From sequence record ON529853.1: a stretch of DNA of 64,000 bases. One strand, 5' to 3'. Under the pieces are notes generated by a model. The model saw only the letters and a program-made list of their open reading frames with translations. It had not been told where the DNA came from and did not search any database. The translations under genes were made by a program, and so were the position numbers. Positions 1 through 64,000 of this stretch are shown piece by piece (within the stretch, counting starts at the first letter, position 1; each line of letters starts with the position of its first letter).

Positions 1-308
1 GCGGGCGGGATGCGCCCGGCGGCGAGGTGAGGCCACGCCCACGCGAAGGCCTTCGCCGAGGGGGCGTCGGCGCCGATGTGGGCGCGGCGGCCATGCCGGA
101 ACGAATCGTCGGCGAAGATCGTGCCGAGGAAGGTGTAGTCGGATTCGTTGTCGGACCCGGTCAGGACCGACACGAACCAGATGCGGTCCTTGGCGCCCAC
201 GCGATAGGTGTAGCGGGCGCCGGTCGCCGCGCTGACCAGCGTGACGCGGGCGCGCCCGGCGAGCATGAAACGGCGGACGTTTTCGGCGGACATCTCGGCG
301 GCGGACAT
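1..308 (-). CDS. DUF6011-like phage protein, N-terminal part (runs off window)
   Basis: Own translation MSAAEMSAENVRRFMLAGRARVTLVSAATGARYTYRV...WFVSVLTGSDNESDYTFLGTIF; follows CtrA box 353-367. Confidence 0.55.
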   Translation of the reverse strand, partial: MSAAEMSAENVRRFMLAGRARVTLVSAATGARYTYRVGAKDRIWFVSVLTGSDNESDYTFLGTIFADDSFRHGRRAHIGADAPSAKAFAWAWPHLAAGRIPP

Positions 309-444
309 GGGGCGGCTCCGGTGGTTGACCGGTCCACCCTAGAGCCGATACGTTAACAAACCGTTAACGCCGCGACGGACGCCGCGCGTTAAGGTTAACG
401 GCGGGCGGGCGCGGAAGGCCGCCCGGCGAACCGGGCGGCGGGGA

Positions 445-954
445 TCACGGCGCCAGAGGATCAGGCGGCGGGATGATCTCGACATTGCGCCGGCCCTGCT
501 TGACGCGACCGATCTTGATTCGCTTCTCGACAGCGGCGCGCGCCCATTCATGGCGCGTGGTCTCGGCGGCGTGACGGCCCGTCTCATCGACGGCGCTATA
601 GATGGAATAGAGCAGGCCGAACAGCGCAACCTCCGGCATGGCCTTGACCGCCTCCAGCATCTCGCCGTTGTCGTAGGCCCCGGACACTTCCACGACGCGG
701 GTCCCCGAGCCGTGTTGCATCAGAATGTAAAAGGTCGATTTGCGGTCGCGGCGGCGTTCGCTTTCGCCTGTGCGTCGGACGGCCAGTTTGATGTCGTAGG
801 CCCGGTAACAGACGCCCGTGCCGGGCTTGCCATTGTCCGAACCCAGGATACGCATCTCGCGTTCCGGCAGGGGATGGCGCAGGACCTCGAAAGGCTCGAA
901 CGTGGTGTCGTCGGCGTAGCCCGATCCACGGGCGATGATGGCGCTTTTCAGCAT
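445..954 (-). CDS. hypothetical phage protein
   Basis: GGAGA RBS, own CtrA-box promoter. Confidence 0.8.
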   Translation of the reverse strand: MLKSAIIARGSGYADDTTFEPFEVLRHPLPEREMRILGSDNGKPGTGVCYRAYDIKLAVRRTGESERRRDRKSTFYILMQHGSGTRVVEVSGAYDNGEMLEAVKAMPEVALFGLLYSIYSAVDETGRHAAETTRHEWARAAVEKRIKIGRVKQGRRNVEIIPPPDPLAP

Positions 955-1008
955 GGGGCGTCTCCAGTTGCGATCCCGTATCCCTACAGGACGGAAGTTA
1001 ACAGGGGG

Positions 1009-1446
1009 TTAACCGGTCACGGAATCCGAGCGGTCGCGCAGGGCGTCGGCGTAGGTGTCGAACGGCTCCGATTCCGCCTCTTCCTCGCCGTCATACCAAT
1101 GGAACCGCTGCACGGCGTCCGCATCAGGCGTCGCGCCCGGATAGGTGCGCAGGAAGATTTGCAGGTCGTCCAGATCGTCGTCGTCGGGGTCCAGCGCCAG
1201 CGCCGGGGCGGCGGGAAGGGTCGGGACCACGCCGCGCGAATAGGCCTCGACGCAGACGCCGACGAAGGTCGAGATTTCGGTGGCCTGCCGCAGGAACAGG
1301 CGCTGATTGTCTTGGGGCAGGGCTTGGGCCACGGCCACGGTGAAGGCGTCGCCGCGCAGGCTCCAGACCAGTTCACTGAAGGTTTCGACGCCGTCGTCCA
1401 TATCGGCGTAACCGACGACGGTGTAAAAGGCGGGCGATTCAGCCAT
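1009..1446 (-). CDS. hypothetical acidic protein
   Basis: RBS and CtrA box; TAA stop lies inside next box. Confidence 0.8.
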   Translation of the reverse strand: MAESPAFYTVVGYADMDDGVETFSELVWSLRGDAFTVAVAQALPQDNQRLFLRQATEISTFVGVCVEAYSRGVVPTLPAAPALALDPDDDDLDDLQIFLRTYPGATPDADAVQRFHWYDGEEEAESEPFDTYADALRDRSDSVTG

Positions 1447-1628
1447 GGGGCTCTCCTGTTTCGTTGGGGATACCCTAGCCCGAAGAAGTTAACAATAGGT
1501 TAAGACCGCGAGGTTTCTTCGGGCGGGCGTTAACCTTAACACGGCGTTAACCTTAACGGCGGACGGGCAGGGGCGGCCCCGGCCTAGAGCCGGGGCGCCG
1601 GGGCGGCGTCATTCCGCCCCGTTCCCTG

Positions 1629-1826
1629 TCAGCCTTCGTCGGGCTGATAATCCGGGTCGGGATCGAAGCGACCGCAGAACGTGCGGCCCTCTGATTCCAT
1701 ACCGGGCTCAAAAGCCCGGATGACGTACAAGGCCCGGCCCACGGTGTTGAGGTTGAGCACCGCGACCGGGGCGCCGCCCCGGTTCGCCGTGCGTTGCGCG
1801 TCGCGCTTGACCTGATCGAGGGTCAT
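1629..1826 (-). CDS. hypothetical protein (MTLDQVKRDAQ...)
   Basis: In-frame ATG just after stop of 1829-2197. Confidence 0.65.
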   Translation of the reverse strand: MTLDQVKRDAQRTANRGGAPVAVLNLNTVGRALYVIRAFEPGMESEGRTFCGRFDPDPDYQPDEG

Positions 1827-1828
1827 GC

Positions 1829-2197
1829 TCAGCCCTCGAAACGGTCGTGGACCGAAACCGGGCCGCCGAAGCGCGGGCCGCCGAGACGTTCCACGGCTTC
1901 GTTGAAACGGCTGTCCGTCGTTCCGGCGTAGTTGCCGCCCGCCATCAGCCAGCGCGTGTCCATCTCGCCGGTGTCCGTCGCCGGGACGATCTTGACCGCG
2001 CCGCGCACGTTGCCCTTGACCAGATAGGCGGCGGGGCGCGACGGGTTGGGGTCGAACGGGCCGTCGACGTTGACCAGGGTCAGTTGCGCGACCTTGGACG
2101 ACACGCCGCCGTTGGTGCAGTCCACCGAGTCCAGCTTCAAAATGTCGCCCGGTTGGTCGGCGGCGCAGCGGCGGTAGATGGAAACGATCAGGCCCAT
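1829..2197 (-). CDS. conserved-looking phage hypothetical protein
   Basis: RBS and CtrA box; DCTNGGVSS...MAGGNY..TDSRF motif. Confidence 0.8.
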   Translation of the reverse strand: MGLIVSIYRRCAADQPGDILKLDSVDCTNGGVSSKVAQLTLVNVDGPFDPNPSRPAAYLVKGNVRGAVKIVPATDTGEMDTRWLMAGGNYAGTTDSRFNEAVERLGGPRFGGPVSVHDRFEG

Positions 2198-2270
2198 GGG
2201 GCTCTCCTTTGTTTGACCTCCACACCATAGCGTGAAGGTCTTAACAAGAGGTTAACGCCGGAAAGATTTT

Positions 2271-2438
2271 TCAGGCGGCGGAAAACAGCGCAGCGGTCGA
2301 GACGCCGCCCAGCAGGGCGCGGCGGAACGGGTCGAGCGCGAGCGCCGGGGCGGCCTTGGCCTTGCGGGCGCGCGGCTTGGGCGCGGCCTTCGCGGCGGCG
2401 GGCTTGCGGGCGCGGGGCGTCTTCGGGGTGTCGGTCAT
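2271..2438 (-). CDS. small basic Ala/Lys/Pro-rich protein with C-terminal RRALLG hydrophobic segment
   Basis: Own variant box at 2497; start MTDTPK. Confidence 0.55.
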   Translation of the reverse strand: MTDTPKTPRARKPAAAKAAPKPRARKAKAAPALALDPFRRALLGGVSTAALFSAA

Positions 2439-2597
2439 GGCGAGGCCTTTCGTTGGGGGTGAAGTCCAGAGCCCCCCCCAGCCTCGCACGGAGTCCTTAC
2501 CAAAGGATTAACGGGCCAGGCGCCGCCGGGCGGGCGTTAACCTTAACGGATCGGGCGGGACCGTTAACCACGGCGGGGGTCCGCCGTGGTCGGGAGG

Positions 2598-2936
2598 TCA
2601 GTTCACCCCGGCGATGATCGAGCAGTCGCCGTAGAACTTGCCTTGGAACGGGATGCAGTCGCCTTGCGGGGTGATGTGGTGCTCAATCCAGAACCGGTCG
2701 TCGCCCTCGACCTTGGAGCCGTGCGCGTTGCTGTAGCCCTTGGCTTCCCATTCGGCGATGACTTCGGGGAAGGCGGCGCGGAAGGCGTCGCGCTCCATGG
2801 CGAACTTGAGTTCGCTCATGTAGGTGATCTGGATATAGCGGAAGGGGCCGATGGTCGGGCCTTCGAATCCCCAGTCCTCCATGTTCTGATCGGCGTCGTC
2901 GCGGCCATGGAACAGGCGCAGATGAACGTCGGACAT
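2598..2936 (-). CDS. hypothetical protein
   Basis: GGAGA RBS before MSDVHLRLFHGR; CtrA box 2981. Confidence 0.8.
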   Translation of the reverse strand: MSDVHLRLFHGRDDADQNMEDWGFEGPTIGPFRYIQITYMSELKFAMERDAFRAAFPEVIAEWEAKGYSNAHGSKVEGDDRFWIEHHITPQGDCIPFQGKFYGDCSIIAGVN

Positions 2937-3115
2937 TGGTCGTCTCCTCTTTCGATACAGACCACTATAGAGGCGATTCGTTAACAAGGGGTTAACGCCG
3001 GGACGATTTTTCAGGCAGCGCGGGCGGGCGTTAACCTTAACAGCCCGTTAACCTTAACGACCGGTTAACGGCCCCGTTAACCATGGCGGGGTCGCCGCCA
3101 TGGCCGGGGGTCCGG

Positions 3116-3376
3116 TCAGGCCGCCGGGGGCGGCGGGGGCGGCGGGATCGGGTGGGCGCGGGCGAGGGTCTTGGCGGTCCACGCGTCCGGGGTCGAGAGG
3201 TCGTAGGCCTCGGCGAACAGGCGGGCGCAGTCCTGCACCGTCTCGCCCTTCAGGTGGTCTTCATACCAGCTACGCAGTTGGTCTTCATCAGCGCCCGCGT
3301 CGCGGTAGTCGATGCCGTAGCCCGCCAGCAGGGCGGCGTTGGCGGCGGCGAGCCAGAGTTCAAACGTGGGATACAT
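3116..3376 (-). CDS. hypothetical protein
   Basis: RBS and CtrA box 3423. Confidence 0.75.
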   Translation of the reverse strand: MYPTFELWLAAANAALLAGYGIDYRDAGADEDQLRSWYEDHLKGETVQDCARLFAEAYDLSTPDAWTAKTLARAHPIPPPPPPPAA

Positions 3377-3564
3377 CGGGCGTCTCTCCTTGTTCCGATG
3401 CTTAGATCATATCCGGCAGAAGTTAACAAGAGGTTAAGACCAGAAAGATTTTTCAGGGGCCGACCGGGGCGGCGTTAACCTTAATGGCTCTTAAGCTTTT
3501 GTTAAGGTTAACGGGCGGGGCCTGGAAATGGTTAACGGACGTTAACCACTCCCCTTAACCGTCC

Positions 3565-3849
3565 CTAGTTGGGACGGTCGTCGATGAACTCGATTTTCTT
3601 TTCCGTGGTGGCGATCAGGGCCGTGACGTCGGCGATGGCGTCATCCAGCTTGGCGGCGCCCTTGTAGGTCTTGCCGGTCCAGCCGCCGACCATCGCCAGC
3701 AGGTTCTTGGCGGTGTAGGCCCGGTTGACCTTCATGCCGATCTTGAGGGCGCGCAGGCCTTGGCGAACAACGATCATCTGGTAGCGGGCGATGGCCTCGC
3801 CGGTGTGGGTGACGGCGCCGTGTTCGGAGATGTGGACTTGATCGGTCAT
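3565..3849 (-). CDS. hypothetical protein
   Basis: CtrA box 3894. Confidence 0.75.
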   Translation of the reverse strand: MTDQVHISEHGAVTHTGEAIARYQMIVVRQGLRALKIGMKVNRAYTAKNLLAMVGGWTGKTYKGAAKLDDAIADVTALIATTEKKIEFIDDRPN

Positions 3850-4045
3850 GTCTGTGTTCCCTTGTTGGTGAGATCACTATAGCGGCCCGGTTCTTAACAA
3901 CAAGTTAAAATCGAAATAAATCGTGCCTAACGAAAAGGGTTAATTTTTCGGGGCCGGGCGTTAACCTTAACAAGAGGTTAACGGCTGTTAAGGTTAACGC
4001 CAGCGGGTCAGGCGAGACCGCCCCGGCGAACCGGGGCGGCGGGGG

Positions 4046-4669
4046 TCAGCCCAGTTGAATCGCGCCGTCGTCGGCGGTGTAGAGGTAGACTTCTTCGGGG
4101 TATTTTTGCGCGGCTTCCGTCAGGGCCTCGCCTTCCGCTTCGGGCCAGTCGCCGTCTTCCCAATAGCCGACGCCGCTGCGGGTCCGGGTCATGTAGAAGT
4201 CATAACCGGCTTGCTCCTGCACCGAACAGTTGACCGCGCGGACCTCGCCCGACGCGTAGGCCGCTTCCAAGGTGGCGGCGTTCTCGCGTTGGAAGCGTTC
4301 GCAATCCGCGACCATTTCGCGCAAGCCGTCCGGGTGAATCTCTTCCGGGCAAATCGTGTTGTCGCGGTCGTGGTCCGCGTTCGGGTGTCCGGTCGGATAC
4401 TCGGCGCCGTTGGAGGCGGCGGCGGCGATATAGCCGCGCGTGAACGGATCGCACGGCGTCAGGATCGACCAGGACTCGGCCTCATAGGCGGCGCGCGCCT
4501 CGGCGTAGGCCTCTTCGAGGGCGTCCACAACGGCGCGGGCTTCCGCGACCAGAGCGGCGGGTTCCGTGTGCGGATATTGCATCACCGTCAGGGCGGCGAT
4601 CTGCTGCGCCGTCAGGGGGCTATAGTCGGGGACCGTGGTTTCGGCGGTCAGCTTGGCGAGGGTCGTCAT
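4046..4669 (-). CDS. hypothetical protein (GYDFYMTR..GVGYW..GDW motif)
   Basis: GGAG RBS before MTTLAKL; CtrA box 4714. Confidence 0.75.
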   Translation of the reverse strand: MTTLAKLTAETTVPDYSPLTAQQIAALTVMQYPHTEPAALVAEARAVVDALEEAYAEARAAYEAESWSILTPCDPFTRGYIAAAASNGAEYPTGHPNADHDRDNTICPEEIHPDGLREMVADCERFQRENAATLEAAYASGEVRAVNCSVQEQAGYDFYMTRTRSGVGYWEDGDWPEAEGEALTEAAQKYPEEVYLYTADDGAIQLG

Positions 4670-5041
4670 GGGGTTGCTCCCGTTGATGTGCGAGCATATT
4701 GCACGCCAAGGTCTTAACAACAAGTTAACGCCGCGCAGATTTTTCGGCGGGCGGGCGGGCGTTAAGGTTAATGCGAAAGGCTCGCAAGGGGCGGCGTTAA
4801 CCTTAACAGAATCGTCCGAAAATTAACCATGCCCGTTGACGTTTTCTTAACGACTCGGCGCTAGGCTCAAGGGTTCCATAGCCACGCCTCGCGCCGGGTC
4901 CGACCCCCCGCGCGCGGTGTCACGCGCTCGCCTCGACCGGGGCGGGGCGCCCGGCCACGCGCCCCGACATCGGGAGGCGCGAGCCCGCCCGGCTGGGCGG
5001 TCGATCGGTCATGCCGGCGACCGCCAGGGCGGGGGTGCGTC

Positions 5042-5185
5042 GAATCGAAACGGCGTCAGGTCAAGTCGGCCGGCGTCAAAACGAAACGGCGTCAGGTCAA
5101 GTTCGCCCGCGTCAAATCTAAATGGCGTCAAGTCAAGTTCGCCAGCGTCAAATCGAAACGGCGTCAGGTCAAGTTCGCTCGCGTC
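5042..5185. repeat. Repeat family A, left copy: four tandem 36-bp units rich in CGTCAA/CGTCAG
   Basis: Units start 5042, 5078, 5114, 5150. Confidence 0.9.
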
Positions 5186-5265
5186 AAGTTTGATCCGCCA
5201 GGACCTGAGCGAAAACGAAGACGCCCGGCGCGCATGAAAGCGGCCGGGCGTCAGGGGTCATCCGT

Positions 5266-5334
5266 TCAGAAACAGAGGCCCACAATCATGAGGGCGAAAA
5301 CGATCTTGGACGCGGAACAGAGTTTATCGAGCAT
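5266..5334 (-). CDS. 22-aa hydrophobic peptide MLDKLCSASKIVFALMIVGLCF
   Basis: AAGGAAG RBS, downstream hairpin 5221-5251, paralogue at 23063. Confidence 0.6.
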   Translation of the reverse strand: MLDKLCSASKIVFALMIVGLCF

Positions 5335-5358
5335 ATTCAGGGGCTTCCTTCTACTAAG

Positions 5359-5502
5359 GAGTCACGCCCGGTAGTAAACGTGACAGGTCGTGGGAACGCT
5401 ACAGAGAGAAATCTCGCGAGTCATCGTCTGTGTGTAACGTGACTGAACTATTTGTTAATCCGGTCGGGGGATTGGAGTCACGCCCGGTGGGAAACGTGAC
5501 TC
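5359..5502. repeat. Repeat family B, left copy: three dyads GAGTCACG-N11/12-CGTGAC(TC)
   Basis: Start 5359, 5418, 5475; the last is a perfect inverted repeat. Confidence 0.85.
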
Positions 5503-5515
5503 CGGGGTTTTGGCG

Positions 5516-6547
5516 TCAGTCGGCGCTCTGGGCGATGACCGTGGCGGCGGTCGTGCGGCTGGCGAACTGCTCGCTCGCGATGTCCCCCTTCAGCCCCTCA
5601 AAGGCCATGATGCTCGCCCTCAGGTCCGGGGCGATGTAGTCGGTCCCCTCAGCGGTCGCGTCCGCCTGAAACAGGTCCAGCAGGCGCGCCCGCACCCCGG
5701 CGGCGTCGTCCGCATAGAGGATCGGCGCCCCTTCCTGCTCGGGCTCGATCCGATACGGGCGGGGCTCGCACTCGATCTCGAACGGCCCTTGCCAGTTGCG
5801 GACCTCGACCGGCGCCAGGGCGGCGTCGGACAGTTCGTCAAAGACGCCGTTCTCACGGTCGCCGCATTCCTCGACCTCGGCCTGAGACACGAAGAACTCA
5901 TGCCGGGCGTCGTCCGCCGCGATAGCGTGGTCCATGATCCACGCCTGGCCTTGGAAGGTCGCGCGATAGGGCAGGGTTTCAGGCGCCGGCAGGGCGGACG
6001 CCGGGGGGTCGCGGTCCATCCAGAAGCGGTAGAGGGCCGCCCAGGCGCGCGCCCGCTGGCGGTCGCCGGTCGCGGGCAGATAGGCGTCGTGCAGGGCCTC
6101 GGCGGCGGCGTCCCGGTCCGGGCCGTCCGGATCGGCCTGATCCGCCTCATGGGCGTCAAAGGTCAGCAGGACGGCTTGCGTATGGCGGGCGGTCCATTCA
6201 CCGGCCGGACCCGCCGCCAGAACCTCGCGCACCTCGGGGAGGGTCAGGTGGGAAAACTGGGCAGGGTCCCCGGCGATAAATTCCGAAGGGTCCCCGGCCT
6301 TCGATTCGGCAGGGTCCCCGGTGATGAATTGGGCAGGGTCCCCGGTGATGAATTGGGCAGGGTCCCCGGTGATGAATTGGGCAGGGTCCCCGGCGATGGA
6401 TTCGGCAGGGTCCCCCCGCTCGATTCCGTCCGCGATGACGTAGAGCCGCCCGATGAGACCTTGAGCGGCCTCCGGCGTGGGGTTGTGGCGCAGCGCCAGC
6501 ACTTGGGCGGCGGCGGCGCGGATCAGGGCGGGGTAGGTGGTGCTCAT
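5516..6547 (-). CDS. hypothetical protein containing GDPAQFIT-type tandem repeats
   Basis: GGAG RBS, CtrA box 6601. Confidence 0.8.
   Translation of the reverse strand: MSTTYPALIRAAAAQVLALRHNPTPEAAQGLIGRLYVIADGIERGDPAESIAGDPAQFITGDPAQFITGDPAQFITGDPAESKAGDPSEFIAGDPAQFSHLTLPEVREVLAAGPAGEWTARHTQAVLLTFDAHEADQADPDGPDRDAAAEALHDAYLPATGDRQRARAWAALYRFWMDRDPPASALPAPETLPYRATFQGQAWIMDHAIAADDARHEFFVSQAEVEECGDRENGVFDELSDAALAPVEVRNWQGPFEIECEPRPYRIEPEQEGAPILYADDAAGVRARLLDLFQADATAEGTDYIAPDLRASIMAFEGLKGDIASEQFASRTTAATVIAQSAD
6264..6414. repeat. Repeat family C, left copy: seven GGGTCCC cores at exact 24-bp period, inside a CDS
   Basis: Cores at 6264,6288,6312,6336,6360,6384,6408. Confidence 0.95.
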
Positions 6548-6739
6548 AAAGGGCTCCTCTTGGAGGGAGATGATCAGAGGTCCTGTCTAGCGGCCAATCG
6601 TTAACATCCGGTTAACAGGCCGCATTCAGGGCCGGGCCGGGGTTCACCCGGCGTTAAGGTTAACGCCGGACGGGCGACCAGAAAGCGCCCGCCGGGGGAG
6701 ACAACCCGGCGGGCGCGGTCCTGACGGGAAGACAGTCCG

Positions 6740-7219
6740 TCAGGGGATCGGGGTCAGTTCGTCCTCGAAGGCGTCGTATTCGACGCCCGCGTCGTCTTTG
6801 ACCCGATAGGCGGGGCCGACCTCGACCGCCTCGTCCTCGTCCAGCGGGCGGATGACCTCGACCCGGTGATAGGGCGGCGTCGTGGCCTCCGGGCAGGTCG
6901 AGGCCCAGTGCAGAACGTCGCCGGGCGCGAAGGCGAAGTCGGGTTCGGGCTCGGATTCGTCGTCGCCGAACGACGGCTCCTGTTCCGTTGAGGAGTCCTC
7001 GATCTGTGTTCCAGGCCAGGACACGCCGGGATCGGCCAGAGACCGCAAACAGCCGTCAATGTTCGGGGCGGTGCGGGTGCCGATGTAGTCGCTGTAGCAG
7101 TCCGGTTCCCCGACCGGCTCGGACGGGTTGTCCCGGCGCCATTGCTGCAAGGCGGCGTCGAACAACTCGCGCGGATTGGTCACGACGACGCTGATGGATA
7201 TGGTGTAGGCGCGGCTCAT
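6740..7219 (-). CDS. hypothetical protein, possible C-terminal SH3/Tudor-like barrel
   Basis: RBS and CtrA box 7269. Confidence 0.75.
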   Translation of the reverse strand: MSRAYTISISVVVTNPRELFDAALQQWRRDNPSEPVGEPDCYSDYIGTRTAPNIDGCLRSLADPGVSWPGTQIEDSSTEQEPSFGDDESEPEPDFAFAPGDVLHWASTCPEATTPPYHRVEVIRPLDEDEAVEVGPAYRVKDDAGVEYDAFEDELTPIP

Positions 7220-7288
7220 GGGGCTCTCCCGGCTGGGGTGTTGATGACCTGACCCTACAGGTCAGGTCTTAACAAACGGTTAACAGGA

Positions 7289-8041
7289 TCAGGATTTGAC
7301 AGGGACGATCAGGTCGAACAGTTCGGCGTAGTCGTCGCCCTCGGGCGCCTTCTCCTCGGCGTTCAGCTTCTCGTCATAGGCCTTCGCCGCCGCGACGGTG
7401 CGGTCGTAGGCGTCCGCCTTGGCCTTCATGTCCGAGGCGTCCGTGCCGCCCGTCGCGGCGATCAGGGCGAGGCGCGCGGCTTCGGGCAGGGCGTCCCAGG
7501 CCTGATCATCCAGATCAAAGGCGCCCATGGCGCGGCTGGCGTCGTCGCGCTCGGCCTCGTCCAGTTCAGCCACGCGGGCTTGCAGCCGGGCGCGCTGTTC
7601 GGCGTCGGCCAGATTGGCGACGATGAAGCGCAGGTCCACCGGCTTGATCCCGTTGCCGCGCAGGAAGGCGACGACACGATCCCAGTCCGCGACCTCGGCC
7701 AAGGCGTCGCGCGGTTGCAGATCGTCCAGGCGGGCGGCGTGGTTGTCGCTGGCCTCGGACAGCATGGCGACCAGGGCCGGCGCCGTGGCGTCGTCCAGCA
7801 GGGCGGTGGGGCGGGCCAGGACCTTGCAGTGGGCTTGGTCGATGTCCCAGTCGATGGTTGAGGTCAGGGTCAGTTCCGACATGGCGGTCCAACCGTCTTG
7901 CAGGTCGGTGTCTTGCGCGAGCAGGGCGCGGGCGGCGACGACGGCCTCCTGCCCGCTCGCGGCCTCGACCGCGACGACCTTGAAGGCGTTGAGGGTGGCG
8001 TAGGCGGTGATGTGGAAGCTGTGCAGGGCGGGGCTGGACAT
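7289..8041 (-). CDS. hypothetical protein
   Basis: RBS and CtrA box 8086. Confidence 0.8.
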   Translation of the reverse strand: MSSPALHSFHITAYATLNAFKVVAVEAASGQEAVVAARALLAQDTDLQDGWTAMSELTLTSTIDWDIDQAHCKVLARPTALLDDATAPALVAMLSEASDNHAARLDDLQPRDALAEVADWDRVVAFLRGNGIKPVDLRFIVANLADAEQRARLQARVAELDEAERDDASRAMGAFDLDDQAWDALPEAARLALIAATGGTDASDMKAKADAYDRTVAAAKAYDEKLNAEEKAPEGDDYAELFDLIVPVKS

Positions 8042-8200
8042 GGTGTCTCCTGTCGTTGCGTTGAGGCTGTTCTAGCAGCCATTCCTTAACAAGAAGTTAA
8101 CGCCAGTCAATTCTTTTCAGGCGGCGGGGCGACCGCCAGGCCCGTTAACCTTAACGCGAGCGGGTCGCAGAACGCCCGGCCAAAGCCGGGCGCCTTTGAC

Positions 8201-8929
8201 CTAGACGGGTTTCAGGTCGTTGAGATCGACCGCGCCGATCTGATGCGTCTCGCGGGCGGTCTTAAGGATGGATTTCAGCAGGGTCGGGGTCGCCATGCCG
8301 CCGCGCAGAGCCTGAGCGGCGAAGTGCTCGGGGTCGGTGCCGGGGCGGGCGGCGATGATCGCGGCCAGACAGGCGGTCATCGCTTCCTTGGCCCCGCTCA
8401 CGGCGGCGGACGCGGCGGCGGTCAGGGCTCCGGCATAGGCGCCGTCCGCCTCCTCCGACATCTGCGTCAGCTTTTCGGCCTCCTCCAACAGGCGACAGGC
8501 CTCATGGGCGGTGATGGCGACGGCGGTCGGCAGTTCCGACACCGAAGCGGCGTGAACTTGCAGCAGACTGACGACCTCGTCCACATCGCTGAGGCAGACG
8601 GCGCCGTTGTCGGCCCAGTTGGACGCCAGCACCCGGAAGGCGGCTTCGGCGGCGTAGTGTTCCAGCGTCGAGCCGCTGGCGATGTCGTCGGCGTAGCGGG
8701 CCAGCGCCGTCGTCAACGGGTCGCCGCCCTGGGCCAGGGACAGGGTCAGGAAGTCAGGGCTCACCATGAACTCGGTGACGCTGCCGTCGTCGTCATCGGC
8801 GGTCAGGCCCTCGGCTTCGCGATAATGCTGGATGGCGAATTCCAGCGCGCGTTTGACATGATCGACGCTGAAGGCGCCGCCTTCGATCTGAAGGCCGACG
8901 ATGAAGTTGACGGTGGTGGGGTCTGACAT
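8201..8929 (-). CDS. hypothetical protein
   Basis: RBS and CtrA box 8974. Confidence 0.8.
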   Translation of the reverse strand: MSDPTTVNFIVGLQIEGGAFSVDHVKRALEFAIQHYREAEGLTADDDDGSVTEFMVSPDFLTLSLAQGGDPLTTALARYADDIASGSTLEHYAAEAAFRVLASNWADNGAVCLSDVDEVVSLLQVHAASVSELPTAVAITAHEACRLLEEAEKLTQMSEEADGAYAGALTAAASAAVSGAKEAMTACLAAIIAARPGTDPEHFAAQALRGGMATPTLLKSILKTARETHQIGAVDLNDLKPV

Positions 8930-9062
8930 GGTGTCTCCTGTCGTTGTGCTGATCCTGTTCTAGCACCGATTCGTTAACAACAAGTTAACGGCGCGAGGAA
9001 ACTTCGGCGTTAACCTTAACGCGCCGGGATCGCAAAGCGCCCGGCCGAAGCCGGGCGCTGCG

Positions 9063-9866
9063 TCAGGCGGGGACGCGGGAGAAGTCGGGGCTGTCGCCGT
9101 CCGCGACCGTCAGTTCGATCCACGACATACGCTCCATGTGGCGTTTGACGGACCCCTCCGACGACAGGCCGTTGAGGATATAGGACATGGCGAGAATCTT
9201 CCCCGCCTCGCTGGCGCGGGCGCTGATCTGGGTGCAGTAGGACGAATCCTCCACGAACTCCCAGACGTCGTTAATCCGGCGCTCGACGGCGACCCGCATC
9301 AGGGGCTCGTCGCCGCTGTCGGTCGGGTCATAGTCGCCCGACGCGCCTTCGCCCTCGAAGTCCAGAATCACCGCCACGTCGTCGCGTTCCAGGCGCAGCG
9401 ACGGGAAGCTGATCACGTCCGGCGCCGGGGGCGCATCCGGCAGCAGGTCGGCGGCGGCGACCGCCCAGTCTTCCAGCAGGGTCGAAGCCTCGACCATGGA
9501 CGTTCCGGCCTGACGCGCGTCGGTCAGGGCCTGAACGTGGGCGACGCCGGCTTCCAGCGCCGCTTCCAGATCGACCGGGAACGCGCGGTCGCCATCATAG
9601 TAGGGGCGGAACAGGGCCGTTGCGCGGTCCAGTTGGGCTTCCACCTTGGCGACATGATGTGAGGGGATGATGATTTCGCCGAGGCTGTCGCCCTCCATCG
9701 CCAAGGTCATATAGGGCTGCGAGCCGTCCTTGGGGAAGCTGAAACGGACGGTCAGGTCGCTGTCTCCGCTTTCGTCCGTGAGGTCCATGAACAGTTCGCA
9801 GCGGATGTCCTTGAATTCGGCGTCGTTCTCGACGTAGGCCGGCGCGGGGATTTTCTTCTCTTGCAT
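9063..9866 (-). CDS. hypothetical acidic protein
   Basis: RBS and CtrA box 9912. Confidence 0.8.
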   Translation of the reverse strand: MQEKKIPAPAYVENDAEFKDIRCELFMDLTDESGDSDLTVRFSFPKDGSQPYMTLAMEGDSLGEIIIPSHHVAKVEAQLDRATALFRPYYDGDRAFPVDLEAALEAGVAHVQALTDARQAGTSMVEASTLLEDWAVAAADLLPDAPPAPDVISFPSLRLERDDVAVILDFEGEGASGDYDPTDSGDEPLMRVAVERRINDVWEFVEDSSYCTQISARASEAGKILAMSYILNGLSSEGSVKRHMERMSWIELTVADGDSPDFSRVPA

Positions 9867-10004
9867 GACTGTCTCCTGTCGTGGCGTTGATCCTGTTCTA
9901 GCACCGATTCGTTAACAAGAGGTTAACGCCGCGCTGCGAAACGCTCGCGTTAACCTTAACGACCGGCGCCCCGAAAACGCCCCGGCTTCGGCCGGGGCGC
10001 AGGG

Positions 10005-10319
10005 TCAGCAGACGGTGTTCGCGCCGACCGTTTCGGAGACGAGGGTGGGCTCTTCGCCATCGTCGGCCTCGGCGGCGGTCGGGTCCATGTCGTCGTAGTC
10101 GGCGGCCATCCCCTCGACCCATCCTTCCAGGGCGTTGACGGCGCCGGCGAGGTCGCCGCCCGACCAGTTCTCCACCACGCCCTGCGCCAGCATCACGCCC
10201 TCGGCGGCGTCCTGATAGAGGCTCAGCAGCAGGGCCGTGGACAGGGTGACGGTCTTTTCGCCCGCCGCCATGGCGGCGTCGAGGACGGAGTCGATGGTCG
10301 GTTCAGCGGCGTCGGTCAT
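10005..10319 (-). CDS. hypothetical acidic protein
   Basis: RBS and CtrA box 10364. Confidence 0.8.
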   Translation of the reverse strand: MTDAAEPTIDSVLDAAMAAGEKTVTLSTALLLSLYQDAAEGVMLAQGVVENWSGGDLAGAVNALEGWVEGMAADYDDMDPTAAEADDGEEPTLVSETVGANTVC

Positions 10320-10374
10320 GGGTGTCTCCCGGTGGTTGATGGTGTGACCCTACAGGCCAGAGGTTAACAAACGG

Positions 10375-10794
10375 TTAACAGGTGCGAAGTTCGGCGGTCG
10401 GCGTTTCGACGCCGTCCCTGTAGGCGGTAGAGCCGAGGATGCCGAGGATCGGGTTATAGTCGCCGCGCTCTTTCTCGGCGGCGTAGAAGCGTTCGAGAAT
10501 GGCGGGCTGGGCGGCGAAGCGGTTGTTCCGCCACAGGGGCGTCAGTTTCGGCGGCAGACCGTCGAAGATGAACCAGCCGCGCTCATTCGTCGCGCCGCCC
10601 ATCCAACGCCGTTTACGGCTGATGTAGATTTCACGCTCGCCGTTGCCCGCCAGCAGCCAGACCGTTCGCCCTGGCAGGGCCAGCGACAGGTCGCGCAGGG
10701 CGTCGCGCATCATCTGTTCCGACAGGGCGACTAGGCGGATTTCCGCCGCCTCGACCGCTTCGAGGGCGACGACGAAGGGATCGCGGCGGCTCAT
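10375..10794 (-). CDS. hypothetical protein
   Basis: ATGA overlap with upstream gene; stop inside next box. Confidence 0.7.
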   Translation of the reverse strand: MSRRDPFVVALEAVEAAEIRLVALSEQMMRDALRDLSLALPGRTVWLLAGNGEREIYISRKRRWMGGATNERGWFIFDGLPPKLTPLWRNNRFAAQPAILERFYAAEKERGDYNPILGILGSTAYRDGVETPTAELRTC

Positions 10795-11396
10795 GCGGCG
10801 ACCTTGCGCGGGCGGGTCGCCAGATCGGGCACCGTATCCATGAAATCGAGATAGGCCAGAGCACGGTCGGCGTCGGACAGGAATTCGGCGTAAACCTCGG
10901 GCTTCTCGCGCGGTGAGAGGATTTCACCCGCGACCAGACGTTGACGGTGCGCAACCAGCAGCGGGCGCGCCGCGTCCAGTTCAGCGCGCAACGTCGGGGC
11001 CTCGCGCAGTCCTGCCCGCACGAAGGCGATGTCGGGTTGATAGCCGGAGCCCCAGCCCGACCAGATCACGTCCGACCGATAGTCGCTGAACGACGGCGCA
11101 GGATCGACCTCGACACAGCGGGTTCCGTCCGGCAGCTTATCGAGGGCGGCGCCGGTGAAGTGGTGAATCAACGGGCCGATCCAGTTTCCCATCATCACGC
11201 CGTCGGCGGCGGCGGTTCCCCGGCCGGTCGAGACGGACCCGGCGGGCGTGACATCGACCCAGTTGGGGGCGTCATAGAGAATCTTGATCCGCAGGGTGTT
11301 CGTGGTGTGCTGGATCAGAAAATACTCGGTCCCGTCCGGGCCGACGATCTTGTGCGTCGGCTTGGACAGCTTGGCGCTCGGGGGCAGGAAGGCCAT
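10791..11396 (-). CDS. hypothetical protein
   Basis: RBS and CtrA box 11438. Confidence 0.8.
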   Translation of the reverse strand: MAFLPPSAKLSKPTHKIVGPDGTEYFLIQHTTNTLRIKILYDAPNWVDVTPAGSVSTGRGTAAADGVMMGNWIGPLIHHFTGAALDKLPDGTRCVEVDPAPSFSDYRSDVIWSGWGSGYQPDIAFVRAGLREAPTLRAELDAARPLLVAHRQRLVAGEILSPREKPEVYAEFLSDADRALAYLDFMDTVPDLATRPRKVAA

Positions 11397-11538
11397 GAGG
11401 TGTCTCCTTTGTTCCTGATCGTTCTAGCAGGGATTCGTTAACAAGAGGTTAACGACGCGGGGGAAAACGCGCCGGGCCGGCGTTAACCTTAACGCGAGTT
11501 GGTCGCAGAAAGGCCGGGGCGAACCCCGGCCTTGCGCG

Positions 11539-12234
11539 TCACTCTTTGGCGTGGCCCGCGTCGATCTTCACCGCCAGTTCGTCCATCCGGTCGGCCTTGT
11601 GGCGCAGCCAGTCGGCGGCGCGCTCAATGACCTCGACCATCGGCAGACGGTGAACCAGACCGGACGGGAACGACCCGGACAGGTTGTCCAGCAGGGCGAC
11701 GGGCGGGACGTGGCCGCAGGCGATATAGGCCGCTGCAAGGTGGTCGGTCAGGTTCATGCCGCCGCCGGTCAGGGCGATTTCATAGTCCGGTTCGTCGTGG
11801 CGACCGTTGTCGATCTCGATCAGGGTGCAAGCCAGTCCCCAGGCGTCGAAGCGTGCGGCGATGGCGGCGATACCTTCCGAGTCGACGTATTTCAGATCGA
11901 CCGGCCAGCCGTAGTTCATCATCGGGTCGAAGCTGTCGCGCCACTCGTCGTATCCGTCCGACTGGCGGAAGGCGTCTTCGAGTTCTTCGTCGGCCAGCAC
12001 GGCGGCGCCGTCCACCTCGAACAGGGCGCGGGCCTTGGGGAAGTCCGCCCACAGGTCCGCCGCCCGCTCGTCGATCACGCCCAGCGTGACCGGGGGCAGC
12101 ACCGTTTGGAAGCCGGGTTCGCCGGTGTCGGCGTTGTAGAACTCCGACCAGTCGCGCTCCATCGAGTCGTTGGTGATCGAGACCAGCGAGAAGGTCGCGT
12201 CGGCGGCGATGGGGCGGGGGAAGGGGTTCGACAT
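11539..12234 (-). CDS. hypothetical acidic protein
   Basis: RBS and CtrA box 12290. Confidence 0.8.
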   Translation of the reverse strand: MSNPFPRPIAADATFSLVSITNDSMERDWSEFYNADTGEPGFQTVLPPVTLGVIDERAADLWADFPKARALFEVDGAAVLADEELEDAFRQSDGYDEWRDSFDPMMNYGWPVDLKYVDSEGIAAIAARFDAWGLACTLIEIDNGRHDEPDYEIALTGGGMNLTDHLAAAYIACGHVPPVALLDNLSGSFPSGLVHRLPMVEVIERAADWLRHKADRMDELAVKIDAGHAKE

Positions 12235-12411
12235 GGGGTCTCCTGATCCAGCATAGGGTTCTAATGCTGTTGAACATAGGCACCATGTCTTAACAAAAGG
12301 TTAAAATCAAGCGGCATTAGAACCCTATGCCGGAAGAAAGTGGTTAACTCCGCGTTAAGGTTAACGGCCCGCTCCGGGCAAAAGAAAACCCGGCCGAAGC
12401 CGGGTCTCTCG

Positions 12412-13122
12412 TCAGGGCTGATCGGGTTCGGCCCCATTCATGTGATCGACCGCCCCCGCCCAGGCCTCGTCCTCGCTGACGGCCCAGACCACTTCATCGC
12501 CCTCGGGGTCGATGGCGGTGAAGGGGAGCGGGTCGCCCTCCTTCTCGGAGAAGACGACCTGATAGCCCGCCGCCGAGGCGGTGGTCTCGTTGTCGTCCTC
12601 GTCGTCTTCGCTCCTGAAGAGGCCGTCGCCCGCCAGCAGGTCGTCAATCGCCTGATTGCCGCGCTCGGACAGGATGTCTTCGATGCGGCGGGCGTTGTCT
12701 CGCAGCCAGCCTTCCGGGTCGTCGCCGCCGTAACGGTCGGTCAGGTCGTCGGTGGTGAAGACGACCGGCACGGCGCCGGCGGCGCGGATGGCCTCGGTCA
12801 GGGTATAGACATCGACCTCGGCCCAGGTCGAGACGATCTCGGCGCGGAAGTCGATTTCGGCCTCGGCCAGCTTTTCCTGTTCGAGGTCGGACAGGTCCGC
12901 GAAAGATTCGATCTCGGCCAGCGGCTTGTTCGTCGCGATTCCCAGATAGGCGAGGGCGTCGCGCAGGGCTTCGGCCTCGTCCAGACGACCCGACATATGG
13001 TCGAGCACGGCCTGACGCCGGGCGATCTCGGCGGCGGGGCGCGAGGCGTGGGCGGTGACGTCAGGCGCGCGGCCGGTGGCCTCGACGGAAAGCTGGAAAA
13101 GCTGGATGCGGGCGGTGGTCAT
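12412..13122 (-). CDS. hypothetical acidic protein
   Basis: RBS and CtrA box 13173. Confidence 0.8.
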   Translation of the reverse strand: MTTARIQLFQLSVEATGRAPDVTAHASRPAAEIARRQAVLDHMSGRLDEAEALRDALAYLGIATNKPLAEIESFADLSDLEQEKLAEAEIDFRAEIVSTWAEVDVYTLTEAIRAAGAVPVVFTTDDLTDRYGGDDPEGWLRDNARRIEDILSERGNQAIDDLLAGDGLFRSEDDEDDNETTASAAGYQVVFSEKEGDPLPFTAIDPEGDEVVWAVSEDEAWAGAVDHMNGAEPDQP

Positions 13123-13183
13123 GACGGGTGTCTCCCGATGAATGTCGATGGGTTGACCCTAGAGGTCAGAGGTTAACAAGAGG

Positions 13184-13291
13184 TTAACCGATGGTGTAGC
13201 GGCGCCAGATTTGTTGCCCCAGCATGACGGCGAACACCGCCAGCATGACCAGCACGGTCACGACCAGGGTCCGGGGTCCGGGGCGGGCCAT
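13184..13291 (-). CDS. 35-aa single-TM peptide MARPGPRTLVVTVLVMLAVFAVMLGQQIWRRYTIG
   Basis: TGATG coupling with upstream gene; stop inside next box. Confidence 0.6.
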   Translation of the reverse strand: MARPGPRTLVVTVLVMLAVFAVMLGQQIWRRYTIG

Positions 13292-13752
13292 CAGTCGCCC
13301 TCGTCGTCAAGGGTCTCGATGTCGCGGATGCTGCCCTCCCACAGGTCGCCGACCGGCCAGTAGTCAAGCTGCATCTTGACGCGGGCGTAACCGGCGTCAG
13401 CGTCGGTCAGGCCCTCGGTGATGATCTCGATGATCTCACCCCGGTCGCCTTCGTTGGGGCAGAGGGCGCGCTGCCCCACTTCCCAGTCGCCGACCTCGGC
13501 CTCGTCGTCCTCGTCTTCCTCATCCGTGAAGGCTTCCACTTCGCGCATGGCGGCGGCCCAGGCCGTAACCGCCGCGACGTTGTCGCCGAGGATCGGGGTG
13601 GTGGAGCCCCACTGATGATAGGAGCCTTCGTAATAGGAGGCCTTGATGAAGTGCTCCAGGCCGCCGGGCTCGCGGCGGTGAAACACGATCCAGGCGCCGT
13701 CTTCGGCTTCTTGCGCGCTTGGGCCGCGAATGTCGATCAGCTTGGAAGTCAT
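13291..13752 (-). CDS. hypothetical acidic protein
   Basis: RBS and CtrA box 13803. Confidence 0.8.
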   Translation of the reverse strand: MTSKLIDIRGPSAQEAEDGAWIVFHRREPGGLEHFIKASYYEGSYHQWGSTTPILGDNVAAVTAWAAAMREVEAFTDEEDEDDEAEVGDWEVGQRALCPNEGDRGEIIEIITEGLTDADAGYARVKMQLDYWPVGDLWEGSIRDIETLDDEGD

Positions 13753-13912
13753 GACGGGTGTCTCCTGTCGGATGGCGTTGAAGCCTGTCTAGCAGGAAGG
13801 TCTTAACAAGAAGTTAACGGGACGACAAGGGGAGATTTTAACTTTTCGTTAAGGTTAACGAGCGGCGGTCGGAAAAGGAGCGCCCGGCTGTTTGAAAGCC
13901 GGGCGCTGGGGT

Positions 13913-14524
13913 TCAGACGTAGGCGGCGGTTTCGGCCAGCATCTCCGTCAGGGTCTCAGCGGAGATCATGGCGGCGAGTTGGTAGCGGCGGGCCGCAGCG
14001 CGGTAGGCGGCGGCGGTCTCTTTGGTCGGGTCATCGTTGAAGGCGGCGCGCGCCTCGTCCAACGTCGGCTCGGGGGCGTCGCGGTCCTCGCGAATCGTCA
14101 ACAGCGGTTCGTCGCGGCCGATGGCGTAGAGGAAGACCGACACGTCGCGGTCGGGCTGGGCGAAGCCCTGCTGATTCCAGATCATCCCGGCGAAGTTCTC
14201 GGCGGCCTCGCGATCCAGCGTGTCGGCGATCCGGTTGTCCAGCACCGTGTCCGTGCGGTGGTCGAAGGCGACGACGCGGAAGCCGGGCAGCGCGGCGGGC
14301 TGCACCGCGAACTCGTAGCGGGCGTCTTCTTCGGCGATCCAGCGGCTGATGTCTTCGATGGTCGGTTCCAGATCGTCCGGGGCGCCATTATCGGCTTGCA
14401 GTTCGCGCACGACGTCGTTCAGGGCTTCGGCCTCGCTGACATGGATCGAGGCGCCGAGGCCGCCCGAAGTGGACGTGACCAGTATGACCAGGGCGGGCAG
14501 GCCGGAGATGGCGGAAAGCTTCAT
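13913..14524 (-). CDS. hypothetical protein
   Basis: GGAGA RBS before MKLSAIS; CtrA box 14566. Confidence 0.75.
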   Translation of the reverse strand: MKLSAISGLPALVILVTSTSGGLGASIHVSEAEALNDVVRELQADNGAPDDLEPTIEDISRWIAEEDARYEFAVQPAALPGFRVVAFDHRTDTVLDNRIADTLDREAAENFAGMIWNQQGFAQPDRDVSVFLYAIGRDEPLLTIREDRDAPEPTLDEARAAFNDDPTKETAAAYRAAARRYQLAAMISAETLTEMLAETAAYV

Positions 14525-14666
14525 GGGGGTCTCCTTCGTTGAGGCTCCCTTGTCGCACGGATTCATTAACAAGAGGTTAACGCGCCGCTTTTATTTTCCG
14601 TTAAGGTTAACGGCCGGGCGGGGGGCCGAAAAAGCCCGCCGGGGGAGACAACCCGGCGGGCTCGGT

Positions 14667-14750
14667 TCAGATCAGCGTCAGCAGGCTGAGCGCGATCAGA
14701 AGGTTCATGGCGATGACCGGGCGGACGTGCGTCCTCAGGACGGCGGTCAA
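14667..14750 (-). CDS. 27-aa hydrophobic peptide (M)TAVLRTHVRPVIAMNLLIALSLLTLI
   Basis: TTGA overlap with upstream stop; followed by hairpin. Confidence 0.4.
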   Translation of the reverse strand: MTAVLRTHVRPVIAMNLLIALSLLTLI

Positions 14751-15058
14751 GCGCCGGGCTCCGGGAAGCGCATCCCGTCGCCGGTCAGGACTTCCAGCGC
14801 GGTCGCGGCGGGCTTCAACCCGGACTGTTCCAGGTCGACGCCCAGCGAGCGGACGGCGTCCTTCTCATCCTCGCGCCACGCCCCGGCGACCGGGATCGCG
14901 CGTTCCAGCACCTTCTTGCGGTCGTCCTGATAGGCGCCGAGCGCCCGGAACTGGACCGGCGAGGCCTTGGTGCGCTGGCGGCTGAGCATGGTCACGACCA
15001 GCCGACGCTGCGGCGAGACGGTGACGCGGAAGGTGCGGGTGACGGTCGGGGTCGGCAT
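14747..15058 (-). CDS. hypothetical basic protein
   Basis: GGAGG RBS. Confidence 0.75.
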   Translation of the reverse strand: MPTPTVTRTFRVTVSPQRRLVVTMLSRQRTKASPVQFRALGAYQDDRKKVLERAIPVAGAWREDEKDAVRSLGVDLEQSGLKPAATALEVLTGDGMRFPEPGA

Positions 15059-15223
15059 TCAGACCTCCTTTCGGGGGAGTTGTTTCAGAGCCCAGCGCCG
15101 GGCCGCCCCTCGGGTCGGCAACGGGTTGGACATGGCGATCAGGGTGTCGTCGCCGTTCCAGGCGGCGCCGTAGTAGGTCCCGTCAGGGCAGGCGGCGGTG
15201 GTGACGTAGGCGGGGGCGCGCAC
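15059..15223 (-). CDS. hypothetical 54-aa protein
   Basis: GTG start just after upstream stop; fills operon gap. Confidence 0.55.
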   Translation of the reverse strand: MRAPAYVTTAACPDGTYYGAAWNGDDTLIAMSNPLPTRGAARRWALKQLPRKEV

Positions 15224-15225
15224 GG

Positions 15226-15600
15226 TCAGTCCTCATCCTCAAAGACCAGATCGAACTCGCTGTCCGGGTCGTTGAACTCCAAGGCCGTGGATTCGGATAC
15301 GGTGGTGGTGCGCGAGGCGCCGAAGAGACCCATGGCCTCGCCTTGCGAGACGACCGAATAGGTCATGCGGACATCGGTGATGCTGGCGAAGTCGCCGAAG
15401 TGCTGATCGCGGCGGACCAGCCCCTCGATCGCGGTGACTTTGGCCGAGGCCAGCAGTTCACGGCGAAGCGACTGGACGGTGTCGCGGGCCTCGGCCGAGC
15501 CGTTGAACGGACGGACCAGTTCCAGCGTCTCGATGGCGCTGATCGTCTGATTCATCCAGCCGGTCCCGACCAGATAGAGTTTCAAGGCAGCGTGGCTCAT
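15226..15600 (-). CDS. hypothetical protein
   Basis: RBS and CtrA box 15650. Confidence 0.8.
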   Translation of the reverse strand: MSHAALKLYLVGTGWMNQTISAIETLELVRPFNGSAEARDTVQSLRRELLASAKVTAIEGLVRRDQHFGDFASITDVRMTYSVVSQGEAMGLFGASRTTTVSESTALEFNDPDSEFDLVFEDED

Positions 15601-15660
15601 GCGGGGTCTCCTTCCCGGTGGTCGATGGTCTATCCCTACAGGACAGGCGTTAACAATCGG

Positions 15661-16284
15661 TTAACGCGCGATGTCTCTTTCGCCCGCCTGCCATGCGTCG
15701 GCGAGGTCGTGGATTTGCTCGGCGGACAGGCCGGGGTGCTCCATGCCGTTGGTCAGGATTTGACCGATGTCGTTGTCGTCGGGGGCGACCCGACCGGCGG
15801 CGAGTTCACGCGCCAGCAGGCGCAGGCCCGCCATGGCGGCGTCGTATTCACGCGGGCTGAGGCCCAGGACCGACGCGTCGCGGGGGTCGTTCAGACCCTG
15901 GGCGATGACGGTCGCCTCGGCGCGGGACAGGACGCCCTGCCCCTCGACCAGGGCCAGGATGAAGTCCGAGCGCGAGGTCTGCGTGGCCTTCAACCCGTCG
16001 CGGTGCTCCTCCCACAGGGCGGCGGCGTCGGACAGGCTGAGGCCGCCGCTTTCCAGCCGGTCAATGTCGAACGACAGGGCCAGATGCTCGGCGCGGCGCA
16101 GGGCGGCCGACAGGTGGTCGAAGTTGTCGTCGGCCTCGCCCTGATCCACCACCTGATAGGGCGAGCGATCCGGGTCCACCACGCCCGTCCAGTCGATGAC
16201 CGAAAACGCGCCGGTCGGCCCGGTGCGCTCGGCGGCGGTGCGCAGGTTGGCGCTGATCTCGTTGAGATGGATGGGCGCAGGCAT
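15661..16284 (-). CDS. hypothetical protein
   Basis: RBS and CtrA box 16330; stop inside next box. Confidence 0.8.
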   Translation of the reverse strand: MPAPIHLNEISANLRTAAERTGPTGAFSVIDWTGVVDPDRSPYQVVDQGEADDNFDHLSAALRRAEHLALSFDIDRLESGGLSLSDAAALWEEHRDGLKATQTSRSDFILALVEGQGVLSRAEATVIAQGLNDPRDASVLGLSPREYDAAMAGLRLLARELAAGRVAPDDNDIGQILTNGMEHPGLSAEQIHDLADAWQAGERDIAR

Positions 16285-16340
16285 GGGGCGTCTCCCGTGT
16301 TTCGATGATCTGACCCTACAGGACAGATGTTAACAAGAGG

Positions 16341-16883
16341 TTAATGGTAGGCGTCGATTTCCGACAGCGGCGGCAGGATGCGGAAGGGGATCGCCTCGCC
16401 GCCGTTCGCCTTGGCGAAGGCGTTCTCATAGGTCTTGTAGAGGCGGTCGCGGCGCCCGTCCGTGCGCAGGGTCCACTTGGTGGGGTGGCCGGGTTCCCAA
16501 TTCTGATTGTGAGCGGCCTCGACGGCGGCGATGAAGTTCGCGACGGTCATTCCGTCATGGTCCTGCCGGGTCGGGGAGATGCTGTTCAGTTCGTGCCAGG
16601 GGTGGTCGTCGGCGTAGTGGGCGCCGCCGCCGTCGCTGGACCACGAAGCCGATTCCATCCCCAGCATGACGGGCAGGAAGTCGTCGCCGTCGCCGGTCAG
16701 CAGGGAACAGACCTTGACCGCCTGCTCCATCGTCATCAGGCCGTCCAGAATGAATTCCAGATGCTCCTTATAGTTGGAAGCGTCGCGATACATATAGGAC
16801 AGGCGCGTGTTCTGTCCCGGATGGCCCGCCCAGACGGACGGGTTGATCTGGTGCGGCAGGGCGGCGGGGGTCTGGTCGGTCAT
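16341..16883 (-). CDS. hypothetical protein (YMYRDASNYK motif)
   Basis: RBS and CtrA box 16936; stop inside next box. Confidence 0.8.
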   Translation of the reverse strand: MTDQTPAALPHQINPSVWAGHPGQNTRLSYMYRDASNYKEHLEFILDGLMTMEQAVKVCSLLTGDGDDFLPVMLGMESASWSSDGGGAHYADDHPWHELNSISPTRQDHDGMTVANFIAAVEAAHNQNWEPGHPTKWTLRTDGRRDRLYKTYENAFAKANGGEAIPFRILPPLSEIDAYH

Positions 16884-16946
16884 GGCGTCTCCTCCATGGG
16901 GTGATCTCGATTGAGACCACCCTACAGGACAGAAGTTAACAAGAGG

Positions 16947-17429
16947 TTAATCGGCGGCGGGAATTCTGAGGTCCACGCCGAAGACGTGAACCAGTTCGCC
17001 GGTCGGCTTGCGCACGATCACGCCCAGCCACTGCTCCTCGACAAAATAGCCCGTCACCTCGGCGTCGCCGATGCGATTGACGGCGACGCGCACGGTCGCG
17101 CCGACCGGGGGCGGGGAGTCCTCGCCGGACCACAGGACGGAACCGGCGAGGCCCGGCGGCAGCAGTCGGCCGTCCTTCCAGCGCGCCAGTTCATAGGCGG
17201 GGACGTGGGGGCGCCACAGGGGGGCGTAGACCTCCATCAGCCACGTCGGGCCGTAGGTGTTGCGGATCGCGCGCAGCAGTCCGCCGTCCGCTTCCTGGGT
17301 GTCGCCGCCGGTCGCCCACAGGAGGGTCAGATGCTCTTTCCAACCGCCTTCGACCTTGGCGTATTTGTCGGCGAAGTTCAGCAGGGCGGCGGACGCCTCG
17401 GGCGTCAGGGCGGGGTAGGTGTCAGGCAT
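16947..17429 (-). CDS. hypothetical protein
   Basis: RBS and CtrA box 17473; stop inside next box. Confidence 0.8.
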   Translation of the reverse strand: MPDTYPALTPEASAALLNFADKYAKVEGGWKEHLTLLWATGGDTQEADGGLLRAIRNTYGPTWLMEVYAPLWRPHVPAYELARWKDGRLLPPGLAGSVLWSGEDSPPPVGATVRVAVNRIGDAEVTGYFVEEQWLGVIVRKPTGELVHVFGVDLRIPAAD

Positions 17430-17585
17430 GGGGCGTCTCCCTTGTTCGATGATCCCTTATAGCCACAATGTCTTAACAAAAGGTTAATGCCATGACAAGG
17501 GCGTGCGGGCGTTAACCTTAATGTGGCGTTAAGGTTAACGCGACCGGGTCGCAAGAAAGGTCCCCGGCCGAAGCCGGGGACGGGG

Positions 17586-18050
17586 TCAGGCGGCGTCCTT
17601 GTATTCGGGGAATTTGGCGATCAGGGCGGCGACCGTCTCCTCGACCGACTTCATGTTGGGGAAGTAGTGGTCGGCCGGATCGGCGAAGTCCAAGGCGAAG
17701 TCGCAGATGAAGGGGATCGCGTCCCACTGCCAGCAGCGGCAGCATTCGAACCAGTCGCGCCCGTCCTGATTGAAGGCGATCCACACCGCCTCGAAATAGG
17801 GGCCAAGGCGCATCATCACGTCGCGCATCTCGGCGGAGCCGTAGCCGTCCAAGGCGTCGTCCCAGCGCGCGTAGGCGGCCCGCCGCTCCTTGTCCTTGGC
17901 GCGCTGGTTGCGCGAATCGACGGACAGGGCGACATACTCCCACGCCGCCATGGACGCGTGGATCGCGGCAGACGGATAGCTGGCGCGCATCTTGCGATAC
18001 TTCTTGGCCGTGGGCGTGGGCTTGAACGTGGTGCGGTGCTTGTAGGGCAT
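17586..18050 (-). CDS. hypothetical protein
   Basis: GGAGA RBS before MPYKHRT; CtrA box 18095. Confidence 0.75.
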   Translation of the reverse strand: MPYKHRTTFKPTPTAKKYRKMRASYPSAAIHASMAAWEYVALSVDSRNQRAKDKERRAAYARWDDALDGYGSAEMRDVMMRLGPYFEAVWIAFNQDGRDWFECCRCWQWDAIPFICDFALDFADPADHYFPNMKSVEETVAALIAKFPEYKDAA

Positions 18051-18205
18051 GGGCGTCTCCTCCCGGTTGATCCTGAGACCATAGACCCTAGAAGTTAACA
18101 AGAGGTTAACGCCGTGAACGTCATGCGCCGTTAAGGTTAACGCCCGCGTGCGGGGAAAGCCGCGCCGCCGGGGGAGACAACCCGGCGGCGCGGCAGGCGG
18201 CGACC

Positions 18206-18763
18206 TCAGACGTTGTAGTCGCCGTATTCCGTCCCGCACTGGACGATTTCGCCGGTGGCGTCGTCCCAGTGGATGCGGTTCAGGCGCAGGATGCCGCCCC
18301 TGACGTGGGTCCATTCCACCTGACAGGTGATCATGTCGTCGAAGATCGCCTTGGGCTCGCCGTATTGCGACCAGTCGATGCCGCCGCGCTGATCGACCTC
18401 GCCCTTGGCGTCGGACAGGATGCGGGCCAGCACGTCGGGCATGAGGCGACCCGGCGCCCTCTTGGTCCCATAGGAGCCGCGCCCGCCGTTCGTCATGTTG
18501 CTGAACTTTGTGAAGTCCTGCACATAGTTCTCGACCTCGACCGACCCCGGCTGGGGCAGGTCATACATCAGGTCCGACAGAATGTCGCCGACCGGATAGG
18601 ACTCCGTGGCGGCGTCCAGCCTGTCGGCCAGTTCGGCCCCCTCGTCGCCCGGCTGGACGTAGAGTTCGGCGCCGTCGGCGCGGCGCGCCAGGACGCCGCC
18701 CATCGAATCACGCCAGGCCTTGAACCCGCCGTCGTCGCTCTCCCAGGTCGGCGCCTTGCTCAT
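18206..18763 (-). CDS. hypothetical protein
   Basis: ATGA coupling with upstream gene. Confidence 0.75.
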   Translation of the reverse strand: MSKAPTWESDDGGFKAWRDSMGGVLARRADGAELYVQPGDEGAELADRLDAATESYPVGDILSDLMYDLPQPGSVEVENYVQDFTKFSNMTNGGRGSYGTKRAPGRLMPDVLARILSDAKGEVDQRGGIDWSQYGEPKAIFDDMITCQVEWTHVRGGILRLNRIHWDDATGEIVQCGTEYGDYNV

Positions 18764-19176
18764 GCCTCGACCTCCTCTTCGACTTCGGCATAGGCGCTGG
18801 GGATGCGCTTGTTCGTGTGATCGCAGAACAGATCGGGGTCCTCATAGTTGATCTGGACGCTGTCGAGGCGCCAGCCGGTCGAGGCGTCGTGCAGGTGGTC
18901 GTCACAGACCAGCGTGAAGTTCGCCCGCACCGCGTCGAACGACAGGGCGACGCCGTCGCGGGTGGCGAAATAGAGCGGATAGCCGCCGAGGTCCGTGTAA
19001 GGCCCGGCGCGCAGCGCGGCCTTGACCTGCTGAAGCGCCTTGACCGGATCGGTGTCGAAGCGGGCGACCGATCCCTTATAGGCGGCGCGCAGCGGCTTGG
19101 CGGTTCCCCAGCCGGGCTGGCGGGTGTCGTAGAGGGCGCCATCGGACGAGGCGAAAAGGTGGGCGGGCAATGTCAT
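18760..19176 (-). CDS. conserved-looking phage hypothetical protein (GGYPLYF...INYED.DLFCDH)
   Basis: RBS and CtrA box 19222. Confidence 0.8.
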   Translation of the reverse strand: MTLPAHLFASSDGALYDTRQPGWGTAKPLRAAYKGSVARFDTDPVKALQQVKAALRAGPYTDLGGYPLYFATRDGVALSFDAVRANFTLVCDDHLHDASTGWRLDSVQINYEDPDLFCDHTNKRIPSAYAEVEEEVEA

Positions 19177-19345
19177 GGGGTCTCCTCCCGTTGCTGACCC
19201 TCCCTGTATCGCATGAAGTTCTTAACAACAAGTTAACGACGTGATTTATTTCCGGCGGCGGGCGGCGGGCGTTAACCTTAACGCGCTGTTAAGGTTAATG
19301 CGAGCGGGTCGCGGAAGGGGCGCCCGGCCGAAGCCGGGCGCCGGT

Positions 19346-19486
19346 TCAGGCGGCGGTGCGGTAGCGGGTGTGGCCCCGGTCCCAGGTGTAGGCCTCGACC
19401 GATCCGCTCGGGTGGGGGTTGTTCCACCACTTGACGCCCCGGCGCGCGGCGGCGTAGCCCGCGCCTTCGATCTGGGCGGCGTCCAT
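19346..19486 (-). CDS. Rmf-like (ribosome modulation factor fold) 46-aa protein
   Basis: MDAAQIEGAGYAAARRGVKWWNNPHPSGSVEAYTWDRGH resembles GY.A..G....NPY......W..GW; TGATG coupling. Confidence 0.5.
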   Translation of the reverse strand: MDAAQIEGAGYAAARRGVKWWNNPHPSGSVEAYTWDRGHTRYRTAA

Positions 19487-19731
19487 CAGGCGCCGATCCG
19501 GTGGGCCGGGCAGAAGCCCGACACGACCTTGACGCGACCACGCTTGAAACCGGGGCGCAGGGCGCGCGCCGAGCGTTCGGCGTCGGCGGTCTTCATGTGA
19601 CCGCAGGCGCAGGACGCGCCGGGGTCGCGGGTCTGGGCCTCGCGCACCTTGTCGGCGCCGGCCTGTGTGCCGAGCCAGCCGCAGAAGGGCTCGCCGCCGA
19701 CCGTGATGTGAGCGGGTTGGGTGTTAATCAT
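19486..19731 (-). CDS. hypothetical Cys/His protein
   Basis: Operon position. Confidence 0.65.
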   Translation of the reverse strand: MINTQPAHITVGGEPFCGWLGTQAGADKVREAQTRDPGASCACGHMKTADAERSARALRPGFKRGRVKVVSGFCPAHRIGA

Positions 19732-20260
19732 CGTCGCCGTCCTCCTCGTCCTGGGGCATATCCTCGGCGTCGGTCAGGCCGGTGACGGTCCACCAGCCGA
19801 GGCCTTGAGCGTCACCCGACGTGTAGCCTTCGCGGACCATCGTCGCCATCGCTTCCAACGCGTCGGCCACGTCCTCGTCGGTCATGGCGTCGTGACCGTT
19901 GAAGGTGAAGGTCGGCTTGACCGTCACCGGGGCGGGGGTCGATTCGCTGTTGATCTCTTCATGATGCGTCACGCTCTCGGCGACGATCTCAGCGAGGTCG
20001 TCGCCGACCAGCATCCAGTCTTCGGCGTCGCCGTCCGGGTCATAGACGACGAAGGCGCCGGGGTATTGCGCGACGCGGGCGCGCCAGCCGTTGCGCACCT
20101 CGGCGTGTTTCTCGGCGATCCAGTCGGCGCCCATATGGGTTGCGCCCTCGTAGGCTCTGACCGGGAAATTGGTCGTCATCAGTTCGCTGCGGGTGGCGAC
20201 GCGCAGGCCCCACACGTCGAGGGCGGTCTGGGCTTGCGTCAGGGTCATGGCGTCGGGCAT
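19724..20260 (-). CDS. hypothetical protein
   Basis: GGAGG RBS before MPDAMTL. Confidence 0.75.
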   Translation of the reverse strand: MPDAMTLTQAQTALDVWGLRVATRSELMTTNFPVRAYEGATHMGADWIAEKHAEVRNGWRARVAQYPGAFVVYDPDGDAEDWMLVGDDLAEIVAESVTHHEEINSESTPAPVTVKPTFTFNGHDAMTDEDVADALEAMATMVREGYTSGDAQGLGWWTVTGLTDAEDMPQDEEDGDDD

Positions 20261-20270
20261 CGGGGCCTCC

Positions 20271-20468
20271 TTAGAGATGGATCGCGGCGTCGAACGCCTG
20301 GGATTGCAGTTTCTTGGCGGCTTCGGCCTCGGCGGGGTAGAGCCGGGCCAGGCCGTCAAAGCGTTCTTTCTGATGCGAGCGCTCGCCCTCGGCGGCGGTC
20401 ATGTGCATGACCTCGCCCCACAGGTGGGCCATTTCGAGGATCAGGACAGAGCGGCGGGAAGCGTTCAT
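20271..20468 (-). CDS. hypothetical protein
   Basis: RBS and CtrA box 20510. Confidence 0.75.
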   Translation of the reverse strand: MNASRRSVLILEMAHLWGEVMHMTAAEGERSHQKERFDGLARLYPAEAEAAKKLQSQAFDAAIHL

Positions 20469-20520
20469 GGCGGTCTCCTTGTTGACCTCGCCACCCTAGC
20501 AGCGAGGTCTTAACAAGAGG

Positions 20521-20766
20521 TTAACAGCGGCGGAGCATTTCACGCATCAGGGCTTCCTCGTTGCGGGCGATGTCCAGCGCGGCGCGGTCGTGGCCTTGCT
20601 CATGCGCCTGCTTGGCCTGCTGTCGGCAGATGTCCTGGCGCTTGCGGATGTCAGCCTCCGACAGGGTGCGGAACAGGGCGTCGGCCTCCTGATCGACCTT
20701 GACGGTCCAGTGCTGCTGCGATTCGTCGTCGGCGCGGAGATGGGCGGGGAAGTAGGCGTCGGCCAT
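20521..20766 (-). CDS. hypothetical protein
   Basis: GGAGG RBS; stop inside next box. Confidence 0.75.
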   Translation of the reverse strand: MADAYFPAHLRADDESQQHWTVKVDQEADALFRTLSEADIRKRQDICRQQAKQAHEQGHDRAALDIARNEEALMREMLRRC

Positions 20767-20774
20767 GGGTCCTC

Positions 20775-21086
20775 CTAAAGGTTCTGGTCGCGGACGCGGG
20801 CGAGCGCGGTGTGGACGGCGGGGAGCAGGGTCGGCGTCTGGCCGCTCATCCAGAACTCGGTCGCGTCGCCCTCGCCCATCTGATGCGAGACGCCGTAGAA
20901 GCAGGCGCCGCGCGGGGTGTCGTCATTGGGGCATTGGACCCAGACCGGCAGGTCTTGGCCGTCGCGGGTGAGGACCAGCGCGTCATCCGTGCTGCCGTCG
21001 TCGGCGACCTCATAGCGGGCCGACAGGCCGGCAGCGGTCAGCAGGGTCATGGCGGCGGTCCAGGGGGCGCCTTGGGGAAGGGGCAT
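20775..21086 (-). CDS. hypothetical protein
   Basis: RBS and CtrA box 21128. Confidence 0.75.
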   Translation of the reverse strand: MPLPQGAPWTAAMTLLTAAGLSARYEVADDGSTDDALVLTRDGQDLPVWVQCPNDDTPRGACFYGVSHQMGEGDATEFWMSGQTPTLLPAVHTALARVRDQNL

Positions 21087-21221
21087 TGCGATCTCCTTTG
21101 TGCTGACCCTGTTCTAGCAATGATTCGTTAACAAGAGGTTAACGTCCTGCGCGGTGGTCCGGGGCGTTAACCTTAACAGGGTCAGGCCGGAAAACGCCCC
21201 GGCCGAAGCCGGGGCGCAGGG

Positions 21222-22112
21222 TCAGCCGACCCGCTCCTTCTTGAGGTGGTAGGACCGACCGTGGGTCATCAGGGAGCGGAACCCGCCCAACCGGGTCTCG
21301 CCCGGCGCCGGGGTCACGACATAGACCGGATCGAGGAAGTCGTCGTTCCAGCGGATCACGTCGTCGAACGCCTGCGGCGTGTGCAGCACGACCTTATAGG
21401 GTTCGCCTTCGGGCGCGACCAGATCGGTGGTGTGGTCCTCGTCGCCCTTGTAGCCGAACACCGACAGGACCGCGACCGGCAAGCCGTCGTCGAGCGTCGA
21501 GAGGTCTTGCAGGGCGCGGGCCTCGGCCAGCCGCTTGTGCGGCTCATAGAGGGCGCAGTCGCGCTTGAGCAGGTCAGCGCGCAAGGCGACGACACGCTGG
21601 GGCGTCAGGTCCAGAGACGCGCAGGCCCCGATGACGACGCCGTAGATGAAGCCGAGTGCGTGCTGCGTGAGCGACACCATGCCGTCCATTCCCGCCGTCG
21701 CGACCTCCTGATTTTTCAGGCCGAACGCCGCCAGGGCGCCGGCGACGTCGCGGCACTCCTGCCGGGTCGGGGCGGTCTTGGCCTCGATGTGGAGGCGCAG
21801 GGTGTCGCGGGCCTTCATCAGGTCCACAATCGCCAGCGACAGGCCGGTGTAGCGTCCATCTTCGACCGGGGCGGGCTTGGGCTTCGGGGCCGGGTAGGTC
21901 TCGACGCACAGCAGGCGGGCGCGGGTCTCCTCGACCGTATAGACCTCGACCTGATAGGCCATGCCGAGCGCCACGCGCAGTTCGTTGCGGATCGCCAGAC
22001 CGGCCTCGGGGTCGGTGGTGGTCAGGCGCAGTTCGCCGATCCGGCGGTCCTCGCCCTGGGCGGGATGGCGGCGCGACAGTTCGAGGCGCAGGTCGTAGGG
22101 GGCGTCGGTCAT
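21222..22112 (-). CDS. hypothetical protein
   Basis: RBS and CtrA box 22155. Confidence 0.8.
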   Translation of the reverse strand: MTDAPYDLRLELSRRHPAQGEDRRIGELRLTTTDPEAGLAIRNELRVALGMAYQVEVYTVEETRARLLCVETYPAPKPKPAPVEDGRYTGLSLAIVDLMKARDTLRLHIEAKTAPTRQECRDVAGALAAFGLKNQEVATAGMDGMVSLTQHALGFIYGVVIGACASLDLTPQRVVALRADLLKRDCALYEPHKRLAEARALQDLSTLDDGLPVAVLSVFGYKGDEDHTTDLVAPEGEPYKVVLHTPQAFDDVIRWNDDFLDPVYVVTPAPGETRLGGFRSLMTHGRSYHLKKERVG

Positions 22113-22165
22113 CAGGGTCTCCCGTGGTTGAGCGTCCGGTATAGCCGGAAGGTCTTAACAAACCG

Positions 22166-22537
22166 TTAACGGCGGTCTTCGCTGAGGCGGGCGAGTATTT
22201 CGTCGTTCGTCATCGTGTCCAGCAGGTCTTGCACCTGACGGGCCTTTTCGTCCTCGACCGCCTGAGCCGCCGCCTTGGCGCGGCGATGCTCGGCCAGCGC
22301 CGCCTTGCCCGCTTCGGTCGTCTCCGGGTCGATGGTCATGTAAAGGCTGACCTCGCGGCCCTGCCGATCCACGAAGGTCAGGCTTCCAGACGGACGCACC
22401 TTGACGGTGAACATCGCCTTGACCAGCCGCTCGGCGGTCTCTTGACCGAAGTCGCCGCCGAAGCTGCCGCCCGCCGCCTTGAGGGTGTTGTCGCTCTTGA
22501 GGCGGGTGTGATAGCCGATGTTCTTGTAGGTGTGCAT
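22166..22537 (-). CDS. hypothetical protein
   Basis: GGAG RBS before MHTYKN; stop inside next box. Confidence 0.75.
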   Translation of the reverse strand: MHTYKNIGYHTRLKSDNTLKAAGGSFGGDFGQETAERLVKAMFTVKVRPSGSLTFVDRQGREVSLYMTIDPETTEAGKAALAEHRRAKAAAQAVEDEKARQVQDLLDTMTNDEILARLSEDRR

Positions 22538-22547
22538 GGGGCGCTCC

Positions 22548-22886
22548 TTAGAAGGGAATGTCGTCGTCGAACGCGGGCGTCGTGACATAGGTCTGGGCGC
22601 GGCGGGCGCGGCGGGCGGCGTCCATCTCGGCGCGCTCCTCGTCCGTCGCGCTCCAATACTCGTCGTCTTCCGGGTGCGCGCCGGGCTCGCCGCGATAGTG
22701 CGGGTTCTTCACCCAAGCGTCGAACGGGTGCAGCAGCCACTCCACGTCAGGCGCCTCGAAGCCTTCCGACTGAGCGAACCCCGACAGGGCCAGGCTCATG
22801 TATTCGCCCTGGCTCAGCGACTCCATCGCCAGAGCGTCTTCCTTTTCGCGGCGGGCCTCTTCGGCCATTTCGATCACATCGCGCAT
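22548..22886 (-). CDS. hypothetical protein (NPHYRGEPGAHPE motif)
   Basis: GGAGA RBS; CtrA box 22928. Confidence 0.75.
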   Translation of the reverse strand: MRDVIEMAEEARREKEDALAMESLSQGEYMSLALSGFAQSEGFEAPDVEWLLHPFDAWVKNPHYRGEPGAHPEDDEYWSATDEERAEMDAARRARRAQTYVTTPAFDDDIPF

Positions 22887-23062
22887 CGGCGTCTCTCCTT
22901 GTGAGCCCCCTTTATGCCAGACATAAGTTAACAACAAGTTAACGCCGACGCTTTTCTGCATTTTTCTTCAGGCGGCGGCTGCGGGCGTTAACCTTAACAG
23001 CCTGTTAAGGTTAACGGGCGGGCGGGGCCTGGGAAACGGCGTCCCGTAACGGGACGCCTCTC

Positions 23063-23131
23063 CTAGAAGGTGAGCATGATGACCAGCAGGGCCAGAAAGA
23101 GGCGGGAGGCGCCGGCCAGCTTGTCGATCAA
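23063..23131 (-). CDS. 22-aa hydrophobic peptide (M)IDKLAGASRLFLALLVIMLTF
   Basis: TTGA overlap; aligns without gaps to the 5266-5334 peptide. Confidence 0.55.
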   Translation of the reverse strand: MIDKLAGASRLFLALLVIMLTF

Positions 23132-23598
23132 GACTCGCTGTCCGCTTTCATCGCCGCGCACAGGGTTTCGACCAGCCGCTTGTGACGCGCCAGAGCGGCG
23201 GGGTCGGCGCGCTCGCCTTGGAAGGGGACCAGCACCAGAGGTGTGGCCGAGGGGTCCAGCGCCCAGAAGATTTCCGTCTCGCCGTCCGTCATCTGGTAGG
23301 TATAGACGTTCAGGTCGGCGGGGGCGTGGTCGAGGAAATAGACGCGCCCGTTGAACTTGACGTCGAAGGGCTGATCCGGCGTCGCCAAGTCGATCTCGGC
23401 CAGCACGGCGTCGCGCACGGCGTCAATCGGGTGAACGCCGTCTTCGCCGATTTCATCAGGACGGGATTCGGCCTCGGCCTCCGCGTCGCGCTTGATGTCC
23501 TCGACCACGGCGGCGCGCGCCTCCTCCCAAGTCGCACAGGCGCTGGGCTCCTCGTCGGGCATGAAGCCCGAGACATTCGATCCGGTCACATAAGGCAT
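23128..23598 (-). CDS. hypothetical protein
   Basis: GGAGA RBS before MPYVTGS; CtrA box 23646. Confidence 0.75.
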   Translation of the reverse strand: MPYVTGSNVSGFMPDEEPSACATWEEARAAVVEDIKRDAEAEAESRPDEIGEDGVHPIDAVRDAVLAEIDLATPDQPFDVKFNGRVYFLDHAPADLNVYTYQMTDGETEIFWALDPSATPLVLVPFQGERADPAALARHKRLVETLCAAMKADSES

Positions 23599-23689
23599 CG
23601 GGGTCTCCTTGTTGGTTCCGATGGTGCAGACTACCCGACAAGGTCTTAACAAAAAGTTAACAGCGGCGCAATCGCTTTTCTTCGCGACG

Positions 23690-23704
23690 TTAACCTCTTG
23701 TTAA
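23690..23704 (+). promoter_or_regulatory. CtrA box in plus orientation (divergent promoter)
   Basis: TTAACCTCTTGTTAA upstream of 23751. Confidence 0.85.
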
Positions 23705-23750
23705 CTTCCGTGTGGGATAAGGGACAGGTCAACAACACAGGAGATCGCCG

Positions 23751-23996
23751 ATGGGCGAAGTCATCCCGCACCGCGTCTGGCGCAACACCCGGACCGAACG
23801 CACCGCTGGCGTGTTCGGCGCCGTGCCTTGGGTCTCGGACGCGGAGAAGTCCGACTGGGAACTGGTCACGGTCGGCTGGACCGTTCGCCACCCGGACGGC
23901 ACGACCGGGGTCGGTCGCTTCGCCTTCGAGACGAAGGACGAGGCGCAGGCTTGGGTCGATGAGAATCCCAACTTCCCCGGCATGAGCCAAGGCTAG
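23751..23996 (+). CDS. hypothetical protein, only plus-strand gene of the array
   Basis: GGAGA RBS, box 23690, hairpin at 24002-24030. Confidence 0.8.
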   Translation: MGEVIPHRVWRNTRTERTAGVFGAVPWVSDAEKSDWELVTVGWTVRHPDGTTGVGRFAFETKDEAQAWVDENPNFPGMSQG

Positions 23997-24153
23997 TCAC
24001 AAGGGCGTCGGTCGCAAGGCCGGCGCCCTTCGCCGCTGCGACCGGCTCGCGTTAACCTTAACAGGGCGTTAACCTTAACAACCCTGCCCGCTCTAGGGGT
24101 ATGACCGGGTAGGGCCAGGTATGACCGGGTCATACCGGGGCGGATTCCCGCTG

Positions 24154-24238
24154 AAAATCACCCAAATTCGCCGAATTTCGCCCAAAATCGCCGGATTTTG
24201 ACCTTAAATCACTGTTTTTACTCGATTTTTCAGGTTTT
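24154..24238. other. 10-bp-phased A/T tracts (predicted curved DNA)
   Basis: Nine consecutive tracts one helical turn apart. Confidence 0.75.
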
Positions 24239-24254
24239 CAGGCGGTTCAGCGGC

Positions 24255-24410
24255 CGTTAACCTTAACAGGGCGTTAACCTTAACGCTGGAATGGTTAACG
24301 GGGCGTTAACCTTAACGCGGGGATGGTTAACGCGGTGTTAACCTTAACGCGGGGATGGTTAACGGGCCGTTTACCTTAACGCCGGGAGGGTTAACGCCCC
24401 CAGGGTTAAT
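24255..24410. repeat. Dense tandem array of TTAA half-sites and 12-mers (~32-bp unit)
   Basis: GTTAACCTTAAC-GCGGGGATG-GTTAAC units. Confidence 0.9.
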
Positions 24411-24415
24411 CCGGG

Positions 24416-24660
24416 GCGCGTCAAATCGGGCGCGCGTCAAATTCGGCCGGCGTCAAATCGAAACGGCGTCAAGTCAGGTCGGGCGCGTTGAAGCGCGCTC
24501 GCGTCAAATCCAGATCGCGTCAAATTCGCGGGGCGTCAAATCGCGCTCCCGTCAAATCGGCCGCGCGTCAAATTCGCAGGGCGTCAAATCGGCCGCGCGT
24601 CAAATCGGCGGGGCGTCAAGTCGACCAGGCGGCGTTGAAGCGCGCCGACGTCAAGTCGGG
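24416..24660. repeat. Repeat family A, right copy: ~14 CGTCAA(A/G)T(T)C units
   Basis: Shares identical 22-mer GCGTCAAATCGAAACGGCGTCA (24450) with left copy (5145). Confidence 0.9.
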
Positions 24661-24857
24661 CTGCCAGGGCGCGCCCGAGCGGGCTTGCGCGGCGCTCCGC
24701 CTTCCAGGGAGGACGACCCGGAAGAAACGGCCTGAAACGCGCCCTGACGCGTCTTTGTAGCCCAGGCAGGGGCGCGGTCAAGCCGAGCGGGGTCGAGAAG
24801 GCCGTTTTCCGGGCCGTGGAGCGCCCTGGCGCGGGCGCGGCGGCCGCAGGGTCGCCG

Positions 24858-25306
24858 GAGTCACGAAATCCATCCACGGGCCGGAAAACCAGGCCCTGCG
24901 GGCGATCGTCAGTCACGATACCTATGAACGATGACTCTGCCTGGATTTTTGTCAGTCACGAAACCCGGAGGCGGGCTTCGCCGGCGATCCTGGCGCCCAG
25001 GCGGATCAGTGTCAGCGGTTGTGTCAATGCGGGACACAATAAGGCGGGATTAGGGCGAAATGGGATTTCAGGGCGGAGTCACGTTCCCCGGAATCGGGGC
25101 TCGGGGCTTCTGTTGATTTCATTGAGGTTTTTCTGGAAATCGCCGCGAAACGGAGTCACGAAGTCCGTTGTGCAGTGCAGCATTGCGGGCGTTTCGGCCG
25201 GGTCCAGACGGGGCGAAACGGAGTCACGTTTTCCTAAGCCGTTGGGATCATTACGCTTTTCCGACAGGGTCAGCACCTGAGTCACGTTTGACACGAACGA
25301 TGACTC
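24858..25306. repeat. Repeat family B, right copy: (G)AGTCACG half-sites and dyads
   Basis: 24858, 24911(+24929), 24954, 25076, 25153, 25221, 25279(+25298). Confidence 0.85.
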
Positions 25307-25322
25307 CGGCATCAGAGGCCCG

Positions 25323-25408
25323 AAAACAGGCAAAATCACTGTAAAATCAGGTATTTAGGGGTGTTTTTCGGGGATTTTAGGCGAATTCAGCGCCGTTTTC
25401 GGTGAAAA
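25323..25408. other. Second phased A/T-tract segment
   Basis: Tracts near 25323,25332,25343,25353,25364,25374,25384,25396,25405. Confidence 0.7.
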
Positions 25409-25569
25409 CGGGCCACAGACTCGCTGGGAAGGTCTTGCCGCCCCGCTGAACGCCCGGCACGCTGCCGATGACGCCGCTTCCGCTCCCAGGGCGAGGGGCG
25501 GATGATCTGGACCGCCCAGAAGAGCAGCAGAAGGAAGACCAGGCCGCCCATCACGATCGCTATCGCCAT
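25387..25569 (-). CDS. 60-aa membrane-anchored basic peptide (MAIAIVMGGLVFLLLLFWAV...)
   Basis: GGAGAG RBS; TM helix plus Arg-rich tail. Confidence 0.5.
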   Translation of the reverse strand: MAIAIVMGGLVFLLLLFWAVQIIRPSPWERKRRHRQRAGRSAGRQDLPSESVARFHRKRR

Positions 25570-25602
25570 TTCGCGCTCTCCAGCCCCCTGGGAAAACACC
25601 CA

Positions 25603-25808
25603 GGGTCCCTGACGGAAAAATTCGGATGGGTCCCCGGTCAGGAATTCGCCAGGGTCCCTGGACGAAGAATTCCGAAGGGTCCCCGGCGGGAAAATTCGCC
25701 AGGGTCCCTCGACCAGAAAATCCCGATGGGTCCCCGCCCGGATTATCGCCAGGGTCCCTGGGCGAAGAATTCCGAAGGGTCCCCGGCCCGAAAATCCGGA
25801 AGGGTCCC
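25603..25808. repeat. Repeat family C, right copy: nine GGGTCCC cores at 24-26 bp period
   Basis: Cores at 25603,25628,25652,25677,25702,25728,25752,25777,25802. Confidence 0.95.
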
Positions 25809-26110
25809 CGCAGGCTACCACGCGGCGGCCGGCGCCGCCATGGGCGCCCGGCGTTAACCTTAATGGGGCGTTAACCATGCCTGTTAAGGTTAACGCCGGG
25901 GCAGGCCGCGTTAACCCTTTGATCGTTAAGGTTAACGCCGGCCGAAACTGGCGCGAGATCGTTGACAGGCGACTCAGACGGGGTGTCGCGCTTATGTCAC
26001 AGTTGAGTGGCGCCTTTGACTGTCAACGAATCGCGTCTGGAAATCGCTTCCAGCGGAGCCCCGGTTTTGGACCTCTTCCTGGCCTTTCCTGGATCATATC
26101 CCAACATCCA

Positions 26111-26140
26111 AAGAAAAAGGCCGGTGCAGGGCACCGACCT
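26111..26140 (-). terminator. Rho-independent terminator after terL
   Basis: AGGTCGGTGC-CCT-GCACCGGCCT followed by TTTTCTTT on minus strand. Confidence 0.8.
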
Positions 26141-26168
26141 CTTTCGAGTCAGACGGGAAGGGGCCGGA

Positions 26169-28892
26169 TCAGCCGAACGAGCCGATCTTGCGGGAGCCGA
26201 AGCGGGTCCGGGAGCCCTTCATCCACTGGAGGGCCTGGGTCATGGCGTCCACTTGGTCATCGTGTGCGCCTTCGGGGAACTGCCCGACTTCCTTGGTGAA
26301 GGCGTCCATCCACTCGGCCTTCTTGGGCAGGAAGACGTCGCCGGCGGTGATCAGCGGGCTGACCTCGTCGAAGCGGAATTCCTTGGACTGGCCCTTGGGG
26401 TCGATGCCGACGATGGGGGCCGGGGCCAGGCGGCGGTGGCTGGTGGTCTGCCCCCGGTTCTGGATGTAGGCGGTGCCCTGGCCCTTGTCTTCGACCAGGA
26501 TCACATCGACGCCGTCCTTGACCGCCTGCTGCTCGATCATCTCGATCATGGCGTCGAACTCGACCTTCTTGCGGGTCTGGCGCAGCAGGTAATACTGACG
26601 GTCGTTGGTCTCGCCCCAGGTCTGCACGACCGTGTAGTCGGCCCGCTGGTTGACCTTGGCGGCGCAGTCGACCGACAGGACGATGCGGCGGAAGTGGGCG
26701 CGCTTGTTCGGGATCGCCTTGCCGTGCTCATCGACATGGCCCTCGGCGCGCTGCTTCTTCAGCGCCTCTTCGGTCAGGTGCGGGGGCCGCTCGTAATACT
26801 GGAAGCGGCCGGCGATCGAGTCGTCGGAGGTCGCGGTGGCGTTCTGCTGGTAGACCAGGGCGAAACGCTGGTAGGACCATTCGGTCTTCTTCGTCTTGAA
26901 GAACGACAGGTCGTAATAGTCCCACAACACGTCGCCCAGCTTGCGCCCGAGCACGTCGGTGTCCTCGTCGATGCACAGGGCCGGGGCCTCGACCTGGGTC
27001 CACTGGGCGTAGGCCGGCAGACGCGGGTTCATCTCCATCAGGTGGCCCGTCAGGTCGTGCTCGTGGAAGCGCGTCATGATCAGGAACATCTTGCCGAAGG
27101 GCAGCATCCGCGAACCGATGTCGCCGACGAACCAGGTGTTGACCTTCTCGCGGGCGGCGGCCGATTCCGCCTCCTCGATCTTGGCGTAGGGGTCATCGAC
27201 GCAGGCGAAGTTGGCGCGGAAGCCGTGAACGGCCTGCCCGGTGCCCTTGGCGACATACTGCCCGCCGTAGCCGGCGATGGCCCATTGGTCGGCGGCGCGC
27301 GTGGCGTAGTCGACCACCACCTCGGGGAAGACGCGACGGAACTCCTGACCGCCGACCAGGGAGCGAATCTTCTTGGAGAACTCGTTCTCGACGAAGCGCT
27401 GGCTGTGGCCGCCGCCGATGATCTTCAGCTTGGGATTGCGCCCCAGGCGCCAGGCGACGAACAGGCGCGAGGCGTAGGTCGAGTTGTGCACCACCACGCC
27501 GTCGGCGGTGAAGGTGTGATCGCCGAACACGGTCAGGCAGCGGCACTCGCCGACGCCGGCGGCCTCGACCATCGCCACCTTGTCCGTCACCTTCGAGCCG
27601 TAGGGCAGGCGCTTGGCGATGAAGTCCGGCTCGTGGCGGCCGTGGAAACTGATCCCGGCGTCGAGCAGACGTTCGATCGCCGGCCCGCGCACCACCAGGG
27701 CCGCGCGGCGGTTCGCCTGCGGATGCTCGACCACGGCGTCGACGTCGTAACGGGCCAGCAGCTTTTGCAGGTCCTGGGCGAAGTCAGCCGACTTGATCCA
27801 GGCGATCAGGGTGGCCTGGCTGTATTTCTTCGGCGTCTCGCCGCGCAGGCGGAAGTAGGTCGTCAGGAAGTGCTTGATCTTCTCGTCGTCGCCCCGGAAC
27901 ACGAACTCGGGCACGCGGCGCTCGCCGGCGCGCTTGGTCATACCGAGTAGTTCCTGGTATGGCCGGGTCGTTTTCGAGCGCAGCCGGATCAGGTGGCGCT
28001 TGTTCGCCGGCACCCAGCGACGGGCGTAGCGGATGCCCAGGGCGTCCAGCACCCGCTCGGCCTCCTCGACATGGGCCAGGGAGGAGAACCACATCTGGAG
28101 GTTCTGGTAGGGGGTGCCGTTCGGCGCGGTCGCGTCGGTGTAGGAGCCGAAGGCGGCGATGAAGGCGGCGAGGGCGAAGACGTCCTTGGGCTGACCGGAC
28201 GTGTCCTCGGGTTTTTCCGGGGTATGGCTGGTCATACCGACCACGCTCAGGTTCATGCGCGGGCGCAGGTTCTGGGCTTCGATCCAGTCACCGTCGACCA
28301 GGAAGGGGTGGTCCGGGGCCGACCAGATCGTGCGGCCCTTCTCGGTCGTGATCTTCAGCAGCGGCAGTTCGCCCTGAACGTGGACCGCCTCGACCTTGCG
28401 GCGGCGGCCGGCGTGGGTGACGACCTCTTCGCCGACCTCGATCTCGCCCAGGGGCTTGTAGGCGCCCGAGCCCATCAGCACCGGGGTCGAGACGTGCAGC
28501 GGCTTGGCGTGACCGGGCGGGCAGTTCAGGATGAAGCGATCCAGTTCAGGATCGTTCTCGATCTTCTGGAGCAGTTCGGTCAGGTAGATGTGCCACTTGG
28601 ATTCCGGCGGCTCATCCGGCGAGACGTATTCGCAGAAGGCGTTGAAGTCGTCGCGCGCCAGCGGCAGCAGCCGCTCCAGGTGGCGCTTTTGCAGTTCGTC
28701 GCCCAGGCCCATCAGGGCGTCGATCTGCTGATTGACCTCCTGGACGCCGGTGATCTTGATGATCCCCTGGCGGGTGTTCTCGGGCAGGATCAGACCGCGT
28801 TCGGCGGCGCGCTTGGCTTCGGCGGCGAGGCTGTGGAGTTGCTTGGTGGCCTGCCGCGCCTTGATGCGGTCGGCGATGATGTAGTCAGACAT
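26169..28892 (-). CDS. terL: Terminase large subunit with intein
   Basis: Walker A PPGHAK|S split by insertion; Walker B FACVDDPY; FLIMTRFHEHD; nuclease SVDCA...ADY and HDDQVDAMTQ. Confidence 0.95.
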   Translation of the reverse strand: MSDYIIADRIKARQATKQLHSLAAEAKRAAERGLILPENTRQGIIKITGVQEVNQQIDALMGLGDELQKRHLERLLPLARDDFNAFCEYVSPDEPPESKWHIYLTELLQKIENDPELDRFILNCPPGHAKPLHVSTPVLMGSGAYKPLGEIEVGEEVVTHAGRRRKVEAVHVQGELPLLKITTEKGRTIWSAPDHPFLVDGDWIEAQNLRPRMNLSVVGMTSHTPEKPEDTSGQPKDVFALAAFIAAFGSYTDATAPNGTPYQNLQMWFSSLAHVEEAERVLDALGIRYARRWVPANKRHLIRLRSKTTRPYQELLGMTKRAGERRVPEFVFRGDDEKIKHFLTTYFRLRGETPKKYSQATLIAWIKSADFAQDLQKLLARYDVDAVVEHPQANRRAALVVRGPAIERLLDAGISFHGRHEPDFIAKRLPYGSKVTDKVAMVEAAGVGECRCLTVFGDHTFTADGVVVHNSTYASRLFVAWRLGRNPKLKIIGGGHSQRFVENEFSKKIRSLVGGQEFRRVFPEVVVDYATRAADQWAIAGYGGQYVAKGTGQAVHGFRANFACVDDPYAKIEEAESAAAREKVNTWFVGDIGSRMLPFGKMFLIMTRFHEHDLTGHLMEMNPRLPAYAQWTQVEAPALCIDEDTDVLGRKLGDVLWDYYDLSFFKTKKTEWSYQRFALVYQQNATATSDDSIAGRFQYYERPPHLTEEALKKQRAEGHVDEHGKAIPNKRAHFRRIVLSVDCAAKVNQRADYTVVQTWGETNDRQYYLLRQTRKKVEFDAMIEMIEQQAVKDGVDVILVEDKGQGTAYIQNRGQTTSHRRLAPAPIVGIDPKGQSKEFRFDEVSPLITAGDVFLPKKAEWMDAFTKEVGQFPEGAHDDQVDAMTQALQWMKGSRTRFGSRKIGSFG
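27483..28502 (-). mobile_element. 340-aa intein, Pro-initiated (class 3-like), with degenerate LAGLIDADG domain
   Basis: Starts PLHVSTPV; block B SAPDHPFLVDGDW; block F ECRCLTV; ends VVHN followed by Ser. Confidence 0.9.
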
Positions 28893-28896
28893 GCTG

Positions 28897-29133
28897 TCAG
28901 TAGGTCTCGTGGGTGTCGAGCGCTACGGCCGCCAGCAGGTCGTCGACGTGAAAGATGAGGTCCGCATCGCCGCGTTGGCGCGTCAGGTGACGAATGGTGC
29001 GGAGGGTGTTTTCCAGCCGCAGGATGCGGCGGCGAAGGCGCGAGGCGCGGAGCATCAGCCCCGCCACCCCGATCAGGTAGACCGCGCTCAGGGCGAGCAT
29101 CGTCCACAGGAACGACGGCGGCAGGTCAGGCAT
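28897..29133 (-). CDS. small membrane protein
   Basis: N-terminal TM helix; TGATG coupling with terS. Confidence 0.65.
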   Translation of the reverse strand: MPDLPPSFLWTMLALSAVYLIGVAGLMLRASRLRRRILRLENTLRTIRHLTRQRGDADLIFHVDDLLAAVALDTHETY

Positions 29134-29825
29134 CAGGAGAAGTCCGGCTCATCGAAGGCTTCGAGCGGCTCCAGGGCGTCCAGCTTGCCCATCACGTCGG
29201 CGGCGCGCGCGTCGTCCATCAGGGCGACGTCGGTCTCCGATCCGGTGGTCAGCTTGCGGTCGCTCGGCGCGACCCGTTCGGTCTTCTTGACGTGGCCCTG
29301 GATCAGTTCCATCGCCGTCTCGTGACCGAACTCGCGGCTCAGGTCGGCCTCGGACTTCTCGGCCTGGGGCAGGGCGTTGATGGCGTCGCCCAGCATCACG
29401 TCCAGCTTGTCCAGGTCGAAGGACTGCGGCACGCTCGATCCGGTGTCGTCGCCCTGGCCGCCCGAGAACATGCCCAGGTCCTTGCCGATCAGTTCCAGGG
29501 CCGCGTTGGACTCCTTGAACTGTCCGTCGGCCGCCGCGTTCTGGGCGTTCTCGGCCAGCTTCTGGATGACGAAGGCGCGGCTGACGCCGGTCATCTGCCC
29601 GACGACCTTGGCGGCCTCGACGGCGGCGAGCCGCTGGGATTCACGCTGGGCCTTCTGTTCCTCGAACAGTTCTTCGATCCGGGCGATGACGTCCGGGTCG
29701 GTTTCCAGGTGCTGGGTGGAGGAGCCGGGCGCATAGCCGGCGGCGAGCGCGGCTTTCGCGGCGTTCATGCCCTTGGCGCGGTGGCGCGCGTAGAGTTCGT
29801 TGCGTTCGTTGGCGAGTCTTGCCAC
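29133..29825 (-). CDS. terS: Terminase small subunit
   Basis: N-terminal HTH (GMNAAKAALAAGY...DVIARIEEL), helical oligomerisation region, upstream of terL. Confidence 0.75.
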   Translation of the reverse strand: MARLANERNELYARHRAKGMNAAKAALAAGYAPGSSTQHLETDPDVIARIEELFEEQKAQRESQRLAAVEAAKVVGQMTGVSRAFVIQKLAENAQNAAADGQFKESNAALELIGKDLGMFSGGQGDDTGSSVPQSFDLDKLDVMLGDAINALPQAEKSEADLSREFGHETAMELIQGHVKKTERVAPSDRKLTTGSETDVALMDDARAADVMGKLDALEPLEAFDEPDFS

Positions 29826-29834
29826 TATGGTTTA

Positions 29835-30086
29835 CTACTTCGAAAGGTCAGCCAGCTTTCGGGTCAGCTTGCCAATACGGATGTTGATGTCGAGGAAGGC
29901 TTCGTAATAGAAGGTCGCCTTGTCGCGGTTCTCTTCGATCACTTCATCGGACACGTCCTGGAACACCAGAGACACGACCGAAGATTGGAATGAGGTGAAG
30001 GCGTCGGCCGTCAGTTCCGCCCGGTCCTGAAGCGCCTTGATCTCCTTGCGGAGTCGCTGGCGCTCGGCGCGGGCCGTATCAGGCAT
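29835..30086 (-). CDS. hypothetical coiled-coil protein
   Basis: GAGG RBS before MPDTAR. Confidence 0.7.
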   Translation of the reverse strand: MPDTARAERQRLRKEIKALQDRAELTADAFTSFQSSVVSLVFQDVSDEVIEENRDKATFYYEAFLDINIRIGKLTRKLADLSK

Positions 30087-30567
30087 CGTCCTCGGCCGCG
30101 CCGGCGTCGACGAAATCGACATCGACGTTGACCCGGACGCCCTGGGCGCCCAGGGCCGCCAGCACCTCGGACAGATTGACGGTCGAGCCGTCATCCTCGC
30201 CGTCGTCATCCTCGTCGGGCGGGACGTGATCGACGCCGCAGCCGATGTCGGAGACCGACAGCATGTCCTCGGGGATGATCGCCTCGACCTCTTCGGGCTC
30301 CTGGTTCTCCCACATCTTGTGGAAGCCCATCGGCACCTTGATCGGGATGCGCACCCGCACCAGCATCATGCCGCGATGGTCGAGCACGCCGACCGGGGTG
30401 ATGATCGGTTCGCGCGGGTCGTCCACCAGGTGGTCGGCGGTCCAGGAGATCGAGCCGTCGTCCGAGGGGATCGGCCCGCCGCGCGGCCGTTCGGCCAGGT
30501 AGCGCCGCAGCGGCTTGCCCGAGAACTCGCGCACGGCGGCGCGGATGGCGGTGGTGTAATCGGTCAC
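30079..30567 (-). CDS. hypothetical protein
   Basis: GTGA coupling with resolvase gene. Confidence 0.7.
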   Translation of the reverse strand: MTDYTTAIRAAVREFSGKPLRRYLAERPRGGPIPSDDGSISWTADHLVDDPREPIITPVGVLDHRGMMLVRVRIPIKVPMGFHKMWENQEPEEVEAIIPEDMLSVSDIGCGVDHVPPDEDDDGEDDGSTVNLSEVLAALGAQGVRVNVDVDFVDAGAAEDDA

Positions 30568-31076
30568 AGGCTCGGGAACTCTACCAGGGTCAGGGGTTGC
30601 GGCGGCGCGGTCCGCAGAACTTGCAGCACGGCGTAGAAGGCGATCATCGCCGCCTCGGCCCGGCCGTCGTCCTTGGCGCGCGAGAACAGGTCGTAGGCGC
30701 AGGGGAAAACCTGCATGGCCCGGCGGCGCGCTTCGTTCTTGTCCTTGGGCGTCTTGGTCAGCGTCTTCCACTCTTGCGGGCGCACCTTGGTCAGCATCGC
30801 CCGGCTGGCGGAGGCGCCTTCCAGGATTCCCAGGTTGCGGCCGAAGTTGAACGCCGAGACGACGCCCATCTGCGGGCTGGACCAGACGTCTTCGATGTAG
30901 ACGTGGTCGGGCGCGGTCGCGTCGAACAGACGCGCGACGCCGGCCGGCGACACCGCCTCCTTGCCGCCCTTGCCCGGCTCCTTGGGCATGTCGGTGATGG
31001 CGACGGTCCAGACCTCGGTGTCGATCAGGGCCAAGGCCCCGTTCTTGCCGGGGTCGATTCCAATGATGCGGCTCAT
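30564..31076 (-). CDS. ruvC: RuvC-like Holliday junction resolvase
   Basis: IIGIDPG, VYIED, FNFG, PQEWK, DDGRAEAAMIA motifs. Confidence 0.9.
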   Translation of the reverse strand: MSRIIGIDPGKNGALALIDTEVWTVAITDMPKEPGKGGKEAVSPAGVARLFDATAPDHVYIEDVWSSPQMGVVSAFNFGRNLGILEGASASRAMLTKVRPQEWKTLTKTPKDKNEARRRAMQVFPCAYDLFSRAKDDGRAEAAMIAFYAVLQVLRTAPPQPLTLVEFPSL

Positions 31077-31618
31077 GCGGACGCTCGCGGGACCGGGCGC
31101 ATCAAGTCCTCCAGTTCGGCCTCCACGCCTTGACGCGTCGTCCGGTCGTAGAAGGAGGCGCGCTGGCCCTTGTAGTCCGCCAGCAGCCGGTCGTAGCGGG
31201 CGCGCAGATCGATGAGAGCCGCGTCCAGTTTGACGTTGCGGTCACGGGCGAGGCGAAGCTGCTCGGTCGCGTCATCGACGAGCGTCGGGTCCTGCGCCGC
31301 CAGGCGGGCGGCGGAGCGGCGAATGATCTCCATCGCGTTGGAGTCGTCGTTGGTCTGGGTGGCGAAGGGCGGATCGTCGCGCAGGTGCGGCCCCAGGGCG
31401 AAATCACCGCGCCGGACTTGGCTCTGCTTGATCATCTGCCAGGCGAGGTCTTCCGCGTAGCGGTGAATGGTCTCGTGAAAGGCCGTCAGGTCGTCCTGGC
31501 GCAGGCTCGACAGATCGACGCCGTCGGGCATCTCGACCGACACGGTGAACCCCCGGTCATGGGTGGCGATGGTGTAGTGGCTGCCGGGCGTCGAGCAGGG
31601 CGTCTTCAGGCGGCTCAC
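31073..31618 (-). CDS. hypothetical protein
   Basis: Coupled operon gene. Confidence 0.7.
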   Translation of the reverse strand: MSRLKTPCSTPGSHYTIATHDRGFTVSVEMPDGVDLSSLRQDDLTAFHETIHRYAEDLAWQMIKQSQVRRGDFALGPHLRDDPPFATQTNDDSNAMEIIRRSAARLAAQDPTLVDDATEQLRLARDRNVKLDAALIDLRARYDRLLADYKGQRASFYDRTTRQGVEAELEDLMRPVPRASA

Positions 31619-31782
31619 AGGCGTTCCGCCTTTTCTTCGAGCGCCGCGATCGCCATCTCCAGGGAGAGGATTTCAGAGTGGCTCATGTGATGTTCGGCGA
31701 GGGCGCGTTTCCACGCGTGGAGTTCCACGATGGCGGCGCGTTTGGCGTCGAGCGACGCCTGGGGGCGGTCGAGGCCGGTCAT
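31615..31782 (-). CDS. hypothetical 55-aa protein
   Basis: ATGA/GTGA overlaps at both ends. Confidence 0.6.
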   Translation of the reverse strand: MTGLDRPQASLDAKRAAIVELHAWKRALAEHHMSHSEILSLEMAIAALEEKAERL

Positions 31783-32003
31783 GCGAAGTCCTGCCCGAAG
31801 CGCAGGGACAGGCGGTCGCTCTCGGTGTTGTCGTCCTGCTTCTGCTGCATGCGCAGGAAGGCGGCCTCGAAGGTCAGGCGCTGCATCTCGGCGAGATAGT
31901 CGCGCAGGACCTGGGCGTCGGGCGAGCCGGCGGCGTCCAGCGCCTCGACGTGCTGTTCGATCAGGGTCCGGCCGGCGGAACGGATGGCGGCGCTGTCGGT
32001 CAC
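31779..32003 (-). CDS. hypothetical protein
   Basis: GTGA coupling. Confidence 0.65.
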   Translation of the reverse strand: MTDSAAIRSAGRTLIEQHVEALDAAGSPDAQVLRDYLAEMQRLTFEAAFLRMQQKQDDNTESDRLSLRFGQDFA

Positions 32004-32167
32004 CAGGCGCTCTCCTCGGCCCGCACCTTGTGGGCGATCTCGGCGTATTCGTCGGTCGGGTCGTAGTCGGCGTCGAACTCGTCGAAGGCCTTGTTGAGCA
32101 CGCGCAGCGGCGGCGTCAGCACCTGGACCGGCGAAGGGGCGGGGCGGTTAACCTTAACGGCGGTCAC
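32000..32167 (-). CDS. hypothetical 55-aa protein
   Basis: GTGA coupling; contains an isolated 12-mer at 32147. Confidence 0.6.
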   Translation of the reverse strand: MTAVKVNRPAPSPVQVLTPPLRVLNKAFDEFDADYDPTDEYAEIAHKVRAEESAW

Positions 32168-32739
32168 GCGGCGGTTCCCTTGCGCGCGGGCAGCGTGCTC
32201 ACGCCGTGCTCGTCGGTGGTGATGTTGGACACGACCCGTTCGGCCAGGACCCGGCGCGGCTCGCCGGCCTTGACCAGACCCTCGAAGCCCTGCACCAGGG
32301 CCGAGGCGTAGCCGTTGTCCACGGCGATGACGGTGCCGGCGCGCAGCTTGTCGTTGTGATCGGCCCAGACGATCTGATGATGGGACTTGCCGGGGAAGCG
32401 GAAGCCGGTGCGCATCGCCCATTCGGCGGTCTCGATCCGCAGAGAGAAGGCGAGGCTGTCGGTGACGTCGCGCAGCAGCAGGGCCAGGGCCATGTCGGCG
32501 GGCCAGGAGAATTCGTTCTTCAGCACCAGCGCCATGCGGAAGCCGTCCGCGCCCGCCGCACGCAGGGCGGTGGTGACAGCAGCGGTGACCTCGGCGTCGG
32601 GCAGCGCCGGGATGCGGGGCTTGAGCCAGGCCTGGAGGCCGTCGAGGTGGCGACCGATCGCACGGACGACAACGCAGTCAGCAAGGGGATCAGGACGGGC
32701 GTCGCCTTCAGGGGGCGTGCGCAGGAAACCGTGGGCCAT
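32164..32739 (-). CDS. hypothetical protein
   Basis: First gene of operon; TTGACA at 32814-32819 on minus strand. Confidence 0.7.
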   Translation of the reverse strand: MAHGFLRTPPEGDARPDPLADCVVVRAIGRHLDGLQAWLKPRIPALPDAEVTAAVTTALRAAGADGFRMALVLKNEFSWPADMALALLLRDVTDSLAFSLRIETAEWAMRTGFRFPGKSHHQIVWADHNDKLRAGTVIAVDNGYASALVQGFEGLVKAGEPRRVLAERVVSNITTDEHGVSTLPARKGTAA

Positions 32740-33077
32740 GAGGCGGGAGAACTCGGCAGACCCCGGAGGTGGGTTCTGTTACGAGGCCGATTTCTTACAT
32801 AATTTCCGCCGTCTGTCAAGATTTACGGCAGTCAGAGTCAGCCTTAACGGCAATCGACCCTGCAAGCAAGGGGTTTGTCGATCGCGCACGCTGACGACCG
32901 GCGAGACCACCGCGAAGGCGGCGACCAGGGATTTACGAGCCCTGAGGAACAATTCTGAATTGTTGGACTCTGAGGACCAATTACCCTCTCTCCTTACCCC
33001 CCATACTGCAAGTTTGGGATATTATTAATGAAAGAGAAAGAAAGAGAGGAAGCGACTTTAGCCTCGTCATTCTCTAT

Positions 33078-33367
33078 CATTAAACGTATCCCAAAATGGT
33101 AATAGAAGAGATAGGGGGTAGGGCAGGGCAGTTTAGCCCTTGGTGTTCGTTTCCATTAAACGTATCCCATAATCGTAGTAGTAGTGGTAAGGGGTAGGGC
33201 AGGGTCTCTCAGGCTATGGTGTTCGTTTCCATTAAACGTATCCCATAAACGCTGTAGCAGCGGTAGGGGGTAGGGCCTATGTGTTCGTTTCCTTTAAAAC
33301 TATCCCAAAATAACGGTGGATACTGGTGTGTGGTGGGCTTCCATACTTAGCCTTTAAAACTAACCCA
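33078..33367. repeat. Iteron-like repeats C(A/T)TTAAA(C/A)...TATCCCA in an AT-rich segment
   Basis: Cores at 33078, 33154, 33230 (76-bp period), 33292, 33352. Confidence 0.85.
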
Positions 33368-33458
33368 ACATTTCCCTGGTGTATCCAAGGGACCTCCAGG
33401 CAGCAAAAAGCCCCAGGCGGCGAACCTGGGGCCTTGAGTCGGACCACCGTCTGGAGGT

Positions 33459-34655
33459 CTAAGACATGCGCGCTTCCCGGTAGGCTTCGATCTCCGACAT
33501 GCGCATCGCGTCGGGCGTTTCCCGGTTCGGTCGCAGCTTCTCCCCACGGAAGTCGAGCATGAGGACGCCTCGGCTCGCCATCACCGGGTCGATCCCCAGT
33601 TCGCGGGCCAGTGTCTCATAGAAGCTGACCGGCGCCCAGCAGTGGATGTTGATGCCGCAGCCGATCTCGGGGCTCTCGAACCGGTCCAGCAGGTCCAGCA
33701 GCAGCGACAGGCCTTCACGGCTGTTGCGCCGATCCTCGCGGAAGTCCGCCACCTGGTCGGTCGTGGCCCCCTGCTCCAGCATGGCGTCGACCTTGGCCTG
33801 GGTCTCGCCGGCGAACCAGTCGTGGGTCTCGCGCTTGATCGCCTGTTGCTGCATCAGGGCGTAGAGGGCGGCGGCGACCTTCGGCTTGCGCACGAAGTCC
33901 TCACGCTTGATCCCCATGGAGCGCCGCGCCGCATTATAGACCGCCCCCACCTGGACGAAGAAGTCGTCACGCGCCGCCGACTGCTTCTTCTCGTTGCCGC
34001 CCAGTTCGGCGACGGTCATCTTGACCATCAGGCCGCCGAAATAGCCCCGCAGGGTCATCTGGTTCAGTTCGTCCTGGGGCAGGTTGTAGAGGCCGATGCG
34101 CAGCAGGTCCTGGCGGATCACCTCGCTCTCGCGCAGCAGCTTCTTGATCTGGGCGTAGCCGGTGGTGTCGCGGGGATCGTAGGCGGTGCGCAGCGCGTTG
34201 TCTTCGGCGGTGTCGGTGCCGTAGCGGCGGCGCGTGGCCTGCTTGCGCACCTGGGTGAAGTCCTCGCCGGCCGGGCGCAGCCCGTGGTCGTCCATGATCT
34301 CGGCGAAGGTGGCGAAACCACCGCGTTTACGGATGGAGTCCAGGATCGACTGCTCGATCTGATCGGCCATGCCCAGCCCCTTGCGGTGGAAACCACCGCT
34401 GACGGTGTAAGCGCCGCGCCGGCCCTCGATCCGCGTGAGCGCGCCGGACTTCCACATGTTGATCAGGGTCTGCGACACCACCTTGCGCCCGGCCGGCGTA
34501 TCCCATTCCTCGCCGAGGAACGGCAGCACGTCCAGCGCACCACCGCCCTCCTCCATCCGGCTCAGCGCGTCAGCGATCGCGCGCTTGAAGACGTTCTGGG
34601 TCACGGGCTTGCCGTGGAGGGTCTTTTCGAGGTTGTCGGAGCCGGAGGTGCGCAT
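33459..34655 (-). CDS. putative DNA-binding protein with winged-helix-like N-terminal regions
   Basis: VVSQTLINMWKSGALTRIEGRRGAYTV and ILDSIRKRGGFATFAEIM patterns; stand-alone gene. Confidence 0.5.
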   Translation of the reverse strand: MRTSGSDNLEKTLHGKPVTQNVFKRAIADALSRMEEGGGALDVLPFLGEEWDTPAGRKVVSQTLINMWKSGALTRIEGRRGAYTVSGGFHRKGLGMADQIEQSILDSIRKRGGFATFAEIMDDHGLRPAGEDFTQVRKQATRRRYGTDTAEDNALRTAYDPRDTTGYAQIKKLLRESEVIRQDLLRIGLYNLPQDELNQMTLRGYFGGLMVKMTVAELGGNEKKQSAARDDFFVQVGAVYNAARRSMGIKREDFVRKPKVAAALYALMQQQAIKRETHDWFAGETQAKVDAMLEQGATTDQVADFREDRRNSREGLSLLLDLLDRFESPEIGCGINIHCWAPVSFYETLARELGIDPVMASRGVLMLDFRGEKLRPNRETPDAMRMSEIEAYREARMS

Positions 34656-34684
34656 ATAAATAGCCTCTATGAATCGCCGTCATG

Positions 34685-34710
34685 TTAACCATGCTGACAT
34701 TCAATGTCAA
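34685..34710 (-). promoter_or_regulatory. sigma70-like promoter overlapped by palindrome TGACAT-TCA-ATGTCA and a TTAACCAT CtrA half-site
   Basis: TTGACA at 34705-34710 (minus); palindrome 34695-34709; TTAACCAT 34685-34692. Confidence 0.6.
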
Positions 34711-34782
34711 GATTATGGGATATAAATAATGTCGCGTAATGGAAAAATAGGCGAAATCCGCCAGACCACCGCCCGAAACGAC

Positions 34783-34830
34783 ATCACTCGTGCGCTTCGC
34801 GCCCTCGTGCCTGCCTCCGGCAGCCCTCCT
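34783..34830 (+). repeat. Twin-hairpin element, copy A
   Basis: ATCACTCGT-GCGC-TTC-GCGC...CTGCC-TCC-GGCAG. Confidence 0.8.
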
Positions 34831-35130
34831 TCGGAACTCCCTGCGGTCGCTACTGCGTGAACCTGTTTCGGTCCAGACCAGACAAGGCCTGGCACGGCTG
34901 GATCGGTTGGATCGGTTGGATTGGTCCCTGCGGGCTCATTCGGTCAAGGCCTGGCACGGCTGGATCGGTTGCTGCGGGCTGTTTCGCTTAAGGATTGGCA
35001 CGGCTGGATCGGCTCTCCGGTCAACACCAGGCATAGCTGGATCGCTGCAACGTCTGGTCGGCTCCACAGCTTCACAGCATGACAACCTTCGGACCTCCAC
35101 GACGGGACGGCCGAACCGAGTCCAGGGCTT

Positions 35131-35180
35131 CCGGAGGACGGCTGGCGAAGCCAGTCACGAGGGGGCGAAGCCCACGAGTG
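35131..35180 (-). repeat. Twin-hairpin element, copy B (inverted)
   Basis: CACTCGT-GGGC-TTC-GCCC...CTGGC-TTC-GCCAG on minus strand. Confidence 0.8.
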
Positions 35181-35450
35181 GAGCACTGTCATTTTTCACG
35201 GCGGTGGTTGACAGCACCACCGGCAGTCCGTAGACAACCTGGGCCGGGAGCGTTCTGCTCAGTCCGTGACCGGCTCTGGAAGAGAAGAGCGGCCGGCCCC
35301 TCCCGTACGAGGATGCTGGTCGCTCCGATCTCGCGGGATCAGGCTTTCCTGAACTTTCCTGAAATGTATCCCAACATTCCGAAGGGGTCCCGCAGGACCA
35401 CCGCCGTGTAGAATGCAGGACCACCGCCCGCATAATGCGCCAGGTCGAGC

Positions 35451-35548
35451 ATCACTCCTGCGCTTCGCGCCGTCGTGCCCGGCTCCGCCGGCCGCACCTC
35501 CGGTCGCCCTATAGGATAAGGCCCGGCACTCGAACGCAGGTCGAGCCG
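35451..35548 (+). repeat. Twin-hairpin element, copy C
   Basis: About 100 bp near-identical to copy D. Confidence 0.85.
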
Positions 35549-35712
35549 GCCGCAACGTCAACACGGTGCCCGACAAGGCTCGGCACAGCCGTGTGATTGC
35601 TTGGACTTTCCTGAAATCTATCCCAAAAAATCGCAACAGCCTTCACGGTCAAACCAATTTTCAACCGACTCGGGCTCACGCCGGCCTTGTCCTGGAGGGG
35701 CCTAGTCGGCCC

Positions 35713-36000
35713 TCAGCGGGCCTCTGGGATCAGCGGGACGCCGTTCAGGACCGCGTCGAACTGTTCGATCAGGTCGTAGGTGGATTTCATCTCGCCGTCG
35801 ATCTCGACCTCGTCCAGGTTCCAGTCCGTGGCGATGCTGGCGAGTTGCCGGGCGACCCGGACCGCTTCGAGCGCGGCGAGCAGGCGCTGATAGTCGGGGT
35901 CTTCCAGGATCAGGTCCTGGTCGTCCGGGTGGACGCCGATCAGGCGGGTGCGGATATAGCTGGCGAGGATGTCGGCTTGGGTCGGGGGTGCTGAGGTCAT
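35713..36000 (-). CDS. hypothetical protein
   Basis: ORF with typical codon usage. Confidence 0.65.
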   Translation of the reverse strand: MTSAPPTQADILASYIRTRLIGVHPDDQDLILEDPDYQRLLAALEAVRVARQLASIATDWNLDEVEIDGEMKSTYDLIEQFDAVLNGVPLIPEAR

Positions 36001-36019
36001 GCCTTTATGTGTCAGGCAT

Positions 36020-36190
36020 CTTGACCGGGGTCAAGGGGATCGCCGCCCGCCCCGGTGCAACGGAGCGGGCGCGCAGCCTGGTCAAACAGCAAACCCCAGG
36101 CGGGCGCACCACAGGGGCGCCTCGATCTCGCGCTCACCGAAGAGCGCCACGTCCGCCGCAGTAGGAACGAGAACCTGCGCGAACGGACCT
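36020..36190 (-). ncRNA. candidate sRNA 3
   Basis: TTGACC-N17-CAATGT promoter (36221-36193); shares hairpin with sRNA 1. Confidence 0.35.
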
Positions 36191-36296
36191 GGACATTGCC
36201 GTCGATCCTGACAAAGGTCAAGGAAAATCCCCGCATGTCCACAGGCGCGTCGCCCAGGCCGGTCAAGGAAAATGCCGCCCTGCGGTGGTCCGGCCA

Positions 36297-36421
36297 GCAA
36301 AAACCCGCCGGCGAGGGACCGGCGGGTTCGGGCTCTGTTCAGGAAGCCGCGCTCGTGAAGAGCGCCACAGCCGCCTTGCCGGGGAGGTACTGAAAGGAGT
36401 CGACGGTCCCGGCGCGACTGG
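36297..36421 (-). ncRNA. candidate sRNA 1 (~120 nt) with anti-SD-like CUCCUUU/CCUCCCC motifs
   Basis: TTGACA-N17-CATACA promoter (36456-36428), terminator 36297-36329, no ORF. Confidence 0.5.
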
Positions 36422-36466
36422 ACCTTCTGTATGCCGGGGCTGGCAGTGTGTGTCAATGGGGCTGAC

Positions 36467-36562
36467 ACGAAAAGACCCGCCGGCGAACCGACGGGTCTGG
36501 ATCGATCAAGATGCTTTATCTCGAAAGCCGGAGCCCCGGACGGCACAGGATACGCGTGCCTT
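36467..36562 (-). ncRNA. candidate sRNA 2 (~95 nt)
   Basis: TTGACA-N17-CATAAG promoter (36597-36569), terminator ~36467-36500. Confidence 0.45.
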
Positions 36563-36639
36563 GTTCCCCTTATGGGGCGAACCGTGCTGGGTGTCAAGAA
36601 TCCAGGCAGCCGAGATTCCTCCCGAGGGCGGGCGCCGGG

Positions 36640-37077
36640 TCAAGAGACGGGGCGGACGGCGGTCGCGTAGTTGTCGAACGCGTCGATTCGGATGCAGAAG
36701 GAGACGATGTCCCCCGGCTTGAACCGGTTGTCCGCCTCTGCGATCCAGGCGTCCCCGTCGACAGGTCCTGTGCGGCGCACGTAGAGGCGTCCCGAGGGGT
36801 GGGTGCGTACGATCCCCCTGTAGCGGTTGTTCCTCAGCTTACGGACATCAACCGCGTGGTCGGTGCCGTCCTCGGTGACCTGGAGATCGAACGCCACGCG
36901 CTCGCCCCGATACAGAGGCGCGCAGCCGGAGCGGAATGCGGCGTCCGTGAGCATGGGGACGCGGCGGTCCCCAGCGGTGGTGTCCGTGATGATGCTATAG
37001 GCGCCATCGCGTAGGTCGAGGTAACCGTCTCTGACGTATTCCTTGCGAAAAGCGTACTCTGCGGGTGTTTCGCTCAT
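36640..37077 (-). CDS. protein with two divergent cold-shock-like OB folds
   Basis: GERVAFDLQVTEDGTDHAVDVRKL and GDIVSFCIRIDAFDNYATAVRPV. Confidence 0.55.
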   Translation of the reverse strand: MSETPAEYAFRKEYVRDGYLDLRDGAYSIITDTTAGDRRVPMLTDAAFRSGCAPLYRGERVAFDLQVTEDGTDHAVDVRKLRNNRYRGIVRTHPSGRLYVRRTGPVDGDAWIAEADNRFKPGDIVSFCIRIDAFDNYATAVRPVS

Positions 37078-37790
37078 CAGTCTTCCCTTCTCTCGGGCAC
37101 GCCGTATTCGGCCTCCGGGTATTGGTCGTGGGTGTAGTCCTCGACCGCGTCGAAGCCTTGCTCCTTGGCGATCTCCAGAGCCTCGTCAGCGCTGCTGGCG
37201 CGGATCGTCCACTGGTCGCGGCTGGTCCAGGTCACGTCGATGTCGTAGAGGCCTTCGCCTTCCGGCTCAGGTTCCGGCGTCGGGTCGGACACGGTGATCG
37301 TTATGGCGGTGGTCTCGGCCGCCTGCCCCTGGACAGTTTCCCGGATGGTGACGACGCCTTCGTCGGTCGCCGAGAGGACTTCCACCCGATGACCCCGGAG
37401 CGCGCTCAGGCGCCCTTCTTCGTGGGCCGCCGCGATGACCCGGTTGAGATAGTAGCGCGACACCCCGTCCATGAAGACCTTGAACTCGGACTCCAGCAGC
37501 ACGCGGCGGATGAAGGCTTCATCGGTCACATAGGCGCCGATGTTCGATCGCAGGAAGCGGTGGCGATAGTCCGGCAGGGACTCGGGCGCGACCGCGACCA
37601 GATCGTGCGCGACCAACTCGGTATCTTCGGCTCGCAGGGCGAACTCGACCTGGGCGAAGCGCGGCAGATCGGCCAGGCCTTGCAGGGCGCCGTCGGCGAC
37701 GCGCACCGTCCTCACGGTGGGTTCGCGCTGCGCGACGAACCAGCGGTCGTTGAACTGGAAGAGGCCTCCGCGATTAGGGCGTTCGGTCAT
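37077..37790 (-). CDS. hypothetical protein
   Basis: GGAGA RBS before MTERPNR. Confidence 0.75.
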   Translation of the reverse strand: MTERPNRGGLFQFNDRWFVAQREPTVRTVRVADGALQGLADLPRFAQVEFALRAEDTELVAHDLVAVAPESLPDYRHRFLRSNIGAYVTDEAFIRRVLLESEFKVFMDGVSRYYLNRVIAAAHEEGRLSALRGHRVEVLSATDEGVVTIRETVQGQAAETTAITITVSDPTPEPEPEGEGLYDIDVTWTSRDQWTIRASSADEALEIAKEQGFDAVEDYTHDQYPEAEYGVPERRED

Positions 37791-37860
37791 GGGGTCTCCT
37801 TGGGGATCAGATCGGCGTTGAAGTGGGCGCGGCCACGCCTGTCGGTGAAGAAACCCTCCA

Positions 37861-38067
37861 TCATGGGTAGACCTGCTTGACGTCGGCTGCTCGGTCGCCG
37901 CCCTCGCACACAGGCGCCAGACGATAGGTGACAATGTCGCCCGGCGCGAAGACCTTGTCGTCCACGCCACCCTCAACGGGAAGCCAGTCCTCGTAGCCCG
38001 ACACCTGGGTGGTCAGGAAGGCGTTCGGACCCGCACAGTGCAGGATGCCTTGAAGACGTTCGGTCAT
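37861..38067 (-). CDS. single cold-shock-like OB-fold protein
   Basis: GDIVTYRLAPVCEGGDRAADVKQV. Confidence 0.55.
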   Translation of the reverse strand: MTERLQGILHCAGPNAFLTTQVSGYEDWLPVEGGVDDKVFAPGDIVTYRLAPVCEGGDRAADVKQVYP

Positions 38068-38954
38068 CCCGCCACCGGCATGATGTCGACCGCAAACGTC
38101 TGGCCGGTCTGGTTGCGCTCCAGTCGGTAGGTCACGACGGGGCTATCGCCTTCCTCGATCTGCACCACGAAGGTGCCGGCGGTGGCGATCCAGTGCTGGT
38201 GGTTCGACTCCTGGGTCGCCACGAAGATGTCGCGACCGGAGCGGATCAGGATGCCGCGCTTGCGCGGCGACGGGTTGCTGCCGTCAGCCTGGCCGCAGGC
38301 GTCATAGGTGCTGTTCGGCAGGGGCTTCCTGGGGGCGAAGGGCCGGATGGCGGTCGCGTAGCGCTGCCCGGAATTCCCTTCGATCACCGCGTAGGAGACG
38401 CGCTCGTGCGGCCGCAGCCCGTATTCCTGCCCCGAGGTCAGCCTGATCGCGTCGCTGCCGTCCTCGGGGTAGATCACGACCCAGGCGTGCGACATGCCCG
38501 GCGTGTCCGTGGGCTCCTTCTGGGTGCCGATGATGCCGGTGAACCGCGCGGGCGCCTTCGCCGTCTCGGGCGACCCGCCGGGGACGAAGAACTCGCCGCG
38601 TTCCTGCACCTGGAACAAATAGTCGATCCGCTCGCGTTCTTCCTGGGTCACGTAGTCTGGGCCGTGCGCCCGCTGCGCGACATCCAGGGCGTCGCTGATG
38701 AAGTTGATCTCGCACTGCCTGCGGGGCGTCCCATTGTGCATACGGGCGCCGACCAGCATGCCGCTGAGTTCGGCGTCCGACGCGATGTCGAAGGGGATTG
38801 TCCGACAGAGGAACAGCGCCAACGCCAACGCGCGGTCCATCCCGAGCCGCGCGCCATGCCCCTGCGGCAAGCGACGATGATAGTCGTTGTCCACCGCCTT
38901 CTCGTATAGGAACAGGATCAGGGCGGCGTGCTGCTCGCGCGTCTTCGGGGTCAT
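38064..38954 (-). CDS. protein with two C-terminal cold-shock-like OB folds
   Basis: ERVSYAVIEGNSGQRYATAIRP and VVTYRLERNQTGQTFAVDIMPV. Confidence 0.55.
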   Translation of the reverse strand: MTPKTREQHAALILFLYEKAVDNDYHRRLPQGHGARLGMDRALALALFLCRTIPFDIASDAELSGMLVGARMHNGTPRRQCEINFISDALDVAQRAHGPDYVTQEERERIDYLFQVQERGEFFVPGGSPETAKAPARFTGIIGTQKEPTDTPGMSHAWVVIYPEDGSDAIRLTSGQEYGLRPHERVSYAVIEGNSGQRYATAIRPFAPRKPLPNSTYDACGQADGSNPSPRKRGILIRSGRDIFVATQESNHQHWIATAGTFVVQIEEGDSPVVTYRLERNQTGQTFAVDIMPVAG

Positions 38955-39052
38955 CGGGGCTCCTCTTGTCTGTCAACGAACGACGTAGCAGGCGCCGACA
39001 GGATATGCAACAGCGATTGACAGGATCGGCGGCACACGCTTATGGTCGCGTC

Positions 39053-39778
39053 ATGATCCTGACCGACCTCGCCCAGCATAACCAGAAGCGGCTGAAGAAG
39101 CACGACGTCATGTCGATCGCCCGCTCGGTGAAGAAGCACCTCTCGCGCCTGACGTCCATGGGCTACGTCGCCGGCGCCGTCGCGGCGGGCGAGCGCGGCA
39201 TCGTCACCGTCACCACGCAAGGCCGCCGCTTCGAGGTCGCGGTGCGCGAGATTTCCTGCGATGAAGAGATCGACCAGGCCAACGCGTTCAACGCGGCTCG
39301 CAAGGCCCTCGACCCAGAGAACCTGCCGCCGGTCGCCGGCCCTGCCCCCGAGGGCGTCATCCAGACGCTCGCTGCCGAAGCGCGGCACGGCTGTCCGATC
39401 AAGACCTGGGTTTCCGCACCTCCGCCTGGGGTGATCACCGGCAAGGCGTCGCGCGTCCTGGAAGCCCGGAGCACCCTGGCCGGGCTCAACATCGACGGCG
39501 AGTACGTCTATCGCAACTACGCGGTCAACTATGACGGCCGGACCTGGGACGACCTGACGCCGAGCGAGCGCCTGTCGTGGGACGACCAGGCGGCGCTGCT
39601 CGTCGGCCGCCTCGCCCGGAAGAAGGCCCCGGAGCCCGTCGCAGCGGAGCCGGTCACCGGCCGCGACCTCTACATGACGATGATCGACAACTCCGGCGTC
39701 CACTGTAACCGCTTCCCTGGCTGGGACGAACTGGACGCGGCCGCGCAGGCGGATTGGAACCGAAAGGCTCAAAACTGA
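39053..39778 (+). CDS. hypothetical protein, probably leaderless
   Basis: TTGACA 39017, GCTTAT ~39038, ATG ~8 nt later. Confidence 0.65.
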   Translation: MILTDLAQHNQKRLKKHDVMSIARSVKKHLSRLTSMGYVAGAVAAGERGIVTVTTQGRRFEVAVREISCDEEIDQANAFNAARKALDPENLPPVAGPAPEGVIQTLAAEARHGCPIKTWVSAPPPGVITGKASRVLEARSTLAGLNIDGEYVYRNYAVNYDGRTWDDLTPSERLSWDDQAALLVGRLARKKAPEPVAAEPVTGRDLYMTMIDNSGVHCNRFPGWDELDAAAQADWNRKAQN

Positions 39779-40578
39779 TGCACTGGGTCCTGCAAGAGAA
39801 CATGTTCGGCGAACTCGCCTACGCCGAGTTCTGCCGCACGCTGGGCCGGCTCGGCCTGCCCTATTCGGTCCACCGGGTCGTCCCCTTCATCGGGACCTTC
39901 CTGGACGAACCGCAGATCGACACGAACAACGCCATCTGCATGGGCTCCTACTCGATGCGCTACAAGGCCGCCGAGATGGGATGGAATCCCGGTGTGTTCG
40001 ATCTGGAGCCGTTCGACTTCCCCGTCCAGCACGCCCACTGGGGCGCCAACATGCTGAACGCGGACTCGCGCGTCCTGCCGCTGCGCGAGGTGAACCTGGG
40101 CGAGACGCGCGCCTTCATCCGCCCGAGCCACGACACCAAGGCCTTCCCGGCGAAGGTCTATGATCCGTTCGAGTTTGTGGAGTGGCAGGCCAGGGTCGAG
40201 AAGCTGGGCGACATGCCTCGGGAAATGCTGGACCGCAACACCCTGGTCCAGGTCAGTCCCGTGCGGGAAATCTATGAGGAATACCGCTTCTGGGTGATCC
40301 GGGGCGAGATCGTCTGCGCCTCGCTCTACAAGCGCGGCGACCGGGGGCTCCATGACGCCGACGTGCCGCTGGCCTACCACGAGTACGTCCGCGCCATGAT
40401 CGACATCTGGCAGCCGCACGAGGCCTTCGTGATCGACGTGGCGAACGTGCCCGACGACGGCGACGGCTGGCGCGGGATCAAGATCATCGAGATCAACACG
40501 ATCAACGCGGCGGGCTTCTACGCGGCGAACCTGCCGAAGCTGGCGATGGCGTTCGAAGACGCCTTCAACGAGGGCTGA
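39778..40578 (+). CDS. ATP-grasp domain protein (DUF4343 / R2K-type)
   Basis: FIRP..DTKAF, EYRFWV..GEIV..SLY, AFVIDVA, IIEIN.INAAGFY. Confidence 0.8.
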   Translation: MHWVLQENMFGELAYAEFCRTLGRLGLPYSVHRVVPFIGTFLDEPQIDTNNAICMGSYSMRYKAAEMGWNPGVFDLEPFDFPVQHAHWGANMLNADSRVLPLREVNLGETRAFIRPSHDTKAFPAKVYDPFEFVEWQARVEKLGDMPREMLDRNTLVQVSPVREIYEEYRFWVIRGEIVCASLYKRGDRGLHDADVPLAYHEYVRAMIDIWQPHEAFVIDVANVPDDGDGWRGIKIIEINTINAAGFYAANLPKLAMAFEDAFNEG

Positions 40579-40581
40579 CGG

Positions 40582-40758
40582 GTGTCGTTCGGCCACCGCC
40601 CGCCGATCTCTGATGATGTAATCCGACACATCCGCAGTACCGAGACGACCGACAAGACGCTGTGCGGGCGGGCCATCGGCCGGGTCTATGACGAACGCCC
40701 AGGCTCCCCCGCCACCTGCAAGAAGTGCATCCGCCTGAGAGACGCCTGTCCATGCTGA
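40582..40758 (+). CDS. small putative Zn-binding protein
   Basis: H...TLCG...TCKKC; own translation. Confidence 0.5.
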   Translation: MSFGHRPPISDDVIRHIRSTETTDKTLCGRAIGRVYDERPGSPATCKKCIRLRDACPC

Positions 40759-41108
40759 AGCTGTTCCGCCGCCGTCCTAAACCGCCGCCGGCGCCGCCCG
40801 CTTTTCAACCGCCGCCCCAGGTCGAGATCGTCGAGACCTATGACGGCTACCTGATCCGCCAGGCGGGGACGGGCCTATACGCCTGGTTCGCGAACGCTGA
40901 TGTCCCTCATTGGCATCCGCGCGACTGGCGCAATCATGATCACCCGTTCGGTTACGCCTACTCGCTCTACCGCTCCAAAGACCTCGAACTCGCCCGCACC
41001 ACCTGCGCTCAGGTCGAGGCCTACATGGGGCGTGAGGCGGAGCGGGACCATCGCACCGCCGTGGAGGCCTTCGAGCGCGCCGTCTACGCCGAGCGGGTGA
41101 TCACCTGA
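40752..41108 (+). CDS. hypothetical protein
   Basis: Operon position. Confidence 0.65.
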   Translation: MLKLFRRRPKPPPAPPAFQPPPQVEIVETYDGYLIRQAGTGLYAWFANADVPHWHPRDWRNHDHPFGYAYSLYRSKDLELARTTCAQVEAYMGREAERDHRTAVEAFERAVYAERVIT

Positions 41109-41362
41109 TGCCCGCCACCGAAACCTACATCTGCCTCACCTGCCGGAAGGACTTCACGGCCCGCACCGCCGACCGCCTGCGCGGCTGGGCGCGGTTCTGC
41201 TGCAAGTCCTGCAAGGCCAAGCAGATGAAGCCGGGCATTCGGGGCCGCCGCGTCACCCACGTCATCGTCGACGAATACGCCCTGGGCGGCTCGGTCGCCA
41301 ACGGCGCCTATCACGACTTCGACGACACCCACCCCTTCTCGGGCGACGCCCTGGAGCCGTAG
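41108..41362 (+). CDS. small zinc-finger protein
   Basis: CLTC...FCCKSC. Confidence 0.7.
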   Translation: MPATETYICLTCRKDFTARTADRLRGWARFCCKSCKAKQMKPGIRGRRVTHVIVDEYALGGSVANGAYHDFDDTHPFSGDALEP

Positions 41363-41364
41363 CG

Positions 41365-41739
41365 ATGCAGATCAAGATGAAGGGCCGCGTGGTCTATGCC
41401 GGCGGGCTTCTGGAGATTGACGGCTTCACCGTCTCCCATCCGCTGGACTCGACGCCCCTGGGTGAAATCCCCGAGACCCTGACCCTCACCGGTGAACTGG
41501 TCATGACGGAGACGCAACGCGCCCGTTTCGAGGCCTGGGCCGAGGAGATGCGGGCGAAGGAACTGGCGCGGATCAAGGCGCTGGCGGCCGCGTCGGGGCT
41601 CTCCGTGGTCTATGACACCACCGTCTTCGAGATGGCGTGGTCGCCTCAGTATGGCGCTGACGGCGCCGTGCTCGGCTGGTTCAGCAACACCACCGACGAA
41701 TACCGCGCTGGCCCTGACTATCCTGGAGACGACGCGTGA
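41365..41739 (+). CDS. hypothetical protein
   Basis: Operon position. Confidence 0.7.
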   Translation: MQIKMKGRVVYAGGLLEIDGFTVSHPLDSTPLGEIPETLTLTGELVMTETQRARFEAWAEEMRAKELARIKALAAASGLSVVYDTTVFEMAWSPQYGADGAVLGWFSNTTDEYRAGPDYPGDDA

Positions 41740-41846
41740 CCATCGCCCTCGTGATCCTCATTCCGCTGGCAGTTGCCGTCCTGCTTGAACTCATGTGCTG
41801 TGTGTCAGCGCCGAACCCTGTCCTCCCCGGAGACGAACGCCCGTGA
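41736..41846 (+). CDS. 36-aa single-TM peptide
   Basis: GTGA overlaps at both ends. Confidence 0.5.
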   Translation: MTIALVILIPLAVAVLLELMCCVSAPNPVLPGDERP

Positions 41847-42103
41847 CCTATCGCAAGCGCTTCGACGCCCTGACCCATGGCGACCTCTTCTATCTGGACC
41901 TGGACAGAGGTGTGATCGCGCTGTCGTATGGGATCACCACCGTTCCCGACGGTCAGGTCCAGATTCACTACGTCCTGCCCGGCGACGGGTCCGTTTACCG
42001 GCGCACGGTGACGGCGGCGCACCAGACTCTCATCCTCACCAAGCCCTCTCGCGCCGAGGTGCGGGAACTGAAGGCGTACAACGGATTGCATGCACCATGC
42101 TGA
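41843..42103 (+). CDS. small beta-barrel-like protein
   Basis: ALTHGDLFYLD; resembles next gene. Confidence 0.6.
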   Translation: MTYRKRFDALTHGDLFYLDLDRGVIALSYGITTVPDGQVQIHYVLPGDGSVYRRTVTAAHQTLILTKPSRAEVRELKAYNGLHAPC

Positions 42104-42348
42104 GCACCCCTGCATGGGTTAAGCCCTGTACCGCCCTCGCCCCTGGCGACATCTTCTTCGTCGACCTGGGGCAGGACAAGCGCGGCCGTGTCGTGTCGGC
42201 CGCGCTAGTCTTCGGCGGTGCCCTCAAGGTGGTCTATGAGGCTGAAGAGGGTGAGAAGTATCGCCTAATCATGGCGCAGGATCGTCTGGTCTGCGTGATC
42301 GCCCCAGCGCTCTGGGACGACGACTCCTACACGGCGTTCGGTCGGTGA
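42097..42348 (+). CDS. small beta-barrel-like protein
   Basis: ALAPGDIFFVD. Confidence 0.6.
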   Translation: MLSTPAWVKPCTALAPGDIFFVDLGQDKRGRVVSAALVFGGALKVVYEAEEGEKYRLIMAQDRLVCVIAPALWDDDSYTAFGR

Positions 42349-42358
42349 GGACCACCGC

Positions 42359-42862
42359 CTAGAGCGTGATGGTGATGCGGACGTTCTCCGGCGGCACGCC
42401 GAAGTGATCGGCGACCAGGTCCTTGGCCTGGTCGACCACCGCCTTCGGTTCCTGAATAGGGTCGACTTCGATCCAGATCAGGGCGTTCAGGTCGATGTCC
42501 AGATCGCCCGAGTCGAAGTATTGCACCGGGTTCTTGCCCTTGAATGGGATCAGCAGCGGGCCGTCCACCAAGGCATAGCGCTCGAAGGTGATCTTCTGCC
42601 GGCCGTCGCCATCGTCGGCGTCCACGATCTCGCCGACCTCGCCTATCAGGAAGGCGTGCTTGTGCTCGACATCGGCGGTCTCGCCCTTGTGGCTGTAGGG
42701 GCCGTGCAGGTTGCGGGCGCAGATGACCCACCCGGTCCGACGCAGGCGGCTGCGGTCGGCGCGCCAGGACTGCGTCCCGCCTTCGCGGAGAATTTGGTCG
42801 ACGCTCTTGTAGGTCAGGACGGCGACGTAGGTGTCAGGCCGCGCCAAGGCAATGTTCTCCAT
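42359..42862 (-). CDS. bacterial-type hypothetical protein, possible PUA/EVE-like fold
   Basis: GGTQSW...VICARN...HAFLIG...FERYA...KNPVQY and C-terminal AKDLVADHFGVPPENVRITI. Confidence 0.6.
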   Translation of the reverse strand: MENIALARPDTYVAVLTYKSVDQILREGGTQSWRADRSRLRRTGWVICARNLHGPYSHKGETADVEHKHAFLIGEVGEIVDADDGDGRQKITFERYALVDGPLLIPFKGKNPVQYFDSGDLDIDLNALIWIEVDPIQEPKAVVDQAKDLVADHFGVPPENVRITITL

Positions 42863-42933
42863 GAATGATGCAAACATCCATAGGACAGGCCCAACATTGC
42901 GTCAATACCACCGCCTACAATGCGGCAATGTTT

Positions 42934-43039
42934 ATCACTCCTGCGCTTCGCGCCGTCGTGCCCGGCTGCCGCCGGCCGCACCTCCGGTCACCCTATAGGA
43001 AAAGCGATCAGCCCCGGCACTCGAACGCAGTTCGAGCCG
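42934..43039 (+). repeat. Twin-hairpin element, copy D
   Basis: Near-identical to copy C. Confidence 0.85.
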
Positions 43040-43102
43040 CACGGCCTATTCGACCACCACCGTCCTCTGTCCCAGGACACAGGACACCAGGCTCGGCACG
43101 GC

Positions 43103-43405
43103 CTATTCGACTGCCTCGACCGGATCGCCTTTCCCGTTCAGGCCAGGCTCAACGTCATCCCCGTTCAGGCCCGGCACGACCGCAACGACCTCTCGGCCCG
43201 TCCGCCGGCATGTCTCCAGCAGCGTCTCTTCCAATCGACCGGCCCGGTTCCTGGACCGCCACACGATGTCGACCTGGCAGATGAAGGGCTGGTTGTTCAG
43301 GATGCGGACGGCGCGAGCGCGCGCCGAGTCCATGTCGAACGCCTCCGACAGCGGCTCCAGCCGCTTGACGAAATGATGTTCCTGGTGGCGTCGGGTCCCG
43401 ATCAT
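43103..43405 (-). CDS. hypothetical protein
   Basis: ATGA coupling. Confidence 0.5.
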   Translation of the reverse strand: MIGTRRHQEHHFVKRLEPLSEAFDMDSARARAVRILNNQPFICQVDIVWRSRNRAGRLEETLLETCRRTGREVVAVVPGLNGDDVEPGLNGKGDPVEAVE

Positions 43406-43590
43406 CGACCCATCGCCCAGACGGCAAGCAGGAAGGTGGCGGTGGCGAGGTTGATCGGATTGAAGTCGAACGGTCCGACGCCAAAGCCCACCAGGTAACC
43501 CCCGATGACCAGCACGGCGACACCGACGTCGACGCTGTAGCGGATGATGCGGTCGACATCCATCTTCATGTTGTTCTCCCTGGTGATCAT
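43402..43590 (-). CDS. small two-TM membrane protein
   Basis: Hydrophobic segments; coupled. Confidence 0.65.
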   Translation of the reverse strand: MITRENNMKMDVDRIIRYSVDVGVAVLVIGGYLVGFGVGPFDFNPINLATATFLLAVWAMGR

Positions 43591-44327
43591 TCGACGATCA
43601 GGCCGTGCTTCAAGGCTTCCTCGCGCGTCAGGTTCTGCTTCTCATCCAGGACCAACACCGACTCGGCTCTCGCCGAGGTCGGATACCGGCACTGGATCGA
43701 GATGCGGTGCCCGTGGTTGTAGGCCCAGAAGTGACCGCGCCCATACTGGGCGTCCAGCGCCGCTTGCAGGTCCGTGCGGATGTCGTTGATGTGACGGCCG
43801 TCGCGGGGCGTGTCGTTACAGATCAACCACTGCATCGGCGCCAGTGTCGCGGCGTCCAGAAGCATGCGATCGAAGTCAGTGAACTGCGACGGCTTCTTAT
43901 CCCAGTTCGGCCGGCGATCCGGGGGCCGATTGTCGGTCATGTTCCAGGGCCTCTCGGGCGCCTTGAACGGCACGGCCTCGATCCAGTAGGTCTGGAGCGA
44001 CGTGCTCCAACGTAGGCGCTGCTCCAACCCGGACGCGTCTTCCAACGCCTTCAGCCGCTCCAGGGCGGCGGCGCGGGCGAGGTCGCGTGCATCGCTCCCC
44101 GCCCGGACGGCTTCGGCGGCGAAGTCGGCGCACGCATACACGTCGGGGCCGGGGGTCAGGATCGGCTCGACGATATAGGCCTCCTGGGCGGGGTCCCAAC
44201 GCCGGCGAAACTGAGCGACGCCCGTCCGCTCCAGCGCCTTGATGCGGTCAGCGGCCGCCATCGCGGCCTGGGCCTGACCATCATCGGCGCCCTTCTGGGG
44301 ATAGTCGGCTGCGCGGTAGATGGGCAT
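43587..44327 (-). CDS. hypothetical protein
   Basis: GGAGA RBS, class-2 promoter at 44357. Confidence 0.8.
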   Translation of the reverse strand: MPIYRAADYPQKGADDGQAQAAMAAADRIKALERTGVAQFRRRWDPAQEAYIVEPILTPGPDVYACADFAAEAVRAGSDARDLARAAALERLKALEDASGLEQRLRWSTSLQTYWIEAVPFKAPERPWNMTDNRPPDRRPNWDKKPSQFTDFDRMLLDAATLAPMQWLICNDTPRDGRHINDIRTDLQAALDAQYGRGHFWAYNHGHRISIQCRYPTSARAESVLVLDEKQNLTREEALKHGLIVE

Positions 44328-44384
44328 CGGGGCGTCTCCTCTTCAGTTGAGGATCATGTAAAGGAATGATTTGAGGCTGTCAAC

Positions 44385-45365
44385 CTACTCGTCGTCCGCC
44401 CGCGTGACGGGGACGCCGGCGAGGCGCTGCGCGCGCTCCCAGATTTCCGCGTCTGTCAGGTAGCCCTCGCCGCCCTGGTTGTAGCCGTAGCGCTTCGCTT
44501 TCAACTGCCCGACGACGTCGGCCAAGGCCTGGCGCAGCAGGGTGGCGTCGCCCGCCGCCGCCAACTTGCGCGCTGCCGTCTGTTGCCAATCGGCCTCCGC
44601 ATGCGCCTTCGCCGCGTCCAGCGTGGGGAAGGTGTCGAACGCGAACGGGTCGTCTATCCGCCAGCAGATGAAGTTCTCCAGGTCAGGCTGGATGCTGTAG
44701 ACGCCGCCGAAGCCCGGCGCGATCAGGATGCTTTCGGCGTGACCGTTGTCCCGATCGAAGGCGGACGGCTTGCGCCAGTCGAGCGGCAGAATGCCCGGCG
44801 TGGGAAGCGCGATCAGGACCATACGTGCGTCGTCCAGGGTGGGGTCGGGGGCGCCCCCGGCAAACAGGGCGTTCTTGGCCGCGACCAGGACGCCGAGCGG
44901 CCAATCCACGGACGCGGCGTCCGGTCCGGGCCGTCCGACATTGTAGAAGTAGTTGTCCATCACCTCGCGGACGTCCGCCTCGGTCAGTTCGTCGGCGTCG
45001 CGGCGCTTACGGTTGACGTTGTAGAGGATTTCCGAGATGTCGCGGTCGGACGGCTTGCGCGGCACGACCTGCATGACCGCCCCGGATTCCGCCTGCGGCG
45101 GTCGCTGGTTCCAGGCCGCGATTGCGGTCGCGTCGTCGGGTGAAATGACGCTGTCGGGGCAGGGCGGCGCGCCCTCCGTATAGTTCGCGGCGCAGACGAC
45201 GCGCCGGCGCATGGGACCGTAGGAGCCGCCGTCGACGCCCTTCCCCTTGCCGACCCAGTCGCCCATCGTGCCGATCAGCTTGCCCGGCCCGCCGCAATGC
45301 GGGCAGGGGGCGATCTCCGCCAGTGCGACCTCAGGGCTGGGCTTCACATTGATGTCGGACAGCAT
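44385..45365 (-). CDS. protein with N-terminal Lar-like (restriction alleviation) Zn domain
   Basis: IAPCPHCGG...VVC...C...AIAAWNQR. Confidence 0.65.
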   Translation of the reverse strand: MLSDINVKPSPEVALAEIAPCPHCGGPGKLIGTMGDWVGKGKGVDGGSYGPMRRRVVCAANYTEGAPPCPDSVISPDDATAIAAWNQRPPQAESGAVMQVVPRKPSDRDISEILYNVNRKRRDADELTEADVREVMDNYFYNVGRPGPDAASVDWPLGVLVAAKNALFAGGAPDPTLDDARMVLIALPTPGILPLDWRKPSAFDRDNGHAESILIAPGFGGVYSIQPDLENFICWRIDDPFAFDTFPTLDAAKAHAEADWQQTAARKLAAAGDATLLRQALADVVGQLKAKRYGYNQGGEGYLTDAEIWERAQRLAGVPVTRADDE

Positions 45366-45468
45366 GGCGATCTCCTCTTCAGTTGAGGCGATCTGTAAAG
45401 GAACTAAGTGCGGTGGTCAAGCCTTCAATCTGAGGGGTTGGCGGACAGGCCTGGAGTCGCGGGCGCGC

Positions 45469-45564
45469 CTAGTTGTTCGACAGGATTTCCCCGACCATCA
45501 TGAAGATGAGCATCAGGAAAATGAAGGCGACGAGTCCGAAGGCGATGTAGTCGATGGGTTGCAT
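45469..45564 (-). CDS. 31-aa single-TM peptide
   Basis: MQPIDYIAFGLVAFIFLMLIFMMVGEILSNN; AAGGA RBS. Confidence 0.55.
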   Translation of the reverse strand: MQPIDYIAFGLVAFIFLMLIFMMVGEILSNN

Positions 45565-45675
45565 GCGTCTTTCCTTTTGTCTGCGAAGGCGATCAGTCGC
45601 CTGAAGAAGTCGTCCGGCGCCGGCCGGAGCCCCGGCGAACGGTAGTAGGGATCGCCGTTACGGGTCCAGTAGGAC

Positions 45676-45975
45676 TCAGCCGGCATGGTCGTCCGCCAGA
45701 CGTTTGTCGCGGGCGTCCATCGTCGCCAGCATCATGGACAGGCTACCGATGCACGCAAACGCCTTGGGGTAGCTGTTCGGCTCCGCCTCGGCGTCACGGC
45801 AAACCGCCTTAACACCCGCCGCCATGTCCTTGACCGCCAGCGTGCGCTCGTCGGCCACACGCTCGTCGGCGCGCTCCTGCATGATCTGGTGCGTCACGAG
45901 GAAGGTGGTGGTGACCGCGAGCATCACGGCGATCCCGAACAGCGCCCATAGGGCGGCCTTGTCAGTCTTCGTCAC
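45676..45975 (-). CDS. membrane-anchored hypothetical protein
   Basis: N-terminal TM, GAGGAG RBS. Confidence 0.7.
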   Translation of the reverse strand: MTKTDKAALWALFGIAVMLAVTTTFLVTHQIMQERADERVADERTLAVKDMAAGVKAVCRDAEAEPNSYPKAFACIGSLSMMLATMDARDKRLADDHAG

Positions 45976-46270
45976 TGGCGCGGAACTCCTCTTTCAAGCT
46001 GTAAAGGCGCAACACGCGATTGCGTCCCAGGCTGTCACAGGCGTGGAGCCGTCCGATCTCGAAACGCTCGTCCCGGCCGAGCCAGGACGCCGCGACCTGG
46101 GCGCGGTTGAGCGGGTGCGGGCTCATGCCCTTCCACAACTTGGGTTCAGGCACGGCGTCGCAGAAGGCCGAGTTCATCCAGCCGTCCATGACACAGACGC
46201 TCCAGATGACGCCGCCGCCTTCGCGGCGCATCAGGGCGATCATGGCGTCGCCGACCGGATTGGTCTTCAT
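45962..46270 (-). CDS. hypothetical protein
   Basis: ATGA coupling. Confidence 0.65.
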   Translation of the reverse strand: MKTNPVGDAMIALMRREGGGVIWSVCVMDGWMNSAFCDAVPEPKLWKGMSPHPLNRAQVAASWLGRDERFEIGRLHACDSLGRNRVLRLYSLKEEFRASDED

Positions 46271-46641
46271 GCCGTGATCCCCATGCGGCGCATCAGGCCG
46301 CTGATGTAGCGGGCGCCGAAGGCGTGGTAGGTGAAGAAGAGCGACGGGTGCCCGAAGCAGTCGTCGTTGCGCCCGACCTCGTTGCGGGCGGCGCGCTCGC
46401 GGGCGTCGCTCGGCATGATGCAGCCGTTCGCGGCCGTATGTAGGGCGCCGACGCAGTAGGCGGTCTCGGGGTTCTCGGGGCCGTGGTCGCGCAGGTGGCA
46501 GGACGGGACCTGGTTCTCCTGCACCACGTCGGCATACCATTGCGCTTCGTGCCCGCCCAGGTAGCCCTGGAGGGCGTCCTTGCGCCACGGGCACTCGTTG
46601 CAGGGGGTCTTGTGGATCAGGCGGCGGTTGTCGGTGGTCAC
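46267..46641 (-). CDS. Cys/His-rich DUF6283-like protein
   Basis: PCNECPWRKD...CH......YCVG. Confidence 0.55.
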   Translation of the reverse strand: MTTDNRRLIHKTPCNECPWRKDALQGYLGGHEAQWYADVVQENQVPSCHLRDHGPENPETAYCVGALHTAANGCIMPSDARERAARNEVGRNDDCFGHPSLFFTYHAFGARYISGLMRRMGITA

Positions 46642-46916
46642 GAAGGCTCCTGGATTTCGCGGTGGCTCAAGCGCGCCCAGACGAAGGCGCGCATCCGTCC
46701 GGCGCCGACGCATTGTTCGCGCGAGGCGTTCGGGGCGGGCTCGGTGCAGATCATCTGCTCGGCGTCTGCGAGGTCTTTGAGCACGGCGCGGCGTTCGTCG
46801 ACCTCTCCCTGCTGGGTCTGGCTGGAAACCCCGGCGGCGAGGCCGACCACGAAGATGAGGGCGGCGGCGAGAAACGCCACCACCGTCACCAAGGGGGTAG
46901 TCCGGCGGTCGCCCAT
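46638..46916 (-). CDS. membrane-anchored hypothetical protein
   Basis: N-terminal TM. Confidence 0.65.
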   Translation of the reverse strand: MGDRRTTPLVTVVAFLAAALIFVVGLAAGVSSQTQQGEVDERRAVLKDLADAEQMICTEPAPNASREQCVGAGRMRAFVWARLSHREIQEPS

Positions 46917-47524
46917 CAGATCGTCTCCAGCTTCTTGCCCGTCAGGGCTTCCAGCGCGGCGGCGGCCGCGCGATAGTTCTCCAGCCGGAACACCGACGTG
47001 GCGGGTCCGCCGACGAAGCCGTGGTCGGTCCAGATTTCATGGCTGCCGTCTTCGGCCGCGTCGTAGCTGCGCACGACGGCCGCGAACGGGGCCAGCGCCG
47101 CGATCGCCTGTTCGAGCGTTTCCACCGAAGGGGTGGGCGGCGGCGTGTAGGGGCGGATGTAGGAGATGATGCACTGCCAGGCGACGTCGGGGAAATCGCA
47201 GGCGCGGCCGCGCATCACCGCCCCCGTCACCAGCCGGGCCTCGATCACCGTCTCGCCGACGGGGTTGACGTCGCCGGTGAACTTCAACCAGCCGTCCCGG
47301 CGGGGCCGCCCGATGAAGGTGTAGTAGGTCAGCGGTCCCGCCATCCCACCGATGCCGATGCCGCCGCCCTTCGCAGCGCTGGGGTCCCGCTGAAGGGTTC
47401 GGATCGCGCCGAAACACGGACGGCCGCGATGCGTCGCCCACACAAAATCGCCAACCTGGATATGGGCCGAGTTCTGGATCGTCAGGCGCTCGCCGAGCGC
47501 GGGCAAGGTGGTGGTGTCGGTCAT
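46916..47524 (-). CDS. hypothetical protein
   Basis: Coupled operon gene. Confidence 0.75.
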   Translation of the reverse strand: MTDTTTLPALGERLTIQNSAHIQVGDFVWATHRGRPCFGAIRTLQRDPSAAKGGGIGIGGMAGPLTYYTFIGRPRRDGWLKFTGDVNPVGETVIEARLVTGAVMRGRACDFPDVAWQCIISYIRPYTPPPTPSVETLEQAIAALAPFAAVVRSYDAAEDGSHEIWTDHGFVGGPATSVFRLENYRAAAAALEALTGKKLETI

Positions 47525-47889
47525 GCTTTAAAGCCTGCGTTTCCAATGGACAGGCCTACGGCGGCGGCCATACGGTCGCTGATCTCGCGCAGCGTGGTGG
47601 TTTCACCGGCGATGAAGGTGTTGCGCTCGGCGACCCATTCCCGGATCAGAGCCTCCAGGTCCGGCGCGTTGTGCAGCCGGATGACGAAGGGCTCGTCGCA
47701 GGGGTCCTCGAAAATAGAGTCCTTGGCCTTGGCGTACCACTGGTAGAGGTAGGTCCCGTCGTAGCGGAACAGACGCGGGTCGCGGACGCCGACCTTCGGC
47801 ATCTGGTTATAGGCGAAGGATTCCATGTCAGGGACGTGGGTCCGGTCCGCCGAAGCCGGGAAATCATACGTCAGGTGCGTGTCGCTCAT
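47521..47889 (-). CDS. hypothetical protein
   Basis: GGAGG RBS, class-2 promoter 47916. Confidence 0.8.
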   Translation of the reverse strand: MSDTHLTYDFPASADRTHVPDMESFAYNQMPKVGVRDPRLFRYDGTYLYQWYAKAKDSIFEDPCDEPFVIRLHNAPDLEALIREWVAERNTFIAGETTTLREISDRMAAAVGLSIGNAGFKA

Positions 47890-47938
47890 GCGGTCCTCCT
47901 TCGTGGTCAGGGGTGTGTAAAGGAACGGATTGCGTCTG

Positions 47939-49489
47939 TCAACGATTGCCGGACAACTGGACCTGTCTTTCGAGCGTGTCGGTGAAGGCTGCCCACAGGC
48001 CCTCGTTGACGATGAAGTCGTCGCGCAGCCGCAGCAGGTCCGACCACTCGGTCTGTGTCCGCCACGGGTTCTCTTCGTCTTCGGGCTTGATCTTCAGTTC
48101 GTCCAGCACGACACGGGCGTGGGCATGAGCCCGGCGGGCGCCGGCTTCGGCCTGTTTCCATGCGTTGGTGTCCAGGTGGCGCTGGCCGGGATCGTAGAAG
48201 GCCAGGACGAAGTTGAGCGCGCCCCAGCACTTCTCCAGCGCCTCGGTCGCGGCCTTGTAGGCGTCGGCGTCACGGAGGCCCTGCTGACCGGCTTCGGTTT
48301 CCCGTTCCTGCGCCGCCGCGTCCAGCCGGGCGTTGTAGGCCGCCACGCCACGCTTCAGGTAGTCCATCCAGTCGATTGCGGTGCAGCGCTCGAAGTAGGC
48401 GGGATCGTCCGCCGGCAGGGCGGCGTTCGTGCGCCAGCCGGCCCGGAAGGCCGCGAACTGGTCAGCCGCCGCTTGCAGGCCGATCATCGTCCACAGGTCA
48501 TCCGTCAGCAGTCGGATGGCCCCCACGGGCGCGGACTTGTGCGGATGGTCGAACAGGCCGCCCGCGATCAGGTCGAACAGGTGGTCGGCGGACCGGAGCA
48601 ACGCGGGCGTCTGGATGGCCTCCATATAGGGTCGATCAGGCGCGTGCACCTGCGGGCAGGAGCCGCTCTTCAGCATATCAGCGGCCGCGTTACAGGCGTC
48701 CCAGACCTTGCCGTAGCTACTGGAGACATTCTCCCCGTCGACTTCCAGGGCCTCGAACACAGCGTCGGTGATGGCACTGCCGATGGCGCTACGGAGCAAG
48801 CCGTCATTGACGTTCTGGTCGACTCTGCGTCCCGCAGCGCCGCACAGGATCGGCCACAGGGCGTTCGCCACGTCGTCCGCCATCAGGTCGTAGTCGCCGG
48901 CCCGGCGGTGCGTGATCAGGTCCTTCACTGTCGCTTTCAGCGCCGCCTCATCCTTGAACGCGGGGGTATGGGGCGCCGCCTTCAAGGCCTCGGTCGCCAT
49001 GTCGCAGGCGCGCTCGGCGGCGGCCCGGAACTTCTCGTCGCCGCTGTCGCAGCGGGCGATCCACAGCTTGTCCTGGCACTCCAGCAGGGCGTCGCGCAGG
49101 ACCTCGGCGTTCCGCGCACTATCCAGGGCGCGCGCCCACATGCGGAACTTGGCCGCTGCCGTGCGGCATGAGGCGGCGGTCACGCGGCTGCTCTCCGCCC
49201 GCTTGGCCTTGTTGGAATCCGGGTTCTCCGCCCAGTCCGCCGCGTCCTCATCGTAGCGCACGGCGTCATCATCGTTCGATTCGGCCTGACGCACGCAGTA
49301 GGCCTGCAAGGCGACGATGCTTGGGCTGGCGGGGAGTTCCCCCGCGACCGACTGCGCCTGGGCCTGGCCGGGTTCGCCATAGATCGCGAAGCCCTCGCCG
49401 GGCTCCCAGTGGACGGGGTAGTCGGCGCCCCACCAGGTGATGTGGCGGTCGTTGCGGACCCAGCCGAGCAGCGTGCGGGTATCAGTCAT
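47939..49489 (-). CDS. large mosaic hypothetical protein
   Basis: GGAG RBS before MTDTRTL. Confidence 0.75.
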   Translation of the reverse strand: MTDTRTLLGWVRNDRHITWWGADYPVHWEPGEGFAIYGEPGQAQAQSVAGELPASPSIVALQAYCVRQAESNDDDAVRYDEDAADWAENPDSNKAKRAESSRVTAASCRTAAAKFRMWARALDSARNAEVLRDALLECQDKLWIARCDSGDEKFRAAAERACDMATEALKAAPHTPAFKDEAALKATVKDLITHRRAGDYDLMADDVANALWPILCGAAGRRVDQNVNDGLLRSAIGSAITDAVFEALEVDGENVSSSYGKVWDACNAAADMLKSGSCPQVHAPDRPYMEAIQTPALLRSADHLFDLIAGGLFDHPHKSAPVGAIRLLTDDLWTMIGLQAAADQFAAFRAGWRTNAALPADDPAYFERCTAIDWMDYLKRGVAAYNARLDAAAQERETEAGQQGLRDADAYKAATEALEKCWGALNFVLAFYDPGQRHLDTNAWKQAEAGARRAHAHARVVLDELKIKPEDEENPWRTQTEWSDLLRLRDDFIVNEGLWAAFTDTLERQVQLSGNR

Positions 49490-49499
49490 GGGGGCTCCT

Positions 49500-50048
49500 T
49501 TAGACCATGTCCAGGGCGCGCAGTCGCGCGGCGGCGGCGTAGACCCGAACGGTCTCACGGGTGATTCGGGGGTCGCTCAGGCTGCTGGTCACCAGAGGGG
49601 CGTGGCACTCGTCGGTCGGCTCGAACACACCCAACGACATGGCGCGCCCGGTGTAGATTTGTTGGTAGGACAGGGGGAACGGGTAGGGGTAGTGCCCCTC
49701 CGGCTTGTCGCCGGCGCAGAACATGCGCAGATAGCCGAGAGGCTCGGGATCGCGCACGTCGTCGACTCCGGTCTCCTCGCGCAGTTCGCGGAGCGCCGCG
49801 TCCAGCATCCCTTCGCCGGCCTCGATATGACCGCCCGCCATCTCGATTCCGCGCCGGGTGTTATGCGCCAGGACCACCGCCCAGGTGTCCAGATAGGGGA
49901 CCATGAAGGCGGTCCGGGTCAGGTCTTCCGGCGCCTCGTCGTCCGACAGGATCAGGTCCACCCGGTTCGGCTTCGGCAGCCAGTCGACGTCAAACTGGGT
50001 GCGCGCGATCACGGCGCCCGGCGGCAAGGCGGTATGGGTGGTGGACAT
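49500..50048 (-). CDS. NUDIX hydrolase
   Basis: Nudix box GGHIEAGEGMLDAALRELREETGV. Confidence 0.95.
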   Translation of the reverse strand: MSTTHTALPPGAVIARTQFDVDWLPKPNRVDLILSDDEAPEDLTRTAFMVPYLDTWAVVLAHNTRRGIEMAGGHIEAGEGMLDAALRELREETGVDDVRDPEPLGYLRMFCAGDKPEGHYPYPFPLSYQQIYTGRAMSLGVFEPTDECHAPLVTSSLSDPRITRETVRVYAAAARLRALDMV

Positions 50049-50214
50049 GGGCGCTCCTTCAACAGTTCTCTCGCCGTGTAAAGGAACGGTGTGAGGATTA
50101 CAAGCAGAACTTCTTGCCGCCTGACAAGATTCATGTCACTCAAGATTCACCGTCAGGGAGAACCCCTGCCGGCGCCAGGCGGCTGCGGCCGTCGATCGAA
50201 AGGACCACCGCCCC

Positions 50215-51336
50215 ATGAGCGGCACCGACCTGCGCGTCCGCGCGCACCTGACCTATTCCGTCACCGGCTACCACCGCACCGAGAGCACCGGCACGAGCCG
50301 GGTCGTCGGCGAAGGCTTCACCGCCGAAAAGGCTAACGAGATCGCGGCGGCCGTGCACGCTGTCACCGACCAGCCGGGCGATCTGACCCAGATGGTGGTC
50401 AGCGAGATGACCTTCAGCCTGGATAGGCGCGACGCGCCCTCGTGGCTGGCCGAATCCTACGCTCACCTGGCGGCGCAGCCGGAGGGGTCCGTCTACATGT
50501 TGGAACGTCTCCCGGCGTCGAAGGTGCGCCTGACGAAGGTCAAGCCGAGCACGGCGCCGGCCTTCAAAATCGACGTCACGGGCTTCGAGATCAAGAGCGT
50601 CCTGGGCAATCTCCAGACCGTCGCTGATACGGTCAAGGATTCCATCATGCGCGAGATCAGCCGCATCAACCTGCCCGAGCGGTGGGAGGACCTGTCGAGC
50701 GAAACCACCCGGCGTGGGCTGGAAGCCTTCATGGCGGTCCAGACGGTGGGCAAGGACGCCTGGCGTGATCATGAGATCGAGGCGCTGGTGACCCGCATCG
50801 CCCTGCGCACCGGCAAGGCCAAGATCGATCTGCGCCGCATGTTCGAGAGCGCCCAGGAGCGGGTGATGGAGGCCAAACGCATCCTGGCGGACGCCGTCCC
50901 GACCAAGGCGCCCCTGACCTCGCGTGAAGAGCATTACTGCAAGAACCGCGCGAAGGGCTGCACGCCCCACGACGCCGCGCGCTACGCGGGGTTCCTCAAC
51001 GATCCGACGTCGGCGTTCAATACCGCCCTGCTGGAAAACTCACCCCCGATCCAAGCGCGGATCGCGGAACTGATCACGGCCAAGGCGCCTGCCGAAGCCA
51101 CGCCCCAAGCCCTGCCCGCCGGCGCCGCCCGCCTCGACAACGCCACCCAGGAGTTCTTCGCCCTGAACATCGGCTTCTACGGCATGACGGTCGAGGCGGC
51201 CGCCAAGCAGATGAGCCTGCCGTTGGAAACGGCGGACGGTCTGATGGAGATGCCGACGGTGAAGGCGCGGATCAAGTTCTTCCAGCGCACGCTCCAGGCA
51301 AACGTCGAGGCCTTCCGCGCGGAAGGCCCGCAATGA
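50215..51336 (+). CDS. protein with C-terminal TerS-like HTH repeats
   Basis: YCKNRAKGCTPHDAARYAGF...IQARIAEL aligns with TerS YARHRAKGMNAAKAALAAGY...VIARIEEL. Confidence 0.65.
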   Translation: MSGTDLRVRAHLTYSVTGYHRTESTGTSRVVGEGFTAEKANEIAAAVHAVTDQPGDLTQMVVSEMTFSLDRRDAPSWLAESYAHLAAQPEGSVYMLERLPASKVRLTKVKPSTAPAFKIDVTGFEIKSVLGNLQTVADTVKDSIMREISRINLPERWEDLSSETTRRGLEAFMAVQTVGKDAWRDHEIEALVTRIALRTGKAKIDLRRMFESAQERVMEAKRILADAVPTKAPLTSREEHYCKNRAKGCTPHDAARYAGFLNDPTSAFNTALLENSPPIQARIAELITAKAPAEATPQALPAGAARLDNATQEFFALNIGFYGMTVEAAAKQMSLPLETADGLMEMPTVKARIKFFQRTLQANVEAFRAEGPQ

Positions 51337-51680
51337 AGCGCGTCTTCGACGACCACGGCCTCTGGAACCCGGAGGCTCACGCCGCCGGGCTCCGGGCGCT
51401 GCCCCTGGTGAAACAGGCGTTCGAACTGCTGCTGGGCGAGGGCTACAACCCTCGCGAGGCGCAGGCGCTGATCACCGCCACCGTGGATGAAGAGACGTTG
51501 GACCGCATCCTCGTCGTCAAGGATCGGCTTCGACTGAAGCGGGCGGGGCACGCCGAGGCGGAACGGGTCGGCAACCTGCGCCGGCATGTGCCGTTCCCGC
51601 CGGCCGACCATCCTGTCTTCACGCCAGAGCACAAGGCGAAGGCCTTTGACCTGGTGCGGCCTGAAGGCGAATCAGCATGA
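51333..51680 (+). CDS. hypothetical protein
   Basis: ATGA coupling. Confidence 0.7.
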   Translation: MKRVFDDHGLWNPEAHAAGLRALPLVKQAFELLLGEGYNPREAQALITATVDEETLDRILVVKDRLRLKRAGHAEAERVGNLRRHVPFPPADHPVFTPEHKAKAFDLVRPEGESA

Positions 51681-51955
51681 CCCCCGGCTATCGCGTCAAG
51701 CCCGTGGTGGACGGCCGGATTCGCAACCGGTACGGCTATGAGCAGCGGGTCGGACCCGGCGCCTACACCATCATCGACGCCGACGACAACCCGATCCGGG
51801 TCCACAACGGCTTCGCGGTCTTCACCTCCGTCGAGCAGGCGGCCTGGTGCGTCGAGTTGATGAGGGTCGCCTTCTTCGAGGGCGAGGCCAGCGTCAAGGC
51901 GGCCATGCGGAACCTGCTCGACATCCCTGAACCACCGGACGACGACGAAGACTGA
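51677..51955 (+). CDS. hypothetical protein
   Basis: ATGA coupling. Confidence 0.7.
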   Translation: MTPGYRVKPVVDGRIRNRYGYEQRVGPGAYTIIDADDNPIRVHNGFAVFTSVEQAAWCVELMRVAFFEGEASVKAAMRNLLDIPEPPDDDED

Positions 51956-51962
51956 TGGCGGC

Positions 51963-51991
51963 TTGACGGTATGGAGGCGGACGTGCTACAC
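51963..51991 (+). promoter_or_regulatory. sigma70 promoter upstream of tRNA
   Basis: TTGACG-N16-GCTACAC matches Caulobacter housekeeping consensus. Confidence 0.75.
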
Positions 51992-52060
51992 AACGCCCCA
52001 TGCTGACCGCCCTGAGAACCAGGACTGCCTAAGCGCCCCTGACCACCGGGGCGCTTCTTG

Positions 52061-52135
52061 GCGTCTATGGTGTAGCGGACAGCACAGCGATCTTCTAAAT
52101 CGTGAGCCCTGGTTCGAATCCAGGTAGACGCGCCA
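52061..52135 (+). tRNA. tRNA-Arg(UCU)
   Basis: Acceptor GCGTCTA/TAGACGC, anticodon loop CTTCTAA, T arm CCTGG-TTCGAAT-CCAGG, encoded CCA. Confidence 0.92.
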
Positions 52136-52187
52136 TCACTCGTGGGCTTCGCCCCCTCGTGACCGGCTCCGCCGGCCGCACCTCCGG
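52135..52187 (+). repeat. Twin-hairpin element, copy E
   Basis: Begins at the terminal A of the tRNA CCA. Confidence 0.85.
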
Positions 52188-52348
52188 TCAACAACGCCTT
52201 AGGTCGATCACGCCCGGCACAGCCTTTTCGGCTGTTCCCGCTCGGGATCATCTCACCCTAAACGGTCAGGCCCGGCACGGATTGTTCCCGAACGGGATCA
52301 CGGCTGAAGCGGTTGCGTCATTTGTGGTGCATGGGTTGCGGCTGTCAG

Positions 52349-52624
52349 TTAGCCCCGGTGCACGATCGTCGCCGCACCGACTTCGCGCAGGGTGCTCATC
52401 GTGCGCGCGCCCCATTCGAGATCGGTGATGTGATCGCTTGCGCGGAACAAGGCCCGGTTTACCGCGATCTTGAGGTCCGTGTCCCCCAGAAGCTGGAGGT
52501 CCCGCACAGCGTCGAGAAGCTGCGTCGACGCCTCATCGGCCTCCCGCAGCCCTTCGGCGACCAGGCCGTAAAACACCGCCCGAATGAGGCGAGTCGCGGC
52601 GGGATGGATAGATTCGTCGGTCAT
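52349..52624 (-). CDS. hypothetical protein
   Basis: ORF; start MTDESIH uncertain. Confidence 0.5.
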   Translation of the reverse strand: MTDESIHPAATRLIRAVFYGLVAEGLREADEASTQLLDAVRDLQLLGDTDLKIAVNRALFRASDHITDLEWGARTMSTLREVGAATIVHRG

Positions 52625-52692
52625 GCCTTTAGTCTCCACAGGCCCATCCGGACTGTCAATGGGCGCCTCCGCACCAAACTGCGCCACCCGTG

Positions 52693-53082
52693 TCAGCCTC
52701 TTTTGACCAAGGGCGTGCCGATGAAACGCTCATCGGCGAACATCACCCCGACCAGCGCATAGAGATCGGGATCAGCGGCGAAGTCCTCCACCACGTCCAT
52801 GACGAACATCTCGGCCGTCCAGCCCCAGCCGTTCGCCTGAACGATGACCTGGTTCAGATCAAGCAGGCGCTGCACGGCTCGCTCGTCCCACACATAGAGG
52901 GCGCCGCCGAAGACGTTGCTTTCGGCTTCCGTGAAGACGCGGTGCTTGAGATCGGTGGTCTGGAGCCAGGCCAGAGCCCGCTCCAGGGTCCACCCCGCCA
53001 TCACGATGGTGCCCAGCGGCAGATACCCCATGGGCTTGTCGCGGCCGACCCGCAGGAGGTCGTTCATATAGGCTTCGGACAT
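52693..53082 (-). CDS. hypothetical protein
   Basis: GGAGG RBS. Confidence 0.8.
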   Translation of the reverse strand: MSEAYMNDLLRVGRDKPMGYLPLGTIVMAGWTLERALAWLQTTDLKHRVFTEAESNVFGGALYVWDERAVQRLLDLNQVIVQANGWGWTAEMFVMDVVEDFAADPDLYALVGVMFADERFIGTPLVKRG

Positions 53083-53148
53083 GGGGTCCTCCTGGTTCAG
53101 ATATGACGCGTTCGGCCGCGCAAGGCGTCAGATATGACGCAGACGGGA

Positions 53149-53757
53149 TCAGTCGTTGCCGTAGGGGTGGAGGGTGCGTTCCGCATATAGGTAGGCGAGG
53201 TCCACGGGCAGCACGCCCTGGCGCTGGCCGTCGCTGTCGTAGCCGATGCGCTCCTTCAGTCGTTCGGTATAGTGCTTGAGCCAGACGGCGGCCGCGACCT
53301 CGGACTTGAACGAGCGTTCCGTCAGGCGGCCGTAATGGCACAGCCAGACCGCGTGAAAATCTGGCGGCGGGCTGGAGACGTAGGACCTGCGCTCGGGCGA
53401 GCCCGGCGCGCCCACCACGTAAGAGCGGCGTTCCGTTCCTTCGGCTTCCGTGTAAATGTAGCGCTCGGTGATGACGAAGTCAGGGTATTCCTCGCCGGTC
53501 GCGCGCGCGATCACATACTCCGGAAACTGCGCGGCGAAGGCCGCCTTGCGCTCGGCCTCGATCGCGTCATAGGCGTCCCAGAGCGGAGCCCATAGCCGGT
53601 CGTTCTCGGCCATCTTGGCGTACTCACGCTCGTTCGCTCGGCGGTTGTATTCTTCCCAGGATACGGGGTTACGCCCAGGCCAAATGAGCCACATCAGGAA
53701 GACGCACAGGGCGAGCACCAGCACGGCGCCGAGGATATAGCAGGTGTAGTCGGGCAT
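53149..53757 (-). CDS. membrane-anchored hypothetical protein
   Basis: GGAGG RBS, class-2 promoter 53788. Confidence 0.75.
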   Translation of the reverse strand: MPDYTCYILGAVLVLALCVFLMWLIWPGRNPVSWEEYNRRANEREYAKMAENDRLWAPLWDAYDAIEAERKAAFAAQFPEYVIARATGEEYPDFVITERYIYTEAEGTERRSYVVGAPGSPERRSYVSSPPPDFHAVWLCHYGRLTERSFKSEVAAAVWLKHYTERLKERIGYDSDGQRQGVLPVDLAYLYAERTLHPYGND

Positions 53758-53810
53758 GAGGTCCTCCTGGGTTGACGTCGAGGATCGTGTAAAGGAATGA
53801 TCTGCGTTAG

Positions 53811-54152
53811 TCAAGCCGCCAGAGCGGCGATGGTCAAGGCGACCGCCGCCAGCGTGATCATCTTGCCCGATCCCCTGATCAGGCTGTCGCCGTAGGAGAG
53901 CGAGGCCGGGTCGCCCCAACTCCGGCGCTCCCGTCCCGCGAGCGTCATCATGCCCGCGAACAGGACGAGGAAGCCGGCGGTCGCCAGGAAGGTCAGCACG
54001 ACCCACCCCACCGACAGGGGGAAGAAGGCGAACATACCCCAGACCAGAAACAGCCCCAGGCTGAACCCGCCTTCAATGTCACGGTGCAGTGGCTCGTAGT
54101 CGGCGGCCGCCATGCGGGCCGAGGCGAGGCGCAGGTGCGTTTCATGATTCAT
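53811..54152 (-). CDS. multi-TM membrane protein
   Basis: ATGA coupling, hydrophobic. Confidence 0.7.
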   Translation of the reverse strand: MNHETHLRLASARMAAADYEPLHRDIEGGFSLGLFLVWGMFAFFPLSVGWVVLTFLATAGFLVLFAGMMTLAGRERRSWGDPASLSYGDSLIRGSGKMITLAAVALTIAALAA

Positions 54153-54676
54153 GGGAGGGGCTCCTTCAAGGCGGCGAGCACCGCCGCGACCGCGACGGGG
54201 TTCATGGTGAGCGGCTCGCCCTCGCCGCGCAGGCGGGCGGTCCAGGAGGCGTCCTGCTTCCGAACATAGGCGCCCCAGTCCCGGACATGCTGGTCGGGTT
54301 GAGCCGGCAGGACAGCGGTTCCCGCGCGGATGTCGCAGATCACGCCGAACTGCTTCAGGCAGAAGGTCTCGGCCATCTGGATGGCTTGATCCGTCGCGGG
54401 GCCTGGGGCGGCCTCGTAGAGGATCATGGCGTGCCACAGGGTCTCCTGCCCGACGGCGAAGGTCTGGCGGACATCTTCACTGATCTCGGCGCCGACGATC
54501 TGCATCACCCCCGCGTGGAATCCGCACATGAAGTCGAAGGCAGCCCGACGTCCGGCATCATCGGCCGCATCCGCCACCGCGTAGATGCGCTCCAGAGCGT
54601 CCAGCACCAGGACGTCTTCAGTCCCGCGCTGGCAGGCGTAGGCGAACGTGGTGAGAGCGTCGGCGCGCGGGGTCAT
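54149..54676 (-). CDS. hypothetical protein
   Basis: Coupled. Confidence 0.7.
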   Translation of the reverse strand: MTPRADALTTFAYACQRGTEDVLVLDALERIYAVADAADDAGRRAAFDFMCGFHAGVMQIVGAEISEDVRQTFAVGQETLWHAMILYEAAPGPATDQAIQMAETFCLKQFGVICDIRAGTAVLPAQPDQHVRDWGAYVRKQDASWTARLRGEGEPLTMNPVAVAAVLAALKEPLP

Positions 54677-54975
54677 CCCTGAGGCATATCCATGACGGGG
54701 CTATCCCGCAGGATGCCGTAGGCTTCGGCGTCCGACAGGTTGCTGTCGAGCAGTTGCCGGGCCAGGAACATGCGCGTCGCGTCGATCTTGTGCGGGCCGT
54801 CCGCCACGCGGTTCAGTTCCAGCGCCCGCACGGCCTCGTCGATCGTCTGGGCGTCCGTTAGGGCGTCCGAGGGGATCGACCCGCCGATGGTGGTTTGGAA
54901 CAGCTTCTGGTCGACCAGGCGCAGGGTCGAGGCCATGGCGCGCAGACGGTTCAACAGGGAGGGGGCGTCGGTCAT
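54673..54975 (-). CDS. hypothetical protein
   Basis: Coupled. Confidence 0.7.
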   Translation of the reverse strand: MTDAPSLLNRLRAMASTLRLVDQKLFQTTIGGSIPSDALTDAQTIDEAVRALELNRVADGPHKIDATRMFLARQLLDSNLSDAEAYGILRDSPVMDMPQG

Positions 54976-55385
54976 GAGGACCCTTTCAGTTCGGGTGGAA
55001 GTTCAAACAGGCGGCGCTCGCCGGCCCGGTCGCGCCAGGCGTTGATCATCGCGATGGATGCCGCGTAGCTGGTGATCTCTGCGTCCATCGACGGGGTCAG
55101 CTTGAAGGCGGCGCGCAGGGCCTGCGCCCTGGGGTCTTCCCGCATCTGCATCAGGTGCTTGGACAGCACCTTCAAGGGATGGGGCCGGAACAGCAGGATG
55201 TCGAGGATGATCGACAGGTTCGACCGCCCCGCCTGGTTCATGACCGTATCGTGGATGGCGGTGTTCACAGCGGCGGCGCCCATCCCCGGATCGACGCCGA
55301 AGGCTCGACAGACGGGCGCGGCGATCTCGGGGTTCGCCAGCAGGTAGCGCACCAGGACGTCCACCGCGTCAGGACGACCGCTCAC
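54972..55385 (-). CDS. hypothetical protein
   Basis: GTGA coupling. Confidence 0.65.
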   Translation of the reverse strand: MSGRPDAVDVLVRYLLANPEIAAPVCRAFGVDPGMGAAAVNTAIHDTVMNQAGRSNLSIILDILLFRPHPLKVLSKHLMQMREDPRAQALRAAFKLTPSMDAEITSYAASIAMINAWRDRAGERRLFELPPELKGSS

Positions 55386-55714
55386 GCGTCGTCCCGGTAG
55401 GCGGCGAAGAGGCGCTGCGCTTCGGCGGCCCGCTTCAGGCGCCCAGTGATGCCGGACTGGATGACCTGCTCGCAGTAGGCCTTGGCGGCGTCCGCCGTCT
55501 CGAAGCCCAGCTTGCCGTTGTTGTTGACCAGCGCGCCCCACTTATGCGTCTCGAAGTCGAAGCCGATGTTCACACGGGCCTCGTAATCGCCGTGGATCAA
55601 CTTCCAGACGGGCTGGCCGTTGTTCTCGCCGGCGTTGCGCCACGTCATGGTGCGGTCGCCGACCGGCTCGGGCGTGAAACGCTCTTGGGCGAGCGGGTTA
55701 GGGGTGTCGGTCAT
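55382..55714 (-). CDS. hypothetical protein
   Basis: GAGG RBS before MTDTPNP. Confidence 0.7.
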   Translation of the reverse strand: MTDTPNPLAQERFTPEPVGDRTMTWRNAGENNGQPVWKLIHGDYEARVNIGFDFETHKWGALVNNNGKLGFETADAAKAYCEQVIQSGITGRLKRAAEAQRLFAAYRDDA

Positions 55715-55722
55715 GAGGTCCC

Positions 55723-55935
55723 TCACAGATAATAGATGTGGGTGGTCGTCTCGACCACGCGGATGGCGGTCTCGAACTCGGGCTCCAAGGTCTCGGCCTC
55801 GGCATAGGCCTCCTCCAGGTCTTCGAACACCGCCGGAGCCTCCACGCCCTCAGGGCTCTTACGTGCGTGCGCCGTGTAAGAGTCCATGGAGTCGTTCGGA
55901 CGCTTCATGACTTCGTAGGTGGTCTTGGTCGTCAT
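55723..55935 (-). CDS. hypothetical protein
   Basis: GGAGA RBS. Confidence 0.7.
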   Translation of the reverse strand: MTTKTTYEVMKRPNDSMDSYTAHARKSPEGVEAPAVFEDLEEAYAEAETLEPEFETAIRVVETTTHIYYL

Positions 55936-56177
55936 GCGATCTCCTCGAAGTTGATGCGGGCTATGAAATAGCGTTGCGGGACCCGGTCCCAGGCGTCCTT
56001 GGTGGTCTTCAGGCGTTCGGTGCGGCGATCGTTCGCGCTCCTCAGGAAGGCCTGGGCCTCGGCGAGGTCCATAGGGACCGAGACGCTCCAGACCTTTCCG
56101 CTCCTCTCGATACGGACGACGTAAATCTTGTCCTGCTCAACAGGGGCGGGCGAAACAGATACTGATACAGCAGTCAT
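55932..56177 (-). CDS. hypothetical protein
   Basis: Class-2 promoter 56205. Confidence 0.65.
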   Translation of the reverse strand: MTAVSVSVSPAPVEQDKIYVVRIERSGKVWSVSVPMDLAEAQAFLRSANDRRTERLKTTKDAWDRVPQRYFIARINFEEIA

Positions 56178-56293
56178 GGGGTCCCTTCGGTTGATGAGGG
56201 CTGGTGTAAAAGAACGATCTGCGTATGTCAACCGGAATATCACGCTTTGTCAGCCTGAGAGAGTTGACAGACGTCATTCGCCCCTCTAGGAGT

Positions 56294-56453
56294 GCCGTCG
56301 TTGGTGGCGCTCCCACCCTCTCCCGAGGCGACGGTCAGACGGATCAAGAGGGTGACGTGGTAGGAGCCATGACTTTGATGAGGCCTGCCGGATCGCCGGC
56401 GTGAACGCAGGCTAGTCCGAGACATGCGGGTTCGACTCCCGGCCGCCGGCCCA
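56294..56453 (+). ncRNA. structured RNA candidate with tRNA-like T arm and CCA end
   Basis: TTGACA 56264; CGGG-TTCGACT-CCCG; 3' CGCCGGC-CCA; no canonical cloverleaf. Confidence 0.45.
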
Positions 56454-56471
56454 AATTCACTGGAGGTCCGC

Positions 56472-56918
56472 ATGACCACGATCGCCGAACTGCTGGAGCA
56501 GACCCCCGCTCGCATGGAAACCGGCATCGAGATGCTGGTCGGCTCGCGCTACAACCACGTCCAGGAGGTCGAGGACCATCACCTCTACGGACTGATCTAT
56601 AACGCCGACTTCTGCCCTCGGGTCGAGCAGCACATCTTCCACGAGGCGGTCTATGATTACCGGCGGTCCTGGGCCTTGTTCGGGGTCCGGTTCAACGGCG
56701 CCTGGGTCATGCTGTGCTCGAACGCCGGCCGCGAACTGGACGACTACACCCAACGTCAGGTCCTGGACGCCGAGGCCTATGTCGCCATGATCGCCTACAT
56801 TCGGTCTGAACTCGTGCGGCACGGCGAGACGCCGCTGCCCGAGGTCACGCCGCTGGACACGGAAGTCCAGTTCACCTTCTACGGACATGACGTCCGTGAG
56901 CCGCACTACCACTTCTAG
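56472..56918 (+). CDS. hypothetical protein
   Basis: GGAGG RBS. Confidence 0.8.
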   Translation: MTTIAELLEQTPARMETGIEMLVGSRYNHVQEVEDHHLYGLIYNADFCPRVEQHIFHEAVYDYRRSWALFGVRFNGAWVMLCSNAGRELDDYTQRQVLDAEAYVAMIAYIRSELVRHGETPLPEVTPLDTEVQFTFYGHDVREPHYHF

Positions 56919-56925
56919 GAGCCCC

Positions 56926-57417
56926 ATGAACTTCGCCGACCTCAAGAACCTGCTGGCCCGACACGGCTTCGGCAACATCACCGCGATCAACCATGTCGCG
57001 GGATCACTGCGCGAGGCCGGGCTGATCCAGGCCGGCACGAAGACGCCCATGACGGCCGAGGACGCCGTGGCGATGATCCTGGGGATGTCGTGCCGGGGGA
57101 CGGTGCGCGAGAAGTTCCACAATGTGGAGGCGCTGCTGGCGATGCGGGGCATCAACACTGAGCGCGACAACACCTTCGGCGCCTACCTGGCGGCCCTGCT
57201 GCACAATTATCAGCCGGACCAACACCGCTACAGCCTGACGCTGTCGCCAGACCGCCCCGCCGCCACCATCCGCGCTTTCGACACCTATCTGGGCGAAGGC
57301 GTCTCCGTCCCCTGGGGCAAAGCGGTCACCATCACCTCGCCCCTGGAGCCGGTGATCTGGTCAGTGGCGATCTATCACGAGGTCCTGCATGACGTCGCCC
57401 TGGCGTTGCGCGCATGA
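56926..57417 (+). CDS. hypothetical protein, possible N-terminal HTH
   Basis: AGGAG RBS. Confidence 0.7.
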   Translation: MNFADLKNLLARHGFGNITAINHVAGSLREAGLIQAGTKTPMTAEDAVAMILGMSCRGTVREKFHNVEALLAMRGINTERDNTFGAYLAALLHNYQPDQHRYSLTLSPDRPAATIRAFDTYLGEGVSVPWGKAVTITSPLEPVIWSVAIYHEVLHDVALALRA

Positions 57418-57599
57418 GCCCCGCCGACAAGGCTGACAAGGTCCGCCGGGCTCTTCTGATGATCGCCCAGGAGGTTGACGCCGACCACGCCGCGCGGATT
57501 GTCACGGCCCTGGATGAGAGCCCAGAAGACACCCTGGCGCGGTTCTTCGACATCGTCATGCATGGCCGCGACCCCCAGGCCTGCACCACCGCCAGCTAA
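57414..57599 (+). CDS. hypothetical protein
   Basis: ATGA coupling. Confidence 0.6.
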   Translation: MSPADKADKVRRALLMIAQEVDADHAARIVTALDESPEDTLARFFDIVMHGRDPQACTTAS

Positions 57600-57634
57600 C
57601 AAAAAAGGCCCTGCCCGTTCCCAGGTCAGGGCCT
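57600..57634 (-). terminator. terminator between convergent genes
   Basis: AGGCCCTG...CAGGGCCT stem with A-tract. Confidence 0.7.
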
Positions 57635-57658
57635 CTATTAGCAGTCGAGCCGCCTATA

Positions 57659-58282
57659 TTAGACGCCGTAGCCCGGCTCAAGCGCGCGACGCATGTTCTG
57701 ACGCGCCTGAACTTCCAGCGGCTTGAACTGCTCCGTGAAGAAGATCGATGGCTGCTCCAGGGTGTGCTGGAGGAAGGCGCGACGCCCCTTCTCGTAGGCG
57801 GCCGGGTCCAGACCGCCCGACAGGAACTCCAGCTTCAGGTTCTCGCTGTTGCGGTCGTACTCGACGGGATCGGCCGCCAGCGGCGCCATGTCGAGGTCGA
57901 CCATGTGGCGGATCATGTGCCGCACCGACGGGTCGTTATGCTGGAACTCGTCCGGGTTGTGATGGATCGTGACCAGGATCAGCGCCTCGGCGATCTCAGG
58001 CTGGACGAACAGCCCCTTTGCGCGCCACGCCTCCAGGCTCTGACGCTCGTTCCAGCCCTTCTCGCGGCCGATCTGATAGACGCAGTCGTGCGCGGTAACG
58101 GCGGTGCGGAAGATCGCCTCCAGGTAATCGGGAAAGTAGGGCTTGCGGTAGCCGAGGACGCGCAGGCCCCGCGTGGCGCCGCTGTCGTGCATCTCCAGCA
58201 TCTCCAGGACGTGGAAGACGCTGTGGTAGCGGCGGTGCGGCTCGTCGTAGAGGCGCAGGAGTTCGAGTTGGGTGAGGTTCAT
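57659..58282 (-). CDS. HD-superfamily metal-dependent phosphohydrolase (COG4339-like)
   Basis: YDEPHRRYHS..H, AHDCVY, DLDMAPL. Confidence 0.85.
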   Translation of the reverse strand: MNLTQLELLRLYDEPHRRYHSVFHVLEMLEMHDSGATRGLRVLGYRKPYFPDYLEAIFRTAVTAHDCVYQIGREKGWNERQSLEAWRAKGLFVQPEIAEALILVTIHHNPDEFQHNDPSVRHMIRHMVDLDMAPLAADPVEYDRNSENLKLEFLSGGLDPAAYEKGRRAFLQHTLEQPSIFFTEQFKPLEVQARQNMRRALEPGYGV

Positions 58283-58359
58283 GCGAGCAGCGTAAAGCAG
58301 TCGACTTAGCGCGGCAATATCGATTGACGTAGATTACGGCAAATGGATAAGATCGGCGA

Positions 58360-59268
58360 ATGCTCGTCGCTATTAAAGCCCCTGAAGAACGCGTTCTCGC
58401 CTCGGTCGCCGACCGCAACAATGTCCACTATTGTCCTTCTTGCAGAGGCCAAGTGACTTTGAAGCGCGGGAAAATTTACGCACCACATTTCGCTCATCAC
58501 CCCGACGCCGATTGCGATCGGAAAGGTGAGACCATGCAGCACCTTCTGGCTAAGATCAGGATCGCTGAGGGGCTTGAACGCCGAGGTTTGCGTGTTGATG
58601 TTGAAATGCCTCTGAACACTCCGCGCGGAAACCGTCGCGCTGATCTGCTCGTCACTTCCCCACAGGGCGATCGGGTTGCAATCGAGGTGCAGCAGCAACC
58701 TATTCACCCTGATGAGATGTCCAGGAGAACTAAATCGTACATGTCTGCCCGTGTGCCGGTTATTTGGATAGCAGTGGCCCCCGTAACGTTAACTTCCAAA
58801 GCATACGCGGAATACACACTGGACCCTGTATACGGGAAGCCCATAGTCGCGGGGGGCTCGTATCACTATCGTGTGTCCCCGCTGAATCGCTTCGAGTGTG
58901 CCCGTATCAAATACAACGCCTCACAGTTCGAGCGTTGGATCGCCGCCTATGGTGGTGGGGTCATATGGTACTACGATTCTACATGCCGCAAGCTGGTAGA
59001 GTGCTTGATTTATCCTCATGAGACATACGTAGAGTCCTCGTCATTCTATCGGCACGGTGAAGAGCATGTCGTAGGTGGCTACTGGAAAACCTCAAAGAAG
59101 TATGTCGACCTGTACGTCAGGAGTATCGTCAGCATCGAGGATGTTATTTTCGATATACATCATTTCCCCGGAGTTCGTTTCGAAAAGAGCCATCGTATAC
59201 CTTCGGGTGAGGTTGCCCGATTGATCGATGGTCCGAAGGAGAAGTATTACGAGCGTCTGCCGGCGTGA
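58360..59268 (+). CDS. CoiA-like Zn-finger/PD-(D/E)xK nuclease family protein
   Basis: CPSC...HFAH..DC...ETMQHLLAK; RADLL...VAIEVQ; visibly lower GC. Confidence 0.8.
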   Translation: MLVAIKAPEERVLASVADRNNVHYCPSCRGQVTLKRGKIYAPHFAHHPDADCDRKGETMQHLLAKIRIAEGLERRGLRVDVEMPLNTPRGNRRADLLVTSPQGDRVAIEVQQQPIHPDEMSRRTKSYMSARVPVIWIAVAPVTLTSKAYAEYTLDPVYGKPIVAGGSYHYRVSPLNRFECARIKYNASQFERWIAAYGGGVIWYYDSTCRKLVECLIYPHETYVESSSFYRHGEEHVVGGYWKTSKKYVDLYVRSIVSIEDVIFDIHHFPGVRFEKSHRIPSGEVARLIDGPKEKYYERLPA

Positions 59269-59471
59269 AACGCCCGGATCGGGTTCAGCCCGTCATCCAG
59301 AGGCTGGAACGCCTTCCAGAGGTCATTCCGCCAGGGCTTGGTCAGGGCGAGGATGCGGTCGCGTTCGGCGCCCTCCAGCACTTCGCCGGTGTCGGGATCG
59401 ACGACATAGAAGTCGTGGGTCATCAGCCGGCGGAAGGCGTCGCACATCTGTTCGGAGGGGTTTGGCCGCAT
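59247..59471 (-). CDS. hypothetical protein
   Basis: Short ORF with typical codon usage. Confidence 0.55.
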   Translation of the reverse strand: MRPNPSEQMCDAFRRLMTHDFYVVDPDTGEVLEGAERDRILALTKPWRNDLWKAFQPLDDGLNPIRAFHAGRRS

Positions 59472-59759
59472 GGTTCCACCATGCGCGGTCCGGACGGAAT
59501 GTCAAGAAAGCCGACACTGGAATGCAAAACGCCCCCGGCGAACCGGGGGCGTCAGGGTGGCGTAGAACAGACGACACGATCCGAAAAGGGTCCGGGCTCC
59601 ACTCCCCCGTTAGCTGTTCGGTCGGCTCACCGTAAGGCCCGACGGTGATCGTCGCCGGGTTGCAGTCCTACCCCCGGCTGGCTTGGCTTAATCCGGGAAC
59701 CGAGGTCCCTAGTTGCTGCGCCGCTATGCCTGTGCATGGTGCCTGAATAGGCGTAAAAG

Positions 59760-59969
59760 TCAAGCTTTCGGCGCCGCCTTGCGCATCCTGGCCGCCAGAG
59801 GATCGTCGGCGCCGCGAGGCTCGGCGCCGTCCGGCAGCACGCTATAGGCGACGAACGGGTTGTGCCGGTGCGCGCCGACCTTGATCATCGATAGCACGGT
59901 CTTCTCGCGCAGGATCAGGTAGCTAGGCTCGTCCCGGAACCAGACTTCATAGCGCCGGCGTTTCGACAT
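59760..59969 (-). CDS. hypothetical protein
   Basis: TGATG coupling. Confidence 0.65.
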   Translation of the reverse strand: MSKRRRYEVWFRDEPSYLILREKTVLSMIKVGAHRHNPFVAYSVLPDGAEPRGADDPLAARMRKAAPKA

Positions 59970-60154
59970 CAGTCGGGAAACATCGCCGCGCGCTGTTCCG
60001 CAGTCAGGCGCGGGCTCGGCAGGCGAGTCCGTAGACGTGTGGCGATCCGCCGGGCCAGGTCATAGTCGGCCTCCTCCAGGAACTCCGGTGTCACGTCTTC
60101 CAGCGCGTTGAACCACTGGCGCAGCAGGTCGATCTCTTCATCGCTGAAAATCAC
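59969..60154 (-). CDS. hypothetical protein
   Basis: GTGA coupling. Confidence 0.6.
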   Translation of the reverse strand: MIFSDEEIDLLRQWFNALEDVTPEFLEEADYDLARRIATRLRTRLPSPRLTAEQRAAMFPD

Positions 60155-60675
60155 AGCTTCACAATCCCCTCGCAGGTGCGGGTGTAGTAGAGCGCGCCCT
60201 GGACGGCCGGGTGCTGGTAGTAGGAGAAGCCGCAGCGGCAGACGACGTCGCCGCCGGCGCGCGGCACGCCGACCTCGTCGATGAAGAGGCGGTCCGCCTC
60301 GGCCAGGAGGGCGGGCGCGTTGCCGTGGTGATCGTAGCCCAGGCTCTCGCGCATGGTGTCGGGGATGCCGAACAGGCGCTTGTCGCGCCGAGCCTCGATC
60401 TCCTTGCACAGGTCGCTGTAGGCTTTGATGATCCACAGCGACGCGTCGCGTTGGGCGCTCGGGTCGCCCTCGTAGTAGGCGATGACTGGGTTCATCTCGT
60501 TGAGGTAAACAGTCCACCCCGGCCCTTTCGCCTTGGTCCCCTCTACCTGGACGCCGTAGATGTCCCCTTGATACCTGCGCAGGACGGTCCTCAACAGGTC
60601 CCCGCCGGACCCAGGCTCCATCTCCACCACGCCTTCCGGCAGGAACTTCGCCCGCCGCTCGCGCGCTGTCGTCAT
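60151..60675 (-). CDS. hypothetical protein with C-terminal Cys/His motif
   Basis: C.CG...YQHP......C. Confidence 0.75.
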   Translation of the reverse strand: MTTARERRAKFLPEGVVEMEPGSGGDLLRTVLRRYQGDIYGVQVEGTKAKGPGWTVYLNEMNPVIAYYEGDPSAQRDASLWIIKAYSDLCKEIEARRDKRLFGIPDTMRESLGYDHHGNAPALLAEADRLFIDEVGVPRAGGDVVCRCGFSYYQHPAVQGALYYTRTCEGIVKL

Positions 60676-60869
60676 CCGTATCGTCCTTCATCTTCACGCC
60701 GACGCGGCATGTCATGATCTTCGCGGCGGTCCTCGAAGACCTCGATCGCCCGCGTCAGGCGCTCTCGCACATGATGCCGCCGCGCGTCTTTCCTGATCTT
60801 CGGCAGTTCCGCCAGCGCCAGGCGCAGGGCGTCCTCGATCATGTCACCGTAGTCGTCGTCGATGATCAC
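60672..60869 (-). CDS. hypothetical protein
   Basis: Coupled. Confidence 0.65.
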   Translation of the reverse strand: MIIDDDYGDMIEDALRLALAELPKIRKDARRHHVRERLTRAIEVFEDRREDHDMPRRREDEGRYG

Positions 60870-61120
60870 GCGGGGGCCGCCTTCGGCAGCGAATCCACGA
60901 TGACGTGCCCCGCGACGTCGAGCCGCAGGCCTTGGCCGTCCCCCGCGAACTCGCCCGCCAACTGTCGGGCCGGGCCGGAAGGATCAGGCTTGTGCCAGAC
61001 CTGCCAGCCGCCGGCGCGGGTGCAGGTAACCGCGACATTGTAGGGCAGGTCGAAGATCGACGTGCGCTCCATGTCCTCGGTCGTCAGATGCAGGTCGTGA
61101 TAGGAGGGTGCCTCGCTCAC
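60866..61120 (-). CDS. hypothetical protein
   Basis: GTGA coupling. Confidence 0.6.
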   Translation of the reverse strand: MSEAPSYHDLHLTTEDMERTSIFDLPYNVAVTCTRAGGWQVWHKPDPSGPARQLAGEFAGDGQGLRLDVAGHVIVDSLPKAAPA

Positions 61121-61419
61121 CGCTTGACCTCGAAGGTCGTGCCGTTGGGGCTTTGGAGGATTTCGCCGTACAGCGGCACGACGTCGAACACCTCGGTCGA
61201 GCCGTCGGCCCAGCCCTTCGACCCTCGCAGGTCCCGCTGCCGGAGCAGACGCAGATGCGCCTCGCCGGCCTCGAAGGAGGTGAAGATGGTCGCTCGGGTC
61301 GGCGCCCGGTTCCACATGGGCGGCGTCTCGTAATAGACGACGCGGACAACGCCGTCGGGCGACGTCTTGGTCGACCGCAGGACCCAGCAGTGCTCTTCCA
61401 GCAGGGTGATCTTGCTCAT
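61117..61419 (-). CDS. hypothetical protein
   Basis: Coupled. Confidence 0.7.
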   Translation of the reverse strand: MSKITLLEEHCWVLRSTKTSPDGVVRVVYYETPPMWNRAPTRATIFTSFEAGEAHLRLLRQRDLRGSKGWADGSTEVFDVVPLYGEILQSPNGTTFEVKR

Positions 61420-61508
61420 GCCTGACCACCCAGGAGGAAGCGCAGGTTGCCCAGCGGGTCGAAGAAGCCGCGCCAGCCGGCGCCGAGGTGACGCAAGACG
61501 AACGTCAC
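61416..61508 (-). CDS. 30-aa peptide
   Basis: Overlaps at both ends. Confidence 0.4.
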   Translation of the reverse strand: MTFVLRHLGAGWRGFFDPLGNLRFLLGGQA

Positions 61509-61816
61509 AGTCCGGCCGCCTTGCGCGCCGCCTTGATGTCGCCGATGCGCACCGAGACGTTGTTGAGCACGATCCGGTCGTCGTCCTCCAGGCCGCGCCA
61601 CTTGCCGTCGCTCGGCGCGCCGTAGTAGTCGGCCGCCTTGCGGGCGACCGCGTCCAGGGCGCTGATCCGCACGAACGCCGCGCTCAGCAGATCGCGGGCG
61701 TGTCCGCCCAGGCCGTGCGGGGTCAGGGCGTCGGTCGCATCCAGCGCCAGCAGGGCGCCGATGCTGCCCAGAAGGTTGGCGTTGTCGCCCCGGAAGGTGT
61801 CGGTGATCTCGGTCAT
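61505..61816 (-). CDS. hypothetical protein
   Basis: Operon position. Confidence 0.7.
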   Translation of the reverse strand: MTEITDTFRGDNANLLGSIGALLALDATDALTPHGLGGHARDLLSAAFVRISALDAVARKAADYYGAPSDGKWRGLEDDDRIVLNNVSVRIGDIKAARKAAGL

Positions 61817-61819
61817 GGT

Positions 61820-62251
61820 CTATCCTATGCGGAAGACGATGCGCTCGACGCCCATCGCCTGCATCTGGTGGAGGTCGGTAAAGAAGTCGTCGCCCAGGTG
61901 CTCCCGGACCGTCATGATCTGACCGCCTTCACGGAGATTGGTGAAGGTCTGATCGTAGTCAAACGCCAGCAATTCTGTCAACGTCAGCCAGGATTTTACA
62001 CCATCCCCCAGGTCGTAGGCGTCCGCCCAGGCCGTCCACTCGCCGAAACGGCCCATCTCGTAGGGAGGCTCCGCCGGCCAGTCGCTCGGAAGGTAGCGCG
62101 CCTCGGTGATAAAGGGCGCTTCGGCGTAGTTGCGCTGGTTGGCGAGAACGCCGTAAATGGCGTAGCTGGTCCATGCAGGCGTGAACCCGACCGGCTCCCA
62201 CAGGCCTGCGCCGTTGCGTCGCTGCGCGATCAGTTTGATGAAAGCGCTCAT
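61820..62251 (-). CDS. conserved-looking phage hypothetical protein
   Basis: LANQRNY...RYLPSD...SWLTLTELLAFDY. Confidence 0.75.
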   Translation of the reverse strand: MSAFIKLIAQRRNGAGLWEPVGFTPAWTSYAIYGVLANQRNYAEAPFITEARYLPSDWPAEPPYEMGRFGEWTAWADAYDLGDGVKSWLTLTELLAFDYDQTFTNLREGGQIMTVREHLGDDFFTDLHQMQAMGVERIVFRIG

Positions 62252-62571
62252 GACGACAGGCTCGCAAGAGCCTCTCGCGCCTTCCCGTACTCGATCTCCA
62301 GGAGCCCGGCGATGTGCGTCTCAGGGTCGTATTGATGGGCGAAGTCCGGGTGGAACCAGAACCGGGCGTGGTCCGAAATCCCGTCCGGCTCGCGGTAGGT
62401 CCAGAGCCCGCCATGACCCTGCATCAGTCCTTCCGACAGGCTGTAACCAGGGCGTCGCGTGACGCCGTCGAAATGTCCGCCGTCGATGTATCCGGGCATC
62501 GCCGGACCCCCGAACGCCGCATAGATGGTCCGGAACATCAGACGTTCCTGGTTGGTGGCGTAGCGGATCAT
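62248..62571 (-). CDS. hypothetical protein
   Basis: Coupled. Confidence 0.7.
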   Translation of the reverse strand: MIRYATNQERLMFRTIYAAFGGPAMPGYIDGGHFDGVTRRPGYSLSEGLMQGHGGLWTYREPDGISDHARFWFHPDFAHQYDPETHIAGLLEIEYGKAREALASLSS

Positions 62572-62993
62572 GCGGCGGCCTCGAACAGGCGTTTCAAATC
62601 ACGGACCGCGAGGCGCACCCCCCGTCGTGTCCAGACCGGGGTCCCGGCGTGCTCAGCCAGAAGCTGCGTGACCTGAGGGTCCCACGGCGACAGCCCCGCG
62701 TTGAAGGTCCGGAAGAGGTCCCGCTGCGCCTTGAGGAAGGCGGAACCAGGCAGGCCGTATTCCTCGCGCACGAGGCCACACCAGAAATGCATCATCCGCT
62801 GGACGTGTACGAAGTCGGCGCGATAGGCTTTGCGGGGATCGATGCAGCAGCGCCGGCCGTCCCATCCGGTCGCGGCGACCGCCTCACGGAACTCGCGCCG
62901 AAGCCGCGCTTCGGCCGTGACGATCAACTCGCCCTGGAAGGTTTCGACCTGCGCCCGCAGGCGCGCCCAGGTGTCTTCGGAGACGGCGGTCAC
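62568..62993 (-). CDS. hypothetical protein
   Basis: GTGA coupling. Confidence 0.65.
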   Translation of the reverse strand: MTAVSEDTWARLRAQVETFQGELIVTAEARLRREFREAVAATGWDGRRCCIDPRKAYRADFVHVQRMMHFWCGLVREEYGLPGSAFLKAQRDLFRTFNAGLSPWDPQVTQLLAEHAGTPVWTRRGVRLAVRDLKRLFEAAA

Positions 62994-63205
62994 GACGCTA
63001 ACCGGACCAGCCAGGCGATTGATCCCGTGACGCCCGCAAGCCCCCCGGCCAACAACACGGTGTAGAGGCCGTAGCGGACCCAAAGCCCGCAATCCCCACG
63101 ACCTTCTCCGCCGAAGCGCAAAACGCCGCCCACGCCCACGCAGACCAAACCCGTGAACAGGAGAATCGCGGCGATGCTGTAGTAAATCACTTCGTTCTGG
63201 GTCAT
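62990..63205 (-). CDS. two-TM membrane protein
   Basis: GGAGG RBS, hydrophobic. Confidence 0.65.
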   Translation of the reverse strand: MTQNEVIYYSIAAILLFTGLVCVGVGGVLRFGGEGRGDCGLWVRYGLYTVLLAGGLAGVTGSIAWLVRLAS

Positions 63206-63495
63206 GCGGTGGCCTCCCGCGCCAGGAACCGCCGCCTCGCCTCTCGCGCCTTCATCCCGCATTCGGTCGTGATGGAGCCGAACGGCTCCCCGTCGCCCTC
63301 CAGGCAGGCGTCCTCGTCGTTGGCGTAGCGGGCCAGGGCTTCGTCAACCAGGGCCAGTTCGGTTTCCAGTGCGGCGATGTGCGCCGCAGCGTCCTTGACG
63401 ACGGCCGGGCCGCGCCACTCGTCGCAGCCCAGTTTGCCGGCCTTGTCCAGGAAGTAGGCGGCGCGGGGTTTGATCAGATCAGGACCCATAGGCAT
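63202..63495 (-). CDS. hypothetical protein
   Basis: Coupled; start uncertain. Confidence 0.6.
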   Translation of the reverse strand: MPMGPDLIKPRAAYFLDKAGKLGCDEWRGPAVVKDAAAHIAALETELALVDEALARYANDEDACLEGDGEPFGSITTECGMKAREARRRFLAREATA

Positions 63496-63964
63496 CGCCC
63501 AGCTTGATCTCCAGATTGGCGTACACGGCCTCGGCGGCGGGCTTGAACCATTCGTGGCCGGGACGGAAGGCGTTGAAGTCGATCTCCGACCCGGTCTCGC
63601 GAGGCTGGAGCGCGGCGTTGTGCCACTCGTTCGGATCGATGCCGGCCTTCCGCGCCAGGGCGAACGAAATGCGGCGGATGGCGGACGAACGATGATCCAT
63701 GGAGCCGTGCTCCAGCGCCGACACCATGACCTCGACCAGATCGACCAGGGCCACAACCACCGCCGGGTCCGCTTCGGCGACGAAGTCGTTCTCTTCGCTG
63801 CCGTCGAAGGTGGCGATCCACCCACCGTCACGGTCCGCCAGATAGCCCGATTCATTGCCGTAGAGCGTGCGGGTGCGTTCGGTATGCTGCCAAGGGGTCG
63901 GCGACAGTTCCTGGGCGTCCTGGGCGGCCGCCCGCAAGCGGCGCAGGCGCGCCCGGTCGATCAC
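63479..63964 (-). CDS. Ead/Ea22-like protein
   Basis: SPTPW...NDFVAEADPAVVVALVD. Confidence 0.65.
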   Translation of the reverse strand: MIDRARLRRLRAAAQDAQELSPTPWQHTERTRTLYGNESGYLADRDGGWIATFDGSEENDFVAEADPAVVVALVDLVEVMVSALEHGSMDHRSSAIRRISFALARKAGIDPNEWHNAALQPRETGSEIDFNAFRPGHEWFKPAAEAVYANLEIKLGDAYGS

Positions 63965-64000
63965 GGTGTCGTCGGGTTTGTCGGCTGCGGGCGCGTAGCC

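Follow-up and report, generated by a model that had tools for sequence, protein, structure and literature searches.

The stretch of DNA analysed here (the window, 64,000 nt) is identical to bases 1-64000 of the Brevundimonas phage vB_BpoS-Bambus (ON529853.1), a member of the Dolichocephalovirinae with a genome of 348,100 bp whose host is B. pondensis LVF1. Inside a long run of minus-strand genes, two of these genes, BAMBUS_00570 and BAMBUS_00560, are separated by a gap of 639 bp (36001-36639) that is unannotated and gene-free in the GenBank record, and the paper describing these phages makes no mention of non-coding RNAs or promoters. The flanking proteins offer few clues: BAMBUS_00560 has no Pfam or PHROG match, six neighbouring proteins compared with Pfam and PHROGs gave nothing informative, and in a protein-anchored search BAMBUS_00570 had no relatives, with those of BAMBUS_00560 matching its C-terminal half only, in unrelated viral contigs that lack the RNA units described below. 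The region itself can be followed at the nucleotide level in Marchewka (100% identity), in Papperlapapp (83% identity, with the whole query covered) and in Kabachok and Domovoi (82-83% identity over 69% of the query). Reading the gap on the minus strand, we distinguish three units (u1, u2 and u3) and four promoter-like sites (P1-P4), whose positions are collected in Table 1.

Table 1. Predicted and annotated features in and around the gap (window positions).
Feature	Coordinates	Strand	Description
BAMBUS_00570	36640..37077	-	gene upstream of the gap (annotation)
P1 (u1)	36569..36597	-	-35 TTGACA 36597-36592, 17-nt spacer, -10 CATAAG 36574-36569
u1	36468..36565	-	predicted small RNA of ~95 nt: three hairpins and an intrinsic terminator
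P2 (u2)	36428..36456	-	-35 TTGACA 36456-36451, 17-nt spacer, -10 CATACA 36433-36428
u2	36297..36424	-	predicted small RNA of ~125 nt
Shared motif copies	36375-36349 (u2), 36157-36130 (u3)	-	from pattern count
Tandem repeat, ~45 bp	36216..36281	-	carries ATTTTCCTTGACC twice
P3 (u3)	36193..36221	-	-35 TTGACC 36221-36216, 17-nt spacer, -10 CAATGT 36198-36193
u3	36001..36190	-	predicted u2 paralogue; ~190-nt 5' leader of BAMBUS_00560
P4 (BAMBUS_00560, proximal)	36006..36034	-	-35 TTGACC 36034-36029, -10 CACATA 36011-36006; kept in 4 phages
BAMBUS_00560	35713..36000	-	gene downstream of the cluster, 95 aa (annotation); protein function not assigned

P1-P3 correspond to the three sigma70-like minus-strand promoters of the original prediction; their -35 hexamers and 17-bp spacers are as described, but a promoter scan with the E. 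coli consensus accepted none of the three. The rejection by this E. coli-type scan is due to their weak -10 boxes. For RpoD of Caulobacter, TTGaCgS / GCtANAWC has been published as the consensus, and promoters can arise from a good -35 box alone (PMC8144410); the candidate sites P1-P3 fit this pattern, with a strong -35 and a -10 carrying A2/A4. Sites of this type are over-represented, since TTGAC[AC] is ~3.7-fold enriched in the intergenic DNA of the window and the phage genome contains 58 instances of TTGAC[ACG]-N16-18-YAnA compared with 14 in shuffles (maximum 23), an excess of about 4-fold. Orphan promoter-to-terminator units are rare: a strict scan of the 348-kb genome recovered only three, two of which are u1 and u2. 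Across four phages the -35 and most of the -10 of P1 are invariant, as are 39 nt at P3, which is collinear with P2, and at both P2 and P3 the sequence AGGUCC starts 2 nt after the -10. A GANTC site (GATTC, 36602-36598) abuts the P1 -35, and the P3 -35 is provided by the downstream copy of the tandem repeat, the copy number of which differs among phages.

Real genes in this part of the genome have a GC3 of 0.81-0.93 and a GC2 of 0.39-0.53, whereas all ORFs in the gap have a flat codon-position profile, with a GC3 of 0.63 for the 171-codon ORF that spans the gap in Bambus, and indels of 19, 7 and 1 nt in the relatives break every one of them. The earlier statement that the region contains no credible ORF is therefore upheld: none carries the coding GC3 signature and none is conserved. 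That the units could be small protein genes coding for short peptides rather than RNAs is, of all the readings we considered, the one we find hardest to credit. Apart from the spanning ORF, it draws on the annotation of Kabachok and Domovoi, in which the downstream CDS is 65 codons longer and starts at an ATG inside the P3 -10, and on an extra unit of Papperlapapp and Domovoi that has GGAGG followed by a 9-codon ORF. However, this 65-codon extension has a GC3 of 0.71-0.74, its substitutions fall on the three codon positions as 2/3/4 compared with 9/10/24 in the true CDS, and Bambus has four frameshifting indels in the extension and none in the CDS. KABACHOK_00150 and DOMOVOI_00730 are thus probably annotated 65 codons too long, and their starts would be corrected here.

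The candidate free-standing units u1 and u2

Downstream of the first two promoters lie strong intrinsic terminators, which confirms the prediction that each is followed by one within 95-125 nt. In u1, the terminator stem (36498-36473, then UUUU) reaches -21.0 kcal/mol (z -5.2) within an overall fold of -41.6 kcal/mol (z -3.1); in u2, the terminator (~36329-36299, stem ~36329-36304) has 12 bp followed by five U and reaches -22.8 kcal/mol (z -4.8) within a fold of -62.6 kcal/mol (z -2.9). Papperlapapp, Kabachok and Domovoi each have the two units, at ~91% column identity. Each shows the features generally expected of a small-RNA gene, namely a promoter of its own and, 50-300 nt away within the gene-free gap, a Rho-independent terminator, no conserved reading frame, and a conserved structure with compensatory changes, the last judged from few sequences.

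The compensatory changes in u1 were identified with RNAalifold: one pair of hairpin 1 is G-C in Bambus, G.U in Kabachok and A-U in Papperlapapp and Domovoi, and one pair of the terminator alternates between A-U and G-C. With R3, the covariance model of u1, the copies in Bambus, Papperlapapp and Kabachok reach 108-148 bits. Just 5' of the terminator, the 19-nt stretch AGCAUCUUGAUCGAUCCAG is invariant, and this stretch is the only lead to a function of u1 that we have. In its position u1 resembles the enterobacterial 3'-UTR small RNAs MicL and DapZ, which have their own promoters: it lies directly 3' of the BAMBUS_00570 stop codon, its promoter is located between this stop codon and the terminator, and it would share that terminator with any BAMBUS_00570 read-through mRNA. 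No terminator lies between BAMBUS_00570 and P1, so read-through from that gene would stop at the u1 terminator. The difference from MicL/DapZ-type RNAs is that the u1 promoter lies past the stop codon rather than within the coding sequence.

The predicted structure of u2 begins with a long 5'-terminal stem that holds a 25-nt pyrimidine-rich apical loop containing, in Bambus, CUCCUUU and CCUCCCC. It continues with hairpin 2, GCGCUC-UUCAC-GAGCGC (36365-36349), and hairpin 3, the loop of which is CCUGAACA, before the terminator is reached. Among the close relatives, one pair of hairpin 2 switches between C-G and U-A, and in Kabachok three substitutions in one arm of the 5' stem all keep the pairing. 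A motif that includes hairpin 2, GGCGG-NN-GTGGCGCTCTTC-N2-4-GAGCGC, occurs exactly twice in 64 kb compared with 0.00 expected, once in u2 and once in u3. The proposal of two RNAs with a common hairpin was therefore sound as regards the motif and its two copies, but the transcript that it numbered first, and to which it ascribed both the hairpin and the motifs CUCCUUU and CCUCCCC, turns out to be that of the second promoter (36456); all of these are present and belong to u2.

u3 as a probable leader of BAMBUS_00560

The likeness between u2 and u3 exceeds the shared hairpin, as the two are collinear from the promoter through the terminator position. In order, they share the promoter, AGGUCC, the 5' stem, the GCGCUC hairpin (in u3 GCGCUC-UUCGGU-GAGCGC, 36147-36130, downstream of a 5' stem-loop), a GCGC(U/C)CCUG block and an end of the form ...GGGUUUGCUG. 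In the u2-u3 alignment, an 8-nt deletion has taken out the 5' arm of the u3 terminator. What remains (36117-36083) folds at -15.6 kcal/mol with a z of -0.9, no better than shuffled sequence, compared with -22.8 kcal/mol for the u2 terminator. Further downstream, u3 has a very strong GC hairpin of -27.9 kcal/mol (36075-36041), and all 4 one-sided changes in this leader keep their pairing as G.U.

With the terminator arm lost, a transcript from P3 would run ~190 nt to the ATG of BAMBUS_00560, past P4. With only 6 nt between the end of its -10 and this ATG at 36000, P4 itself is predicted to give a leaderless BAMBUS_00560 mRNA. What would be expected of a leader is found in u3: it lies on the same strand as the gene with no working terminator before the start codon, and it is non-coding and conserved. 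We therefore regard u3 as a u2 paralogue that appears to have turned into the leader of BAMBUS_00560 through presumed read-through, or at best as a leaky small RNA. The count of three candidate small RNAs must be reduced accordingly, in that u1 and u2 look like free-standing, non-coding, structured and conserved units, but u3 has no working terminator.

Distant copies and known RNA families

BLASTN found no similarity between the Bambus query and the phages Kikimora and Gurke. Searches with R2, the covariance model of u2, nevertheless located copies at 25261-25425 in Kikimora and 26126-26290 in Gurke, with E values of 2e-4 and 3.5e-4 per genome. Both copies have the promoter arrangement TTGACA-N17-CATTGT followed after 2 nt by an AGGUCC start, both have a terminator, and both sit in a 1-kb unannotated gap with neighbouring genes that differ from those in Bambus; in Kikimora, what comes next is another promoter-terminator unit and not a gene. 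The 5' stem has the same geometry as in Bambus and differs by swaps of C-G to U-A, G-C to C-G and G-C to U-A. In a six-sequence alignment fitted to the model, 95% of cells pair and double changes are seen at 18 of 39 pairs, compared with 6.6 +/- 1.9 in shuffles and 1-4 in slid controls. As this covariation is based on 4-6 distinct sequences, and as the model-fitted alignment from which pairs were counted inflates pairing, it provides good but not conclusive support.

Kikimora has a second member of the family (~28838-28991), with its own promoter and terminator in a 208-nt gap. As it lies antisense between two plus-strand genes, a role as leader of a gene can be excluded for this copy. In each Bambus-type genome, the 5' domain that u2 and u3 have in common (model R1) was found in these two units only, and neither R1 nor R2 matched phiCbK or Bajun. 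Two R2 matches in CcrColossus (26 and 25 bits) were rejected, as they mainly align the terminator and lack the large apical loop of the 5' hairpin. Exact-pattern scans of IMG/VR, metagenome contigs and GTDB genomes revealed no relatives, with three viral pattern matches from IMG/VR dismissed as chance occurrences within coding sequence.

Comparison with Rfam, which had been suggested earlier as a check, yielded no match at gathering thresholds in the whole window, and nothing better than sub-threshold noise came from an E-value search of 2.6 kb or from searches of a 61-nt stretch and of the Kikimora loci. The best match to u2 was alpha-r14 (RF02344), at 20.0 bits and E 0.7 for 36296-36420 on the minus strand against a gathering threshold of 58.8, and RF02344 gave no match on the Kikimora copies. 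RNAs of the alpha-r14/cuckoo family (NfeR1, CcsR1-4) have 2-4 adjacent hairpins with CCUCCUCCC in each loop (PMC4615179). The u2 family resembles them in its alphaproteobacterial setting, in having small-RNA genes in a row with an intrinsic terminator, in its pyrimidine-rich, anti-Shine-Dalgarno (anti-SD)-like loop motifs and in stems that covary as the sequence drifts. In contrast to them, u2 has a single pyrimidine-rich loop with CUCC/CCUCC rather than CCUCCUCCC, which is absent from all u2-family copies, and a hairpin 2 loop of UUCAC; moreover, the u2 family is phage-borne, with one member that lacks the motif. At most, then, u2-family RNAs may work like alpha-r14 RNAs without being members of that family.

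Among very large phages, four non-coding RNAs are reported for the giant Pseudomonas phage PA5oct (PMC7318152), and transcripts of giant Pseudomonas phages have been mapped (PMC8244752, PMC10914365). Judging from the accessible text of these reports, the Bambus units are likewise short non-coding units in very large virulent phages, but the two sets have no sequence or structure relation, and those RNAs came from RNA-seq whereas u1 and u2 were predicted from sequence alone. Bambus differs further, compared with the same text, in its paralogues and in a duplicate that seems to have become a gene leader.

Function and alternative readings

Taking the gap as a whole, we read it as a tandem array of phage small non-coding RNA genes on the minus strand that would be expressed and act in trans, with a probability of about 0.6. 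The feature is real and its RNAs are probably transcribed; it represents a new small family, with a presumed function, spread over two clusters of giant Brevundimonas phages. The kind, phage small RNAs, is already known. Host RNA polymerase would read the array from the minus strand, the only one on which the G.U pairs and U tracts are meaningful. u1 (~95 nt) and u2 (~125 nt) are self-contained, each with a strong -35 promoter in front of a structured RNA that ends in a strong intrinsic terminator. The u2 family has a fixed scaffold in which a long 5' stem starting with AGGUCC is followed by a short GC hairpin, its loop of the UUCA/UUCG type, and then by a linker and the terminator; the large apical loop is variable and usually pyrimidine-rich. 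u3 is a tandem duplicate of u2 in which the 8-nt deletion removed the terminator arm, and its transcript would continue as a structured leader into BAMBUS_00560, a gene that would also be read from its own proximal promoter P4 as a leaderless mRNA.

The likeliest mode of action would be pairing in trans between the exposed pyrimidine-rich loop of u2 and ribosome-binding sites rich in purines on mRNAs of the phage or the host, which had been proposed from the start as anti-SD silencing. Across the u2 family, the 5' stem has 13-17 bp and the loop 25-28 nt, with 59-72% pyrimidine in five of the six loops. The motif ACUCCU is kept in all four close phages, and Kikimora and Gurke have ACCUCC twice in the same apical loop. 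Motifs of the ACCUCC type resemble the anti-SD end of 16S rRNA. The retention of ACUCCU/CCUCC in the loops thus speaks for the proposal, but CCUCCCC is not conserved, becoming CCCAUACCC in the closest relatives, chance alone gives a CUCC in 23-44% of shuffles at the pyrimidine-rich composition of the loop, and the second Kikimora copy has a G/U-rich loop without a CUCC-type motif. Because CUCC is near chance and one member lacks the motif, we regard occlusion of ribosome-binding sites by the u2 loop as plausible but weak; it is our preferred mechanism, at roughly one chance in four.

If u2 did act in this way, its targets would be hard to single out. The first 50 kb of the window has 80 annotated genes, and in 54 of them a GGAG/GAGG/AGGA core precedes the start codon, so that potential targets are many and unspecific. 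BLASTN-short searches of u1, u2 and u3 against the whole phage returned only GC-rich chance matches of 13-17 nt, and RNAduplex comparison of the units with one another and with the neighbouring start regions gave z values of -0.8 to +1.4, with no extended complementarity. A more far-reaching version, which we consider speculative and rather improbable, is that the u2 family is a 'scaffold' small RNA with a conserved frame and a freely evolving loop serving as targeting module, in which duplication would diversify the regulators. Some loops would then mimic the 3' end of 16S rRNA (ACCUCC, CUCCUUUC) and shut off SD-led translation at takeover, others would hit different sequences, and one copy would have been captured as a leader.

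Two other readings of the array retain the same sequence features and assign them a different role, and we consider both unlikely, the second slightly more so. In one, u2 and u3 are tandem cis-acting leaders or attenuators with conditional release into BAMBUS_00560, much as tandem riboswitches or protein-dependent attenuators work. Its appeal is that u3 is physically joined to the gene and still has the remains of a terminator with UUUGCUGUUUG after it, that only ~100 nt separate u2 from P3, which lies downstream on the same strand, and that the common 5' domain could bind one factor. It is difficult to reconcile with the strength of the u2 terminator, for which no obvious competing antiterminator pairing was seen by eye, and with the presence of P3 and P4, which makes read-through from P2 unnecessary; in addition, the second Kikimora copy, antisense to its neighbours, has no downstream gene to control, and the other Kikimora copy precedes a promoter-terminator unit instead of a gene. 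In the other reading, the elements function at the DNA level only, as promoters, operators and terminators that insulate operons or serve a nearby replication origin, with the transcripts being by-products and the palindromes protein-binding sites. Indeed, -35 boxes lie in palindromes (TTGACC-CC-GGTCAA at P4, TGACA-N5-TGTCA at P2 in the relatives), the GCGCTC-N5-GAGCGC hairpin is also a palindrome as DNA, and the u1 terminator would end the upstream operon too. Several conserved pairs, however, are G.U or change by way of G.U, which would be mismatches on DNA or on the other strand, and the long stems covary between Bambus-type and Kikimora-type sequences as the sequence changes, which fits an RNA and not a fixed operator. 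Nor does insulation need two promoter-terminator pairs that lead nowhere.

A last alternative, to which we give very little weight, is that u2 carries a CRISPR-repeat mimic that would soak up Cas5/Cas7 of a type I-C system of the host. The 32-nt element GUG-GCGCUC-UUCAC-GAGCGC-GGCUUCCUGAAC of u2 does resemble type I-C repeats, of which GTCGCGCCCTCACGGGCGCGTGGATTGAAAC (PMC9504256) and GTCGCGCCCCGTGCGGGCGCGTGGATTGAAAC (PMC5071653) are published examples, in length, in the 6-bp GC stem, in the UCAC-type loop and in the ...TGAA(A)C 3' end. Known RNA anti-CRISPRs adjoin a promoter on its downstream side (PMC10651486), and u2 is similarly a short hairpin RNA just past a phage promoter, its hairpin 2 and flank having the size and general shape of an I-C repeat. 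However, its identity to these repeats is about two thirds by hand alignment, far under the published criterion of at least 90% identity and coverage (PMC10651486), and no Rfam CRISPR-DR match was obtained, even in the 61-nt search. No array with the u2 element as its repeat was found in plasmids, and viral contigs gave only lone chance matches in coding sequence. The hairpin also varies between phages of the same host, with Kikimora, which shares the host strain, having a quite different hairpin 2, and the u3 copy lacks the GAAC tail.

To our knowledge, RNA-based regulation is almost unexplored both in alphaproteobacterial phages and in the 310-360-kb Brevundimonas phages. In the latter, ~85% of genes are hypothetical, and this well-delimited cluster offers concrete experimental targets in a culturable phage-host pair: two candidate free-standing units, a paralogue apparently caught in the process of becoming a leader, and homologues from another cluster of phages. 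If the u2 loop truly blocks ribosome-binding sites, the alpha-r14/cuckoo small RNAs found in relatives of the hosts would have a phage counterpart in u2. Public sequencing runs that contain this DNA are wastewater contigs and are uninformative on expression; one of them, a Papperlapapp-like fragment, spans 36095-36274.

The start of BAMBUS_00560 and its relatives

The promoter-like site P4 lies proximal to BAMBUS_00560, and because its CACATA −10 box ends 6 nt ahead of the ATG, the BAMBUS_00560 mRNA is probably leaderless. The P4 −35 sits within a perfect palindrome, TTGACC-CC-GGTCAA, which is a possible operator. In two close relatives, the annotated coding sequences KABACHOK_00150 and DOMOVOI_00730 are probably 65 codons too long, as this extension corresponds to the conserved leader u3 (the u2 paralogue lacking a working terminator), with its start codon placed within the −10 of the u3 promoter-like site P3.

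Coordinates of features (L002, L003, L004 and L044 are loci of Papperlapapp, Kabachok, Domovoi and Kikimora; L035 is a stretch of the Bambus genome)
Feature	Location	Strand	Detail
P4	window 36006-36034	−	−10 box CACATA; −35 in palindrome
Probably over-extended part of KABACHOK_00150	L003:2952-3146		
Probably over-extended part of DOMOVOI_00730	L004:3149-3343		
GANTC (CcrM methylation) site	window 36598-36602	−	GATTC; immediately adjoins −35 of u1 promoter
Tandem repeat, ~45 bp	window 36216-36281	−	bears ATTTTCCTTGACC; upstream of P3
Further promoter-terminator unit, ~110 nt, with the promoter and ORF after it	L044:1230-1500	−	TTGACG-N17-CATACT; 3′ of Kikimora u2 copy
Third orphan promoter-to-terminator unit	Bambus genome 285381-285577 (L035:5381-5577), outside window	−	TTGACA-N17-TAAATG
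u1-terminator-hairpin copy	Bambus genome 79989-80097, outside window	−	near-identical (27 nt, 96%)
Additional small unit	L002:2205-2365; same stretch in Domovoi (L004)		between u1 and u2

Promoter surroundings and repeats

The GATTC site at the promoter of the candidate small-RNA unit u1 is kept in all four phages. The repeat unit upstream of P3 occurs once in Kabachok and about twice in Bambus, Papperlapapp and Domovoi. Near the cluster, a 1-kb gap (window 34656-35712) is dense in direct and inverted repeats, including five copies of a 27-nt unit (34883-35048) and 52-nt inverted arms (34785/35129), and carries additional TTGACC sites.

A composite motif recurs 5′ of minus-strand genes, at window positions 325, 2213, 13153 and 20482 (TTGACC, plus-strand coordinates) and 23732. 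Read on the gene strand, GTTAAC-N5-GTTAA(C) is followed by CTAnnGTGG...GGTCAA and then an AAGGAG ribosome site, an arrangement that may represent a phage-specific promoter or operator class separate from the TTGAC-N17 sites.

Additional units and growth of the cluster

The extra unit of Papperlapapp and Domovoi carries CTGGACA-N17-TAGACT and a 9-codon ORF (MYREGFPWG) preceded by GGAGG, together with a hairpin and a second copy of the u1 terminator. The cluster therefore appears to grow via duplication at terminators. Elsewhere in the Bambus genome, the hairpin copy at 79989-80097 scores 34 bits with the u1 covariance model, and this locus may be a further small unit re-using the u1 terminator module. 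The third orphan unit contains a 31-codon ORF starting 7 nt past the −10 and a 15-bp terminator. In Kikimora, the further unit is followed by a promoter and a hydrophobic 31-codon ORF (MRTLSRFLTAFAIFLALFIGVGLPILLSVSS).
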